Part shown: one piece after another, positions 1 to 64,000 of the stretch
How positions within the stretch are numbered: position 1 is the stretch's first letter
Layout of the letters: every line of letters begins with the position of its first letter
The notes under the pieces: generated by a model
The model's database searches: none
What the model was told of the DNA's origin: nothing
The model's input: only the letters and a program-made list of their open reading frames with translations
Made by a program: the position numbers and the translations under genes
DNA from: an uncultured delta proteobacterium
Lineage (GTDB): Bacteria > Desulfobacterota > Desulfobacteria > Desulfobacterales > JAFDCJ01
Length of the DNA: 64,000 nt
Reading direction: 5' to 3'
NCBI GenBank assembly: GCA_963769935.1
Contig: CAVYNY010000017.1
Coordinates: forward strand, 64,001-128,000

Positions 1-1
1 T

Positions 2-373
2 GCCCGCCATGACCGGCATGCCGAAGCCACCCGTCGGGCCGTGCGTGCCTGGGGACTCGAGGTTTTGTGCGAAACCCCCGAGGAATACAGCAGCTCGCTG
101 ACCGCCGTCATGATGCCCGCTGGACATGACACCGCCGTCCTGCTGGATCTGGTTTTAAAGAAATTCGATTTGTCGCTCGGCATCGGACTGGGCAAGCTCA
201 GGGGTAAAATTTTCCGTATCGGCCATCTGGGCTATTTCAACGACCTGATGCTGGCCGGAACCCTGGCCGGGCTGGAGATGGGACTCTCTCTGGCCGGGAT
301 TCCCTTTTCCAAGGGAGGGGTGACGGCGGCGCTTGAATATCTGGAAGGCACCCACAGGCAAAATACCGGGTAA
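2..373 (+). CDS. Class V PLP aminotransferase (serine-glyoxylate/alanine-glyoxylate type), 3' part only; runs off the window edge
   Basis: Frame is open from base 2 (ARHDRHAEATRRAVRAWGLE...). C-terminal motifs LSLGIGLGKL and FRIGHLG are typical of this family. Confidence 0.85.
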   Translation, partial: ARHDRHAEATRRAVRAWGLEVLCETPEEYSSSLTAVMMPAGHDTAVLLDLVLKKFDLSLGIGLGKLRGKIFRIGHLGYFNDLMLAGTLAGLEMGLSLAGIPFSKGGVTAALEYLEGTHRQNTG

Positions 374-502
374 TCCGCGGCTGGAATGGTGCACATGCGA
401 TCTTTGGTTGTTGTCATCCTTTATTTCCGCCGCAGTCAAAATAAACCGATGAGACGCCGATCGGCCGTCTCAAATGCCTCAGGAAGAGAAAGGAGAAAAA
501 CC

Positions 503-1489
503 ATGAAGCGTTCAATTTTGTTGGTCACCGTCATGTCTTTAGCCCTCATTTTATCCGGTGCTTTCAGTGCCCAGGCGGTTGAGCTTAAATTCGGGCACGT
601 GGGAGCCCCGGGCTCCCTGTTTTCAATATGTGTGGATGAATTTGCCAAACGCGTCAACGCCCAGATGGGACCCGATGTAACCGTGGTCGCCTTTGGTTCG
701 AGCCAGCTCGGCAAGGACCAGGAGCTTTTGAAAAAGCTCAGACTCGGCACCGTCGATTTTGCATTGCCCTCGACAGTCATGTCCTCAGTGGTCGACGTCT
801 TCGGCCTTTTCGAAATGCCCTACCTGGTAAAAAACCGTTTACATATGCGGGCGATCCGGGATCGTCTCTTCTGGAGCAAACTGGAGCCGGCGGTCGAAAA
901 GCAGGGCTATAAAATCATCGCCGTCTGGGAAAACGGCTTTCGCAACATTACCAACAATGTCAGACCCATCAACGTTCCGGCCGACCTGGCGGGAATCAAG
1001 CTGCGCACCCCCAAAGGGGAATGGCGCTTGAAGATGTTCAAAAGCTACGGCGCCAATCCCACGCCCATGGCGCTGTCGGAGGTCTTTGTCGCTCTTCAAA
1101 CCGGCGTCATCGACGGGCAGGAAAACCCCCTGGCCCAGATCTACAGCCAGAAATTCCAGGAAGTCCAGAAATACCTGTCCATGACGGGCCACGTATATAC
1201 TCCGGCCTACGTGACGGTCGGCGCCCAGCGCTGGGCCAAACTGCCGGCTGATCAGCGCGCCAAACTCCAAGCCATCGCTCAGGGCATGCAGGAATTCGTC
1301 TACCTGAAGGCCGAACAGCTCGACAATGAGCTTCTGGAAAAAATGAAAGGCTCGGTTGAGATCAACACCGCCGATAAAGACGCCTTTATCCAATCCAGCA
1401 GCGACATCTATGCCGAATTCGGCAAAACCGTTCCGGGAGGTGCCGAACTCGTGCAACAAGCCGTGGAACTGGGAAACATCTACAAGTAA
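503..1489 (+). CDS. dctP: TRAP transporter substrate-binding protein
   Basis: Signal peptide after AGGAG RBS; ENGFRNIT, KLRTP and ALQTGVIDGQENP motifs; followed by DctQ/DctM. Confidence 0.93.
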   Translation: MKRSILLVTVMSLALILSGAFSAQAVELKFGHVGAPGSLFSICVDEFAKRVNAQMGPDVTVVAFGSSQLGKDQELLKKLRLGTVDFALPSTVMSSVVDVFGLFEMPYLVKNRLHMRAIRDRLFWSKLEPAVEKQGYKIIAVWENGFRNITNNVRPINVPADLAGIKLRTPKGEWRLKMFKSYGANPTPMALSEVFVALQTGVIDGQENPLAQIYSQKFQEVQKYLSMTGHVYTPAYVTVGAQRWAKLPADQRAKLQAIAQGMQEFVYLKAEQLDNELLEKMKGSVEINTADKDAFIQSSSDIYAEFGKTVPGGAELVQQAVELGNIYK

Positions 1490-1500
1490 AACAACGCTGG

Positions 1501-1532
1501 CCACATCCGGGGTTATGCCCGGATGTGGTTTA
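1501..1532 (+). terminator. Stem-loop after dctP (terminator or mRNA-stabilising hairpin)
   Basis: CCACATCCGGG-gttatg-CCCGGATGTGG perfect 11-bp stem followed by TTTA. Confidence 0.6.
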
Positions 1533-1536
1533 TTCA

Positions 1537-1733
1537 ATTGAAAACTGAAGATTGTAAATTGAATATTTATGGATGTCGCTGCGCTCCGTCTTTTATAAAA
1601 TAGATCCGCCTTTAATTGGGCCATATGGCATATGGTACAAGTGCTGATAGCGACATATGGTATTTTTAAAATGACACATGGCGCTATCGAAGGCGGACCT
1701 TAAATATTCAATTTTCAATCGAAAATATTCAAT
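1537..1733. repeat. Fold-back (MITE-like) element with 33-bp imperfect terminal inverted repeats built from ATTGAAn heptamers
   Basis: 1537-1569 ATTGAAAACTGAAGATTGTAAATTGAATATTTA versus reverse complement of 1701-1733 ATTGAATATTTTCGATTGAAAATTGAATATTTA. Confidence 0.6.
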
Positions 1734-1749
1734 CAATGGGGGGGTGTTT

Positions 1750-2304
1750 TTGTTGGCACAATTTCGCAAAGGCTTTGAACGTCTGATGGAAGCCATCGTC
1801 ATTTTGCTCATGGTGACCCTGACCGTCATTGTTCTGGTTGCCGTAATTTACCGCAAAGCCGGCGCCTCGCTGAGCTGGTATGACGAGATTGCATCCGTTT
1901 TACTCGCCTGGCTTACTTATTACGGTGCCGCCCTGGCCGCCATTCACCGGGAACATATCGGATTTGCCGGCCTCATCAAAGCTCTGAAGCCCGCTGTACG
2001 CATCCCATTAATTGTCATCAGCGAAGTCTGCATTCTCGGTTTTTTTGCGCTGCTGGCCTGGGTCGGATTCCAGGTCTTGGTCATCCTTAAAGGCGATTCC
2101 CTGATCAGTCTACCGGAAGTCCCCACCCGCTTGACCCAATCCGTTATTCCCATCGGAGCAATCCTTTTTATTATCGCCGAGGCACTCGGCATTCCGGAGC
2201 TGCTGAAAAAAGCGGCCAAACCCGACGGATTCGCCAATGTCGACGTACCGACTGAGATGGAAACCAACTCAGTGACGGCCGCTACGGAGGGACCTCGCCC
2301 ATGA
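1750..2304 (+). CDS. dctQ: TRAP transporter small permease (start uncertain, TTG 1750/1753)
   Basis: Four TM segments, SLSWYDEIA and EHIGF motifs; the longer ORF start (1678) lies inside the repeat. Confidence 0.88.
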   Translation: MLAQFRKGFERLMEAIVILLMVTLTVIVLVAVIYRKAGASLSWYDEIASVLLAWLTYYGAALAAIHREHIGFAGLIKALKPAVRIPLIVISEVCILGFFALLAWVGFQVLVILKGDSLISLPEVPTRLTQSVIPIGAILFIIAEALGIPELLKKAAKPDGFANVDVPTEMETNSVTAATEGPRP

Positions 2305-3584
2305 CGCTTTTTTTGATGCTTTTAGGCTTGTTTGCGCTGATTGCCATTAATGTCCCGATCGCCATCGCCCTGGCCGTCGTCGCGGTGGTGGCCATGATCG
2401 CCACCCAGGGCGTCGGCATCTTGCCCAACGTCGCCCTGGTCATGTTTGACGGCGCCACCAATTTCCCATTGCTGGCGATCCCCTTGTTCATTTTCGCCGG
2501 CGCCATCATGAACACCTCCGGAATTTCAAAGCGGCTGATCGCCTTTGCCTCGGCATTGATCGGATTTGTCAAAGGCGGCCTGGCCATGGTCACTATCGCC
2601 GCCTCGATGTTCTTCGCCGAGATGTCCGGCTCCGCGGTGGCCGATGTGGCCGCCCTGGGATCGATTCTCATTCCGGCCATGAAACGCAAGGGGTATCCAA
2701 GAGGCTTTGCGGCGGCCGTGACCTCCTCTTCGGCCACTCTGGCCGTCATCATCCCGCCGTCGATACCCATGATTCTCTATGCGGTCATGTCGGACAGCTC
2801 GGTGGTCCAGCTGTTTGTGGCCGGAATCATCCCCGGTATTCTGGGCGGCGTCATTATGATGGTTGTCTGTTACTGGTTTGCGGTTCGCTACAGCTACCCG
2901 GTGGAGGAGGTCTTCAAGTTCAAGCGGGTGTGGACTACCTTCAGGGCCGCCTCCTGGGCCTTTTTGCTGCCTGTGATCATTTTAGGAGGGATCTTCGGCG
3001 GCCTGGTGACGGCTACCGAGGGGGCCGGCCTGGCGGTGGCTGCGGCACTTTTTATCGGCGCCGTCATCTATCGTGAGCTCAACTGGCCGCATCTGCGGCA
3101 GGCCATCATCGAAGGCGGAATCTCCACGGCGGTCGTCATGCTGTTGGTGGCCGCCTCGGCTTTGGTGGGAAATTATCTCACGGAGCTTCAGGTGCCCCAG
3201 CAGCTGGCGGCGGCCATTACGCAGTGGACCCAAAACCGCTATCTGGTCCTGGCGCTGTTGAATGTTTTTTTTCTGGTAGTCGGGCTGTTTCTGCATTCCG
3301 CGGCTGCCATCATCCTGGTGGTACCGATCGTCATGCCGCTGGTCCACGCCATCGGCATCGATCCGGTACATTTCGGGCTTGTCGTCACCCTCAACCTGGG
3401 CATCGGCCAGCAAACCCCGCCGGTAGCCAGCGTGCTGATAACCGCCTGTTCGGTGGCCAAGGCGGATATCTGGGAAGTCAGCCGTATAAACGTCTTTTTT
3501 GTCGCCGTCATAGTGGCGGTGCTCCTGCTGGTCACCTATGTGCCGGCGATACCGATGTCGCTGGTGAGGCTGTTTTACGGATAA
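2301..3584 (+). CDS. dctM: TRAP transporter large permease
   Basis: LLAIPLFIFAG, SGSAVAD, IIPPSIPMILY and TPPV motifs; ATGA overlap with dctQ. Confidence 0.95.
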   Translation: MTLFLMLLGLFALIAINVPIAIALAVVAVVAMIATQGVGILPNVALVMFDGATNFPLLAIPLFIFAGAIMNTSGISKRLIAFASALIGFVKGGLAMVTIAASMFFAEMSGSAVADVAALGSILIPAMKRKGYPRGFAAAVTSSSATLAVIIPPSIPMILYAVMSDSSVVQLFVAGIIPGILGGVIMMVVCYWFAVRYSYPVEEVFKFKRVWTTFRAASWAFLLPVIILGGIFGGLVTATEGAGLAVAAALFIGAVIYRELNWPHLRQAIIEGGISTAVVMLLVAASALVGNYLTELQVPQQLAAAITQWTQNRYLVLALLNVFFLVVGLFLHSAAAIILVVPIVMPLVHAIGIDPVHFGLVVTLNLGIGQQTPPVASVLITACSVAKADIWEVSRINVFFVAVIVAVLLLVTYVPAIPMSLVRLFYG

Positions 3585-3647
3585 TTAATCCGCCCTGGAA
3601 AATAGCATATTCATGGTTGTGATATGTTTCTTGTAAAATGAGGAAGT

Positions 3648-4809
3648 ATGATGCGATTTGAATTTGCCACCGCCACGCGGATAATTTTTGGAATGGGAAG
3701 CATAAAGGAAGCCGGCCGCCATGCCGCCCCAATGGGCCGCCATGCGTTTGTTGTCACCGGCCGGAGCGTTGAGCGGGCCGCACCCCTGATAGACGGTCTA
3801 AAAGAAAATGCGGTAAGCTGTTCACAGTTCAGCATTGCCGCAGAGCCGACAACCGACCTGGCCCTGGCGGCGGTGCGGGAGGCGCGTCGGCAACATTGCG
3901 ATGTGGTCATCGGAATCGGCGGGGGCAGCGTGTTGGACACCGGCAAGGTGGTGGCTGCACTGTTGACCAACAGCGGCGATTTAATGGATTATCTCGAAGT
4001 CATTGGGTCCGGCCGACCGCTGCAGCATGCGTCGGCCCCCTATATCGCCATTCCCACTACGGCCGGCACCGGTGCCGAGGTGACGCGCAATGCGGTTCTG
4101 GATTCACCCGCGCATTGTGTCAAGGTCAGCATGCGAAGCCCTTTTATGCTGCCGCAGCTGGCGCTTGTGGATCCGGAGTTGACCTTCTCGGTGCCGCCCG
4201 CCATAACGGCCAGCACAGGCCTGGATGCGTTCACCCAGCTGCTGGAGGCTTTCGTTTGCCGTCAGCCCAATCCTCTCACAGACGCTGTCTGCCGCGAAGG
4301 GCTGCAGCGGGCGGCACGGTCATTGACAAAAGCTTATCTTGCCGGCCATAACGCCGATGCGCGCTGCGATATGAGTCTGGCAAGTCTCTTTGGCGGGCTG
4401 GCGCTGGCCAATGCAAAATTGGGTGCGGTGCATGGGTTTGCCGGGCCCTTGGGGGGCATGTACCCTGCGGCGCATGGTGCGCTGTGCGCCGGCCTGCTGC
4501 CGCATGTCATGGATATAAATGTGAGGGCGCTGCGCGCCAGAGCGCCGGAATCCCAGGCGTTGGATCGCTATGATGAGATCGCGCGGATTGGTGACCGCTG
4601 CGCCCGACCGCACGCGCGGCGGATGGGATCGCCTGGGTGCGGGATTTATGCCGGCAGCTTAAGGTGCCGCCGCTGGCCGACCATGGAATAAAGATCAGGA
4701 TTTTGCAACCATCGTTGACAAAGCCCGCCGGGCCAGCAGCATGAAAGGAAATCCGATTGAACTGACCGCCGATGAGTTATTGGAGATTCTTCAGCGTGCG
4801 ATTTGCTAA
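3648..4809 (+). CDS. Iron-containing alcohol dehydrogenase, frameshifted near 4590-4620 and about 4690
   Basis: GGGSVLD, IPTTAGTGAEVT and GAVHG..AHG motifs. The C-terminus (DGIAWVRDLCRQLKVPPL...ASSMKGNPIELTADELLEILQRAIC*) continues in other frames to TAA 4807-4809. Confidence 0.85.
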
Positions 4810-4835
4810 TGAGTTCATTATTGTTTAGACACGAG

Positions 4836-4942
4836 TTCACCGCCCGCTGCGCTCGAGATCGCAGAGCACGCAGAGGCAAAATCCGCAAAGGCATAATAAA
4901 GATCGTTTTATTCTTTGCGTTCTCAGCGAGCTCTGCGGTGAA
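4836..4942. repeat. Palindromic intergenic repeat (CGCAGAG-type), related to 62682-62786
   Basis: TTCACCGC...GCGGTGAA ends; inner CGCAGAGCACGCAGAG / CTTTGCGTTCTCAGCG arms; sits between convergent genes. Confidence 0.65.
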
Positions 4943-5028
4943 TACGTTTTTTGAATCGCACACCCAAGTTTAAATAATTATTGCCGTACCAGTAGTTGGA
5001 TTTTGATAAAAGGACCAGAATTCGCTTA

Positions 5029-7475
5029 TTAAGAGCTGAGGATTTCGTTGATTTTTTGGGAGAGTCGTTTCAAGTTGAAGGGTTTTTGAATAAATCCATT
5101 GCATCCGCGTTTTAACAGTTCACCGGCCTGGCCATCGATACTGTATCCGCTGGAAAGCAGGACCTTCACCTGCGGATTGATTTTCTTCAGTCGGTCATAT
5201 ACCTCCCCCCTCCCATTTGGGGCATCACCATATCTAGAATTACCAAATCGATTTCGTCCTTATTTTTTTTGAAGCGTTCAACCGCCTCGCGGCCGGTTTG
5301 GGCTGCCAGCACCTTGTATCCAAGCCTTTCAACCTGCATGACTCCGACATTGAGCACCATCTCTTCATCGTCTACAATCAGAAGGGTCCCGCTTCCCAGA
5401 ATAACCTCACTCGTCATTTCGACAGACGGCTGAACCCTTTTGTCGGAAGCCGGCAGATAAATGTGGAAGGTGGTTCCGTGGCCTTTCTCGGAATCGACTT
5501 CAATGTTGCCGTTGTGCCCTTTGACAATGCCGTAAACAGATGCCAGCCCCAGTCCGGTGCCGCCGCCCAACCCTTTGGTGGTAAAAAAAGGATCGAAAAT
5601 GCGGGACTGGATGGCTTTGTCAATACCCTCCCCGGAGTCTGTTATCGCCAGATGCACATAGGCGCCCCTTGGCGGCGTGTACAGTTTGCTCTTTAATTCG
5701 CCATGGGTGGAATTGGCGGTTTTGATAACCAGCGCGCCCCCTGCCGGCATGGCCTCGACCGCATTTACATAAAGATTCAGCAGCATCTGTTCAATTTGTC
5801 CCTGGTCCACCTCGATCGGAAACAGGTCCGGTGCAAGTTCGTGGGTGATGAAAATTTCCTTTTTTGTTCTGCCAAACGTTTCGGAGGTTTCCCGCACAAG
5901 CTGGTTCAGATCGATCGGCCGGACTTCATATTTTCCTTTTTTGGCATAGCCCAGCAATTGCGAGGTAAGTTTGGCGCCGCTTTGGATTTGTTTTTCAATG
6001 TTTCTTAAATTTGCGTAAACCGGATGGCTGGGATCGAGATCATACATTGCCAAAGAAACGTTGCCCTGAATGGTCGCCATCAGATTGTTAAAATCATGGG
6101 CGATGCCGCCGGCCAGGGTGCCGATAGCCTCCATTTTTTGCGATTGGATCAGCTGATTTTCGAGTCTTTTTTCATTGGTAATGTTTCGGATGAAACTGAG
6201 AGACGCCGGCCTGCCGGTCCATGTGATCGACACGGAATTGATTTGCAGCCATAATTGGTCCCCTGTTTTGGCAAGCGCTCTGAAGGTATAGTTGCTGATA
6301 ACGCTTTCACCCTTTAACCGGAGTTCATGCCTTTCCAACACCATTTTTCTGTCATCCGGGTGGACTATATCGGCAAAGGAGGCACCGATTAATTCGTTTT
6401 CAGAATAGCCGGTTATTGCCAGCGCGCGCGGATTGGCGAACATCAGTGAGCCGTCCTGGGCCACAACGATGGCGTCGTTGGCATTTTCAACCAGCAGGCG
6501 GTACTTTTCTTCGGATTCCAGCAGGGCCATTTCGGCCAGTTTCTGATCATTGATATCCTTGATAAATGAAATTCGAAGTCCGGAGGTCAAAATAGACGAA
6601 GTAAACTGGCAGATCCTCTGCCGGCCGTCTTTTCTGGTAATAGTTGCCTCCCGGATGCGCGGCTGCTCTGCCGTATCGATTTTCCTTGCTTCTTCACTAA
6701 TCATTCGGCGATAATTTTCATCCGGATACATCTTTTCCAGCCAGGTAAATCCATCCGGTATTTCTTCCTTTATATACCCTGATATTCTTTCAAGCTGGGA
6801 ATTAAATATCAAAATGTTCTGCTCGGGATCGAGCACCATCACGCCGTGGGGCGCGGACTCGATCGAAAAACGGTACAGCGTTTCACTTTCCCGCAGTGCT
6901 TCTTCGATTCTGCGGCGTTCGGCGATTTCTCCTTCCAACAGGCGGTTGGCTTTGATCAGGTCGGCGGTTCGCTCGGCAATCCGCTGCTCGAGAAGATTAT
7001 GGGCGCGATGAAGCTTATCTTGCGCACGATTGCGGACGGTGACATCTTCAAGAACATTGTAAAACCGGTCTTCAAGCTTGATCACATGTACGATGATGTC
7101 GTGGATTCCGCCTGATTTGTCGATGAAACGCCGGATAAACCGGGTCGATCTGTCATCTGACGCGATCCACCGATCCACCTCAAATGATTTTTCAGCCCGG
7201 TAATCCGAATTCGGCATCAGTTTTTCCCGCCAGGCTTTTTGATCCGGAATGTCGTCCGCCGTATAACCAAATACTTTCGTGAACTGGGGATTCATGTACA
7301 TGGTTTCTAAATCGGCGGTACCGACCACAATAGGAAAAGGCAATTTTTCAACCATGTCCCTGAAGAGCGCTTCATTTCTTCGCAATGCTTCCCTGGTATG
7401 TTCCAGGTCGAATGCCTTTTTTCCCAATACATTAACTCTATGTGTTAATTCTTCATAGGTTGGTTCCTTTGACAT
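5029..7475 (-). CDS. Multi-PAS hybrid sensor histidine kinase with C-terminal receiver; frameshift in a G run near 5205-5213
   Basis: Three PAS-like repeats, H-box GIAHDFNN, FTTK..GTGLGL, receiver LIVDDE..ILDMVMP. The rest of the receiver (VYDRLKKINPQVKVLLSSGYS...FIQKPF) is in another frame, ending at 5029. Confidence 0.88.
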
Positions 7476-7668
7476 TGCAAAGCCTCCCCTGGCGAATTGC
7501 AGCCCGCAAATCGAACTCGCTTTGGTTGATTAGCTCGCAAATACTCGGCCTATCTCTAATTAACTCATCTATATGTTTAATACCGGAGTTTGTCAATAAG
7601 AGCAGCAGTCGCAACAGAGCACCATCTTTTGCGGTCGTGCTTCATCAACTATCGAGCGAAAAAAAACC

Positions 7669-7733
7669 TTGACACAAGCTTGCGAGGTGATTTAAATACA
7701 CATTTAAAATGTTCATTTAAAATGTTCATTTTA
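7669..7733 (+). promoter_or_regulatory. Sigma70 promoter with tandem near-palindromic operator repeats upstream of the TetR gene
   Basis: TTGACA(7669)-17 bp-TTAAAT(7692). CATTTAAAATGTT occurs twice (7701-7713, 7714-7726) plus a partial third copy. Confidence 0.55.
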
Positions 7734-7750
7734 TTAAACTTGGAGGGGGA

Positions 7751-8425
7751 ATGAACCCGGCTAAAAAACAACGCACTGACACCCCGGCGCAGCTTCTGGA
7801 CGCGGCCTGCGAGGTGTTTGCAGAAAAAGGCTATCGAAGGGCAACGATCGCGGAGATATGCAAACGCGGACGCGCGAACATTGCAGCCGTCAACTACTAT
7901 TTCCGCAACAAGGAGACCTTGTATGCCGAAGCCTGGCGGCTGGCATTTCAGCGGTCGCTGGAGGCCCATCCGCCCAACGGCGGAATTTCCGCCGCGGCAC
8001 CGAGCGAAGAGAGACTGCGCGGGCACATCCTATCGCTGATGCGGCGGATCATCGATCCCCGGAGCCATGAATTTGAGATTGTCCGCAAGGAAATGGCCCA
8101 CCCGACGGGCCTGCTGGCAGAGGTCATGCGGGCTTCCATCGAGCCGGTCGGAAAAGCCCTGTCCGGCATTGTCGAGCAACTGTTGGGTCCCAAAGCTTCG
8201 GACCGACAGGTCAGGCTGTGCCAGATGAGCATCATGGCGCAGTGCCTGCACCCCATGATGCGGGAACGCTTTCGCAAACTGCTGCCGGCTCACGCCGGTG
8301 AACCATCACCATTGAACGCCGGCATCGAGGCCATCGCCGAACATGTAACGCGATTCAGCCTGGCCGGAATTCAGGAGATACGGCGTCGGATCGAGTGTGG
8401 CGAGCTCGACGAACCCAAACATTGA
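7751..8425 (+). CDS. TetR-family regulator (CecR/YbiH-like)
   Basis: N-terminal TetR HTH (LLDAACEVFAEKGY..ATIAEIC...AAVNYYFRNKETLY); heads an efflux operon. Confidence 0.9.
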   Translation: MNPAKKQRTDTPAQLLDAACEVFAEKGYRRATIAEICKRGRANIAAVNYYFRNKETLYAEAWRLAFQRSLEAHPPNGGISAAAPSEERLRGHILSLMRRIIDPRSHEFEIVRKEMAHPTGLLAEVMRASIEPVGKALSGIVEQLLGPKASDRQVRLCQMSIMAQCLHPMMRERFRKLLPAHAGEPSPLNAGIEAIAEHVTRFSLAGIQEIRRRIECGELDEPKH

Positions 8426-8437
8426 GAGCTTGTATCC

Positions 8438-9793
8438 ATGAAAACTTTGATCAAAAAGTGCCTTATCGGCATGTTGGTGTTGGGGGGTGCGGGAGCGGGA
8501 GCCGCATGGTATTTTCAAAGCGCCCAGGGCCAACCGGTTGCCTATCGCACCGCTGAGGTCAAACGCGATGACCTTGTGGTTTCCATCGCAGCCACCGGCA
8601 CGGTGGAACCCGAGGAGGTGATCGACGTCGGGGCCCAGGTTGCGGGGCAGATCCTGTCCTTCGGAAAGGACCGGAACGGCAAATCCATCGACTATGGATC
8701 CGCTGTGGAGGAAGGGATGGTGCTGGCCCGGATCGATGACTCGCTGTATGCAGCCGATGCGGCCCAGGCCGCCGCCCAACTGCACTTAGCCAAGGCAGGC
8801 GTCGTCAGAGCCGAGGCCGACCTGGAGCAGGTGAAAGCCAAGCTCTACCAGACTCAGCGCGACTGGGAGCGGGCCCAGAAACTCGGGCCGTCCGAGGCCC
8901 TGGCCGCCAGCAGTTATGATGCTTACAAATCGGCCTATGAAACTGCCAAGGCCAATGTCGCGGTGGCCATGGCCGCCATCGGGCAGGCGCAAGCTACCAT
9001 GGATCAGGCTGAGGCAGTCCTGCAGCGCGCGCAGCGCAACCTCGGGTACTGCACGATCCGGTCGCCGGTCAACGGCATCATCATCGACCGGCGCGTCAAC
9101 ATCGGTCAGACCGTCGTAGCCAGCCTCAATGCGCCGAGCCTCTTTCTGATCGCCAAAGACCTCAAACGCATGCAGGTCTGGGCTTCCGTCAACGAGGCCG
9201 ATATCGGCAGTATCCGCCCCGGCCAACCCGTAACCTTTACCGTCGATGCCTATCCCGACCAGGTCTTCCGTGGAGAGGTCGGAAAGATCCGCCTGAACGC
9301 TACCATGACGCAGAACGTGGTTACCTATACCGTGGAAATCATTACCGACAACTCCAGCGGGAAGCTGCTGCCTTATCTGACGGCAAACGTCAGCTTCGAG
9401 GTTCACCGTCGCAGCAACGTACTGCTGGTGCCCAAAGCCGCCTTAGCCTGGTCACCGACGCCCGAACAGGTTGTGCCGGAGTATCGGACGGCGGCCGCCG
9501 GGTCGAACGGCAATGGAAACCATCCGCAGGATCAACCTACTTCCATGAAACCGGCACGCGGCGGCGCCGAAAGGGAGCAGGCGGGTATTGTCTGGGTCCC
9601 ACAGCAGAATCTGGTGCGGCCTGTCCGGGTTAAAATCGGCCTGAGCGACGGCGCGCTGACCGAAATATCCGGCGAAGCATTACAGGAAGGTCAACCGGTC
9701 ATTATTGGAGAAAAGCAGGCGGCAACCGCCGATACCGCCTCCGCAAATCCTTTCACGCCGCAATTGCGCCGGAGAAACACAGCGAACCGGTAA
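8438..9793 (+). CDS. Efflux periplasmic adaptor (MacA-like MFP)
   Basis: N-terminal TM, VGAQVAGQI, coiled coil, IRSPVNGIII and VNEADIG motifs. Confidence 0.9.
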   Translation: MKTLIKKCLIGMLVLGGAGAGAAWYFQSAQGQPVAYRTAEVKRDDLVVSIAATGTVEPEEVIDVGAQVAGQILSFGKDRNGKSIDYGSAVEEGMVLARIDDSLYAADAAQAAAQLHLAKAGVVRAEADLEQVKAKLYQTQRDWERAQKLGPSEALAASSYDAYKSAYETAKANVAVAMAAIGQAQATMDQAEAVLQRAQRNLGYCTIRSPVNGIIIDRRVNIGQTVVASLNAPSLFLIAKDLKRMQVWASVNEADIGSIRPGQPVTFTVDAYPDQVFRGEVGKIRLNATMTQNVVTYTVEIITDNSSGKLLPYLTANVSFEVHRRSNVLLVPKAALAWSPTPEQVVPEYRTAAAGSNGNGNHPQDQPTSMKPARGGAEREQAGIVWVPQQNLVRPVRVKIGLSDGALTEISGEALQEGQPVIIGEKQAATADTASANPFTPQLRRRNTANR

Positions 9794-9837
9794 TTGGAAT
9801 CTGACCCGCTTTTACGCAATTCCGGAGGAAGGGGATC

Positions 9838-10608
9838 ATGGCGCTTATCGAATTGCGAAATATTTGCAAGACATACCACATCGGGGATTTGGACATTCCG
9901 GTATTGCGGGATGTCTCGTTGACCGTCGACCGCGGCGAGCTGGTTGCCCTGATGGGTGCGTCGGGCTCGGGCAAAAGTACGCTGATGAATATTCTGGGAT
10001 GCCTCGATCGACCTACTTCAGGTGAATACTGGCTGGACGGGCAGGAAGTGTCCCGGCTCTCCGCCGACCAGCGCGCGCTGCTGCGCAGCCGCACGGCCGG
10101 TTTCGTGTTCCAGAGCTTCAACCTCTTACCTCGCACCAGTGCCATCGAGAACGTAATGATGCCCCTGTCGTATGCAACCGGGAACCAGCCCGAGCGGGAG
10201 TCCCGGCGCAGATCGGCAGAACTGCTCGAACGCGTGGGACTGGGAGAACGACTCGATCACCTGCCTTCCCAGCTTTCCGGCGGACAGCAGCAGAGAGTTG
10301 CCATTGCACGGGCTTTGGTCAACCGGCCGGCACTGCTGTTTGCCGACGAGCCGACCGGCAATCTGGATTCGCATACCAGCGAGGATGTCCTGGAGATGTT
10401 CGAGCAGCTCAACCAAGAGGACGGCATTACGATTGTCCTGGTAACCCATGATGCCGAAGTTGCGCGGCACGCCCGGCGCATCATCCGCATCCGCGACGGT
10501 GTGATCGAGGATGACGCCTCGGTCGCCGGCCGCCGGCAACCGCCCGAGCGCCGGCAGTCTTCAAATGCCTTGGGTGTAAAACAGACGGAAATGGGAGGTG
10601 CCGGGTGA
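9838..10608 (+). CDS. ABC transporter ATP-binding protein (MacB/LolD-like)
   Basis: [21 protein letters not shown] and ADEPTGNLD motifs. Confidence 0.95.
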   Translation: MALIELRNICKTYHIGDLDIPVLRDVSLTVDRGELVALMGASGSGKSTLMNILGCLDRPTSGEYWLDGQEVSRLSADQRALLRSRTAGFVFQSFNLLPRTSAIENVMMPLSYATGNQPERESRRRSAELLERVGLGERLDHLPSQLSGGQQQRVAIARALVNRPALLFADEPTGNLDSHTSEDVLEMFEQLNQEDGITIVLVTHDAEVARHARRIIRIRDGVIEDDASVAGRRQPPERRQSSNALGVKQTEMGGAG

Positions 10609-11984
10609 AAATCTATCGCACAGTGCAGACAGCCCTCCGGGCGCTGCGCCGCAACCCGATGCGGGCGGCCTTGACGACCCTGGGGATCGTCATCGGCGTG
10701 GGGGCGGTTATCGCCATGATGGAAATCGGCAAAGGCTCTTCGGAAGCCATCCAGAAGTCAATTGCCAGTATGGGTGCGAACAACCTCCTGATCCAACCCG
10801 GCACTGCCGCCAGCGGCGGTGTCAGCTTCGGTTCGGGCAGCGTCATGACGCTGACACCCCAGGACGCTGAAGCGATCCTGAAGGAATGCCCGGCCGTTCG
10901 CAGCGTGGCGCCGGTGGTTCGCGCCCGCACTCAAGTGGTCTATGCCGGCCGCAACTGGGTTCCGTTCTCGATCTACGGTACCACGCCGGCCTATCTCGAG
11001 GTGCGTGACTGGAACAATCTGGCCGAAGGCGAGGTCTTCACTGAACGCGACGTGCGCAATGCCAACCGGGTCTGTCTGCTGGGGCAGACCCTGGTCCGCG
11101 AACTGTTCCAGGGCTTGTCTCCGATCGGCAAGGACATTCGGATCAACAACGTATTGTTCAAGGTAGTGGGCGTGCTGAGCCGCAAGGGGGCCAACATGAT
11201 GGGAATGGACCAGGACGACGTCGTCATGGCGCCCTGGACAACCATCAAATACCGGGTGGCAGGCTCGCCGCTGGCCAACGTCAACCAAAGCAGCCCAAGT
11301 TCCAGCTCCGGCAGCTCGTCCACGGTCAACTCGCTCAGCCAGCTTTATCCCGGCGGGCAACAGAACCTTTACCCGGCGCCGTCGGCGATCCAGGCCGCCG
11401 ACACCCCGCTGCCGGTGCGCTTTACCAACGTGGATCAAATTCTGGTTTCGGCGCGGTCCTCCCACGAAATCCAGCAGGCCGTCAGCCAGATGACAGAGGT
11501 GCTGCGCGAGCGCCACCGGATTCACCACGGCGAGCCGGACGATTTCCACATCCGCGACATGACCGAAATGACCAAGGTCCTGTCTTCGACGGCCACGCTG
11601 ATGACCAATTTGCTGCTGTGCGTCGCGCTGATCTCCCTGGTGGTCGGCGGGGTCGGCATCATGAACATCATGCTTGTTTCCGTCACCGAACGCACCCGGG
11701 AAATCGGGTTGCGAATGGCGGTGGGGGCGCGCAGCCGCGACATTCTCAGGCAATTTCTGGTGGAAGCGGTGGTCCTGTGCCTGGCCGGCGGTGCCATGGG
11801 CATCCTGCTGGGCCATGGCGGCTCGCACCTCGTCAGGCTGCTCCTGCACTGGCCCATCGGGACTTCCCTGGTCGCTATTGCATCGGCGGTTATCGTCTCA
11901 GCCAGTGTGGGCATCCTGTTCGGCTATTATCCGGCCTGGAAGGCTTCACGGCTGGACCCTATCGATGCATTGAGATACGAATAA
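10605..11984 (+). CDS. ABC transporter permease (MacB/FtsX-like)
   Basis: LTTLGIVIGV, GGVGIMNIMLVSVTERTREIGLR and DPIDALRYE motifs. Confidence 0.95.
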   Translation: MKIYRTVQTALRALRRNPMRAALTTLGIVIGVGAVIAMMEIGKGSSEAIQKSIASMGANNLLIQPGTAASGGVSFGSGSVMTLTPQDAEAILKECPAVRSVAPVVRARTQVVYAGRNWVPFSIYGTTPAYLEVRDWNNLAEGEVFTERDVRNANRVCLLGQTLVRELFQGLSPIGKDIRINNVLFKVVGVLSRKGANMMGMDQDDVVMAPWTTIKYRVAGSPLANVNQSSPSSSSGSSSTVNSLSQLYPGGQQNLYPAPSAIQAADTPLPVRFTNVDQILVSARSSHEIQQAVSQMTEVLRERHRIHHGEPDDFHIRDMTEMTKVLSSTATLMTNLLLCVALISLVVGGVGIMNIMLVSVTERTREIGLRMAVGARSRDILRQFLVEAVVLCLAGGAMGILLGHGGSHLVRLLLHWPIGTSLVAIASAVIVSASVGILFGYYPAWKASRLDPIDALRYE

Positions 11985-12032
11985 CCCCGCCAGCAAGGAG
12001 GGTTAACATTCGCCATTAAAGGAATCCAGAAC

Positions 12033-13478
12033 ATGTTGTGCAGGAACGACACCGCTTCCCATAGAAAGCCCTTTCCGGCCTGCCTGGCCCTGGCCATGTT
12101 CCTGTGCCTTGGCAGTGTGACCGGTTGTCTCGTCGGTCCGGATTATCAGCCGCCGCAAATGCAGGTGCCGGCCGCCTGGTCCGGTCCAACCAGCGCTCAG
12201 CCGACTCCGGCCGAGGTCCAGGATCTTGTCCATTGGTGGACCACATTCAATGATCCCGCTTTGACCTCCCTGGAGGATCAGGCCGCAGCGTCCAACTTGG
12301 ACCTGCAGTTGGCCGCAGCGCGCATCCGGCAAGCACGGGCAGCGCGGGGTATCGCGGTTGCCGGCCTCGGACCCACGGTGAATGCTTCCGGCGACGTGGT
12401 GCGCAGCCGTACCGCCGTCACAACCGGCAACCGAATCCAAGGCAACATCAGCAACCTGTACCAGACCGGCCTGGATTCATCCTGGGAACTGGACATCTTC
12501 GGTGGAACCAGACGCAACATCGAGGCGGCCGACGCCGATCTTCAAGCCGCAGTGGAGGATCGCCGGGACGTGCTGGTGACCTTGACGGCTGAAGTGGCGC
12601 TCAACTATATCGACCTGCGTTCCTTTCAGCAGCGGATTAAAATTGCCCGGCAGAACCTCAAGGCGCAGGAGCACACGGCCGAACTGACCCACCAAAGATT
12701 CGAGGCCGGCTTCGTGGGCCGCCTGGATGTGGCCAACGCCGACGCCCAGGTCGCCACCACCGCTTCGATGATCCCGTTGCTGGAGTCCTCCGCCCAGCAG
12801 GCCATCTACAGCCTGGGAATTCTTCTGGGCCGGGAGCCGTCTGCCCTGCTGGAAGAGTTGGCGCCGGCTGCCGCCATTCCGGCCGCCCCTCCCGAGGTGC
12901 CGGCAGGCCTTCCGGCGGGTATGCTGCGAAGACGCCCGGACATCCGCCGAGCCGAAGCGGAGATTCATTCCGCCACGGCCCGCATCGGTGTGGCCACGGC
13001 CGACCTGTTCCCCAGGTTCGCGCTTTCCGGCGCGGTCGGTTACCGCAGCAATCAGTTCTCCTCATGGGTGGACTGGATCAATCGTTTCTGGTCGGTGGGC
13101 CCCTCGGCCAGTTGGCAGGTCTTTGCCAGCGGCGCCATTCGCTCCAATATCAAGTTCCAGGAAGCCCTCCAGGAGCAATCGGTCCTCGCCTATCAGCAGA
13201 CCGTCCTGACAGCCCTGCAGGATGTTGAAAACGCCTTGATTGCCTCCGCCAAAGAGGCGGATCACCTCAAGGCACTGGCGGAAGCGGTTGCGGCCAATCG
13301 CCAGGCGGTGGAGCTTTCGACCCAGCTCTACACGCAAGGCCAGATCGACTTTCTCAACGTGCTGGATGCCCAGCGATCCCTGTTCGTTTCGGAAGATGCG
13401 CTGGTTCAGAGCACCGGCAATGTCTCGACAAATCTGGTCGCGTTATACAAAGCGCTTGGCGGGGGCTGGGACAATTAG
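12033..13478 (+). CDS. Outer-membrane efflux lipoprotein (NodT/OprM family)
   Basis: Lipobox-like GC-LVGPDY; SWELDIFG, RRPDIRRAE and LYKALGGGW motifs. Confidence 0.93.
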   Translation: MLCRNDTASHRKPFPACLALAMFLCLGSVTGCLVGPDYQPPQMQVPAAWSGPTSAQPTPAEVQDLVHWWTTFNDPALTSLEDQAAASNLDLQLAAARIRQARAARGIAVAGLGPTVNASGDVVRSRTAVTTGNRIQGNISNLYQTGLDSSWELDIFGGTRRNIEAADADLQAAVEDRRDVLVTLTAEVALNYIDLRSFQQRIKIARQNLKAQEHTAELTHQRFEAGFVGRLDVANADAQVATTASMIPLLESSAQQAIYSLGILLGREPSALLEELAPAAAIPAAPPEVPAGLPAGMLRRRPDIRRAEAEIHSATARIGVATADLFPRFALSGAVGYRSNQFSSWVDWINRFWSVGPSASWQVFASGAIRSNIKFQEALQEQSVLAYQQTVLTALQDVENALIASAKEADHLKALAEAVAANRQAVELSTQLYTQGQIDFLNVLDAQRSLFVSEDALVQSTGNVSTNLVALYKALGGGWDN

Positions 13479-13564
13479 GCGAAACTTTGTATGAGCAATG
13501 ATTTATGTCTTTGGGCATAAAAGCGAATAACTTATAATTAATTCTTGACTCGCTTAGGTTTGTA

Positions 13565-16500
13565 ATGATGGCTCACACCGTCGGCTCAGCAACGGACTGC
13601 GGATCTTTGGGACTTTTCAGCCTCTTTTCCGCCCGGCGGATCTTTGAGGATACCAACCAGGACGAATACCCGGACCGTCTGGGGTTGGCTATCGAGGTGG
13701 ATCCACGGCTGGATGACGCTTCCATTTGGGCCCAGGTGTTAAATCTCACGGCCAGGCTGGCAATTGAGGTCACGGCCCTGGATTTGCCGCTGGTAAGGCC
13801 TTTGCGCCCGAAGCCCGGGAATCAGCCGGCGCTCGTCGTGCTGTGTCCTGACCATAATTTGCCGGCAGCCGCCGAAATCAAGCATCAAAAGCCCGCCAGG
13901 GTGACCATCGGCGGCCGGTGCCCTCAGAGCATCGCGCGGGTGATTGCCGGCCTCGCGCTATCGCCGGCCTCAGGCGGTCTGCTGTCTCGAAACTGGCGTA
14001 CCATCCGGCTGGTCGAGCCGGAGGCTTGTGCCATGGAAATTTCTTATGGCCGCCTTAGCACAAGGGAATGGATTCCCCTGCCCCCATTTCCCACCCCGGG
14101 AAAACCTCGCGGCAGGTCTACATCTCCTAAAAAACTCGATCTTCTAAATCCCTTCGGCTGCGCCTATGATATTCCGCCGGACGAGCCCCGCGGGCAAGGC
14201 CTGAACCTGAAATTGGTCATCGATGCCTTGCGGCTTTCCCCGCAGTTGGGAATGGTTCTGTCGGATCTGGTGGCCGCAGCGGTCCTGGAGGCCACGGATA
14301 TGACGCTGCCGTTGGTTGTGGCCGGCTCGATGCCCCAAACCGGACTTGTGTTAAAGGTATGCGAGCAAAAGCCGAAGCGTTCGGGTGTCACCCACCAAAT
14401 TCGCTTTTTTTCCCGGCGCTCCAAACGACAGCTTGTCATCCTGGCCGAGGGTCAAACCACACCCTTGACAACAGCCTTGAGGGAATGGATCCAGTTGACA
14501 CTTTACCGGCACGGTCGCGGCTGCGAGCCGGTGGACGCGTTCCACACCGAGGTGGAAGGCGTGCGGGATTTAGTGGCCGGCTGCGGCCGCTGGGGGCGTT
14601 GGGCCCAGCATCTTATGCAAGCCGCATCCGGTGGGCCGGTGCTGCCGCCGGCCACCGGCGCTGAGCGAACCAAAGTGCTGCGCGCCTGCCGCGCGCTTTG
14701 CCTGGCGCCGCCCACCAAAGCCCCAAGTTCCACCTTGTACCGGCGTTCAGCCTGGCGCTCTGAAAACCAACAAATTCTGGATCTTGCCCGACGGCTGCGG
14801 CCCGGCACCGGCCGGCTGGAGGGGCTGGTCTTTGTCAGCAAGCCGCGCCACACCCGGCTTGATCTCAAAAAGCAGCTGACGTCGATTTTAAGCCAAAAAG
14901 GGTATCGGGCCGATCTGACGGTTCTCAACGCCTACAAACCCGGCCTGTCCTGGCTGCTCGAGGTCGTCGTCAAAACGTTGCAGGGAATCGAACATCCGGC
15001 CGAAATCGAGCTGGCCTACCGCTCTTTTAAAGTTGAGGGGGGCAGCCTGGAATTGCCCGGCCGCTGGCTGCAGGAAATATTTCCGGGGCCCGACCTGCTG
15101 GCCGGAGCGCTGGGGTGGAAGCCGGATCGCATCCGGCTTGTCCGGCGACGAAATCTTGCCGATGCGTATCGCATACGAGCCTGGAACACGCAGGGGCGCC
15201 TGGTGTTTACCCGGGGATTCACCCCCTTTGTCAGCCGTATGCCCTATCTCGCCGCCCGGCCGCAGGCGGGAACCATTTATCCGACTTGCGGAGGAATCCG
15301 CCTGCACCAGGGGCGGAACACCGTCCTCGACAAGGCTGTGATGACCGACCGCGAACATTTCTGGCGCACATTTCAGACGCGCTGGCTGCCGGCCTTGGAA
15401 ACTCAGATGCTAAAGCATCTGGCGGCGCTAAACGGTGAAATGGATGCGGCTTTTTGGGAAGAGGTTCGGCTGGAGGTGGCCCTGGAAGAGACGGATGTGC
15501 GCTTAAACCTGGGTGCCGAGCGCATCTGCCCGATGGAGGCCTTGCACGAGGATCTCTACTTCGGTCTGCTGAATTTTTTCCATATCTTTGGCCGCGAACA
15601 CAAGCTTGCCCCGGCAATTCAGTTCGGCCGCATTCTGCCCCTGGTTTCGGCCCGCTTGGAGGGAACGCGACCATCGGCCCGCATGATTGCCCGGCCATTT
15701 CAGCGGCCCGCAACAAAAGGCACCCGCCGCCCCCGGCCCCAAGTGACCGCCCTGAGATTTGAACGCGGGCAATGGCATCTTGAATTCAGCGGCGGGATCA
15801 AGGGGCTGACGCTCGAAAATGTTCGCCATCTGTGTACGGTAGCACATGCCTGGGGAATTTCTATGGAACCGTCCCAAATGCAAGGCCGGTTGCAGGTGAA
15901 GATCAAAGCGCCCCGGCCTGTGCGTCGCGCAGCCCTCCGATCCGGCCGCCAATCCCCGCCTCCCGAAGACCGCCTGCTCAGCGCTCAGGAAGTATCCGGC
16001 TGGATTGAGCATCTTGGTCGGATGCCCCATCTGCAGGCCTGGCAGGCCGGCCGTTCCTGGCAGGGGCGGCCTATCTGGGCCATCGAAGCCGGACTGCAGG
16101 GCGGAGGAAAACTTGCGTCTGTGGCCAAAGCCCGTCTTCTCAAGCCCACGCTGCTGATCAATGCGCGCCACCACGCCAACGAAATCTCCAGCACCAACGC
16201 CGTGCTGCACCTGGCCTGGCAATTGAGCACCACCCCGCAGGGGCGGGAGACCTTGCAACATAACAATATCGTGATCATTCCCCTTGAAAACGCAGACGGT
16301 GTGGCCACGCTGGAAGCGCTTTTGCCGGGGGCACCCGACCACAAGCTGCATGCCGCCCGTTACAACGCGTTGGGAGTGGAGTGGTATGCGGACTATTTTG
16401 CCGATCCGCCCCGCTTTGCCGAAGCCCGGGTTAAACCGCGCCTTTGGCGCCGCTGGTTGCCGCAAATCGTGCTGGACGCCCACGGGGTGCCCAGCCACGA

Positions 16501-17020
16501 ATGGGATCAGCCCTTCTCCGGCTACGTCCCCCCCAAACCCTTTCAAGAATTCTGGCTTCCCAAAACCTTTGTCTACGCGATCGTGCCCTTCATCGACCAG
16601 CCCGGCCACCCCGGTCATGACATGGCCGGCCGATTGGTGCACCGCATGCGACAGGCGCTTACCAACGACCGCGAGATCATCGACCTTAACCGCGAATTAA
16701 GCGACCGCTACCGGCGCTATGCCCGCTCAGCCGAACCCGGCATATTTCCGGCTTGTACCGAAGATACCCTGGTGGCTTTGCCGCCCCAAAAACGGGTTGC
16801 CAAAACCAACTTCGCAGAACGCCGCTGGCCCCTGACCCAGTCAGAAATCATTACCGAAGTTACCGACGAGGTTGCATCGGGCCGCCTGCTGGCGCTGTGC
16901 GCCAGGGCCCATCGCCTGATTGCCGGGGCGCTTATCGAATTCATGCGCCCTGAAAAGCCGGGTGCCATCATCCGAACCCAACTGCCGGAGGGCGGGGTGT
17001 TGTTGAGGTGGCGCCGGTAG
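13565..17020 (+). CDS. Large protein with C-terminal M14 zinc carboxypeptidase domain
   Basis: GRSWQGRPI, INARHHANE (HxxE), IPLENADG, RYNA and LDAHG motifs in the last ~350 aa; N-terminal ~800 aa not recognised. Confidence 0.75.
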   Translation: MMAHTVGSATDCGSLGLFSLFSARRIFEDTNQDEYPDRLGLAIEVDPRLDDASIWAQVLNLTARLAIEVTALDLPLVRPLRPKPGNQPALVVLCPDHNLPAAAEIKHQKPARVTIGGRCPQSIARVIAGLALSPASGGLLSRNWRTIRLVEPEACAMEISYGRLSTREWIPLPPFPTPGKPRGRSTSPKKLDLLNPFGCAYDIPPDEPRGQGLNLKLVIDALRLSPQLGMVLSDLVAAAVLEATDMTLPLVVAGSMPQTGLVLKVCEQKPKRSGVTHQIRFFSRRSKRQLVILAEGQTTPLTTALREWIQLTLYRHGRGCEPVDAFHTEVEGVRDLVAGCGRWGRWAQHLMQAASGGPVLPPATGAERTKVLRACRALCLAPPTKAPSSTLYRRSAWRSENQQILDLARRLRPGTGRLEGLVFVSKPRHTRLDLKKQLTSILSQKGYRADLTVLNAYKPGLSWLLEVVVKTLQGIEHPAEIELAYRSFKVEGGSLELPGRWLQEIFPGPDLLAGALGWKPDRIRLVRRRNLADAYRIRAWNTQGRLVFTRGFTPFVSRMPYLAARPQAGTIYPTCGGIRLHQGRNTVLDKAVMTDREHFWRTFQTRWLPALETQMLKHLAALNGEMDAAFWEEVRLEVALEETDVRLNLGAERICPMEALHEDLYFGLLNFFHIFGREHKLAPAIQFGRILPLVSARLEGTRPSARMIARPFQRPATKGTRRPRPQVTALRFERGQWHLEFSGGIKGLTLENVRHLCTVAHAWGISMEPSQMQGRLQVKIKAPRPVRRAALRSGRQSPPPEDRLLSAQEVSGWIEHLGRMPHLQAWQAGRSWQGRPIWAIEAGLQGGGKLASVAKARLLKPTLLINARHHANEISSTNAVLHLAWQLSTTPQGRETLQHNNIVIIPLENADGVATLEALLPGAPDHKLHAARYNALGVEWYADYFADPPRFAEARVKPRLWRRWLPQIVLDAHGVPSHEWDQPFSGYVPPKPFQEFWLPKTFVYAIVPFIDQPGHPGHDMAGRLVHRMRQALTNDREIIDLNRELSDRYRRYARSAEPGIFPACTEDTLVALPPQKRVAKTNFAERRWPLTQSEIITEVTDEVASGRLLALCARAHRLIAGALIEFMRPEKPGAIIRTQLPEGGVLLRWRR

Positions 17021-17119
17021 GATAAACGGTATTTGGGATTGCGCATCGGGCATTTTTGAGCTAAATAAAACCGCAACCAATTCAAATTCAACCTTTTTCA
17101 AGGAAGGGAGGAACGTGTC

Positions 17120-18688
17120 ATGCGTAACATCCGGTTAAGCCTATTTGTGCTGCTTATGGTATGCCCGGTGCTGGCCTTCGGCGGCCAGCAGCCCGTTGCG
17201 GGCGGAACCCTGATCTGGGGCCGCGGCGGGGACTCGGTCAATCTGGATCTGGCTCAGGCGACCGACGGGGAGTCCATCAAGGCCGGGATCCAGATCTTTG
17301 AAAACCTGGTGATGTTCGGCCGCAACTCGATGGACATCGAGCCCCAGCTCGCTAAATCCTGGACAGTCTCCGAAGACGGGCTGACCTGGACCTTCAAGCT
17401 GCGCGAGGGGGTCAAATTCCACGACGGCACCCCGTTCAATGCCCAGGCGGTCTATGACTCCTTTGCCCGCATTATCGACGAGAAGCATCCTTGGCACGGC
17501 TTCGGCAAATGGCGCTACCTGAGCTTGTCTTTGGGGCCGGTCGATCAAATCAAGATCATCGACGAATACACCATCGCCCTGATCACCAAAAAGCCCTATG
17601 CCCCGCTGCTCAACAACCTGGCCTTGTGGCTGTGCCCGATCCTTTCACCTGCGGCCATGGCCGAGTACAAAGATCAAATCGGACTGCACCCGGTGGGAAC
17701 CGGCCCCTTTAAATTCGTCAAGTGGGTCAAAGACGACCAGATCGTCCTGGAGCGCAACGAGGATTACTGGGGTGAAAAAGCCAAAGTCGACAAGATCATC
17801 CTCAAGAGCATCCCCGAGCCATCGGCCCGTCTGATGGCGCTGCAGTCGGGCACCGTCGACATGGCCGATGATCTCGACCCGGATTCCATCAATCTGGTCA
17901 AAAAGGATTCCCGCCTGGCAATCATCGAACGGCCCAGCATCAATGTCGGGTATCTGGCGCTCAACACCCAGAAGCCGGCCCTGGCCGATGTTCGTGTGCG
18001 CCGCGCCATTAACCATGCCATTGACAAGCAAACCCTGATCAAAGCCATCTATCAGGGTCTGGCGATCCCGGCCAAAAATCCTTTTGCGCCCACCATCTGG
18101 GGCTACAACGATGCCATCGAGCCCTATGATTACAGCCCTGAAAAGGCCAAGCAGCTTCTGGCCGACGCCAACTTCGATTTTAACTCCGAACTGGAATTGT
18201 GGGCCATGCCGGTTTCCAGAGTCTACATGCCCGAGCCGGTCAAAACCGCCGAGTTGATCCAGGCCTATCTGGCGGCGGTGGGCATCAAAACCAAAATCGT
18301 GCGCTACGACTGGGGAACCTATCTGAGCAAAACCGCCAACGGCGAGGACGATATGTGTATGCTCGGCTGGCTGGGCGGCAATGCCGATCCGGACAACTTC
18401 CTTTACGGCCTGCTGTCCGCCGACACGGCCAAAACCCCGGGGGCTGCCAACGTAGCCCTATGGAAAAATGCCGAATTTACCGAACTGTGTCTCAAAGCCC
18501 AGCGGATATTCGACAAGGCCGAGCGCACCAAACTCTACCTTAAGGCCCAGGTAATTTTTCACGATCAGGCCCCCTGGGTGCCGCTGGCTCATTCGACCAT
18601 TGTGCGGTGCTTCAGCAAGCGGCTGCACGATGTCCCGCTGCGGCCCAACGGGCTGAATTCTTTCCAGATGGTTTGGAAGGAGCAGTAA
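17120..18688 (+). CDS. dppA: Dipeptide/oligopeptide ABC substrate-binding protein (family 5)
   Basis: Signal peptide; LAKSWTVSEDGLTWTFKLREGVKFHDG and PVGTGPFKF motifs. Confidence 0.9.
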   Translation: MRNIRLSLFVLLMVCPVLAFGGQQPVAGGTLIWGRGGDSVNLDLAQATDGESIKAGIQIFENLVMFGRNSMDIEPQLAKSWTVSEDGLTWTFKLREGVKFHDGTPFNAQAVYDSFARIIDEKHPWHGFGKWRYLSLSLGPVDQIKIIDEYTIALITKKPYAPLLNNLALWLCPILSPAAMAEYKDQIGLHPVGTGPFKFVKWVKDDQIVLERNEDYWGEKAKVDKIILKSIPEPSARLMALQSGTVDMADDLDPDSINLVKKDSRLAIIERPSINVGYLALNTQKPALADVRVRRAINHAIDKQTLIKAIYQGLAIPAKNPFAPTIWGYNDAIEPYDYSPEKAKQLLADANFDFNSELELWAMPVSRVYMPEPVKTAELIQAYLAAVGIKTKIVRYDWGTYLSKTANGEDDMCMLGWLGGNADPDNFLYGLLSADTAKTPGAANVALWKNAEFTELCLKAQRIFDKAERTKLYLKAQVIFHDQAPWVPLAHSTIVRCFSKRLHDVPLRPNGLNSFQMVWKEQ

Positions 18689-18739
18689 CTAATTAACAGG
18701 CCCGGTTTTTTATGGCGATAGAAAGGGATCAAGCGACTC

Positions 18740-19750
18740 ATGCCCTTGGGCTATATATTCAGACGCCTCGTGCAGCTGATCCTGATAATGTTCGGGGTCT
18801 CCGTTCTGGTCTTTCTGATGCTCAGGATGATTCCCGGAGACCCCGCCCAGCTTTTATTGGGCGAGTATGCCAGTCCGCAGGAATTGGTCCGTTTGCGGGC
18901 TCAGCTGGGTCTTGATCAATCCTATTTCGTCCAATACGGAATCTACCTCAAAAACATCCTGCAGGGTGATTTCGGAAACTCCGTCCGCACCGGAGCACCG
19001 GTGATCGGTGAAATCGGCATCCGTCTGGCGGCCACCCTCGAACTGTCGTTGGCGGCCATGGTGATCGCCACGGTGATGGGAATTGCAGCCGGCGTCATTT
19101 CGGCCGTCCGGCAGCACTCGATTTTAGATTACGGCGCCATGATTCTGGCCTTGATCGGTGTGTCCATGCCCATCTTCTGGTTGGGACTGATGCTCATCTA
19201 TCTGTTGGCCGTCAGGTTCCCGATCCTGCCCATGATGGGCCGCATCAGCATGGGAGTCGAGATGCCGCCCGTGACCGGCCTGATTCTCGTCGACACCTTG
19301 ATCGCCGGTCAATTCGGCATGTTTTGGGACGGCATCCGCCACCTGATATTGCCCTCTTTTACCCTGGCCACCATACCGATGGCCGTCGTAGCGCGCATCA
19401 CGCGCTCTGCCATGCTCGAGGTTCTCAATAAAGACTATGTCCGCACGGCCCGGGCCAAGGGCATGACCGAAGCGGTGGTCATTCTGCGGCATGCGTTGCG
19501 CAATGCCTTTTTGCCGGTGGTCACCGTCCTGGGCCTCAACCTCGGCCTGCTGCTGGGCGGGGCGGTCCTGACCGAAACCATTTTCTCTTGGCCCGGTCTG
19601 GGACGCTATGTGGTGGATTCGCTGATGGGCCGGGACTACGCCGCCGTCCAGGGCTGCATTTTGATTTTCGCGGTTATGATGGCGTCGATCAACCTGGTGG
19701 TAGACCTCGTCTACGTTTTGTTGGATCCGAGGATTCGCGTTCATGACTAA
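18740..19750 (+). CDS. dppB: Peptide ABC permease
   Basis: IPGDPA, DYVRTARAKG (EAA loop) and ETIFSWPGLG motifs. Confidence 0.92.
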   Translation: MPLGYIFRRLVQLILIMFGVSVLVFLMLRMIPGDPAQLLLGEYASPQELVRLRAQLGLDQSYFVQYGIYLKNILQGDFGNSVRTGAPVIGEIGIRLAATLELSLAAMVIATVMGIAAGVISAVRQHSILDYGAMILALIGVSMPIFWLGLMLIYLLAVRFPILPMMGRISMGVEMPPVTGLILVDTLIAGQFGMFWDGIRHLILPSFTLATIPMAVVARITRSAMLEVLNKDYVRTARAKGMTEAVVILRHALRNAFLPVVTVLGLNLGLLLGGAVLTETIFSWPGLGRYVVDSLMGRDYAAVQGCILIFAVMMASINLVVDLVYVLLDPRIRVHD

Positions 19751-20582
19751 ATTTCAAGCGCTCCACGACCTGTTGCGCAACCGAAGTGCGGCGGTCGGCA
19801 TGCTGCTTACCGCCATCATTTTGCTCGTGGCCATCGTGGGACCCGGCCTGGCGCCTTACGATCCCAACGCCCCGGTACCCCTGGAGCGCCTCAAAGGCCC
19901 CAGCGCCGCGCACTATTTCGGTACCGACAGCCTGGGCCGGGACATTTTCAGCCGTGTGATCTACGGCGCCCGTATTTCCGTCATGATCGGACTCATTTCG
20001 GTGAGCATCTCTCTGGTACCGGGAACGCTATTGGGCCTTTTGGCCGGCTATTTCGGAGGCTGGATGGACAGTCTGATCATGCGCCTGATGGATATGCTGC
20101 TGGCCTTTCCGGCCATTCTGCTGGCGATCTTTATCACCGCCATTCTGGGGCCCAGTCTGCCAAACACCATGATTGCCGTGGGGATCGTCTATATCCCGCA
20201 CTATGCCCGCATCGTCCGCTCCAGTGTGCTGTCTTTGAGAGAACAGCTTTTTGTTCAGGCCGCCGCTCAGCTGGGAGGCAGCCACGCAAGGATTATCTTC
20301 TGGCACATCCTGCCCAACGCGCTGCCGCCCATCATTGTCTATGCCACTCTGGGGATGGGCACCGCCGTGCTGCAAGCCGCTGCATTAGGGTTTCTCGGTC
20401 TGGGCGCCCAACCGCCTCAGCCCGAATGGGGAGCCATGCTCAGCGAAGGCCGCCAGTACATCCAGCTGGCCCCCCACGTCGTCGCCTTCCCGGGCGCCGC
20501 GATTCTACTGCTGGTGCTGGGATTCAACCTGTTCGGCGACGGGCTGCGGGATGTGCTGGATCCATCTTTGAGGTCCCAATGA
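19743..20582 (+). CDS. dppC: Peptide ABC permease
   Basis: FGTDSLGRDIFSR, FLGLGAQPPQPEWG and GDGLRDVLDP motifs. Confidence 0.92.
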   Translation: MTKFQALHDLLRNRSAAVGMLLTAIILLVAIVGPGLAPYDPNAPVPLERLKGPSAAHYFGTDSLGRDIFSRVIYGARISVMIGLISVSISLVPGTLLGLLAGYFGGWMDSLIMRLMDMLLAFPAILLAIFITAILGPSLPNTMIAVGIVYIPHYARIVRSSVLSLREQLFVQAAAQLGGSHARIIFWHILPNALPPIIVYATLGMGTAVLQAAALGFLGLGAQPPQPEWGAMLSEGRQYIQLAPHVVAFPGAAILLLVLGFNLFGDGLRDVLDPSLRSQ

Positions 20583-20700
20583 GCCGACCGATTTTGGAAA
20601 TAAAAGACCTCAAGAACCAGTTCAAACCAGACAGGGGGTGGCCAAGGCCGTCGACGGAGTGGATCTGGCCATCGGCCGCGGCGAAACGGTGGGAGTGGTT
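20579..20700 (+). pseudogene. dppD: 5' stub of peptide ABC ATPase (DppD-like), truncated just before Walker A
   Basis: MSRPILEIKDLKNQF..(frameshift)..AKAVDGVDLAIGRGETVGVV, then runs into a REP sequence. Confidence 0.8.
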
Positions 20701-20792
20701 TTTAACCACGATTACGGGCGTTGGCCCGACCGAATTGATCGCGGCTGCCTCCAGCCCGTAGGGCTTACGCCCCGGAGGGAAACCGCTCCCAC
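20689..20792. repeat. REP doublet (REPIN-like) with a 31-bp palindrome nested in the right arm
   Basis: GTGGGAGTGGTTTTTAACCACGAT ... ATCGCGGCTG[CCTCCAGCCCGTAGGGCTTACGCCCCGGAGG]GAAACCGCTCCCAC. Confidence 0.7.
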
Positions 20793-21028
20793 AACATCTT
20801 AAAACTTTTCTCAGCTTCCCAAGAAGTTTCGTCTTTGATCAAACTGGCTGCTTTGCAGGCCAGCGGCAGCGCTGACATCTGAAACCCACCTGTACGAACG
20901 TCCCGATTTATGTGTAACAATTTACGATCTCTGCCCTCCGCAGCTTTTATTGACCTGCTGACTACCAGGCCATATATTATTTGACCACAACTCGGGCACA
21001 GACAAATTTAAAACACGAGAGAAAATGA

Positions 21029-23005
21029 ATGGGTATTGCGACTGACATCATCCTTCTTATTATTGCGGCGTTTATTTGTGGTCTAGTGCTGCAGCGGCTC
21101 GGGCAACCCTTAATTATCGGCTATCTCGCTGCGGGAGTAATCTTGGGACCCCATACAGGGGGGCTTACGATCTCCAATATTCACGAGATTGAGCTGCTCG
21201 CCGAGATCGGCATTGCGCTGCTTCTGTTCGCCCTCGGACTTGAATTTTCTCTCAAAGATCTCAAGCCGGTTAAAGAAGTGGCGCTTATAGGCACACCGAT
21301 CCAAATCGTCCTTACCATGGGCCTTGGTATCGGTATTGGACACTTGATGGGATGGAATTGGAAGCCGTCGCTATGGCTCGGTGCCCTTATTTCTGTTTCG
21401 AGCACCATGGTGATTCTCAAAACGTTGATGAACCAGGGCTGGTTGGGAACCCTTTCGAGTAAGGTGATGATCGGGATGCTCATAGTTCAGGATTTGGCGG
21501 TGATCCCGATGATGATCATTCTCCCCCAGCTGAACAATCCGGCGATGGGGCTGCCGGCTCTTGGTTTCGCAGCCCTGAAAGCCGGGGCGTTCATCATTGG
21601 GATGATCCTGCTCGGCACCAGGTTGTTGCCGCGCCTGATGGCACATATCGCCAAACTCGGCTCAAGGGAGCTTTTTTTGCTGGCAATCACCGCTATCGGG
21701 CTGGGGGTGGGTTATATAACTTACCTGGTAGGGCTTTCGTTTGCATTTGGCGCGTTTGTCGCCGGAATGGTGCTGAGCGAGTCGGACTATGGCCATCAGG
21801 CCCTAAGTGATATTATTCCGCTGCGCGATCTCTTTGGCCTGTTGTTTTTTACATCGGTCGGCATGCTCTTTGACCCAGCATTTCTATTAAATCATATACG
21901 GCAGGTGGTTATCCTGGTGCTGGCAGTCTGCCTGGGCAAGGGACTTATTTTCGCGCTGATAGTTCGAGTTTTCAAATATCGAAATGTAATACCCTTGGCC
22001 GTTGGGCTGGGCTTGTTTCAAATTGGTGAGTTCTCCTTGGTTCTCGCCAGGGTGGGGCTATCGACGAACTCGATTGGGAGTGATCTTTACTCTTTGATAC
22101 TGACCACTGCTATCCTGACGATGGTTCTCACGCCTTTTCTCTCAGGCCAGACTGCAAGGATATACGCATTGAAAAAGAGGTGGTTCCGCCATGAAGCGCT
22201 CGAGTCATCAAACCTGCCCGATGCCGGAGTTGCCGGCCATGTTGTTATTGCCGGCGGCGGACGCGTGGGGTTTCAGATAGCCCAGATCCTGAAACGTTTG
22301 AACCTGCAGGTTGTGATCATCGAGCTTGATCACCGGCGGTTTGAACAAGCCAAGGAAGCTGGAATGGCGGTTGTTTATGGCGATGCCGGCCAGGAAATTG
22401 TTCTTGAGGCGGCCGGAATCAAAGATGCCTCGCTTCTGATCATGACGATTCCCGGACTTGTTGCGGCCAGATCGGTCCTAGTTCAGTCAAAGCGTTTAAA
22501 TGAACGGCTCCAAATCGTAGCCCGAATATCCGGTCCGGATTATTTTGCCGTATTAAAGGAGTTGGGAGTCTCCCAAGCGGTACTGCCGGAATTCGAGGCG
22601 AGCCTTGAAATGACCCGCCAATCTCTTCTCCGTCTCCAAGTTCCACCGACCGAAGTTCACCGCTATACGGATACCGTGCGACAGGATCTTTATGCCCATT
22701 TGCTTAATAAAGGCGATGAATACCGAGTGCTTTCCCAACTCCGGGATGCCGAACAGCAATTTGATTTGCAATGGTTCCAGTTGGCTCCGGAGAGCACGAT
22801 TGTTCATCGGTCGATAGGAGAGAGCGAAATACGAAGAAAAACAGGCGCCTCTGTCGTGGGCATTGTCCGGGAGGGGCAGCTTAAGCCGAATCCGCATGCG
22901 GATTTTGTTTTGCTGCCGCATGATCTGGTAGCAATAATCGGCAGTGATGGCGACCGGGTGGCATTTTGCCGTATGGCGGCATCTGCCGCCTGCAACGAGC
23001 ATTGA
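21029..23005 (+). CDS. CPA2-family cation/H+ antiporter (KefC/YbaL-like) with TrkA-N and TrkA-C domains
   Basis: [29 protein letters not shown] and QIGEFS motifs; GGGRVG Rossmann motif; C-terminal RCK_C. Confidence 0.92.
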
Positions 23006-23023
23006 CAAGGGCCTGCAAAACCG

Positions 23024-23208
23024 TCAAGCAGCCGGCTTGTGCTTGAGAATTTCCTCGCGCGTCAATCCCTGCATCTCGTGAGGGAAGACCAGCCACTGGC
23101 CAGTGGAGCGCACGTAGTAGTCGGGCACCAGGGCGCTGCGATTCTTGGTGGGTTTGTAGTAGACGGTGGCGATGCGCATCTGTTCGGGGAGATTGCGGCG
23201 GCAGCGCC
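23024..23208 (-). pseudogene. 3' fragment of a purine phosphoribosyltransferase-family gene
   Basis: Manual translation: RCRRNLPEQMRIATVYYKPTKNRSALVPDYYVRSTGQWLVFPHEMQGLTREEILKHKPAA* (xATxxYKP..PDY..WLVFPHE pattern); no start codon or N-terminus. Confidence 0.7.
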
Positions 23209-23248
23209 TCCCTTCGGGCGTCCGCGCTCCCCAGGCCGCTGGTCCAGG

Positions 23249-24280
23249 TCAGTCTGTCACATTGGGATTGCGTTCGCTGAACGCGGCACGCTGGTGCCAG
23301 TACGGATAGATCGGCAGGCGGCGGCTGGCGGCATCCAGTTTGGCGATATGCGCCTTGTCGAGTTGCCAGCCGATGGCACCCAGATTTTGCTTCAGCTGTT
23401 CTTCGTTGCGTGCGCCGATGACAACGCTGGCGACTGTCGGGCGCTGCGTTACCCAGTTGAGCGCGACCTGCGGGACGCTCTTGCCTGCCTCCTTGGCGAC
23501 CTCATCGAGCGCGTCGATCACGTCGTACAAATATTCCTCTTCCACCGGTGGGCCGCCCGCCGCGCCGCCTTGCTGGATGCGTCCGTCGCCCGGCGCCTGG
23601 CCACGGCGCATTTTGCCCGTGAGCCGGCCCCAGCCCAGCGGACTCCAGGCCATGGTACCCAGGCCTTCGGACAGCGCCAACGGCATCAATTCCCATTCGT
23701 ACTCCCGGCCGATCAGCGAGTAGTAGCCCTGATAGCTCACGTACCGGCCCAGGCCATAGCGCTCCGAGGTGGCCAATGACTTCATGACATGCCAGCCGGA
23801 AAAATTCGAGCAGCCGATGTAACGGATTTTGCCGGCCCGGATCAGGTCGTCCAGCGTGCGCAGGGTTTCCTCCACCGGCGTGAGCGCGTCGAACCCGTGC
23901 ATGAAATAGACATCTATGTAGTCGGTGCCCAGGCGCTTGAGGCTGGCTTCGCACTGCTCGAGCAGGTGATGGCGCGAGGAGCCCTTGTCATTGGGGCCGG
24001 GCCCCATGGAGAAAGTTGCCTTGGTGGAGATCAGTACCTCGGAGCGTCTTCCTTTAAGCGCCTCGCCGAGAATTTGCTCGGAGGCGCCACCGGAGTACAC
24101 GTTGGCGGTATCGAAGAAATTCAGCCCTGCTTCCAGGCAGATGTCGACAAGCCGACGAGCCTGCTGCGCTTCCGTGGTGCCCCACTTGCTGAACATCTCG
24201 CCGACGCCCCCGAAGGTGCCGGTGCCCAGGGTGAGTACGGGAACTTTCAGGCCGGAGCGGCCGAACTGGCGATATTCCAT
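23249..24280 (-). CDS. Aldo/keto reductase
   Basis: GLNFFDTANVYS, STK, SLKRLGTDYIDVYFMH, GKIRYIGCSN and WSPLGWG motifs; AGGAG RBS. Confidence 0.95.
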   Translation of the reverse strand: MEYRQFGRSGLKVPVLTLGTGTFGGVGEMFSKWGTTEAQQARRLVDICLEAGLNFFDTANVYSGGASEQILGEALKGRRSEVLISTKATFSMGPGPNDKGSSRHHLLEQCEASLKRLGTDYIDVYFMHGFDALTPVEETLRTLDDLIRAGKIRYIGCSNFSGWHVMKSLATSERYGLGRYVSYQGYYSLIGREYEWELMPLALSEGLGTMAWSPLGWGRLTGKMRRGQAPGDGRIQQGGAAGGPPVEEEYLYDVIDALDEVAKEAGKSVPQVALNWVTQRPTVASVVIGARNEEQLKQNLGAIGWQLDKAHIAKLDAASRRLPIYPYWHQRAAFSERNPNVTD

Positions 24281-24304
24281 GATGGCTCCTTGAAGATTGG
24301 GGGA

Positions 24305-24568
24305 TTATTTCCCGGCGCGGTGATTTCGCAGGATGGCGGCAAGCAGGCCGGGGAAACGCTTGTCGATTTCCGCCCGCCGCACGGTATTACGCATGGCGAC
24401 GCCGATTTTCTGCGAGCGAATCAAGCCGGCCTTCCGCAGCACCTTGTGGTGGAAGGAAATCGTGGACGGCGGCAAGCCGGTTCAGGCTTCATTGCAGCTC
24501 ATGCCCTCGCTGTCGATCAGCTTGGCGATAATCTCGCGCCGCGTGGGGTCGGAAAGCACGTACAGCAT
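24305..24568 (-). pseudogene. ArsR/SmtB-family regulator, 5'-truncated by the IS end, with an in-frame TGA
   Basis: MLYVLSDPTRREIIAKL..MSCNEA*TGLPPSTISFHHKVLRKAGLI...IDKRFPGLL; TGA at 24482-24484. Confidence 0.75.
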
Positions 24569-24928
24569 ATTGAAGCACCCATCAAAGCAAACTTTACATA
24601 TTCAAGTAATCATAGCCGGTTTTGCTGTCAAGATTAATTTTTACACCGGGAGTGCATTTTCAGGCCAATTCGAGTATAGCTCGCCGGTTTGCCTGGGCTG
24701 GAACTTTTTAAAGGTAGGATTCCGTCTTCGTTCTTTAGGCTTCGCTTTCAGCTACGACCCAACAGGTCGAACTACGCCGCGACAAGCCCATCGGATGCAG
24801 CACATCCATCAGGTAATCATCCGCGCCGGGCGATGAGGATTTATCATAGATGAGGAAGGACTCAGTTGGTCCGCCTCAGGTGGATTGGCTCGAGGAGGCG
24901 GTTTACGCTTGACATCCCACAAGCCCAG
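24569..24928 (-). mobile_element. IS91-family remnant, copy A: transposase C-terminus plus downstream non-coding end, lacking the terminal ~110 bp
   Basis: 24569-24714 aligns with copies B and C. 24928->24708 reads LGLWDVKRKPPPRAN..PTESFLIYDKSSSPGADDYLMDVLHPMESYL* once small palindromic inserts are removed. Confidence 0.75.
24724..24789. repeat. 66-bp nested palindromic insertion in the transposase tail
   Basis: Outer GTCTTCGTTC..GAACTACGCCGCGACAAG, inner GGCTTCGCTTTCAGCTACGACCCAACAGG; flanked by CC; removal restores the reading frame. Confidence 0.65.
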
Positions 24929-25242
24929 GCTTTTTGATGCGCATGGCGTGCGGTTCCTTGCTTAATGCCCGGATGGTCGATCTGTCTTGAACGCATTGGA
25001 AACGGCGCCCCTGCGGGCAATCCGTGATTGGGTGGTACCGGCCCCGGTGCGGTGCCCGGCCCGCAATCCAACGGGGTGTCAGGGCACTGCGGGAGGGTGC
25101 CGATACCGTTGGAATTTATCAGAGTGATGGTAACGAATCGAAGGAGAAACACAATTTGCAGAGGAGGCAGGAAATTTTTTCCACAAGATATAGGGTCAAT
25201 CTCGAGAGATGGGGCCTCTGAAAGATTGATTCCAGTAGAAAA

Positions 25243-26040
25243 CTACAGGATCTTCGACAGGAACTGCCGTGTGCGTTCCTCGCGCGGATGATTGAAGAAG
25301 GCCGCGGGTGTGCCTTCCTCGATGATCTTGCCGTCTTCCATCATCAGCACCCGGTCGGCGGCCTCGCGGGCGAAGCCCATCTCGTGGGTGACCACCACCA
25401 TCGTCATGCCTTCTTGGGCCAGCGTTTTCATCACCTCGAGCACCTCGCCGACGAGCTCGGGGTCGAGTGCCGAAGTGGGCTCGTCGAAGAGCATCAGCTT
25501 TGGCTGCATCGCCAGCGCCCGGGCGATCGCCACCCGCTGCTGCTGGCCGCCGGAGAGCTGGCTGGGATAGGAATGCATGCGCTCGGCCAGGCCGACGCGG
25601 CGCAGCAGCTCGTGGGCGCTGTCAAGCGCCTGCTCCCGGGAGATCTTGCGAACATGGATGGGCGCCTCGATGACATTTTCCAGCGCCGTCATGTGGCCGA
25701 AGAGATTGAAGCGCTGGAAGACCATGCCGATCTCGGCACGACGGGCGCAGACCTCGCGGTCGCGCAGCTCGTAGATGCGCTCGCCCATTTGCTTGTAACC
25801 GACCATGTGACCATCCACCCACAGTCTGCCGGCATCGATCTTCTCGAGATGATTGATGCAGCGCAGGAAGGTCGATTTGCCCGAGCCTGATGCCCCCAGC
25901 AGGCACACCACCTCGCCGCGCTGCACCTCGAGGGAGATGCCCTTCAACACCTCGATATGGCCGAAGCGCTTGTATACCGCCTCGGCCTTGACCATTGGCG
26001 TCGATGGTGTCGGTGTTTGGGTGGCAGGGCGATCATTCAT
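25243..26040 (-). CDS. Polar amino-acid ABC ATP-binding protein (GlnQ-like)
   Basis: [22 protein letters not shown] and [17 protein letters not shown] motifs; ATG at 26040 overlaps the permease stop. Confidence 0.93.
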
Positions 26041-26933
26041 GGACTGGGCACTCCGGTGGAGAAACGGACAAGGAAACGGCGGAATTTTTGCAACGGGGTG
26101 GCCGGCAGGCTGCGGCTGGCGCCGCGGCCGAAATGGCGCTCGATGTAGAACTGGCCGATCGACAACAGCGTCGTCACCATCAAGTACCAGATGCAAGCCA
26201 CCAAGAGCAGTGGGATCGTGCGGTAGTTGACCGAATAGATGAGCTGCACCGAGTAGAGCAGCTCGGTGACCGCGATGACGCTCACCAGCGAGGTGGTCTT
26301 GAGCATCGAGATGGTCTCGTTGCCGGTGGGCGGGATGATCACCCGCATCGCCTGCGGCAGGATGATGCGGCGCATCGTCAATAGCCGCGACATGCCCAGC
26401 GCCGAGGCCGCCTCGCTCTGGCCCTCGTCGACCGAGAGGATGCCGGCGCGGACGATCTCGGTCATGTAGGCGGCCTCGTTGAGCCCCAGCGCCAGGATGG
26501 CGGCGACGAACGGGGTAATCAGCGCGTTGGCGTTCAGGGTGAAGCCGCCCCAGCCGATGACCGGATAGAGCGCGGTGATGTTGAACCAGAAGATGATTTG
26601 CACCAGTACCGGGGTACCGCGGAAGAACCAGATGTAGAACCAGGCCGCGCCTGCCACCAGCGGATTGGGCGACAGCCGCATCACCGCCAACACGACGCCC
26701 AGAACGATGCCGATGGCCATCGAGATGACGGTGAGTTCGAGGGTGAGCACCAGGCCGTCCAGCACCCGCATCGAGAAGAAAAACTGCCCGACAATGCTCC
26801 ACTCGAAGCGCGGATTGGTGGTAATCGAATACAGCGCCGCCAGCGACAGCAGCAGCACCATCGCCCCGGCGATCCACCGGCCGGTATGGCGCACCGGTAT
26901 CGACTTGATCGGCTCAGGCGTTTCCGGCGGCAA
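26037..26933 (-). CDS. Polar amino-acid ABC permease
   Basis: [22 protein letters not shown] and [11 protein letters not shown] motifs. Confidence 0.93.
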
Positions 26934-27075
26934 TGATCTTCTCCCATCGAGCGCTCATTGCGCTCATTTTATTGTCCTTTTCAACCATGAACAGATCCCG
27001 CGCGGCCGGACATGCCGCGCGGGATCGGGAATAACGGGAAGGGCAATGCCCGCTCCCCTTCATTTCCCTCGCGGT

Positions 27076-27939
27076 TTATTGCTCGGCGACATTAATCTTC
27101 GAGGTCTTCAGTGCCCCCTGGCTGATGCCCCACTTGTCCAGGATCTTCGCGTATTCACCGTTTTTCATCAGGTGCTCGACGGCGGCGCGCAGCGGCTCGG
27201 CCAGGCCCGAATTTTTCGGCACGACGATGCCATAGGGCACGTTGTTATACGCCTTGCCCGAGAGTTTGAATTGCCCATGGGATTCCTTGACAATCCACGC
27301 GGCCACCGGCGAATCGGCCATGCCCACCTGGGCGCGGCCACTGGCAATGGCGAGATTGGCGCCGTTCTGATCGGGAAAGACGGAGACGGTCACCGGACTC
27401 TTGCCGGCAGCGGTGCATTTCTTGCTCTGGGCATTGGCGTCATCGACCTGGATCGTGCCCTTCTCGATGGCCACCGTCTTGCCGCACAGGTCGGCGAGCC
27501 CCTCGATCTTCGGGCCACCATGCGCCTTCACATAGAAGGAGGTGCCGGCGACGAGATAGGTGACGAAGTCGACGACTTTCTCGCGTTTCTTCGTATCGCT
27601 GAACGACGGACATGCCCAGGTCATACTTGCCCGACTGCAGGCCCGGGATGATGCTGTCGAAGCTGGCGTTGACGAATTTGAACTTCACGCCCAACACCTT
27701 GCCGATGGCGTGACCGAGATCGACATCGGCGCCGACGACGGTCTTACCGTCCTTGCCGATGAATTCCATCGGAGCATAGCTGGCGTCGGAGGCCACGGTG
27801 AGCACGCCCTTGTCCTTGTATTTCGCCGGCAGACCGGCGGCGCTTGCGCTGGTGACGGTGACGGGGCGACCAGGGCCAGGGCCGCGCCCAAGCCGAGCGC
27901 GCGGCTGATCGAATGTTTCAACGATTGGCGAGTTTTCAT
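27076..27939 (-). CDS. Polar amino-acid ABC substrate-binding protein, two frameshifts (about 27860 and 27610)
   Basis: Signal peptide MKTRQSLKH..., then LTVASDASYAPMEF..FDSIIPGLQSGKYDLGMS, then SFSDTKKREKVVDFV..YAKILDKWGI in three successive ORFs. Confidence 0.85.
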
Positions 27940-27956
27940 AGATCCTCCTATAGGTT

Positions 27957-28600
27957 AAAGATAAGAACTTGCTTTTCCAGAGCGGATAAATCGAAATTCG
28001 CGAATTGTGTATCGGCTTCAGCTTCCGACTTCGCTCTCCGAGGTACGACGGGACAAGGCAGCTCAACAGATTAAAGCACCCATCAGAGCAAACTATACAT
28101 ACTCAAATAATCAAAGCCGGTTTTGCTGTCAAGACTAATTTTTTACGCCGGGAGTGTATTTTCAGGCCAATTCGAATAGAGCTCACCGGTTTACCTGGGC
28201 TGGAACTTTTTAAAGGATCGACTTGATAGATTTTCTGGATCAACCTTGCCCAATTTTGGCGGAATTCTTTGGGTGAAACCGTAGATTCAATCAGCGCGGA
28301 ACTTGATCATCGGTGCCGGCCTTTTTTGCGTAACCAACTTGATTTATTAGAATGATATCCATAATAACGAACCATCTGTTCGCCCTTATTGGGGATATGG
28401 GTTGTTAATTGTGCTAACCAGTCCAGCGCGTCAAACGTTTTAGACGTTTTACCGTCCTTGGATGCATAGATCACTTTGGCAATTCCGTCTAATGAATCTG
28501 ATGGCGCCACATACCTCATGCGCTCCTGTGAAAAAGATGCCCTGATAATATAACGTGCTAAATTTTCAAGACCTTCCTGATTGTGCGGCCAGATGGCTTT
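27957..28600 (-). mobile_element. IS91-family remnant, copy B: internal transposase fragment plus complete ori-like end
   Basis: Translation LENLARYIIRASFSQERM...LDWLAQLTTHIPNKGEQMVRYYGYHSN...WARLIQKIYQVDPL. End reads GGAAAAGCAAGTTCTTATCT on the minus strand, resembling IS91/ISCR oriIS ends (..TTCCTAT..). Confidence 0.85.
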
Positions 28601-28716
28601 GTTGAAAGACTTGGCATTGTTTTAAACGAGACGTCCACCGGCTGTTATGCTTGGGCGCTGCTATCAAACCATTTCATTTGTTGCTGAGGACCGGTCAAGC
28701 ACCGATTGCCCATGTG
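28598..28716 (+). pseudogene. Internal fragment of a REP-associated (RAYT / IS200-like Y1) HUH transposase
   Basis: FVERLGIVLNETSTGCYAWALLSNH(F)HLLLRTGQAPIAHV with a 1-bp loss at the HUH motif. Confidence 0.75.
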
Positions 28717-28803
28717 ACGGGACTCGTGATGGAAAACATCGAATTTTCCGAATCATGTTGCTGCATGTCGGCCGCCGGATAATTTCTACGGCTAATCCGT
28801 TTT

Positions 28804-29514
28804 TCAGAAACCCAGATATGCCTCCCGCACTTTCGGATCCTTCTCCAGGTCCTTGCCCGTACCTTCCTGAAAGATCCTGCCGTTTTCGATGACATAGCAG
28901 TAGTCGGCGATCTTCAATGTCTGGTGGACGTTCTGCTCCACGAGAAAAATTGTCAACCCTTCTTTGTGGAGTTCTTTGATCACATTGAACACCTCCTGGA
29001 CCAGTATCGGTGCCAGGCCCAGGCTGGGTTCGTCAAACATGATGAAATCGGGGCTCTGCATCAGGCCGCGGCCAATGGCGACCATCTGCTGCTCGCCGCC
29101 GGAAAGGGTCTCGGCCAGTTGCTTTCGCCGCTCTCCCAGCCGCGGAAAGATGTCATAAACCTTTTCCAGGTTCTTCCGGCGATTTTTTTTTGACCGAGGC
29201 AGGTAGGACCCCACGATGAGGTTTTCCTCCACGTCCATTTTGGGGAAGAGCTGGCGCCCCTCCGGCACAAGCGTAATGCCCAGATTCACGGTGTCGTGAA
29301 CCGGCAGCGTCGTGATATCCTCTCCTTTGTAGAGCATTTTCCCCGCGGTTGCGTGCTGAAGGCCGCAGATCGCTTTCAAGGTCGTGGTTTTACCGGCGCC
29401 GTTTGCGCCCAGAAGGGCCACGAGCTTGCCGGGCTGGACCGAAAAGGATATATCCCACAGGGCCTGCGTTCCGCCGTAATGTACCGATACATCGTTAACG
29501 TCGAGAATGTTCAT
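28804..29514 (-). CDS. livF: Branched-chain amino-acid-type ABC ATPase
   Basis: GANGAGKTT, VPEGRQLF, LSGGEQQM and DEPSLGLAP motifs. Confidence 0.93.
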   Translation of the reverse strand: MNILDVNDVSVHYGGTQALWDISFSVQPGKLVALLGANGAGKTTTLKAICGLQHATAGKMLYKGEDITTLPVHDTVNLGITLVPEGRQLFPKMDVEENLIVGSYLPRSKKNRRKNLEKVYDIFPRLGERRKQLAETLSGGEQQMVAIGRGLMQSPDFIMFDEPSLGLAPILVQEVFNVIKELHKEGLTIFLVEQNVHQTLKIADYCYVIENGRIFQEGTGKDLEKDPKVREAYLGF

Positions 29515-30236
29515 TCAGCTTCCTCCCCCAGATAGGCTTTGATGACTTCCGGATTCTTGGCCACTTCGGCAGGCGTGCCCAGGGCGATCTGTTTGCCGAA
29601 GTTGAGAACCGCCACCCGGTCGCTGATGTTCATGATCACCCGCATGATATGCTCTACGATGAGGATACTGATGCCGCTGTCCCTCAGTTTCAAAATGAGC
29701 TGAATGGTCAGGTCCGTCTCGGTGGGATTCAGCCCCGCCACCACCTCATCCAGCAGCAGCAGGGAAGGCTCGAGTGCCATGGCCTTGCTCACTTCCAAGC
29801 GCTTGCGGCTTGCCAGGGGGAGGCTGGCCGCCGACATGCGGGCCCGATCCGCCAGTCCGGTGAATTCCAGAATCGACCAGGCATGTTTTTCGGCGTCGGG
29901 CCGGCGAGGATGACGGGAAAAAGCGGCGATGACGACGTTTTCCAGCACCGTCAGACCGGGAAAGGGCTTGACCACCTGGAACGTGCGGCCGATGCCGAGC
30001 GTGGCCAATTTGTATGGCGGACGGCCGCTGACATCCACCCCTTTGAAGAGAATGCGGCCCCGTGTGGGAGCGAAATAGCCGCTCACCACGTTGAAGATGG
30101 TCGTCTTGCCGGCGCCGTTCGGTCCGATTAGGCCGACGATTTCCCCTTTCGACACCTCAAAAGAGACATTGTCCACAGCGTGGAGTCCGCCGAATGTTTT
30201 GGTGATCGAATCGAGTTGCAGGATGGCGTCAGACAT
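29511..30236 (-). CDS. livG: Branched-chain amino-acid-type ABC ATPase
   Basis: GPNGAGKTT, GIGRTFQ, LLDEVVAGLN and VIKAYLG motifs. Confidence 0.93.
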   Translation of the reverse strand: MSDAILQLDSITKTFGGLHAVDNVSFEVSKGEIVGLIGPNGAGKTTIFNVVSGYFAPTRGRILFKGVDVSGRPPYKLATLGIGRTFQVVKPFPGLTVLENVVIAAFSRHPRRPDAEKHAWSILEFTGLADRARMSAASLPLASRKRLEVSKAMALEPSLLLLDEVVAGLNPTETDLTIQLILKLRDSGISILIVEHIMRVIMNISDRVAVLNFGKQIALGTPAEVAKNPEVIKAYLGEEAE

Positions 30237-31230
30237 GTTCCGCTCCTCCTTTTTCCGCCTTGAAGTCGGCCGGCGCGTCGTTTATTCCCACCCCTTTCTT
30301 TAGGGCCTTTTTCCCGCCGGCGTACCCGGTGAGGGTGCCCCAAAGACCGTTCGGCAGAAAGACCACCGTCAAAGCGATCATGGCCCCGAGAATGATAAGG
30401 TAAAGGACCTGGTATTCGGAGAGGTAGGCCCAGAAATAGGTCTTGAAGGCATAAACCAGAACGGCGCCTATCGCCGGTCCTATGAGGGTGCCCAGGCCGC
30501 CGAAAACAGCCATGACCATGGCCTGATCGGTGACGATGTCGGCCAGTACCGAAGCCGGATCGATAAAGGTGATCCAGTAGGCGTAGATCCCCCCCAACAC
30601 GCCGGCGGGCACTGCCGAGAGCGCAAAGGCTTTGGTTTTGATAAGGGCCGGGTTCAGTCCCAGTGCCATGGCGCCGGATTCGTCCTCCCGCATGGCCTTT
30701 AGCTTCAATCCGAAGGGGGCCCGCTCCAGCAGAAACCAGAGCAGGAGAAAGGTGGCCGCGACTACTATGAGCATCAGATAATAGAAAAAATTGGGGTGTA
30801 GAAAGGGCGGCAGCCGCATGCCGTCTGGACCGCCGGTGATGTTCATCACCAGCGCGACCTGCATAACGGCCAACTGCAGGGCCCAGGTGGCGATGGCGAA
30901 ATAGGCGCCCTTCAGGCGAAGGGTGGGTACTCCGGCAATCACCGCGGCGGCGGCGGCGGCCAATCCCGCCGCGGGGAGTGTGGCGGCGAAGGTCCAGCCG
31001 TATTTCATCATGAGGATTGCCGTCACATAGGCGCCGATGCCGAAAAATGCGCCGTGGCCGAAATTGAGGTAGCCGGTGTAACCGGCCATGACGTCCCAGG
31101 TGATGGCCATGCCGATCCACATGAAGCATTCGGTTACGATGCGCAGTACAAAGGAATCCTGTGTGAATCGTGGGATGATCAGTAGTACCGCCATGATCAG
31201 GCAGAAAATGAGGGTCTTTTTGTTTCGCAT
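30229..31230 (-). CDS. livM: Branched-chain amino-acid-type ABC permease
   Basis: GYTGYLNFGHGAFFGIGAY and LRLKGAYFAIAT motifs; start MRNKK at 31230. Confidence 0.9.
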   Translation of the reverse strand: MRNKKTLIFCLIMAVLLIIPRFTQDSFVLRIVTECFMWIGMAITWDVMAGYTGYLNFGHGAFFGIGAYVTAILMMKYGWTFAATLPAAGLAAAAAAVIAGVPTLRLKGAYFAIATWALQLAVMQVALVMNITGGPDGMRLPPFLHPNFFYYLMLIVVAATFLLLWFLLERAPFGLKLKAMREDESGAMALGLNPALIKTKAFALSAVPAGVLGGIYAYWITFIDPASVLADIVTDQAMVMAVFGGLGTLIGPAIGAVLVYAFKTYFWAYLSEYQVLYLIILGAMIALTVVFLPNGLWGTLTGYAGGKKALKKGVGINDAPADFKAEKGGAEHV

Positions 31231-31232
31231 GG

Positions 31233-32120
31233 CTATACCCCCCTCCCGAACAGGCCCTTGGGTGATGCGAGCAGCACTGCGTAGAGGATGACGAAGACGG
31301 CCAGCAGTGTGTAGCCCGGATTGAAATAGATGAGGAAAAAGGACTGGACCAGCCCCAGCAGGATGGCGGCCCAGGGTACTCCCGAAAGGTAACCCATCCC
31401 GGCCAGCACCACGATGAAAAACGACATTACCGTGTATTTCGCCCCCATTTGGGCGCTGATCGAAAAGGTGCAGCCGATGAGCACCCCGGACATGGCGCTG
31501 ATGCCGACGTAAATGCCGTAGACCCAACAATTGGTCCGCTTGGCGTTGATACCCATGAGCCCGGCGGCCTCCTTGTTCTGGGCCAGGGCCCGCACCGCCA
31601 GCCCAAAGTCAGTTTTTTTGAGAAGCAGGTTGAGCAGCACGGTGACGATCAGGGCGTACACCAACCCCACAAGTCGTATGGTCGGAATGGTCACGAAGAA
31701 ATCCCCCCACTCCAGGGAAAGGGAGTCGGCGGACAAGTTCGACGGAATGGACCGACTGTAAAAACCGAAGGTTGTCAGGCCCAACCCCTTGAACATAAGG
31801 GCCAGACCGAATGTGAAGACAAGGGCCATAAGGAGCGGGTTTCCCTTTTTGCCGCTCAAGACTCTGTGGATGACCGGCTGGAACAAATACCCGACAAGCC
31901 CGAACCCTACGAAGACCACCGGCAGATAGAGCAGGGGTTCGATCCGGGTCCATTGGCTGAGATAAAATCCCAGAAACGCCCCCAGCATGATCCATTCCCC
32001 AACGGCAAAATCGATGATGTGCATGACGCCGTATGCCAGGGAAAATCCGATGGCGATGGTGATGTAAATGCCGCCGATCAGCAGTCCGTCCACAATGGCC
32101 TGGGGTAATAAAACGAGCAT
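31233..32120 (-). CDS. livH: Branched-chain amino-acid-type ABC permease
   Basis: GLLIGGIY..IGFSLAYGVM and FGLAVRALAQNKEAAGLMGIN motifs. Confidence 0.9.
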   Translation of the reverse strand: MLVLLPQAIVDGLLIGGIYITIAIGFSLAYGVMHIIDFAVGEWIMLGAFLGFYLSQWTRIEPLLYLPVVFVGFGLVGYLFQPVIHRVLSGKKGNPLLMALVFTFGLALMFKGLGLTTFGFYSRSIPSNLSADSLSLEWGDFFVTIPTIRLVGLVYALIVTVLLNLLLKKTDFGLAVRALAQNKEAAGLMGINAKRTNCWVYGIYVGISAMSGVLIGCTFSISAQMGAKYTVMSFFIVVLAGMGYLSGVPWAAILLGLVQSFFLIYFNPGYTLLAVFVILYAVLLASPKGLFGRGV

Positions 32121-32203
32121 GGCTGCCTCCCTGAGATGGATGACGGCCGGTCGCGGGCGAGGCCCGCGGCCGGCCTTTATCTGTCAAATCGGACGGACGG
32201 CGA

Positions 32204-33439
32204 TTACCGTTGATCCCAAGGCTTCATGGGATAAATCGGTTTCGCTTCCGCATCCTTTGCCGGCCCCACGATCACGGTTTTGCCGTTCTGGATCTGGATC
32301 GTAAGAGGAGTGATACCAATGTTGGCGTGATAATATTGCCCCTCGTCGGCGAACTTGAGCCGACCGTAGAAGGTCTTCACGTCGAGTTCCTCCAGCGCTT
32401 TCACCAGGGCGGCCTTGGCTTCGTCGGACAGCGGCGGCGCGGCCTGAATCTTCATCAGAGCCGCCTGGAAAGCGAGGCCCGCGGTGGAGGAACCGGCTTG
32501 GGTGTAGTCCGCCGGCACGCCGAAGGCGTCTTCCGCTGCTTTGGCGTAGGTAGCGGCATCCTTCCAGAGCAGTTCGGCTTCGGTGTGAACCGTCGACGTC
32601 CAGACCGAACCGCCGAAGACGCCATCGGCATCCGCGCCCAAGGCTTCCACGAAGGCCGGCTCGGTCACGCCGTAATGCATGAGCAGGGCCTTGGGGGTGT
32701 AGTTGATCTGACGCAGGGATTTGACCATGTTGATCAGCTCCTCGTCATGGCCCCCGAAGGCCACCAGGTCCGGCCGCAGCACCTTGATCGCCGACATCAA
32801 GGGGGTCAGGTCCTGTCCGGTGGGAACGATGTTGAACTTACGGACTTTGATGCCCTTTTCCTCGGCGGCCGCCTTGAACGCCTCGGCGGTGGCCTTGGAA
32901 AAGGTGTCGTTTGAGCCCAGAATAACGGCTGTTTGGGGCGGAGGCGATAAATTTTTGATGGTGTCGATGGGGGTGGCGCCGGTGAAGTTGACCGGCGGAA
33001 TGGTGCCGAATGTATATTTGAATTTTTGCTCCCAGATAAGCGGCGACTCGGCGGAACCGGTGATCATCGGTATCTTGTATTTTTCCAGCACCGGCGCCGA
33101 TGCCAGGGTCACCCCCGAGGAATAGGGGCCGAGCACGAAATCGACCTTTTCCTGGGTGGCCAGCCGTTCGGCCCCGGAAGCGCCCTGATCCGGCTTGGAC
33201 TGGGCGTCGGTGTAAAACAACTGTACCTTGTAGCGCTTCCCGCCAATTTCGATGCCGCCCGCGTTGTTGACCGCCTGGGCCCAGAGGTCGTATCCGCGCT
33301 TGGTAACGTTGCCGCCCGTGGCCAGATCGCCGGAAAGGGACGTGATAACGCCCACCTTGTAAAAATCCCTATCCTGCGCCAGTGCGGGGCCCGCCGCGAT
33401 CAGGGCCAGTATCATGACTGTCAGAAGTCCGCGTTTCAT
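32204..33439 (-). CDS. livK: Liv-type (HAAT) ABC substrate-binding protein
   Basis: Signal peptide after AGGAGG RBS; KVGVITSLSG and VDFVLGPYSSG motifs. True substrate unknown. Confidence 0.85.
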   Translation of the reverse strand: MKRGLLTVMILALIAAGPALAQDRDFYKVGVITSLSGDLATGGNVTKRGYDLWAQAVNNAGGIEIGGKRYKVQLFYTDAQSKPDQGASGAERLATQEKVDFVLGPYSSGVTLASAPVLEKYKIPMITGSAESPLIWEQKFKYTFGTIPPVNFTGATPIDTIKNLSPPPQTAVILGSNDTFSKATAEAFKAAAEEKGIKVRKFNIVPTGQDLTPLMSAIKVLRPDLVAFGGHDEELINMVKSLRQINYTPKALLMHYGVTEPAFVEALGADADGVFGGSVWTSTVHTEAELLWKDAATYAKAAEDAFGVPADYTQAGSSTAGLAFQAALMKIQAAPPLSDEAKAALVKALEELDVKTFYGRLKFADEGQYYHANIGITPLTIQIQNGKTVIVGPAKDAEAKPIYPMKPWDQR

Positions 33440-33609
33440 AATGTCCTCCTTACTGATTAGATGGGTTTGATGGAATGGTATCGTCCAATGTGCCATGAAT
33501 GCTCTCGCAAGAAGCATGTCTTAGGTTTGATGGTATTTATTTTCAAGGTTGCCGGCGGCCGATCCGGGCAAAACCGCTTCGATTCGGATGGGATGTGGGT
33601 CCTTTGGGG

Positions 33610-34128
33610 CAGAAAATGGCGGATCAGGGGCAAAAGGCACTCCCGGCGCTCCCGTAGCGGGGGCATCCGCAAGGGGATGACATTGAGCCGGTAATAGAGA
33701 TCGCGGCGAAAATCCCCCGCCTCGGCCATTGTCTCCAGGTTCCGGCTGGTGGCGGCCAGGATTCGGACATCGACCCGGCGGCCGGCCGTGGCGCCTACTC
33801 GAGCGACCTGTCCGTCCTCCAGGAACCGGAGCAGCTTCACCTGGGAAGACAGGGGCAGTTCGGCAATCTCGTCTAGAAACAAAATGCCGCCGTCGGCCAG
33901 TTCGAAATAGCCGGGTTTGCCGCTTCTGTTCGCGCCGGTGAAGGCCCCTTTTTCGTACCCGAACAGCTCCGATTCCACCAGAGACTCCGGAATGGCGCCG
34001 CTGTTGATCTTGATCATGGGTTGATCGGACCGTGCGGAGTGCTTGTGAATGCGATCCGCCACCAATCCCTTGCCGGTTCCCGATTCTCCCAGAATCAATG
34101 CCGTGGATTCGACTTTGCTCACCTTCAG
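33610..34128 (-). pseudogene. Isolated sigma54-activator AAA+ core, truncated at both ends
   Basis: GESGTGKG, ESELFGYEKGAFTGA, LFLDEI and FRRDLYYRLNV motifs; no sensor or HTH domain; the ORF's first ~40 codons are IS sequence. Confidence 0.85.
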
Positions 34129-34371
34129 AAAGATAAGAAGTTGCTTTTCCAGAGCGGATAAATCGAAATTCGCGAATTGTGTATCGGCTTCGGCTTCCGA
34201 CTTCGCTCTCCGAGCTACGACGGGACAAGGCAGCTCAACAGATTGAAGCACCCATCAGAGCAAACTATACATACTCAAATAATCAAAGCCGGTTTTGCTG
34301 TCAAGACTAATTTTTTACGCCGGGAGTGCATTTTCAGGCCAATTCGAATATAGCTCACCGGTTTGCCTGGG
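34129..34371 (-). mobile_element. IS91-family ori-like end, copy C (no transposase)
   Basis: 243-bp direct repeat of 27957-28199 with 7 mismatches by manual alignment. Confidence 0.85.
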
Positions 34372-34483
34372 TTTGAAAGTCACCAAACGACTGAACGGCG
34401 ACCGCAGCACCGGCTTTGGCATCGTCATAGGGTACGGCTTGAGCCAAATAAAGTTTTTAGGCCTAACTCCCGATGAATAGTCT

Positions 34484-35041
34484 ATGAAGAGTTCATTGCC
34501 AATGGTTTTTCGATACCACGTATTTATCGGAGTCGGCCTGGCAGCTCTATCTTTATTTGTTTTTACAATATCCTGCGCCTCAAATCGTAAACAGCCGGCC
34601 GCCGCAGCCCCAACTATGAGCCGGGCTGCAAAAGCGGCAGGACACCCGCGAAGCGGCAGCGTGGAGCAGCGCATCCTTGAGGAATATAACCGCTGGAAAG
34701 GAACCCGCCACCTACTGGGTGGAACCGGCGGTGACGGCATCGACTGCTCCGGGTTTGTGAAAGCTGTCTACCAGGACGCCTTCGACATCATACTGCCTCG
34801 TACGACAAAAGCGCAGGTACGCCAGGGCAAACCGGTCCCCTTGGGTGATCTCCGGCCCGGCGATCTCGTATTTTTTAACCCGCCGAATTTTCCGCGCCAC
34901 GTCGGTATTTTTTTAAACCGCTCTCAATTCGTACATGCCTCCAAAACCAAAGGCGTCACCATATCCAAAATCGATGCCGACTACTGGCTTAAGTATTATT
35001 GGACCGCACGCCGTATATTGCCTGCCTCTCAAACACCTTAA
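34484..35041 (+). CDS. NlpC/P60 cell-wall endopeptidase, probable lipoprotein
   Basis: GIDCSGFV, LPRTT, PGDLVFF, HVGIF and FVHAS motifs. Confidence 0.92.
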   Translation: MKSSLPMVFRYHVFIGVGLAALSLFVFTISCASNRKQPAAAAPTMSRAAKAAGHPRSGSVEQRILEEYNRWKGTRHLLGGTGGDGIDCSGFVKAVYQDAFDIILPRTTKAQVRQGKPVPLGDLRPGDLVFFNPPNFPRHVGIFLNRSQFVHASKTKGVTISKIDADYWLKYYWTARRILPASQTP

Positions 35042-35150
35042 AATTCACTATTCTCACTTTCTTTGTGGATAGCAAGAATCGGGTGGACCGTCCTTCCGAA
35101 TGTAAATATATTCACCTAAAAATTAACAGTAGAAATTATAGGAAATTGAG

Positions 35151-36188
35151 GTGAAAGTCATGAGTTCGATGAAACCATCCGAGTGGGCAATGCTGGTGGT
35201 GCTTTCCGTTTTCTGGGGCGGCTCCTTCTTTTTCATTGAAGTCGCGCTGCGCGGATTTCAGCCCTTTGCTATCGTCTTTTTGCGCGTGGTTTTGGCGGCA
35301 ATCATATTAACAGTCGTGGTATATCTAACCGGCCGACGCCTGCCGTCTTCACCCGGGGTGTGGGGTTCCTATTTTGTCATGGGCGCCCTGAACAACGCGA
35401 TTCCCTTCAGTTTGATTGTCTGGGGACAGACGCTTATCGACAGCGGGGTGGCGTCGATTTTGAACGCCACGACTCCGATTTTTACGGTGCTGCTGGCTCA
35501 TTTTATGACATCGGACGAGCACCTGACGTTTCGAAAAATGATGGGGGTATTGATCGGCTTTTGCGGAGTCTATATCATGCTGCAGCCCGAGCTCAAAGAT
35601 GGATTCAGCTGGCACGGGCTGGGCCACGTGGCCGTCCTGGGCGCCGCGGTTTCCTACAGCCTGGCCGGCATATTCGGCAAACGCTTTAAAAAAACATCTC
35701 CCGTGGTCAACGCAGCGGGCATGCTGATTTGCTCCAGTGTCATCATGCTCCCGCTGGTGCTTATGACCGGCGCCCTGGGTTTGTCCCGGCCGGCCGCGGC
35801 CGCCGTTGCTGCCGTATGCGGCCTGGCGACTGTGAGTACCGTCGTGGCCTACCTGCTCTATTTTCGGATTCTGGCCTCTGCCGGCGCAACCAACGTATTG
35901 CTGGTCACCTTTCTGATACCGGTCAGTGCGCTTCTATTGGGGGTCGGGGTGCTGGGGGAAGTCATCCATCTGCTGGAATATGCCGGTATGGGATGCATAT
36001 TTGCAGGGCTCATGGTTATCGATGGGAGAGTTCTGAGTCGGATCAAAAACAGTGTCGCCGGCCGGCAAAAAAAACGCTCATTTCGCCATATGGACCCTGA
36101 TGCGGCTAAAATCGAGGAAGGCCCGGCTTCGCCGGCGGCTGAATTATTGCTGCGCTTCAAAAAGCGTCGAGGGGTGAAGCTGCAGTAA
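35151..36188 (+). CDS. DMT/EamA-family transporter
   Basis: FWGGSF, NNAIPFSLIVWGQ and ASILNATTPIFT motifs; ten TM segments. Confidence 0.9.
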   Translation: MKVMSSMKPSEWAMLVVLSVFWGGSFFFIEVALRGFQPFAIVFLRVVLAAIILTVVVYLTGRRLPSSPGVWGSYFVMGALNNAIPFSLIVWGQTLIDSGVASILNATTPIFTVLLAHFMTSDEHLTFRKMMGVLIGFCGVYIMLQPELKDGFSWHGLGHVAVLGAAVSYSLAGIFGKRFKKTSPVVNAAGMLICSSVIMLPLVLMTGALGLSRPAAAAVAAVCGLATVSTVVAYLLYFRILASAGATNVLLVTFLIPVSALLLGVGVLGEVIHLLEYAGMGCIFAGLMVIDGRVLSRIKNSVAGRQKKRSFRHMDPDAAKIEEGPASPAAELLLRFKKRRGVKLQ

Positions 36189-36244
36189 ACTTTCCTGACC
36201 CGGGAAAGCCAAAATAGTGGATGATTCGGTCGAACGGCCTGTCG

Positions 36245-36460
36245 CTAATCCGGAATCTTTTTTGTGCCGGTCCACTTGCGAAACCGTTCGATCTCCTTTT
36301 TGAGCTGATCGGCTACCGGGGATGCATGGGAAGCCGCCAGGCTCTTATACATCTCGATGGCTGCCTCGGACAGCTTGTCTTGGGCCCTTAGAATAAAGAC
36401 GGGTTCGTCTTTTCCTATTTTCGGTATTTCGATTTTGCCGTACTTGCTTGATATCGCCAT
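36245..36460 (-). CDS. Small hypothetical protein (71 aa) with DEPVFILRAQD segment
   Basis: AGGAGG RBS before ATG at 36460; compact ORF. Confidence 0.7.
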   Translation of the reverse strand: MAISSKYGKIEIPKIGKDEPVFILRAQDKLSEAAIEMYKSLAASHASPVADQLKKEIERFRKWTGTKKIPD

Positions 36461-36596
36461 TTTTCCCTCCTTTTGTGCAGAACTTACCTTAAATATAATT
36501 TTCGATTCAACCAAGTAAACAGGGTATACCTTAGTATTTAAAAAATGACCTGTTTTTTCACCGTTTCATCGCTTTACCGTTTCGCCGGTTCAACAG

Positions 36597-37628
36597 TCAA
36601 GCACCTTTGCCAAACGGGCAATGCGGGTGCGAACACTGCTCACAATCCTTGCATAGGCCCCCATGACCCAATAATGCCAGCTCGACCTTGCCAATTTTTT
36701 CGCCGGCTAGAATGCGGGGCAGCACCAGGTCCAGTACCGTGATGCGATGATACATACCGCAGGCCGGCACCCCCAGCAGGGGGACATCCCCGATGGAGGC
36801 CACCAGGAACATGGCGCCGGGCAGCACCGCCGAGCCGTAGTGCATTTCCGTCGCCCCGGCCAGGCGGATTCCCTGGCGGGTGACATCATCCGGATCAACG
36901 CTCATGCCGCCGCTCAGCAACAGCAAATCACAGCCGCGCTCCAACTGGGTTCGAATGGCGCTGCTGATAATGGCAGGGTCATCCGGGGCAAACGCCAGAG
37001 CTTCCACCATGCTGTTCAGAGCGGTCACTTTTTCAGTGAGAATCGGTGCAAAACGGTCTTCGATCAAACCGTGATAAACCTCATTGCCTGTAATGACCAG
37101 CCCCACTTTGGCCCGTCGCAGGGCCTTGACCGACAGGGTGGCACCGTTTTGCTGCGCGATGGCTGCCGCCCGTTCAATCGGAGCGCGCTTCATTATCAGG
37201 GGGATGGCCCTTGTCGCGGCCACCAGCTCTCCCTCTTTGACCAGGGTGTGGTTGTGAAGGGTGGCACACATGACTTCATCGACCATATTGAACGCCGCCA
37301 GTGATGTGGTGTTGACGGTGAAAAGACCGTCTTTTTCGGCCAGAAGCTTGATTTTGCCCTCCCGGGGGGCATCCTGCCAGACAATTCCCTCTCCGGCCAG
37401 TCCGGCAGCTAAAACGGCCGCCGCTTCGTCTTCATGAATTTCATCCTCGGCCAGGTCGATCTGATAAAGATGATTTTTACCCAGCTTTTGCAGGTGGCAG
37501 AGGTCATCATTGCAAACCGTATGTCCTTTTAAAAAAGCCGGTCCCTTGAACTCACCGGGACGGATCTCGGTAATATCATGGGCCAGTTTGGTACCGACAG
37601 CATCTTCTAAATTAATTTTTTTCAGCAC
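36597..37628 (-). CDS. Molybdopterin-binding protein (MoeA-like domain) with C-terminal Cys cluster
   Basis: LAHDITEI, ITGNEV, GGMSVDPDDVT, LPGAMFL and GGLCKDCEQCSHPHCPFGK motifs; GTG start after GGAG. Confidence 0.85.
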   Translation of the reverse strand: MLKKINLEDAVGTKLAHDITEIRPGEFKGPAFLKGHTVCNDDLCHLQKLGKNHLYQIDLAEDEIHEDEAAAVLAAGLAGEGIVWQDAPREGKIKLLAEKDGLFTVNTTSLAAFNMVDEVMCATLHNHTLVKEGELVAATRAIPLIMKRAPIERAAAIAQQNGATLSVKALRRAKVGLVITGNEVYHGLIEDRFAPILTEKVTALNSMVEALAFAPDDPAIISSAIRTQLERGCDLLLLSGGMSVDPDDVTRQGIRLAGATEMHYGSAVLPGAMFLVASIGDVPLLGVPACGMYHRITVLDLVLPRILAGEKIGKVELALLGHGGLCKDCEQCSHPHCPFGKGA

Positions 37629-37752
37629 GGTTCCGACTCCTTTCAAATTAAAGGGCAACGGGCAAAGAGCAGGGGGTATAGCGCAAGAGCCATAAGCCCC
37701 TAGCCGATTACCTGTAATCAGATCGATTTTATTTCGGCCACCAATCAGACAA

Positions 37753-38469
37753 TCAACCGGTCAACTCTTTTTCAGACCAGCATGCGTTTACGGCTTTCGG
37801 TGCCGGCTTTGCATTCCGATCGCCGTCGACGACGGCTTGGGAGTTTTTTTCAGGCCTCCAATTCATATCCGGCCAGCTGACCTCGCGCGCATTTGAATAA
37901 TAGGTCCCTTCAGCACAGGGCTTGCACAGCCGGCGGCCGTCCTTGATCACCTCGCGGTGGTCTCGCACGACCTGGCCGCATTGATCGCAAACCACCTTGC
38001 TGCGCGTAGGGCCGGGCAGATCAAACTCATCGACCGCTACCTGCACCTGCTGCACCCGAAATAAGACGCTGTCCGGCATGCGCTTGTAAGCTTCAAGCTG
38101 CTGAGGGTATTTTTGTTCTATTTCCGGGGCATAGACCGCTGCCAGGCTGCGGGCCTCCTCGGTGGATATCACCCTGAACGCCTTGCCGGTTTCGAGATTT
38201 AAAAAAGTGGCCGCCATGATACCGTAATCTGCAAATTTAAGGGAGCGGCGTCCCAATCTGACACCGGTGGCATGGGCGACGGCATCGGCCGTGCAGCGGT
38301 CCATCTCCACATATACGATGAGTTTCTTTATTTGATCGCGGCGGGTGGGTTCATCCAGGCCGATGAGTTTGCACCCCAGCATGGCCATACGCACGCCGAC
38401 CACCTGTCCCGGGCAGAGGTGCCCGTGGGCGGCGGCCGAGCTTTTTAAAAGGGATTCGAAACTTTGCAT
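37753..38469 (-). CDS. fmdE: FmdE-family protein (formylmethanofuran dehydrogenase subunit E-like) with zinc finger
   Basis: HGHLCPGQVVGVRM, EMDRCTADA and CDQC..CKPC motifs. Confidence 0.88.
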   Translation of the reverse strand: MQSFESLLKSSAAAHGHLCPGQVVGVRMAMLGCKLIGLDEPTRRDQIKKLIVYVEMDRCTADAVAHATGVRLGRRSLKFADYGIMAATFLNLETGKAFRVISTEEARSLAAVYAPEIEQKYPQQLEAYKRMPDSVLFRVQQVQVAVDEFDLPGPTRSKVVCDQCGQVVRDHREVIKDGRRLCKPCAEGTYYSNAREVSWPDMNWRPEKNSQAVVDGDRNAKPAPKAVNACWSEKELTG

Positions 38470-38576
38470 ACTTAAATCATTTCAGATTATTTCAGGCATT
38501 TCTTTGACAGCCGGTCTTCAGAGGTCAAAATCCCCCCCACTTCGTTACTGATAGATCACCGGTAAAGCAAATTTCC

Positions 38577-38596
38577 TTATGTTAATGTTAACATAA
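38577..38596. promoter_or_regulatory. Candidate ModE-type operator
   Basis: Perfect inverted repeat TTATGTT-N6-AACATAA between the fmdE/moeA-like genes and the divergent ModE-like regulator. Confidence 0.5.
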
Positions 38597-39038
38597 CAAA
38601 CGACAAAAAAAATTACCAGCGATTTGACGGTGGATCTTTAAATAGCATAGATTTATGTGTCTGTAACGTTAAAATTTTCACAGTTAGACCTCCCGGGCGA
38701 TCCCGCAAGAAATCACAGGGCCGTATTGACCGTGTGGGTGCGTAAGGATTGAGCGGGATTCGAAAGGTGGGCCGCTTGACCTTATTTTAGATATGCGATT
38801 TTAATTGCGGCGTCAATTTCTTATATGATAAAAACAGAGTTAAATTTACAGCAATTTAACTGCGCATCGAATCGATCCTTAAACGTGTCGAAAGAAGTCT
38901 CGTAACAGATCAATACAAATTCAAGGATCATGCCGTAAACTTCAAATCCCGGACCCGCAGGGTGCGCGCGGCCGATGTTAAGTTGACCAAAACTGAATTC
39001 GAACTGCTGGATGCGGGACACTCGATTTAGAGGGCGAA

Positions 39039-39368
39039 ATGGTAAAACTGGGTTTAAGATCGAGTCATTGGATCGTTGATGATGACGGCAATATCATTCT
39101 CGGCAAAGGTCGCGCCGAAATCCTGGCCAACATTGAAAAGACCGGCTCCATCAACCAGGCCGCCAAAGTCATGCAAATGTCCTACAAAGGCGTCTGGAGC
39201 AAGATAAAGGCCACCGAAAAACACCTGAACGAAAAAATCGTGCATGCCGACCGCCAAGAGGGCACTCGCCTGACCCGCTATGGCAAGGAACTGCTGGAAA
39301 AATACAAGTTTTTGGAAAAAAAGTGCATGGCCGCGGATGACAAAATTTTCAGCAAAATATTTGGTTAA
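39039..39368 (+). CDS. ModE-family winged-helix regulator (no TOBE domain)
   Basis: LGKGRAEILANIEKTGSINQAAKVMQMSYKGVW and GTRLT motifs. Confidence 0.88.
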   Translation: MVKLGLRSSHWIVDDDGNIILGKGRAEILANIEKTGSINQAAKVMQMSYKGVWSKIKATEKHLNEKIVHADRQEGTRLTRYGKELLEKYKFLEKKCMAADDKIFSKIFG

Positions 39369-39609
39369 CAGGAAAGGAATTTTTATTTGCCTGAAAGGCA
39401 ATAAAAATTTAGCTCCCAATTGGGATGTTACAACTTTTACATTTCCGTCGCTTGACAAATACAACGATTTTCTTTATTAGCTTCGTATAATAGACGATGA
39501 GCGAACATCTCCATTTTACCGGCGCGATCTACTTATTAATATTTCCGCCGGTGATGCGGACTGCCTGCATTTTTAAACTGCAGAAATAAACTGCCGGTTA
39601 GGAGGGCCT

Positions 39610-40179
39610 ATGAACGAAGCCGACCGTGCATCGCAGGGGAAAAAGCCCGCCTGGCGAAGAGCGATTAAACCCGTCGTTCTCATCGGAATCGGTATTATCA
39701 TCGCTTTTCCGTTATTCAGCATGACTTATTACACCATGGTGCGCACATCGACGCCGCAATTTTGTGCCAGCTGCCACGAAATCCAATCCGCCTACAACAC
39801 CTGGAAAACCTCCACCCACGTCAACAATGCCCAGGGCTTTGTGGCCGACTGCATGGACTGCCATTTGCCGGCTCCCCACGACACCTTTAATTTTTTCTAT
39901 CAGAAGACGCTGCACGGCATCAAAGACGTATTCGTGCACTTCATGCAGGGCGAATACGATCGCAAAAAAAATCGTGAAGCGGCCTATGCTTCTTTTAAGA
40001 ATGAACAGTGCATGAAGTGCCACCGCAATCTGCTTTACATTCCGGATAAGCGCGGCGCCATGCTGGCGCACCGAACCGTCGTCTACCCGCGGCCGGGTTA
40101 TGAAAAAAAATGCGTGGACTGCCATCGTCCCCTGGTTCATATCCCGCGCCAAATTTATGACTACAAACAATTCGGCTGA
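39610..40179 (+). CDS. NapC/NirT-family membrane tetraheme cytochrome c
   Basis: N-terminal TM; CASCH, CMDCH, CMKCH and CVDCH. Confidence 0.92.
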   Translation: MNEADRASQGKKPAWRRAIKPVVLIGIGIIIAFPLFSMTYYTMVRTSTPQFCASCHEIQSAYNTWKTSTHVNNAQGFVADCMDCHLPAPHDTFNFFYQKTLHGIKDVFVHFMQGEYDRKKNREAAYASFKNEQCMKCHRNLLYIPDKRGAMLAHRTVVYPRPGYEKKCVDCHRPLVHIPRQIYDYKQFG

Positions 40180-40281
40180 CTGATATAAATGCCTAAATTG
40201 TCTAAAATGCCCGCTAGTGCCCTGCATGGCAGGCGGGATCGTCGATATTGCATTCCAAGTCCTAAGAAAGGGGGGCAGAGT

Positions 40282-41679
40282 ATGAAAAGGCTTTTTTATA
40301 TCGTCGCGCTTACGGCTGCAGCTGCCGGCATGACGGCAACCTGGACCAGGGTCGCCGCTGCCCAAAGCACGGGAAATTTTCCCAAAGACAAGGAGTTTCG
40401 CATTGTGCGCAGCATGCCGCCGCAGGCGGTCGCCTGCCTGGAATGCCATAAGGCGGAACATCCCGGCATTTTCGACGACTGGGCCCAGAGCCGGCATGCC
40501 AGCGCCAACATTACCTGCTACGACTGCCACAAGGCCGAAGAGTTTGATCCGGACGTCAGCCAGGAGCACTATAAGCAGTATGAGCGCTCCGATACAAAAT
40601 ACGGCACCCGGGAATACAAAGTGCCGGTGACGGCGGCCGTAAGCCCCAAGGATTGTTCCCGCTGCCACCCGGATGAGGTGCTGGAATACAGCCGGAGCAA
40701 ACATGCCAATACCCTGGAGATCATCTGGAAAATCGATCCCTGGCTGAACAAGGGCATGAACAGCGATCTCGAAAGGACGACCGGATGTTACGTGTGTCAT
40801 GGTACCATTCTAAAACAAAAAGAGGGTGCCTTGGATCCGGCGACCTGGCCGAATGCGGGCGTGGGGCGGCTTAATTTCGACGGCAGCAAGGGCAGCTGCA
40901 CCTCCTGCCACACGCGGCACCGCTTCGCGGTCATGGAAGCGCGCAAACCGGAGGCCTGCGGCCAGTGCCACCTGGGACCCGATCATCCTCAGATCGAAAT
41001 CTATATGGAATCCAAGCACGGCGATATTTACACGGCGCACGGCAACTCCTACAACTGGAATGCCGCCCCGGGCACCTGGACACCGGGGGTCGACTACCGC
41101 GCGCCGACCTGCGCCGTCTGCCATATTTCGGGCGCCGGCCCGGTGCTGACAAGCCATGACGTTACCGAGCGGCTGGCCTGGGAAACCCAGGCGCCGTTGA
41201 CCGTTCGACCCAGTGATTTCAAACCCTTTCCCGCCAAGACGAATTACGAAGTCGAGCGCAAAAAAATGAAGGCCATTTGCCTGCAATGCCACGGCGACAC
41301 CTGGGTGAACGGCCATTTTGTCAGACTGGATGAGGTCGTTGCAGAATACAATGACGTTTACTACCAGCCGGCCAAAAAGATGCTTGATGATTTATATGCC
41401 AAGGGTTTGCTGGACAATACCAAATACTTTGACGAGCGCCTGGAATGGGAGTTTTACGAGTTGTGGCATCACGAAGGGCGCCGGGCGCGTTTCGGCGCCG
41501 CCATGATGGCGCCGGACTACGCCTGGTGGCACGGCTTCTACGAGTGCAAAAAACGCTTTATTAACTTCTTTGAGGAGGCCGATAACCTGATCAAGCACAA
41601 CCAGAAGGCCTATCGGGCCATGGATTTTCCGGCTGCCACGGGCAACACCAAGCGGCCGGTAGAATTATTTCCGGAATAG
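40282..41679 (+). CDS. Octaheme hydroxylamine-oxidoreductase-family cytochrome c (probably reductive type)
   Basis: Signal peptide; eight CxxCH motifs; TRHRF, CGQCHLGPDHPQIEIY..SKHG and APDYAWWHG motifs. Confidence 0.88.
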   Translation: MKRLFYIVALTAAAAGMTATWTRVAAAQSTGNFPKDKEFRIVRSMPPQAVACLECHKAEHPGIFDDWAQSRHASANITCYDCHKAEEFDPDVSQEHYKQYERSDTKYGTREYKVPVTAAVSPKDCSRCHPDEVLEYSRSKHANTLEIIWKIDPWLNKGMNSDLERTTGCYVCHGTILKQKEGALDPATWPNAGVGRLNFDGSKGSCTSCHTRHRFAVMEARKPEACGQCHLGPDHPQIEIYMESKHGDIYTAHGNSYNWNAAPGTWTPGVDYRAPTCAVCHISGAGPVLTSHDVTERLAWETQAPLTVRPSDFKPFPAKTNYEVERKKMKAICLQCHGDTWVNGHFVRLDEVVAEYNDVYYQPAKKMLDDLYAKGLLDNTKYFDERLEWEFYELWHHEGRRARFGAAMMAPDYAWWHGFYECKKRFINFFEEADNLIKHNQKAYRAMDFPAATGNTKRPVELFPE

Positions 41680-41710
41680 CCAAAAGCCCTCTTGCCAAAC
41701 AGCTCTTTAA

Positions 41711-41750
41711 AAAAACTTCGCTCCAAAAAGCTTTGGAGCGGAGTTTTTCT
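41711..41750 (+). terminator. Rho-independent terminator, possibly bidirectional
   Basis: AAAAACTTCGCTCCAAA-aagc-TTTGGAGCGGAGTTTTT. Confidence 0.8.
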
Positions 41751-42128
41751 ATTTTAAACCGTGTACGCAAGCCTATTTCAGAATCGAGACCGTGAAACCA
41801 CTGCTAATTATTCCGCGCTTTCTTCAATCTTCAAGGAACAACCTAAGATTGAAAGCACTGTTTTTGGGGACGGATTAATCAAGCTTTTGTTTTTATATCC
41901 TCAGGTGCCCGGCGCACGGTCCAGGGTTGACGATAACTAAATCAATGGGTAAGAATACAAGGGTAGGCGTTAGTCGGAAACACATATGATACCGCCAAAA
42001 TTTTTTATGCAAATCAGCGACTAGGGGCAGAGCGTGGTCTCGGCCCCTCCCAGGGGCCTGCCTTGTACCCCCAGCTCTGCTGGCGGTCGCTGATTTATCA
42101 GGAAAATAATCGAAAGGGATAAGTATTT

Positions 42129-45100
42129 TTGCAGTTCATTTTAACTCTCGTTTATTTGATCTTTTTTTTGTCGGGTGCGGCCGCCCTGATGTATGAAGTG
42201 GTTTGGGTTCGTTCACTAAGCCTTATTTTCGGTGGAACCCACCTGGCCGTGACCAGCGTTTTGTCTGTTTTTATGGGAGGTCTGGCGCTGGGTAGTTTTT
42301 TAATCGGCAAGCGTGTCGATGCGGTCAAAAACCCGTTAAGATTATACGGCTTGCTGGAAATCGGCATCGCCCTGTCCGCCGTAATATTCATTTTTTTGAT
42401 GAAAATTTATCCCGCGATATATATCGTTTTGGTGCAGGGGAAGGAAAATGCGGGTTTATATCTTATATTCATCCGGGTCTTGTTTGCCTTGACCGTCTTG
42501 ATTTGGCCCACAACCCTGATGGGTGGGACGCTTCCCCTGCTGACGCGGTTTGTTTCAAGCCGCCCTGAAAAGCTCGGGGGACAACTATCCTTCCTTTACG
42601 GATTTAACACCCTGGGAGCCGTTGTCGGTACGGCAGCAGCCGGCTTTTGGCTGCTGCGATTTTATTCAGTCAGCACAACGCTCTATATCGCCATTCTGAT
42701 CAACAGCCTTATCGGGATTCTGAGCATTGTGATTGCGCCTAAGGCATCGATCGCGCCGGACCGTTTAACAATGGGTCCGAATTATGCCGATTTGAACGGC
42801 GTTGGTAAAACTTTGCACCAGGCAGCAACACCCAGCGAACTCGAGATCCGATTTCCATTCAGGGTCGTTTTCCTGGGGATTGGAATCAGTGGTTTTTGTG
42901 CGCTGGGCTATGAGGTGCTTTGGACCAGAATCCTTACTCTAACCATCGGTACGAGTGTTTACGGCTTTACCATCATGCTGGTGGCCTTTTTGACGGGCAT
43001 CGCTTTTGGCAGCAAAGCCTACGGGCTTTTACAAAAGTTGCTGCCCTCTAAGGCTATGGGTACGAAAAATCAAATTGTCGGGTTCGGTTTGGTACAGGGC
43101 AGCATAGGTGTTTGCGCCCTGGTTATAACGTATTACGTGCGCGATCTGCCGGTCAACTCTATTAACCTGTATGAATTTTTTGTGGGCCGGGGATTTGAGG
43201 TATTTGCTGCCCGGCAATGGGCGAATCTGACCCTCGCCTTTTCTTATATGGTTGTGCCGGCTTTCTTTATGGGTCTGGCCTTTCCGATCGCAGGCAGCGT
43301 GAATGCCATATATAGAAAGAAGGCAGGCCATGCGATTGGAGATGTACTGGCAGTCAATACAGTAGGTGCGATTTTCGGGTCGGCAGTGAGCGGATATTTC
43401 CTGATATATATCTTTGGCATCGAGCGCTCCCTCCAGCTCTTAACCGTTCTCAATATCGGACTGGGACTGCTGGTAATGTTGAGTATTCGGAACATCAAAC
43501 TGCTGAATCGGGGAGTGGTTGCGCTGACGGCGGCCGTCCTGGTGCTGCTGATTCTGCGTCCCAATTTTATGAGAATGTGGGACGCGGAATTTTTTGCTAT
43601 ATTCCAGAACAATCTGCCCGATGCCTACGACACCCTTGCGAAGAAACGGGACGCCGTTGAAAATACCAACGTTCTCTTTTATCGTGAAGGTGTCGATTCG
43701 ACCATCAGCTCCATCAAGATCAAGGGCGGGATTCAAGCATTGCTGGTAAACGGGAAAGTCGTTGCGTCCTCGTCCGCGCAGGACCGCCAATGCCAACTGA
43801 CCCTGGGGCATCTGCCGATGCTCTTGCACAAAGATCCTCGTAAAATACTTGTCATTGGATTAGGTACCGGTATGACGCTGGGAGCAGTTTCAGTCCACCC
43901 AAATCTTGAGGAATTGACTCTGGTGGAAATTGAGCCCAATGTTATCGGAGCCGCCAGAACCTTTGCAAATTTTAACAACCACGTACTGGAAAATCCCAAA
44001 CTGCAGATTGTATTTAACGACGGGCGGAATTTTTTAACGACCACCAAAAACAAATATGATGTGATTACCGCCGATCCGATTCATCCATGGACCCAGGGCT
44101 CGGGATATCTTTATACGGCCGAGTATTTTAATTTAGCCTCGCAACATCTTCTCCCCGGGGGCATCATGTGCCAGTGGCTGCCGATTTATGAGTTGAGCGT
44201 AGCTGATCTCAAGTCTGTCACCAGAACCTTTGCCCTGAGTTTTAGGTATACCATGGCCTGGATGACCCAGTACGACGCCGAGCTGATCGGAAGCAATGAG
44301 CCGATTATTATCAATGAGGCGGAACTGGAAAGGCGCATTGCCCGGCCGCCGATCTCAAAAGATTTGGAACCGGTGATGATGGGCACAGCAACCGATTTCC
44401 TCAGTTATTTTGTAATGGGCAGCAAAGCAGTCACAGAATTCAGCCGGAACGGAATCATCAACACGGACGATAACTTATACCTTGAATTTTCAACTCCGGT
44501 TTCGGTAGGAAAAGATGTTATGCAAACCAATGCCAATGCAATCGCTCAATATCAAGAGGATATTTTTCCCTATCTTCTCCCGGCCGGAGACGATGCGGCT
44601 CGAGAACAGCAAAGAAAAAAGTGGAGAGACGCCACTGAAGCTGCCGTGATCGCCGATCGGGCGCGGGCGCTCTTTTTGGGAGGACATTATGACAGCCCGA
44701 AATTCCGGCAGGCATTGGCAGTTCTGGATAATAAATACCCATGGTTTGCACCCGGAAGGTTTTTAAAGCAGCAATACGAGGCCGAACTCTCAAAGGTGCC
44801 GAGCCTGCTTCAAAATATTTCCTTAATTCTCCTGAACGAAAAGGGAGCGCCGATCAGACTGGTAATATCAGCTGTGATTGTGCGCGTCAGCAAAGTGAGG
44901 GCGGCTGCCGTCTTTGTCGACAATGCCGCTCGAGACATCTACGGGCAGAGGTATTTTTCCGGCAGCGATCTGGATAAGACCATAGCGGGATACGTATCCG
45001 GCGTGATGGCTGCGATACGCTCCATCTATGAGCGGGAAACCCAAATTGCCGTCAGCCGGGGAAGAAAATTTCCGGCTGCTGATCCTACCAAGAAGAAGAT

Positions 45101-45146
45101 AAGGGGTGTGATCCTAGAAAAAATTCAGGCAGCCGGCGATTTCTGA
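42129..45146 (+). CDS. Fused membrane (MFS-like) / spermidine-synthase-like protein
   Basis: LSGAAALMYEVVW repeated as ISGFCALGYEVLW; ILVIGLGTG, VEIEP, NDGRNFL and YDVITADP SAM-binding motifs. Confidence 0.88.
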   Translation: MQFILTLVYLIFFLSGAAALMYEVVWVRSLSLIFGGTHLAVTSVLSVFMGGLALGSFLIGKRVDAVKNPLRLYGLLEIGIALSAVIFIFLMKIYPAIYIVLVQGKENAGLYLIFIRVLFALTVLIWPTTLMGGTLPLLTRFVSSRPEKLGGQLSFLYGFNTLGAVVGTAAAGFWLLRFYSVSTTLYIAILINSLIGILSIVIAPKASIAPDRLTMGPNYADLNGVGKTLHQAATPSELEIRFPFRVVFLGIGISGFCALGYEVLWTRILTLTIGTSVYGFTIMLVAFLTGIAFGSKAYGLLQKLLPSKAMGTKNQIVGFGLVQGSIGVCALVITYYVRDLPVNSINLYEFFVGRGFEVFAARQWANLTLAFSYMVVPAFFMGLAFPIAGSVNAIYRKKAGHAIGDVLAVNTVGAIFGSAVSGYFLIYIFGIERSLQLLTVLNIGLGLLVMLSIRNIKLLNRGVVALTAAVLVLLILRPNFMRMWDAEFFAIFQNNLPDAYDTLAKKRDAVENTNVLFYREGVDSTISSIKIKGGIQALLVNGKVVASSSAQDRQCQLTLGHLPMLLHKDPRKILVIGLGTGMTLGAVSVHPNLEELTLVEIEPNVIGAARTFANFNNHVLENPKLQIVFNDGRNFLTTTKNKYDVITADPIHPWTQGSGYLYTAEYFNLASQHLLPGGIMCQWLPIYELSVADLKSVTRTFALSFRYTMAWMTQYDAELIGSNEPIIINEAELERRIARPPISKDLEPVMMGTATDFLSYFVMGSKAVTEFSRNGIINTDDNLYLEFSTPVSVGKDVMQTNANAIAQYQEDIFPYLLPAGDDAAREQQRKKWRDATEAAVIADRARALFLGGHYDSPKFRQALAVLDNKYPWFAPGRFLKQQYEAELSKVPSLLQNISLILLNEKGAPIRLVISAVIVRVSKVRAAAVFVDNAARDIYGQRYFSGSDLDKTIAGYVSGVMAAIRSIYERETQIAVSRGRKFPAADPTKKKIRGVILEKIQAAGDF

Positions 45147-45164
45147 TCCGTTTGATCGATCGGG

Positions 45165-45476
45165 TTAGGTTTCCTGCAATACTTCATCCACCCATTGCAG
45201 AGCGGCAATCATATTGGGGAAACCCGTCGTCGTTAATGATAGCAGAACTGCATGCATAATTTCATCGGCGGAGGCGCCGGAGTCCAATGCCTTGCGCGTG
45301 TGAGACATGACCGCGCCCCTTGAATTGGCACCGACGGCAATACCGAGTTTGATGAGATCCTGGCATTTGGGATCCAGGGGGCCTGCGGCGCGGCAGGTTT
45401 GGCCCAGTTGTTTGAAATCTTTTAAAACTTCGGGAAATTTGCGGGAAAACTTTTCGTAGATTTTCGGAAGATACAT
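45165..45476 (-). CDS. Carboxymuconolactone decarboxylase / AhpD-like protein
   Basis: GPLDPKCQDLIKLGIA, VMSHTRKALDSGAS and TTGFP motifs; GGAG RBS. Confidence 0.85.
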   Translation of the reverse strand: MYLPKIYEKFSRKFPEVLKDFKQLGQTCRAAGPLDPKCQDLIKLGIAVGANSRGAVMSHTRKALDSGASADEIMHAVLLSLTTTGFPNMIAALQWVDEVLQET

Positions 45477-45575
45477 AATGGCTCCTCTCTGAGAAAGATT
45501 CATAAGCACGCGCGAAGCATCCCTATTGGATAAATCCGAAATAACAGCCAGTCTTTCAAATGCAAATGACAAAAA

Positions 45576-46685
45576 TTATTCGGATAGCAGTACCACCGAA
45601 TAACTGTTAAACAATGCCCAAACTTCATCCCCTTCCACAAGTGCAAGACGTCTGCAGCTTTCACTCGTCACAATTGAACACACCTCAGTCCCATCCGAAA
45701 TGCGGATGATATATTCCGTATTGATTTCACCCTCGGTGATTTTTTCAACAACTCCTTTGAACATATTGTCTGCGCTGCATCCTTGTCCATTGCCACTTTT
45801 CTGCAATATCACCCACGGCGCTTTGATCTCGGCCGTTGTCAGCTTGCCCACCTTCAGGTCAAGCCGCTGCAAGCTATCGTTCGTGATAACCGTAGTGACG
45901 CGGTGTCCGCTTATGGTCACCAGTTCGACGCGGGTTTGGATGTCGCCCTTCTGAATAGTTTGGATCTTGCCGCAGAAAGAGTTTCTCGCGCTGGTTTTGC
46001 GCCTGGATTCCCTTTCCATGAAAAGCTTAGCAACTTGCTGGATTTCGTTTTCGGAAAAGGTAACATAAGACGAGGTCAGATTGGGCGTCGAATGTCCCAA
46101 CATCATTTGGACTGCCGGCAGGGGCATGTTGCCCTGCATTAATTCCACCGCCCGTGCCCTGCGAATCATCTCCGGGCCGCCTAACCGCTTGGAAAAACCG
46201 CAGGCTTGGGCGCGTTCGTAAAACTTACGGCGCACAAAACCGGGATCGACAGCGAGCATGTCCGGAGGCACCTCCTGAAAGGCAGGATCTGCCAGCATGT
46301 CTCGGAGTTCGTTGGAGAGTGCTTCCGAGATCTGAACCTCCCTTGGATGAGATTGTATGCCAATGCTCGTGGCACGAAAGAACAACGCATGCCGAGCCGG
46401 ATCGATGTCCTGCAGCGGATTCAGCGCCAAAACCTCGTTCAGCTTGGCACCCGTGTAGCGGATCAAAAGAAAAATGATCAAAATACGCCGGCGGGAAAAG
46501 CGGATATCGGCACGCGGGGAACTATCCGTCCATTCACGAAAGGAATCCTCCATCAAATCGAGTTGGGTGGTATCCAGGCACTGCTCTTCATCTGGAATCG
46601 AGACGATGCGTCCATGGTTCATGCTTTTTGATACTGATATCCTTGATACAGGACTCATTTGTTTGGTTTTTGGTTTTGGTTTCAT
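45576..46685 (-). CDS. tunR: TunR-like regulator: tyrosine-recombinase-like DNA-binding domain plus two TOBE domains
   Basis: YTGAKLNE..VQMMLGHSTPNLTSSY followed by KTSARNSF and SADNMFKG TOBE repeats; divergent from a molybdate-type transporter. Confidence 0.82.
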   Translation of the reverse strand: MKPKPKTKQMSPVSRISVSKSMNHGRIVSIPDEEQCLDTTQLDLMEDSFREWTDSSPRADIRFSRRRILIIFLLIRYTGAKLNEVLALNPLQDIDPARHALFFRATSIGIQSHPREVQISEALSNELRDMLADPAFQEVPPDMLAVDPGFVRRKFYERAQACGFSKRLGGPEMIRRARAVELMQGNMPLPAVQMMLGHSTPNLTSSYVTFSENEIQQVAKLFMERESRRKTSARNSFCGKIQTIQKGDIQTRVELVTISGHRVTTVITNDSLQRLDLKVGKLTTAEIKAPWVILQKSGNGQGCSADNMFKGVVEKITEGEINTEYIIRISDGTEVCSIVTSESCRRLALVEGDEVWALFNSYSVVLLSE

Positions 46686-46800
46686 GGGACTGCGCTACCG
46701 GTCATGCCCGTTTAGCTGCATTTCACTATTCTTAACATATCCACCCCATACAGCGCCAGGCCAAAAACAACTTGACAGGCCTCGAATATCCTGGTACCCA

Positions 46801-46830
46801 TGGACACGATAATAATTATTTTCGTGATCG
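46801..46830. promoter_or_regulatory. Candidate TunR binding site
   Basis: TGGACACG-N14-CGTGATCG, matching the CGGTCACG-N14-(c/g)GTGACCG-type motif of deltaproteobacterial Mo/W regulons. Confidence 0.7.
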
Positions 46831-46938
46831 TTGCAACCAAAATTGAGGTTGACCGCCATGCCAGACAACCATCGGGTTCGAGTTGTAATGTGCGCCAAAC
46901 TGGTACACCAGTCTTTTTTCAACTGAATGGGAGGATCC

Positions 46939-48138
46939 ATGTCCGAACGATATAGGTTTGATCGAATGGAACTGGCCGGGTCTTTGGGGGATCTCGGGAC
47001 ACTGCTGCCCATCGCCATCGCCATGGTTCTTTTCAACGGCCTCAACCCGCTGGGTCTATTTTTAAGCATCGGGGCCTACTACATCATTTCCGGTATTTAT
47101 TTCGGGATTACGGTTCCGGTTCAGCCGATGAAGGTTATCGGTGCCTATGCGATTGCCACATCCATGAGTCCCAACCAGATTCTGGCTTCATCCCTTCTCA
47201 TGGGGATTTTTCTTTTGATCATCGGGCTGACCGGGGCCATTGACGTCATCCGCAAGGTTACCCCTAAATCGGTCATTCGCGGGGTGCAATTGTCCACCGG
47301 AGCACTGCTGATTTCCGGCGGCATCAAGTTCCTGATCGGGACCTCGAAATTTCAGGCCCTTCAGAATGCAGTGGAACCGTATCTCGCCTTTCAGTTCATC
47401 GGCCCCATACCCGTCAGCCTGGTTATTGGCGGCATCAGCGGCATCATCACGCTGCTGCTGTTGGATAATAGAAAATTCCCGGCCGGCTTGATTGTAGTGG
47501 CGGGTGGACTCATAACGGGCATGGCATTGGGCGCCAAAATCAACCCGAGCCGTGGCGGCATTGCCTTTAACGTTCCGGAAATTCTCCCCTTCGGATTTCC
47601 GGGGAAGGCCGATTTCACCTTTGCCCTATTTGCCCTGGTGCTGCCTCAACTTCCGATGACGCTGGGTAACGCGGTATTGGCGTATACGGATCTTTCAAAG
47701 GAGTATTTTGGAGAACGGTCGGCCAAGCTCACCAATCGAAAGGCCTGCGTGAGTATGGCTCTGGCCAATTTTTTCAGCTTTTGCCTGGGTGGCATGCCGC
47801 TTTGCCACGGTGCCGGGGGACTGGCGGCGCATTATCGTTTCGGCGCACGAACGGCAGGGTCCAATTTGATGATTGGACTGCTCTTCGCGGTGTTGGCGAT
47901 CGTTCTCGGCAACAATATCGTCAGCGTTTTAAACCTGCTGCCCATGTCAATCCTAGGTGTCCTGCTCATGTTTGCGGGCTCCCAGTTGACACTCACCATT
48001 ATGGACCTGGACAATCGCAAAGACTATTATGTCGCGACTTTGATTCTTGGCATCACCCTGGCGTCCAATCTTGCGGCGGGTTTTATCGCAGGGATGATCA
48101 TTGCCCATCTTCTCAGATGGAACAAACTATCCGTTTAG
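46939..48138 (+). CDS. Putative sulfate/molybdate transporter (MOT1-like)
   Basis: ELAGSLGDLGTLLP, PVQPMK, PQLPMTLGN and GGMPLCHGAGGLAAHYRFGART motifs. Confidence 0.9.
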   Translation: MSERYRFDRMELAGSLGDLGTLLPIAIAMVLFNGLNPLGLFLSIGAYYIISGIYFGITVPVQPMKVIGAYAIATSMSPNQILASSLLMGIFLLIIGLTGAIDVIRKVTPKSVIRGVQLSTGALLISGGIKFLIGTSKFQALQNAVEPYLAFQFIGPIPVSLVIGGISGIITLLLLDNRKFPAGLIVVAGGLITGMALGAKINPSRGGIAFNVPEILPFGFPGKADFTFALFALVLPQLPMTLGNAVLAYTDLSKEYFGERSAKLTNRKACVSMALANFFSFCLGGMPLCHGAGGLAAHYRFGARTAGSNLMIGLLFAVLAIVLGNNIVSVLNLLPMSILGVLLMFAGSQLTLTIMDLDNRKDYYVATLILGITLASNLAAGFIAGMIIAHLLRWNKLSV

Positions 48139-48176
48139 GAGCTGGCAAGTAATCCAGCAGGGTGAGACGGGAAAAT

Positions 48177-48830
48177 TCATTTCAAGCACCTGGCTACGAG
48201 AACATCCGAAGGAATGCCCCATGACACCACAGTTGTGTTGTTTTTGATTACCCACTGATGCTCGGAAATAAAGCAGGCCACCTCGATTGGTCGGCAGCCT
48301 CCCACCAGAGATGGATTTAAACTGTGAATCGCTCGCCAAACGGCGATAATTGCACGGGAGACCGCACCTTGGCCAAACGTCAGGCTTGTCACGCACAGAA
48401 GGCCATTGTTCTTGAGGATTCGATAGGCCTCATTGACAACTGCCCGGATTTGGTCCGGGGGAAGAAGATCAAGGACATAATTTGAAATGAATCGGTCGCA
48501 GCTGCCGTCCTCAGCCGGCACTTCCGCAGATCCGCTCGTCAGTGTGACGGAAGCGCGATTTTTGAATCCATTCAAACGGCGCTTCGTTAAGTCCACCATG
48601 GTGGCGCTTATGTCGAAACCGTGGTAGCCGGCATCGGTCGGGAGACACTCATTGAACAACCGCAGCGCAAAGCGGCCGGTCCCGCAGCCGAATTCGACGA
48701 TATCATGAGCATTTTCAAAATCCCCGAATTCAACCAGCTGATCAAGGGCCGGGTTTTCGTAAAAGGATTGGGTGTCTTGTTTGCGTCCGAAACGGTCGTA
48801 AAAACGCCGCGCCTGCTCCGGTGTAAACAT
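48177..48830 (-). CDS. Class I SAM-dependent methyltransferase
   Basis: VEFGCGTG and GFDISATM motifs. Confidence 0.88.
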   Translation of the reverse strand: MFTPEQARRFYDRFGRKQDTQSFYENPALDQLVEFGDFENAHDIVEFGCGTGRFALRLFNECLPTDAGYHGFDISATMVDLTKRRLNGFKNRASVTLTSGSAEVPAEDGSCDRFISNYVLDLLPPDQIRAVVNEAYRILKNNGLLCVTSLTFGQGAVSRAIIAVWRAIHSLNPSLVGGCRPIEVACFISEHQWVIKNNTTVVSWGIPSDVLVARCLK

Positions 48831-48881
48831 GGCTGCAATTCTCCTCTCTATGCAAGCTGTCGGCTACAGGCGACAGGCTTT

Positions 48882-49967
48882 TCAAGGCTCGCAAGTGACA
48901 TGGCACACGCCGGTGGGAGTTTCGATGCTGAACGGAAAATATTTGCGTTTGAACCACAGCGCGACATTGACCAGGCTGATCAATACCGGCACTTCCACCA
49001 GGGGACCGATCACAGCCGCAAAGGCCTGGCCCGAATCGATGCCGAACACCGCCACCGCCACGGCGATGGCCAGCTCGAAGTTGTTGGAGGCCGCCGTGAA
49101 GCTCAGGGTGGCGGCCTGCTCATAGGTGGCGCCCACTTTCATGGAAAGATAAAACGACACGAAGAACATGATCACGAAATAGATGCACAGCGGAACCGCC
49201 ACCCGCACCACATCCAGCGGCAGCTGCACGATGTATTCTCCCTTCAGCGAAAACATCACCAGGATCGTAAACAGCAGCGCGATCAAGGTGATGGGGCTGA
49301 TCCTGGGAATGAATTTTTGTTCATACCATTCCCGGCCTTTGGTTTTCAGCCCCACCCAACGCGAAATCATCCCGCCGATGAAGGGAATTCCGAGATAGAT
49401 GAACACGCTTTCGGCGATCTGACCAATTGAAATCTCGACCACGGCGCCCTTCAGACCCAGCCACTGGGGCACCAGCGTGATAAAAAAATAGGCATACACC
49501 GAGAAAAACAGCACCTGGAAAATGGAGTTGAACGCCACCAGCCCGGCGCAGTATTCACGGTCGCCTGCCGCCAGATCATTCCAGACGATCACCATGGCAA
49601 TGCAGCGCGCCAGGCCGATCAGAATCAGGCCCACCATGTATTCGTGCCGGCCGGAGAGGAAGGTGATCGCAAGTAAAAACATCAGAATTGGACCGATCAC
49701 CCAGTTCTGTATCAGCGACAGGCCCAGCACCTTCACATTGCGAAATACCCGGGGCAGCTGCTCGTATTTAACCTTGGCCAGGGGCGGATACATCATCAGG
49801 ATCAGCCCGATGGCAATGGGGATATTGGTGGTGCCCACCTGGAAGTAGTTGATTACCTCCCGGACGCCCGGAAACAGGTAGCCCCACATCACTCCGGCGA
49901 ACATAGCCAGAAAAATCCACAGGGTCAAAAAGCGGTCCAGAAACGAAAGACGTTTAATCTCGGACAT
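48882..49967 (-). CDS. acr3: ACR3-family arsenite efflux transporter
   Basis: [39 protein letters not shown] and GPLVEVP motifs. Confidence 0.95.
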
Positions 49968-50006
49968 GGCTGTCTCCTTACTCCATCATCTGAGTTCTGA
50001 TTCGGT

Positions 50007-50373
50007 TCAGCTTTTATGATAATTCTTACACAACTCCTCCTTGTCCGTCTCCAGGATCTGCTCCAGGCGGATTGCGTCCTGCCGGACTCTGACAGAGCGA
50101 TTCAATGATCTGCTAACCCACGCGATGGCTTCTTTAATTTCCGGCGGTGCGTCAGGGCCTGCTGAACGATAGTACATCCAGCGTCCTTTTTTCCGGCCGG
50201 AAACCAGCCGCGCCTGGCGCAGGATGGACATGTGTTTGGAAACCGTTGAAGGCGCCAGTTCGAGAAGCTCGATAAGCTGGCAAACGCACAACTCTTCTCC
50301 GTTTCAAAGCCAGCAGGATCCGCAGCCGGTTTTCTTCAGCCAGGGCCTTTGTGATGTTTAAGAATTCAAGCAT
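50007..50373 (-). CDS. arsR: ArsR-family repressor, frameshifted near 50300
   Basis: MLEFLNITKALAEENRLRILLAL joined to ELCVCQLIELLELAPSTVSKHMSIL in adjacent frames. Confidence 0.85.
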
Positions 50374-50384
50374 GCAGCTGTTCC

Positions 50385-50431
50385 TATTTCGTTATGTGGC
50401 GAAATATAAAATTAAGAATTGGTCATGTCAA
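50385..50431 (-). promoter_or_regulatory. arsR promoter with overlapping 7-8-7 operator
   Basis: Minus strand TTGACA-17 bp-TATATT; inverted repeat TATTTCG-N8-CGAAATA at 50385-50406. Confidence 0.75.
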
Positions 50432-50733
50432 GCCGCATAATAAAAAAAATCAGGCGGCAGGCGCACCGGTGTGTTCCGCCGCTGGTGGGACTCGATTTGG
50501 CCGTATCAATTCAATATTTGCGTAAACGTCAAGGTTGCCGATAGATTTCAATTTTGCTGACCGGTTGCAAATCTTTTTAACATGAAATATGTTGCCTCCG
50601 AAGTTTGAAGACGACGGCGGGAAGCTTCGGCCTGGTTATGGCGGCACCGTTTCAGGCGCTTAAAAGAAAAGTTAAGGAGGATTTCTTACTTGGGCGGCAT
50701 TAAAATCATTTTGCAGTCACGGAAACGGCAACA

Positions 50734-51675
50734 TTGACTACCGCCGCGGATCATAACAGCATGCGGATGGCTGTATTTAGACTTTTGGCAGGGGCCGTCA
50801 TGATCAGCTTCTCAGGGGTGTGGGTTAAGGTCAGTCATGTGACGCCGGCGTCATCGGCCTTTTACCGCGTCCTTTTCGGCGATCTCCTGCTGCTGGCAGC
50901 GGCAATCTGGCGCCGAGAAGTCAAATGGCCCAGTATCCGGCAGCTGGCCCTGGCAACGACCAGCGGGTCCTTTCTGGCTCTGGATCTGCTTTTTTATCAT
51001 TCCAGCATTTTTTACGTCGGCCCCGGCCTGGGGACCATCCTGCCCAATTTTCAGGTATTCATCCTGGCGGCCGTCGGGATTCTTTTTCTCGGCGAAAAGC
51101 TTCGCTGGTCGCTCCTGACAGCGATTCCCCTGGCATTTGCAGGATTGTTTCTGATCGTCGGCATCGATTGGGGCGGTCTGGATGCGAGCTACAAGGTCGG
51201 CATCTACTTCGGTCTGGGGTCGGCGTTCTGCTATGCCTGGTTTCTGCTGTCTTTGCGTAAACTGCAGGCCGAACAGGCGGGGGTATCGGTCTTTTTCGTG
51301 TTGATGGCGGTGTCGTTTGTCACCGCCGTTTTTTTGGCGGCGGAAATCATCCACTCAGGCGGCACATTTGCGATTCCCGATCTGCAAAGCCTGGTCGCAT
51401 TGGCGGCTTTGGGGCTGTTCAGCCAATCGCTGGGTTGGGTCATCATTACCAATGCCCTGCCGCATATCCGCGCGTCCTTGTCCGGCCTGATCCTGCTGCT
51501 GCAGCCGGCCCTGGCCTTCGTTTGGGATGTGCTGATTTTCCAGAGGCCGACCAGCACGATCAACTGGCTGGGGGTGCTGGTGGTTCTGGTTGCCGTTTAC
51601 CTGGGCACGTTAAAGCCGACGCAGAGCGCGCGCAGGGAATGCAGTAAAAAAGACCTCGAGGATCCTCTAATATAG
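50734..51675 (+). CDS. DMT/EamA-family transporter (start may be 50761)
   Basis: Ten TM segments; GAVMISFS, LFLGEK and LLLQPAL motifs. Confidence 0.88.
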   Translation: MTTAADHNSMRMAVFRLLAGAVMISFSGVWVKVSHVTPASSAFYRVLFGDLLLLAAAIWRREVKWPSIRQLALATTSGSFLALDLLFYHSSIFYVGPGLGTILPNFQVFILAAVGILFLGEKLRWSLLTAIPLAFAGLFLIVGIDWGGLDASYKVGIYFGLGSAFCYAWFLLSLRKLQAEQAGVSVFFVLMAVSFVTAVFLAAEIIHSGGTFAIPDLQSLVALAALGLFSQSLGWVIITNALPHIRASLSGLILLLQPALAFVWDVLIFQRPTSTINWLGVLVVLVAVYLGTLKPTQSARRECSKKDLEDPLI

Positions 51676-51785
51676 GCGGTCGGGACGATCTCGCATCTCT
51701 ATCAATTCGAACTTCAAGCATTTACTCGCCGGCAATCTTACAGCTGATGGAAATACCCGCCGAGCCGGACCCGTCAATAGCTAAA

Positions 51786-52310
51786 TTAAATGTCAAACTT
51801 AAATTGACGCATATATTCTCCAAGCCGCTGTTTTTTTTCAGCACTCAACGACGGACAATCCGCCGGGCCTTTCGCATCCTCGGCCATGCGGGCGGCAAAC
51901 ACCATGCAGGTTGGCTCGCCGCATTCCTTGCAGTTGGTCTTCGGCAGCAGTTTGAGAATCTCGATCAGTTGGGGTTTGGGTGCGCCTTCATAGCTGGGTT
52001 CAATCCCATTTCGGTTTTCCCAGGCATCGTTGATTTCCCGCTGCAGCCACGCGAGGATCTTGTCGGCTTCGTCCTCGTCTTTGAGAGCATTAATTGCGAT
52101 TTTGCAGCCGTGCACGGTAATAAGCTTGCCCTGTGATCGAAATATAACCGCCGGCGGATCCTTGAGGTAATCAAAACCGCCGAGGACGGCATTCAGATAG
52201 GGCAGCACCGCCGAAATATCCTGCTCCAGATGGGCGATGCAGTGCACGGATTCAAAGCTCGGGTTGCACTCGGGTCTGAATATTTCTTTGGAATAGCTTT
52301 TTAGCAACAT
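51786..52310 (-). CDS. Putative Fe-S-binding protein
   Basis: LLPKTNCKECGEPTCMVFA...CP motif of the Fe-S domain also found in RnfB/AcsC N-termini. Confidence 0.85.
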   Translation of the reverse strand: MLLKSYSKEIFRPECNPSFESVHCIAHLEQDISAVLPYLNAVLGGFDYLKDPPAVIFRSQGKLITVHGCKIAINALKDEDEADKILAWLQREINDAWENRNGIEPSYEGAPKPQLIEILKLLPKTNCKECGEPTCMVFAARMAEDAKGPADCPSLSAEKKQRLGEYMRQFKFDI

Positions 52311-52416
52311 GACCGATACTCCTTGAGTGGTTGGTTTAGGGTTAACTTAACCGTGTTTTCATTTTTTCACTGGCTTTAGTTATGATCATTCATTTCGACT
52401 CAAGCAATTGAAGCGA

Positions 52417-53549
52417 TCAATATTCGACTTTGACAATCACCAGGGTGATGTCGTCTTCCTGTTTCCGGGCGCCTCGGAAATTCTGTACAGCATTCAATAT
52501 TGCCTCTTTAATAGCCTTTGCCGACTTGCCGGCCTGCGCCCGGACAATCTCCCGCAGCCTTTCTTTGCCGAACAATTCGCCTTTTATGTTCTGCGTCTCC
52601 CACAGTCCGTCGGTTCCGAAGACAAATATTTGCTCCGGTCTGATCTCTCGTCGGTATTCTGCGTAAGCTACATTTTTGGAAACACCCATGGCCATTCCCT
52701 GGCCTCCCAATTCCTCAAAAATACTCATATGCGGATCATAAACAATTGCCGGGTCGTGGCCGGCTCTGACCCAGCGCACGCTTTTTGCCTGGAAGTCGAA
52801 TTGTGCGTAAAACAAGGTCATAAACCGGCCGGAGTCGCCGACGTCCAGGCAGAGCTGATGGTTGATGTCGGAAAGATCGCAGCGATGCAACCCGGAAATG
52901 CTGCCCTCTGATGCAGCAAGGCCCGGGCGGTAGCCATTAGCAGGGCTGCGGAGATGCCGTGTCCGGTGACATCGCCGATGACCACCCCGAATTTGCCGGC
53001 CTTGTGCTCAGCGATAGTCAAGTAATCGAAATAATCACCACCTACCCGTCGCAATAAATGCAGCTGCCGGAAACATCCAGTCCGGGAGCCTCCGGATCTG
53101 ATTGGGGCAAAAGGCTGCGTTGCACTTCGGTTGCCAGCGCCATTGAGTGCTCCACGCGGACGTTCTTTTGCAGAGCGGGCCGATGGTATTGAAAACGCGT
53201 CCAAGCTCGCCGAATTCATCCCGCGAGCGGATATCCACCCGGGTGTTAAAATTCCCGCAGCCAAGTGCCGAACGCCTTGAGTCAGTATCCGGAGACGTTG
53301 GGTGACGGTTCGCGAAAACAATAAGGCAAGCGCCGCAGCAATTAGAATCATTGCCAGCATCAAATACAGAGAAAAGTCAAATTGGTTGGAAATGAGCTAA
53401 TTGACAAGCGGCTCCCGGACCAGTGGTGTTTGCCTGATCAGTTCATTGCCGAGTTTGTGCAGGTGCATAAAACCAAATGTCCTTAAGGCCAGCGGCGGAA
53501 TAATCGCAACCACCAGCAGTATGATAAGCAGCTTCCAGCGGTATCTCAT
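52417..53549 (-). pseudogene. HAMP-SpoIIE (PP2C) phosphatase, multiply frameshifted, periplasmic region largely missing
   Basis: MRYRWKLL TM, HAMP (DIRSRDEFGELG), VGGDYFD, GDVTGHG, RAGHDP, TDGLWE and EDDITLV spread over four ORFs. Confidence 0.8.
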
Positions 53550-54027
53550 GGTTTTCCTTCGGGGGTATACCCCTGTTAAAACAGATGGTCCCGGGGTGCC
53601 ATGTGCGCTCAACAGACAAGGCGGTCCGAACACCTGCCGGATTCAGCGAACGCCCTCTGTACCGGGCATCTGTGAGCAGCCCGTTGCCTGAGCGGACGGA
53701 TGATCTTCCAGCCAGTATTTTAAATTACCCAGCATAACCGCTAAATTTCTTCATGGATAAATTCTTCCTCGCTGATGTTCAATACCATCGGCAACTCCTT
53801 CATACTGTCGGATTCCGGAGGACCATAATGAGCAGAGGCAACAAAAATATTTTGATTTGCCGGCTTATCATCACTTTTCCTGTTACTCCTTTCGGGCCTT
53901 TTTTTGTTCGGCCTATCGTCATTTTCCTTCCTCCCCTGAGTCATCAGGCAAAACATCTCGCATCGGATTCATAAATTCCGACTGGCTGCATTTTTAATGA
54001 TCCTTCGCAGGCCTTTGAAGGTTCAGG

Positions 54028-55116
54028 CTATGGTTCAGAGCAATATTTCTTTCCTCTTCCTTCCGAAATTTCGCACAACATGCCGCCGTTGCCGCATTGG
54101 GCGGTCTCAAACTGCAAAACGGGATGATCAATGCCGAAGCTGTGAAATAAAGCATGACGAATTTTTTGACCGATTTGCTCGGTCCGGCTTACGGGTTGAT
54201 CCGCCACCTCTATGTGGCAGGAAAAAGCAACGCTGGTTGAAGACACATTCCAGGCATGCATGTAGTGGATGCCCACAATATCCGGCAGTTTCAAAAGTTG
54301 CTTTCTGATCTGTTCAAGATCGAGTCCCTTGGGGGTGGCATTCATCAGAACCAACCCGGATTCTTTTAAAATTCCCCAGCAATTCTCCAAAATAAAGAGC
54401 ACAATCAGAATCGACAACACCGGGTCCAGCCAGTACCAGGGTTTAAAGATCAACACCACGCCGTTGATGAAGACGACCACCGAGGTGAGCAGGTCTCCCA
54501 GCATGTGCCAAAAGGCTCCGCGGACATTCAGGCTGTGTTTCGAATCCCGGTGCAGCAGCCAGGCCGAAAGACCATTGCCGGCTATACCGACCGCCGCCAG
54601 TCCCATAACCAGCCGTCCAATCACCGGCTGCGGATTCTGAAACCGCTGGATGGCTTCGAAAACAATGAAGGCGGCTGCTCCCACCAGTATTACCACATTG
54701 ATCTGGGCCGCCAGAATTTCAGCACGGCGATAGCCGAACGTGTTTTGCACCGTTGCTCCCTTTCGACCGATACGAAAAGCGATATAGGATATCAATATGG
54801 CGCCTGAGTCGCTGAAATTGTGAATTGCGTCCGAAATCAGCGCCACACTATTGGCCAAAACCCCTCCGATGATCTGGGCGATAGGGATAATAAGATTCAA
54901 GCCCAGGGTCATCAAAAGACGGGATCCGCTGGTATCTTCCATGTTCACATGGTGATGCGAATGGCTGTGTGCATGGCTATCTGTCGCTTCATCCTCCTTC
55001 TGGTGGATTTGCGTTGAAGACAAATACTCCAGGTGATTGTCGATATGGATGTCGGTGTTCTTATTCATTTGTGGTATATTCCGCTTCATGTTTAGGCTGT
55101 GGTCGGATTTCATCAT
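54028..55116 (-). CDS. CDF-family cation efflux transporter (CzcD/ZitB-like) with His-rich N-terminus; start uncertain
   Basis: HSHAHSHSHHH, ALISDAIHNFSD, TFGYRRAE and HMLGD motifs. Confidence 0.9.
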   Translation of the reverse strand: MMKSDHSLNMKRNIPQMNKNTDIHIDNHLEYLSSTQIHQKEDEATDSHAHSHSHHHVNMEDTSGSRLLMTLGLNLIIPIAQIIGGVLANSVALISDAIHNFSDSGAILISYIAFRIGRKGATVQNTFGYRRAEILAAQINVVILVGAAAFIVFEAIQRFQNPQPVIGRLVMGLAAVGIAGNGLSAWLLHRDSKHSLNVRGAFWHMLGDLLTSVVVFINGVVLIFKPWYWLDPVLSILIVLFILENCWGILKESGLVLMNATPKGLDLEQIRKQLLKLPDIVGIHYMHAWNVSSTSVAFSCHIEVADQPVSRTEQIGQKIRHALFHSFGIDHPVLQFETAQCGNGGMLCEISEGRGKKYCSEP

Positions 55117-55433
55117 CTCCTCGTTAGTCGCCTCATAAATAGGGCGAATTTCTCATTCGGAGGGATTTGTCTTTTTGATAATGCGATGAATGCTTTTTAC
55201 CGGACGGATCGATTGTTATGATCCACTGCTTTGGGGAGAAAATGTAGATCAGATTAGAAGGCAGGTAGTTAATAAATAGATCGGCGTCGATTTTTTTATG
55301 ATCGCTCCAGAAATTAACTGCCAGCAAAAGGGTTAACAGCAAATATTGTATTCTTTGCCTGTTCTCACTATCCGTTTTATTCATTGTCGACATTTGCAGC
55401 GTATCCCCACCTTTTCCCCAAATAAGAGGATTT

Positions 55434-56141
55434 TTAAGATAATATTAGCGGATCGATAATAAAATACACTCCCAAAAGGACGATGGTAATTCCGGCTGCG
55501 CGTCGAAACCACAAACCGGCACCCTGCCAGGCGCTGCTTTCGGTCAGTTTGCGCACCATGGCCGTGGAACTGCCGGCCGCGACGATGGGAAGGCAGTGAC
55601 CCAGGGCGAAGAGGATCATCATGACCGAACCCGCGACGATTTTCTGCTGCACGGTGACGATGGCCAGGATCGGGGCGATGAAGCCGAAGGTGCAGGATCC
55701 GGACAGGATGCCGTAGGCGAGCCCCAAGCCGAACGCGCCGTGGATGCCCCGCAATTTCAACCGGTAGAGCAGCGCGCCGGACATGGAGCATGCCTGCACG
55801 CCGAGCATGCCCAGGGCCACCCAGATCAGGACGCCGCCGACAAGGATCTGCCACCATATGCCCACATCGCCCAGCATACGGCCCAGCAGGGCGCAGACGA
55901 TCCCTGCGACAGCGATGGTAATAAAAAGCCCCAAGGTGAAAGCGCCGGCATACCAGGCGGCCCGCCGGGGGTTAACGGCGCTTTCCTGCCCGCCCACATA
56001 GGCCACGATCAAGGGGATGGAGGCCAGGTGGCAGGGGGAAAACAGCACGCTGACCATACCCCAGGCAAAGGCGCCCACCGCGGCGACGGCCAAACCGCCG
56101 GTCATCCATTGATTTACGGTCAGCAGAAACTGATCAAACAT
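55434..56141 (-). CDS. ccdA: CcdA/DsbD-type membrane disulfide reductase
   Basis: SPCHLASIP and SGSCTFGFIAP conserved cysteines; six TM segments. Confidence 0.88.
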   Translation of the reverse strand: MFDQFLLTVNQWMTGGLAVAAVGAFAWGMVSVLFSPCHLASIPLIVAYVGGQESAVNPRRAAWYAGAFTLGLFITIAVAGIVCALLGRMLGDVGIWWQILVGGVLIWVALGMLGVQACSMSGALLYRLKLRGIHGAFGLGLAYGILSGSCTFGFIAPILAIVTVQQKIVAGSVMMILFALGHCLPIVAAGSSTAMVRKLTESSAWQGAGLWFRRAAGITIVLLGVYFIIDPLILS

Positions 56142-56206
56142 ATCCGCATCGATCCTTTGCTAAAAATGCCAATGGGGACTAAGCACATATTTTTTCATGA
56201 CTTTCA

Positions 56207-56596
56207 TTATTCAATTCCCATTTTTTTTAGCTGGTTGACGATCGCCTTTTCACTCATGAAACCGACATGGCGGAAGACCTCCTTGCCGTTTTCATGGAAA
56301 AATATCTGCGTGGGGATGGCCCGTATTCCAAAGCGCCGGGCCTGTTCCTTGTGCTTCCAGACATCAATGAACACAATGGCGGCTTTTTCCGCATATTGTT
56401 TTTCCATCTTCTCAATGATGGGAGTCATCATTTTGCATGGAATGCATTCAGTGGCACCCAAGTCGATCATAGTAACCTTGCCTTTGACCGGTACGTCATC
56501 GAAATCTTCGGCCATGGCGACACCGGCTGTCAAGACAGCCGCGACAAACAATAATGAGATGCTCCGCAGGCAGATGCCGGCATAATATCGATTCAT
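56207..56596 (-). CDS. Exported thioredoxin-family protein
   Basis: Signal peptide; DLGATECIPCKMM and IPTQIFF motifs. Confidence 0.9.
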   Translation of the reverse strand: MNRYYAGICLRSISLLFVAAVLTAGVAMAEDFDDVPVKGKVTMIDLGATECIPCKMMTPIIEKMEKQYAEKAAIVFIDVWKHKEQARRFGIRAIPTQIFFHENGKEVFRHVGFMSEKAIVNQLKKMGIE

Positions 56597-56794
56597 AAAT
56601 TACCCCTATCGGTCAGAAACTGATTGGTCCTTGTATCGGCGTCTACTTTTGACCAGTTGAACCTCGCACCGATATTTGCTTCTATTATCTCATATGCCTG
56701 CCAACTGAATCTTTCGGAGGAGGGAAGGCAGTGCGTTTCGCCAAAAGTAAGGTGTTAGTAAACGACCGCAGCTTGCTTTTTTAGAGCTGTACGA

Positions 56795-57220
56795 TTAGCC
56801 GCAGCAGGAGCTCGTCACACCTTTAGCCGCTGGCTCAGCCGAAGCTTTGCGAGCACACGCTGTTTGCATGGCGTTCTTGACAGTTTTGATATCTTCAGGT
56901 TTCAGGTTGAAGTCCTTGTTTTTTTCAATCCCGAGTTCGGTTACCACAATATAATTTTTAAGCGGCACCTTCGCCTGTTCAAGAATGGCTTTAGCACATC
57001 CCACCGAGCAACCGTCGATGGCCACCATTTGCGGTACATCTTTGGCAGACTGGACAAACCCGCTGAGTTGCCCGCCAATGCCGGCCAGGCAAAACATTTT
57101 GCCGAAACCCTCGCGGGTTAATTCCACCGCCGCTTGATTGGTGAGCTGTCCCACGTTGGAACCGCCCGAGCAGGCCAGGATCATAATGTTTCCATCTGGA
57201 GTACAACAATCGTTAGCCAT
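56795..57220 (-). CDS. DGC-domain putative zinc-binding protein
   Basis: CSGGSNVGQ, FCLAGIG and AIDGCSVGC motifs. Confidence 0.88.
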   Translation of the reverse strand: MANDCCTPDGNIMILACSGGSNVGQLTNQAAVELTREGFGKMFCLAGIGGQLSGFVQSAKDVPQMVAIDGCSVGCAKAILEQAKVPLKNYIVVTELGIEKNKDFNLKPEDIKTVKNAMQTACARKASAEPAAKGVTSSCCG

Positions 57221-57387
57221 GTATGGCCTCCTTTTATGCTTGTTTGTTAAAAATCTGGTACTTTGCCAAAAAAATTATTCAACCGGTGCATATCCAATTG
57301 GTGCTGACTTCATTATTGAAAGACTCTCTGTTTACATCAAAATGCCGGCGGCATTATTTACGGAAAAATCCTATGCGATCACTGGAA

Positions 57388-58620
57388 TCAGGCCGGCTCC
57401 GATTCAGCTGCCAGACGGGATGGAACGACCTGGCCGTTGATCAAAATAAAGCTCAGCATCAGCGTGATGACTAAGGCAGCGGCGTAGATCATGAACAACG
57501 CGGACAGGCCGTAGACGGATGCGATTTTTCCGCCGATGGCTGTCCCGAGACCTCCGCCGCCCATGAAGCAAAAAGCCACCAGAGACATGGCCGCCCCCCG
57601 CGCTTTGCGGGCGAACTCAGTGGCACGCGTTAAAAGGGTGGAGTGGGTGAAAATAAACCCGAGACCCAGCAATCCGATGCCGACCACCAGCCACCCGACA
57701 CTGGGGCCGAAATAATAGATGAAAAAGTCGGCCAGAGTGGCAAACATAAGCCCCAGTGTCAGGATTTTGCGGGCACCGATTTTTGGAACGAGTTTGCCGC
57801 TTAGGCGCCCGCCGACCACCGTCATCAAGCCAAAAGCCGTCATGATAATTCCGATGGTCAGGTAGTTGAAATGATGTGTTTTAGCAATGAAGGCGCCGAG
57901 ATAGGAAAAGCTGCCGATGATGAACATGCCTTCCAGCAATATCAGAATATAGGTAAACAGGCTTTTGGGATCGGCCAGAAGTTTCAAATAAGGCGCAATA
58001 AATTTACTGTCCGCATGCTTGGTATCCGGCAGCAGCTTATAGTTTTTGATGAGCATCACCATCGGAATGACGGACAGCAGGGCATAGATCGCGAACACGC
58101 CGCGCCAGTTTAAAAAATAGGCAATCGCGCCGCCGGTAACCATGCTTAAGCCCTGACCGAGAAAGGATATGCCCATGAAGTTTCCGATGGCGCCCTGTCT
58201 TTGCTCGATCGGAAAAATATCGCCGATCAACGCCAGCGATATGGGCATCACGGCCGCCGCAAAAATGCCGGTCAGCGCCCGGTAAATCGCCAGATCGGTC
58301 AAGCCAAAGCCCGCCGCACACATTCCGGTGGCGATGGTAAACAGTATCATCGAAAAAGTTATGACCTGTTTTTTGCCGTAGCGATCCGCCAGGGGACCGA
58401 AAATAATTTGAAAAATGCCAAAAGGAATCATGTAAGCGGCGATCAGAAGCCCGGCACGCTCGACTGCAACGCCTATATTTTCAGAAATCGCAGGCAGAAT
58501 GGGTGACACGACCCAGTTATCGGCCATAACAATAAATCCCAAAAAACCAAGTAAGATGACAATTCTATTTTTTTTCAACTTGACAGCTCCCTCAGGAAAT
58601 TCTGTCAGCAGGCATATCAA
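57388..58620 (-). CDS. MFS transporter (start uncertain)
   Basis: GPLADRYGKK motif A; twelve TM segments. Confidence 0.9.
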   Translation of the reverse strand: MICLLTEFPEGAVKLKKNRIVILLGFLGFIVMADNWVVSPILPAISENIGVAVERAGLLIAAYMIPFGIFQIIFGPLADRYGKKQVITFSMILFTIATGMCAAGFGLTDLAIYRALTGIFAAAVMPISLALIGDIFPIEQRQGAIGNFMGISFLGQGLSMVTGGAIAYFLNWRGVFAIYALLSVIPMVMLIKNYKLLPDTKHADSKFIAPYLKLLADPKSLFTYILILLEGMFIIGSFSYLGAFIAKTHHFNYLTIGIIMTAFGLMTVVGGRLSGKLVPKIGARKILTLGLMFATLADFFIYYFGPSVGWLVVGIGLLGLGFIFTHSTLLTRATEFARKARGAAMSLVAFCFMGGGGLGTAIGGKIASVYGLSALFMIYAAALVITLMLSFILINGQVVPSRLAAESEPA

Positions 58621-58710
58621 ACCCTTTTAACGGTAGGGTATGGACATGCCCGCTGGGTTGATTGTTGGTGTGGAACGGTATTGCTGCCTCAGCTTAATCG
58701 AAGCGTGATG

Positions 58711-58944
58711 TTATTCGGCCAACCAGGACTTAACCTCTTCTTTTTTGGGGATTTTGCCGACGCTTTTGACTTGGCCGTCAATAACAACAGCCGGCGTGCC
58801 GAACACACCGTAGCCGGCAATTTCCATAGTGTCGGTCACATGTCCGACGGTAGCATCCACGCCCGCTTCCGCTAAAGCTTCTTTAACGATTTTTTCTGTC
58901 TGTTGACATTTGGGACAACCGGGTCCAAGCACTTTGATTTCCAT
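58711..58944 (-). CDS. Small redox-active disulfide protein (thioredoxin-like)
   Basis: MEIKVLGPGCPKC..GVFGTPAVVIDG. Confidence 0.92.
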   Translation of the reverse strand: MEIKVLGPGCPKCQQTEKIVKEALAEAGVDATVGHVTDTMEIAGYGVFGTPAVVIDGQVKSVGKIPKKEEVKSWLAE

Positions 58945-59003
58945 GATGAGTACCTCCTGATTAAAAAATTTAATGTTTGACTAATTTTTTGTGGGCTTTT
59001 ATT

Positions 59004-59508
59004 TTATTGTTTCGCAAATGCATCTTGCAGCCATTGCTTTAGCTTTGTTTTGGGTGGAATTGAACCGACCGACTTGACCGCGCCGTTGACAATCAGCGCC
59101 GGGGTGCCCATCACCCCGTAGCTGCCGATTTCAGCGATGTCGGTAACGTGCTCGACATCAGCCGCCATATTCATCTCGGCCATCACCGCCATCAGATCCT
59201 GCTCCAGCTGGTTGCAGCGCGTGCAGCCGGAGCCCAGCACCTTGATTTCCAGCCCGTCCGGACCGCTGTTCTCAATTGGACGGCCGGTAAATTTTTTAAA
59301 CTCTCTTAAGAAAGCGTTGCCGTATTCCGCTTTCGACGACTCGGGAATATAGTTGCGCTTAGCGAGCCGTTTTAATAGTTCGCTACGAATTTCTTCATCG
59401 GATTGGACGGCAAACCCTTCAGCCACTTCGGTTAGAACAGGCTTCAGCCCGATAATGCCGGTGCGATCCCCTCCGACTTTTGATTTGAGTGATTTCATCT
59501 GAAGTCAT
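59004..59508 (-). CDS. Thioredoxin-like protein with N-terminal extension (likely +1 slip near 59480)
   Basis: C-terminal IKVLGSGCTRC..GVMGTPAL; probable true start MTSDEITQIK at 59508. Confidence 0.8.
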
Positions 59509-59536
59509 GATATTATTTTCTTCTCCGTTTAAGTGG

Positions 59537-60925
59537 TTAAGCGAAAAAATGGCCGAAAATCATGCCGCTGATAGTGGCCATGACCACCACCAGGCTCACA
59601 AAGGCCACCGTCTTCTTAGTACCCATGATACTTCGGATCACCAGCATGTTGGGCAGGCTCAGAGCCGGACCGGCCAGAAGCAGCGCCAGGGCCGGACCCT
59701 GCCCCATTCCGGCGCCGAGAAGACCTTGCAGAATCGGTACCTCGGTCAGCGTGGCAAAGTACATAAATGCGCCGACTACCGATGAGAACAGGTTGGCCCC
59801 CAGGGAATTGCCACCCACCAGTCCGGCGACCCACTTGGATGGAATCAGGCCTTCCGAGCCGGGTCGGCCGAGTAAAAGACCTGCAACCAGCACCCCGCCG
59901 AACAGCAGCGGGGTAATCAGCTTGGCAAAATCCCAGGTGGACGTAAACCAGGATTCGGTTTCCCCGCGGGTGGTGGTCAGCAGCACCACCAATGCAATGA
60001 TGCCGGCCGCAAAGGCAATCAGGGGCCGGTGCGGGAAAACAAATGCCAGGACCAGAACGGCGGCGGCGGCTAGGACGACTTTAATAGCTTTTACGCGGAA
60101 CCATTTGGTCAGCAGCACGCCGAGCGCAATCGCAAAAAACCCCGTCAGCCACCACTTGACGCCGTAGACCGTATTCCAAAACCCCACCGGTTGTTCGGGT
60201 TTGCCCCAGGTGGCAAAGATCAGAACTCCCACCATGCAGGCAAAATAGATCACATTCTGCCACAGCGGCCGCTCCACTTCCTGCTCCGGCAGGTGCAGGG
60301 CTGCCTGGGCCTTGGCCTGCTCTTCCTTGCGGAACATGAGATGCATGATCAGGCCGATGACCACGCTGAACAGCACGGCTCCCACGGCCCGGGCCACGCC
60401 GAGGGGCAGCCCGAGCACCCTGGCGGTCAAGACGATCGCCAGCACGTTGATCGCCGGGCCGGAATACAGAAACGCAATGGCCGGGCCGAGGCCGGCGCCG
60501 CGCTTCCAGATACCGGCGAAAAGCGGCAGCACCGTGCAGGAGCAGACCGCCAGGATGGAGCCCGACACGGAGGCCACTCCATAGGACATGACCTTTTTGG
60601 CGCCGGCCCCCAGGTATTTCATGACCGCGGCCTGGGACACGAATACGGAAATGGCGCCGGCGATGAAAAAGGCCGGCACCAGGCACAGCAGCACGTGCTC
60701 CTGGGCGTACCACTTGACTAAAGCCAACGACTCGATCACCGCGCCGGTAAATCGGCTATTGTTTATCGGAAGCCAGAAAAATATAAGAAAAACGCCGATA
60801 ATGAGACTTAAAGGCTTCCATATGGCTTTCCAATCGATTGAGCTGGGTTGGGTGTCAACCTTTTCAACCTTAGAGGATTGTTTGATGCCGGCCCTATGTT
60901 CAGTAACTGCGGATGGTTCACTCAT
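59537..60925 (-). CDS. ArsP-like (DUF318) permease
   Basis: HVLLCLVPAFFIAGAI, VCSCTVLPLF, FLYSGPAIN, FMYFATLTEVP and GPALSLP motifs. Confidence 0.88.
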   Translation of the reverse strand: MSEPSAVTEHRAGIKQSSKVEKVDTQPSSIDWKAIWKPLSLIIGVFLIFFWLPINNSRFTGAVIESLALVKWYAQEHVLLCLVPAFFIAGAISVFVSQAAVMKYLGAGAKKVMSYGVASVSGSILAVCSCTVLPLFAGIWKRGAGLGPAIAFLYSGPAINVLAIVLTARVLGLPLGVARAVGAVLFSVVIGLIMHLMFRKEEQAKAQAALHLPEQEVERPLWQNVIYFACMVGVLIFATWGKPEQPVGFWNTVYGVKWWLTGFFAIALGVLLTKWFRVKAIKVVLAAAAVLVLAFVFPHRPLIAFAAGIIALVVLLTTTRGETESWFTSTWDFAKLITPLLFGGVLVAGLLLGRPGSEGLIPSKWVAGLVGGNSLGANLFSSVVGAFMYFATLTEVPILQGLLGAGMGQGPALALLLAGPALSLPNMLVIRSIMGTKKTVAFVSLVVVMATISGMIFGHFFA

Positions 60926-61015
60926 TTTTGTATTTCCTTTCTCCCTTATGATCCATGCTGAATCTATAAAATTTATCTGAATATTTAAGTCGGGGGGCAG
61001 TGTTTAATAAAACGC

Positions 61016-61037
61016 TATATGCATATTTAACGATATA
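61016..61037. promoter_or_regulatory. ArsR-type operator upstream of the permease
   Basis: TATATGC-N8-CGATATA; reverse complement closely matches 61407-61430. Confidence 0.6.
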
Positions 61038-61052
61038 TTAAAATAAAAAAAA

Positions 61053-61397
61053 TTAGCCCCGGCAGATATCGATTCGGTTTATAAAAGGTGCTTTTTTCAT
61101 CATTTCTGCGATTTCAGCATCTTCGTTCAACCAGTGCTGAAGATTGCCAAGCAGACTGGCGGCATAGGGGCTACTCTTGCCGTTGGCAAGGGAATAGTTT
61201 ACCCACAAGCCTTCTTTCCTATAGTCAACCAACCCGGCCTCTTCGAGTATTTTCAGGTGCTTGGATACCGTCGGCTGAGCCAGCTTTAATGCCGCCTGAA
61301 GCTCACAAACGCACATAAATTTTTGCTGCAGCAGCTTGATAATTTTGACCCGATTTGGGTCAGACAACGCTTTCATGACTTTCACAAATGATTTCAT
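61053..61397 (-). CDS. arsR: ArsR-family repressor
   Basis: KALSDPNRVKII, MCVCEL and QPTVSKHLKILEEAGLV motifs. Confidence 0.93.
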   Translation of the reverse strand: MKSFVKVMKALSDPNRVKIIKLLQQKFMCVCELQAALKLAQPTVSKHLKILEEAGLVDYRKEGLWVNYSLANGKSSPYAASLLGNLQHWLNEDAEIAEMMKKAPFINRIDICRG

Positions 61398-61407
61398 GAT
61401 AACCTCA

Positions 61408-61452
61408 TATATCGTTAAAATAGAATATAGTCGGTCTCGCCACTTTTGTCAA
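61408..61452 (-). promoter_or_regulatory. arsR promoter with overlapping 7-8-7 operator
   Basis: Minus strand TTGACA-17 bp-TATATT; TATATCG-N8-GAATATA at 61408-61429. Confidence 0.7.
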
Positions 61453-61489
61453 ATCTTTTTTGCAAAAATTAATACCGAAATTCTAAACC

Positions 61490-61870
61490 CTAACAAATCT
61501 CCAAAGCAATCAGTGTAATGTCATCATGGGTAAGCGATTTTTCGGCATAATCATGCAATTTTTTGAGCACCACAGATTTAAGTTCGGAAAGAGAGGCTTT
61601 CGGGTTAGCGTCAAGGACATCTTTAAGACGCGTTAATCCAAAATTTTCACCCTTGGGGCTGGGTGTGTCGATGATGCCATCGGTATAGACCAAGAGCCGG
61701 TCTCCGGGCGCCATCGAAATCGTGAATTGCTCGTATATCGTATCAAATTCGACTGCAAGGGGGATGTTCAGCGGAAAACTGTCACTCTCATCTTTCCGGT
61801 CTGAGGGTCTTGCATAGGACCAGGCTTTGTCGCCCGTTCGCCTGTATAGAATTGGGGGGTGTCCGGCAGA
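61490..61870 (-). pseudogene. 3' fragment of SpoIIE/PP2C phosphatase
   Basis: SAGHPPIL...GDRLLVYTDGII...HDDITLIALE; no 5' half. Confidence 0.8.
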
Positions 61871-61876
61871 AAATTA

Positions 61877-62410
61877 TTAGTTGCTCAACAGTTTTTCCAT
61901 TGAGATCAATAATTCATTTTTTAGATCGTTACGGGCGCGATATTTACATTTGGCGGCCCAATCATCGGTTAATTGATGCATCCAGTATATAGGCTTTGGC
62001 GGTGTTTTCTTCCATTCCACAAATAGCCGGTAAAAAAGATAAATATCCCAGGCGACGTTCCCGGCCCAGCCAACACTGTCGGCGATTAGCTTGCCGACCT
62101 TTTTGTGTGGATCGTAAAAATGCTGGATTCTTTTATCGCTTAAGAATTTAACAGATGGAAGGGCCGCCTCCAAGGAATCATCCTCGAGCATGGGAATCCA
62201 AATGATTGCAGCGCTGATATCTGCATCGGGATATTTTTCAAAAACATTTTCATGCACCGCACGGGCACCTTTGTCACGTCACATGGGGCATGTAGGAGAG
62301 AGCAAGGCGAAGAATCGGATTTTGTCACGATCCCTGTTAAATCGCTCTTTAAGCGATTCCAGAGACTTGTCCAGGTTAATTATACGAGTTGACTGGTTGT
62401 CATTTTTCAT
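61877..62410 (-). CDS. Candidate selenoprotein, thioredoxin-like fold, CxxU motif (177 aa)
   Basis: MKNDNQ...RFFALLSPTCPM-UGA(62279-62281)-RDKGARAVHENVF...AWDIYLFY; frame open on both sides of the UGA. Confidence 0.75.
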
Positions 62411-62411
62411 T

Positions 62412-62615
62412 TCAAAAACCTTTCAACTTATCCACCACCCGGCGGATATCGGCCAAGCATCATTTTCCCTTAGGGTTCATCGTCGCGCAGCGGCAATTGC
62501 CAAACTTCTTTTCCATTTGGATTCTTTCCATTATCGTTGACTTGCCATTTTCTAAATAGTCCCGGTTAATATCATCGGCCGAGTACTCGAAACAGTAGCA
62601 AATTAAGTTCTTCAC
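62412..62615 (-). CDS. Candidate selenoprotein, small Cys-rich BFD-like/metal-binding protein (67 aa)
   Basis: GTG start after AGGA; LICYCF...CRCATMNPKGK-UGA(62460-62462)-CLADIRRVV; SECIS-like hairpin 11 nt after the UGA. Confidence 0.8.
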
Positions 62616-62681
62616 AAAGCTCTTCCTTTTGAATTTATATGGGACCGTTGCGTTTCACACCGCGTTATATGAGACTGCATC

Positions 62682-62786
62682 TCACACAGAGCGCTCAGAG
62701 GTCACAGAGGTTCGGGTTAGTAGTCGCCTGCGGCGAAAGAAAAATGTTCTCCGCGGTCTCTGCGAGCTCTAACGAAGTGGGCGTGA
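62682..62786. repeat. Palindromic repeat, inverted relative of 4836-4942
   Basis: TCACACAGAGCGCTCAGAGGTCACAGAG ... CTCCGCGGTCTCTGCGAGCTCT..GGGCGTGA. Confidence 0.6.
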
Positions 62787-62831
62787 TAGTAAGTCCAACT
62801 GTGTCCGAATTCCCAAAAGTTTCTTTCTCGA

Positions 62832-63596
62832 TTAATCTGGCCTTCTTTTGGGTAAAGTCAGGAACACTTTGCGGCTGAACTTATGAAGCACCGGGGTTCC
62901 CATGCCGTGCCGGATGGCTTTCAGGGTTTTTTCTTTGTCGATCGGCACGGTGCCGGCGAGCATAGCGACCGGCAGGTGACGGAAGGCCTCCGCCGCCATG
63001 GGCGTGCTGGGACCGAGCATCACCGTTTTTACCTTTTCCGCGACATTGGCCAGAATTTCTTCAGTGCTGTTGTTCAAAATGGAAGTGGAGGTCAACAGCA
63101 GTACCTGGGCCCAGTTTTTCAGCTTTTTATAGAATTCTTCCTTGTGGCCGAGTCCTCTGGAAGTATCCAGAATCTCCACGAAACTCCATTTTTTTCAAAG
63201 TTTCTGACCAGCGGACCGAAGTAGCCGACCATGGCGACCCGGCGGCCCCGGCCGATTTTAAATCTTTCGAACATGAGGCTGTTGTCGTCATCTTCGGGCA
63301 GCTCAAGGGCCGCTCGGTAGTTGAGGGCATTGATCAGGGCCAGGGCCATGCTTTTTTCAATGGGTATGTCGCTCTTAATTTTTTCAAGGAGCTGTTCCGC
63401 CGGATCGGCCTTCATAATCGACGCGGGTATTTAAAACCATGCAGGACTTTTTATCGCTAAAGTAGGTGTATGACAGGCCGATCCCGCCATCGGAGGTGGT
63501 GACGGCGGTGTAGCCGAGACCCAGGCTTAGTATCGTTACATTGACCTTTCGGGCCTGTTCGATGAATAGATCATAAAGCCTATTGTTTAATTCCAT
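62832..63596 (-). CDS. DUF364-family (Rossmann-like, putative heavy-metal chelation) protein, two frameshifts
   Basis: LGLGYTAV..GGIGLSYT, ALINALN, VAMVGYFGP, TSTSILN and MLGPSTP spread over three ORFs. Confidence 0.75.
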
Positions 63597-63723
63597 TATC
63601 GGATTCTCCTTCGGGGTTAAGCTGCGGCGCTGCTGCGACGGCTTGAAACTATCATAGTTGCTGTTTTCCTACAACAGGTTCGAGGCTTCTCTCCAAATAA
63701 AATGCTGGAATGTTGGATAAATC

Positions 63724-63837
63724 GGTTAGCCCGTTTGCCGGTTAGCCGGTAGGCCGTTAAGCCTATTTATCGGTTAGCCGGCCAACGGCCCAACGGCCCA
63801 ACGGGCTAACCGGCTAACGGGCCCACGGGTCAACCCG
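63724..63837. repeat. Inverted arrays of degenerate 8-bp tandem repeats
   Basis: (GGTTAGCC)-like units followed by (GGCTAACC/GCCCAACG)-like units. Confidence 0.75.
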
Positions 63838-64000
63838 TCTCATTTCCGCACTCAAGTTTACCCTCATATCGGCCGATATTCCAGCTAAGAGCTCACTCAA
63901 AGATAACTTCCCATTTTATACGCCGCTGCATCCCGCCCGGCTGCGTTGCGAAAGCTCGGAATATCCAGATATTCCTGCGTTTTCGCGCCTTGCCGGCCGG

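Follow-up and report, generated by a model that had tools for sequence, protein, structure and literature searches.

Two short genes on the minus strand of a contig from an uncultured delta proteobacterium, each carrying an in-frame UGA codon, raise a question with several parts. Are these codons read as selenocysteine (Sec), to which families do the two proteins belong, and what might the pair do upstream of a cluster of arsenic genes? The stretch of DNA analysed, hereafter the window, is 64,000 nucleotides long and contains the pair close to its end. The first-pass annotation had described two adjoining minus-strand genes with a TGA-a-ATG junction, each with one in-frame UGA at a Cys-motif position (NPKGK-U-C and C-P-M-U), and had noted that ORF calling misses the first and cuts the second short. 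All of this is confirmed from the sequence; translation table 11 yields a 51-aa stub of gene 1 and a 126-aa, GTG-started piece of gene 2. The elements of the pair are listed below.

62412..62615, minus strand: gene 1, GTG start at 62615, TGA stop to 62412, 67 aa, predicted selenoprotein
62460..62462, minus strand: in-frame TGA of gene 1, Sec52 in NPKGK-U-C, aligned with Cys118 of 2HU9
61877..62410, minus strand: gene 2, ATG at 62410 to TAA at 61877, 177 aa, predicted selenoprotein
62279..62281, minus strand: in-frame TGA of gene 2, Sec44 in SPT-C-P-M-U, second position of the CxxC-type motif
62408..62414, minus strand: TGA-a-ATG junction of gene 1 and gene 2, with a 47-nt deletion compared with close relatives

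In close relatives, the stop codon of gene 1 is placed 7 codons further downstream than in the window, and the 1-nt spacing is derived, since it results from a 47-nt deletion relative to the related locus L078. No paralogue of gene 1 or gene 2 was found elsewhere in the genome.

Both in-frame UGAs are almost certainly read as selenocysteine, as the first-pass annotation had proposed, and its own tests of machinery, homologue codons and reads support that reading. The genome (8.0 Mb, 41 contigs) contains selA, selB, selC and selD. It encodes a tRNA-Sec(UCA) with a long variable arm, a selB above the cut-off and two full selD genes, each with one in-frame TGA (contig C20, 157619-158545; contig C7, 116160-117080). 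The selA gene (contig C22) is broken by assembly frameshifts that vanish in short-read contigs; three extra assembly bases in this region are without support in run X2, and two of the three are also missing from run X1. The genome also carries a tRNA-Pyl(CUA) (contig C11, 285724-285797) and seems to use both Sec and Pyl.

At both sites homologues carry UGA or Cys, never Trp. Among 151 fetched gene 2 loci, 148 show the motif region and the other three were dropped; position 44 is TGA in 113 of these 148, TGC or TGT in 35 and TGG in none, although the loci are related and partly duplicated, so that such counts are not independent. For gene 1, TGA stands at the same site in all 30 loci fetched across the class and in 104 of 110 match rows, and five of the six rows lacking it end before the motif. 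That two such codons are not chance errors, another claim of the initial reading, is borne out by the retention of TGA in all 88 copies of gene 1 (74 distinct) that precede gene 2. The machinery follows the same pattern: in the 50 of 66 genome loci covered by the selB and merA searches, selB exceeded its cut-off in 38 of the 45 genomes whose gene 2 has a UGA form vs one of five with the CxxC form, these being incomplete metagenome-assembled genomes. The sole selB-positive genome with the CxxC form also carries UxxC paralogues. The unpublished genome G342 contributes a single row each to this count, to alignment A4 and to the 111-row tree described below.

It is exceedingly improbable that the UGAs are instead stops, Trp codons or sequencing errors, as would be expected of pseudogenes or an alternative code. 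Such a reading could appeal to indel errors close by in the assembly and to the W found at gene 2 position 44 in 49 database homologues, but it is already refuted at the DNA level. Because the assembly carries indel errors, the TGAs were compared with read contigs; those of run X1 span both TGAs and the junction with 0 differences from the assembly, and where TGC or TGG would have spoken against Sec, TGA is present at both sites. Run X1 is possibly the source sample, so this agreement tests the assembly and not the biology. The W in the 49 database proteins is an artefact of code-4 translation, since TGG occurs at position 44 in no fetched locus. TGA is the commonest stop of this genome and terminates 789 of 2032 open frames of at least 400 aa; it is thus a normal stop here, the genome does not use code 4, and the UGAs are not Trp codons. 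Moreover, the frame stays open for 100 codons past the gene 2 motif in 145 of 147 loci, and Cys homologues are known for both Sec sites.

Just 3′ of each UGA there is a hairpin with a G in its apical loop, as follows.

62431..62446, minus strand: SECIS-like hairpin 1, 6-bp stem with a GGGU loop, stem beginning 13 nt past UGA 1
62254..62268, minus strand: SECIS-like hairpin 2, 5-bp stem over the G-A-R-A-V codons, beginning 10 nt past UGA 2

Codon choice in hairpin 1 is strongly restricted, for example to GTG in 63 and 64 of 68 sequences at two Val codons, and few two-sided changes are seen (15 of 500 shuffles were equally high). The stem of hairpin 2 covaries and is the consensus fold of the CxxU, UxxU and UxxC genes but not of the CxxC genes. 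Its synonymous Gly3:Val3 pair is kept, as TA, TG, CG and GC types, in 115 of 121 distinct Sec-form sequences, vs a shuffle mean of 71% with 0 of 2000 shuffles as high, in a comparison that leaves relatedness uncontrolled. In the six CxxC genes the stem has collapsed, the outer pair persisting in two and the inner pair in one. Neither hairpin region has a local folding energy better than that of shuffles (z −1.0 and +0.48), and no Rfam match was obtained in 52000-64000. Across the genome, the patterns of hairpins 1 and 2, which were drawn from these same sequences, follow 61 and 774 of 281,676 TGA trinucleotides, respectively. A window scan for more genes with a UGA and a hairpin returned only out-of-frame candidates, under criteria so strict that both known sites were unlisted.

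What, then, is gene 1? Its product is predicted to be a stand-alone, BFD-like [2Fe-2S] half of the CopZ N-terminal domain, with the cluster itself predicted from sequence and model. The protein contains the motifs C-Y-C, C-x-C and NP-x-G-x-U-C in this order, so that GxUC, C-x-C and the third Cys of the 2Fe-2S site are all there. It aligns with positions 86-137 of the 138 in NF047645 (CopZ_Nterm_CC) at 51.6 bits, below the cut-off of 100, and with form 2, NF045877 (Csac_0668), at 31.8 bits, below the cut-off of 190 and with UC instead of CU; PF04324 gives a weak match. A profile of 21 homologues finds 2HU9, the N-terminal domain of Archaeoglobus fulgidus CopZ (E 0.034), in which Cys75, 77, 109, 118 and 119 align with Cys6, Cys8, Cys43, Sec52 and Cys53. 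The AF2 model (pLDDT 92) also has 2HU9 as its best Foldseek match (probability 0.90, TM 0.62, E 0.37), followed by Bfd. Gene 1 would thus fold like the [2Fe-2S] half of this domain, with Sec predicted next to a cluster-site Cys. The CopZ cluster ligands are reportedly Cys75, 77, 109 and 119; with this ligand set, Sec52 would stand beside the cluster and not on it. Compared with the full CopZ N-terminal domain, gene 1 is the C-terminal half only, without the N-terminal half and below the model cut-off, whereas it shares G-x-U-C, C-Y-C, the third Cys and the best PDB match 2HU9 with form 1 of the CopZ-like BFD proteins (cd10141). Gene 1 is therefore already known in kind, as the GxUC form appears among the predicted selenoprotein families in Table 1 of PMC13188914. 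It was found in 98 of 301 genomes of the class, vs five of 301 for gene 2, and being far commoner it does not need gene 2; elsewhere it lies downstream of merT-merP, merB, merA or acr3.

Gene 2 is less familiar. It is predicted from its model to be a TlpA/ResA-type thioredoxin-fold protein with C-x-x-U at the start of helix 1. The AF2 model (pLDDT 85) has the CxxC-type motif at helix 1, the canonical place, and its best Foldseek matches are of TlpA/ResA type (E 1.1e-4, TM about 0.5), while profile comparison with a ResA-like domain gave no significant match. At E 0.1 and 0.01 the protein matched no Pfam or NCBIfam family, and 66 aligned members searched against both collections at E up to 10 gave scattered weak thioredoxin matches (best 0.0033), none of them to PF00578, PF04592, PF13911, PF10262 or NF041199-type NCBIfam models. 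A kinship with SelP-N/SelL was considered and rejected, there being no profile match. In all 66 rows A-W-D precedes strand 3 (123-127, from Ile123), with Asp122 invariant and no Pro at 120-122; gene 2 is accordingly predicted, with the position taken from the secondary structure of the model, to carry Asp where thioredoxins have their cis-Pro. The protein lacks a signal peptide; among UxxC relatives, several begin with a signal-like or lipoprotein-like N-terminus.

A profile search with gene 2 found 899 representatives at E ≤1e-10. The closest named relatives come from Desulfobacterales and Olavius delta symbionts, and readable motifs among the best 150 relatives are mostly CxxC (66). Several Cys homologues are fused to HMA, MerT or DF-family domains, and ESM Atlas look-alikes of one Cys homologue fall into ‘hypothetical protein’ clusters without Pfam assignments. 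No description of the family was found in the literature searched, where an earlier unlabelled listing is possible. By domain model it matches no entry in the accessible part of the 119-family selenoprotein table (PMC13188914) and none of the nine deep-Sep families as far as these are given in the accessible text, and its motif strings have no match in the BSepDB supplement, which may not contain sequences. Like Prx-like PF00578 proteins, the GOS ‘Prx-like 2’, Trx7/PDZ (NF041199), SelW-like proteins and eukaryotic SelL, as far as their accessible descriptions go, gene 2 combines a thioredoxin fold with Sec in a CxxC-type motif; the GOS paper and PMC13188914 report that Sec varies in position, or occurs twice as UxxU, in some of these proteins. 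It differs from them, in a comparison made by profiles, in the Asp at the presumed cis-Pro site and in its mer-type context.

The relatives of gene 2 display a full series of motifs. The 148 loci comprise 93 CxxU, 29 UxxC, 20 UxxU and 6 CxxC forms (73, 29, 19 and 6 distinct, respectively). For phylogeny the motif positions were masked, and 200 rows were thinned to 111 and to 58, the 58-row tree being rooted on three distant rows. In this tree all 16 CxxU rows group with 12 UxxU rows in one clade (95/88), outside which lie the UxxC and CxxC rows. Within it, one UxxU row is the sister (99/97) of the main CxxU clade (100/99). Two origins of CxxU are seen in the free tree, but an AU test does not reject one (p 0.41), so that the data fit either number. 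A second character agrees with the tree: the distance from the motif to the hairpin Gly is 3 residues in 83 of 83 CxxU and 18 of 18 UxxU rows, vs 2 residues in 29 of 29 UxxC and 61 of 63 scored CxxC rows. The nesting of CxxU in UxxU suggests that Sec crossed the motif through a two-Sec stage. The simplest order that we infer from these sequences starts at UxxC, from which a second UGA would have been gained together with a one-codon shift of the hairpin, and the first Sec would then have been lost.

Shifting positions of Sec within a motif have precedent in the accessible parts of the Olavius paper and the GOS paper, so the movement seen in gene 2 is not categorically new. CXXU, UXXC and UXXU variants are likewise described for Group 4 [NiFeSe] hydrogenases in the part of PMC13582414 that is accessible. 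Like these enzymes, gene 2 holds all Sec states of one CxxC motif inside one family. The hydrogenase motif, however, as described there, serves as a metal ligand in a large enzyme and has independent origins, whereas gene 2 is a small thioredoxin fold in which CxxU nests in UxxU and shares with it a one-codon insertion.

Does the pair belong to the arsenic genes downstream of it? The window around the pair has the following features.

62832..63596, minus strand: DUF4213-DUF364 ‘putative heavy-metal chelation’ gene, with two frameshifts that are assembly errors
62665..62852, no strand assigned: dispersed repeat of about 190 bp between the DUF364 gene and gene 1, with 38 genome matches of at least 150 bp, not in L078
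61490..61798, minus strand: SpoIIE/PP2C C-terminal fragment in the interval between gene 2 and arsR (PF07228 positions 100-190 of 192), also in L078
61424..61452, minus strand: sigma-70-like promoter directly before arsR, TTGACA-17-TATATT, 11/12, a consensus match only
51786..61397, minus strand: arsR, ArsP_1 permease, two TIGR00412 thioredoxins, MFS protein, DGC protein, thioredoxin, DsbD_TM protein, CDF transporter and Fe-S protein

The indels in the DUF364 gene, at 63179 and 63400, are missing from the X1 and X2 contigs, and the gene is intact in L078. Tuf-like genes (contig C22) are also split, and other broken genes of the window may be indel artefacts. The 190-bp repeat, which often forms tandem arrays with related units, shows moderate folding (z −2.0) and has no Rfam match. 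Short palindromic repeats lie at 63760-63830. They are followed, at about 63880-64000, by another dispersed repeat, of which the genome holds several further copies (88-96%). Upstream of the DUF364 gene, beyond the window, there is a cluster of multiheme cytochrome c-like ORFs (64077-72470), judged from CxxCH motifs. A second SpoIIE-type gene, in pieces, lies at the far end of the ars cluster (52417-53633), and one database protein (P0127) joins gene 1 to a SpoIIE-type tail.

The first-pass annotation had placed the pair after a DUF364 gene and before an arsR-permease-thioredoxin-ccdA cluster and had seen in it a metal/metalloid redox module. The order holds, while the immediate adjacency does not, as the repeat, the SpoIIE fragment and the promoter-like site of arsR intervene. 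The link to metals in general is supported by neighbourhoods and fusions, whereas the tie to the arsR-permease-thioredoxin-ccdA genes is weak. It is very improbable that the pair belongs to the downstream ArsR operon and serves arsenic detoxification. In its favour, the order DUF364-gene 1-gene 2-SpoIIE fragment-arsR is common to the window and L078 (82-90% DNA identity), arsR follows gene 2 in L078, L085, L132 and L156 and is itself followed by acr3 in the last two, and vicinal thiols or selenols bind As(III) too. Yet the pair lies upstream of the SpoIIE fragment and of a promoter-like site of arsR’s own, whose 11/12 match weakens the tie; mer-type genes are much commoner neighbours, and it is a mer-type setting that is conserved in relatives, ars genes adjoining gene 2 in a few close relatives only. 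Among the proteins scanned in the 51786-61397 cluster, no arsC, acr3 or arsM was found.

The pairing and its mer-type surroundings are best seen across the relatives. Where there was room to see, gene 1 lies directly upstream of gene 2 at 62 of 67 distinct CxxU and 7 of 15 UxxU loci, compared with 0 of 28 UxxC and 0 of 5 CxxC loci. A mer-type gene is present at 17 of the 25 distinct CxxU loci with at least 3 kb upstream; by labels taken from representatives, these 25 include a MerR family gene at 11, merF at 8, an HMA gene at 8, a merA-like gene at 6 and merT at 3. For the other forms the figures are 9 of 20 UxxC, 1 of 9 long UxxU and 3 of 4 CxxC loci. Several related loci have merR, a mercury transporter and merA (for example, L013, L022 and L126), and merA above the cut-off was confirmed at L010, L126, L013 and L022. 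Relatives of the pair close such operons, which resemble known mer operons (MerR-MerT/MerF-MerP-MerA), but the window copy differs from them: no mer gene is found at its locus, no merA in its genome reaches the cut-off (best 350.6 vs 454.45 bits), and neither gene is a described mer gene. In just 3 of 50 gene-2 genomes (25 candidates scored in each) and 3 of 301 class genomes (limited candidates) was merA above the cut-off. It is thus not required alongside gene 2.

Gene 1 also occurs as part of larger proteins, of which the following are predicted.

L020:7376-7885: HMA (MT-U-x-x-U)-gene 1 fusion, predicted to contain three Sec, with no full-length NCBIfam model
L019, L032, L037, L095, L099, L102, L106-L108, L110, L118, L130, L146 and L150: HMA-gene 1 fusion at the other 14 loci
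L027:7737-8504: single frame joining gene 1 to a UxxU gene 2, no stop and three UGAs, at a single locus in a long-read-type assembly

Fusion to an upstream HMA domain was found in 15 of 74 distinct gene-1 copies, with MT-U-x-x-U in 14 and MT-U-x-x-C in one, and the HMA UGAs are followed by a hairpin of their own. This fusion presumably has the reverse domain order to A. fulgidus CopZ. The fused domain matches NF041115, the model of a UxxU metal-binding selenoprotein, at 62 bits vs a cut-off of 95; this model and the MerT-CopZ selenoprotein NF045683 are, along with mer operons, among the nearest known systems. Database proteins of 229-278 aa that seem to fuse gene 1 with gene 2 were rejected as code-4 artefacts, the DNA having TGA, TAA or TAG after gene 1. 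The two frames use all three relative phases (27, 17 and 30 of 74 distinct pairs), and only L027 lacks a stop between them. TsoB- and TsoC-like selenoprotein genes follow gene 2 in about ten loci; ArsR-rhodanese, TsoB-like rhodanese-DsbD and TsoC-like genes form Sec-rich islands after it at L020, L023, L026, L130, L131, L144, L146, L150 and L157.

What could such a pair do? As relatives of gene 2 often stand beside mercury-resistance genes, the pair likely helps to handle toxic soft metals. The mer context, the fusions to HMA and MerT domains and the invariant Asp122 without Pro together favour the view that the Cys/Sec pair of gene 2 binds metal. On balance we consider it likely, with modest confidence, that these conserved-UGA genes, almost certainly Sec-encoding, form a cytoplasmic accessory unit that captures and redox-handles soft metals such as Hg(II) and Cu(I) and is derived from mer-type operons. 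The Cys/Sec pair of gene 2 would bind the metal, its selenolate out-competing cell thiols; the ferredoxin-like domain of gene 1, with or without an HMA partner, would supply electrons or take over the metal. The metal may then be passed to MerA where merA is present, and the unit may act as a sink where merA is absent, as here. Translation of gene 2 is probably coupled to that of gene 1 through the TGA-a-ATG junction.

The main rival of metal binding is a plain reductase role, in which both genes still encode selenoproteins and gene 2 is an ordinary TlpA/ResA-like thiol-disulfide oxidoreductase, binding no metal itself, whose task is to maintain Cys/Sec pairs in HMA, MerT/MerF or ars proteins in the reduced state. 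The top Foldseek matches are indeed oxidoreductases of TlpA/ResA/CcmG type, the motif sits at its canonical place, and rhodanese-DsbD (TsoB-like), CMD/AhpD and small thioredoxins are frequent neighbours. We nevertheless regard this role as rather unlikely in view of the Asp in place of Pro before strand 3 in 66 of 66 members, the location of Sec at the second motif position, which is usually buried, and the repeated fusions to metal-binding domains. The two selenoproteins might also have become neighbours by riding along on a mobile stress island, without any joint function, gene 1 being a general small Fe-S or metal-stress protein of the class. The many contexts of gene 1 in those 98 class genomes, against five for gene 2, speak for this, as does its absence upstream of the 28 UxxC and 5 CxxC loci; such independence is improbable, however, given how regularly gene 1 directly precedes the distinct CxxU genes and about half of the UxxU ones, and given that at L027 a single frame with three UGAs spans both genes.

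For the family and its hosts, the findings add a widespread selenoprotein family whose gene 2 members are split at the UGA in databases, mistranslated with Trp or even fused to a neighbour. The natural series of CxxC, UxxC, UxxU and CxxU in one small soluble protein makes the role of Sec at each position testable, as well as the service of one SECIS to two UGAs. Sulfate reducers are a group central to mercury chemistry in sediments, and selenium use in these bacteria would be linked to mercury and copper handling. We tentatively suggest, as a possible though still doubtful reading, that gene 2 represents an uncatalogued, metal-binding (cis-Pro-less) thioredoxin-fold selenoprotein family, in which Sec may have walked from the first to the second motif position via UxxU, a single SECIS hairpin being used in every state once one codon had been inserted. 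Together with the Sec-containing ferredoxin half and the triple-Sec HMA fusion, it may provide the mer operons of sulfate-reducing bacteria in sediments with a selenium-rich arm for capturing mercury, one that would be able to work without MerA.
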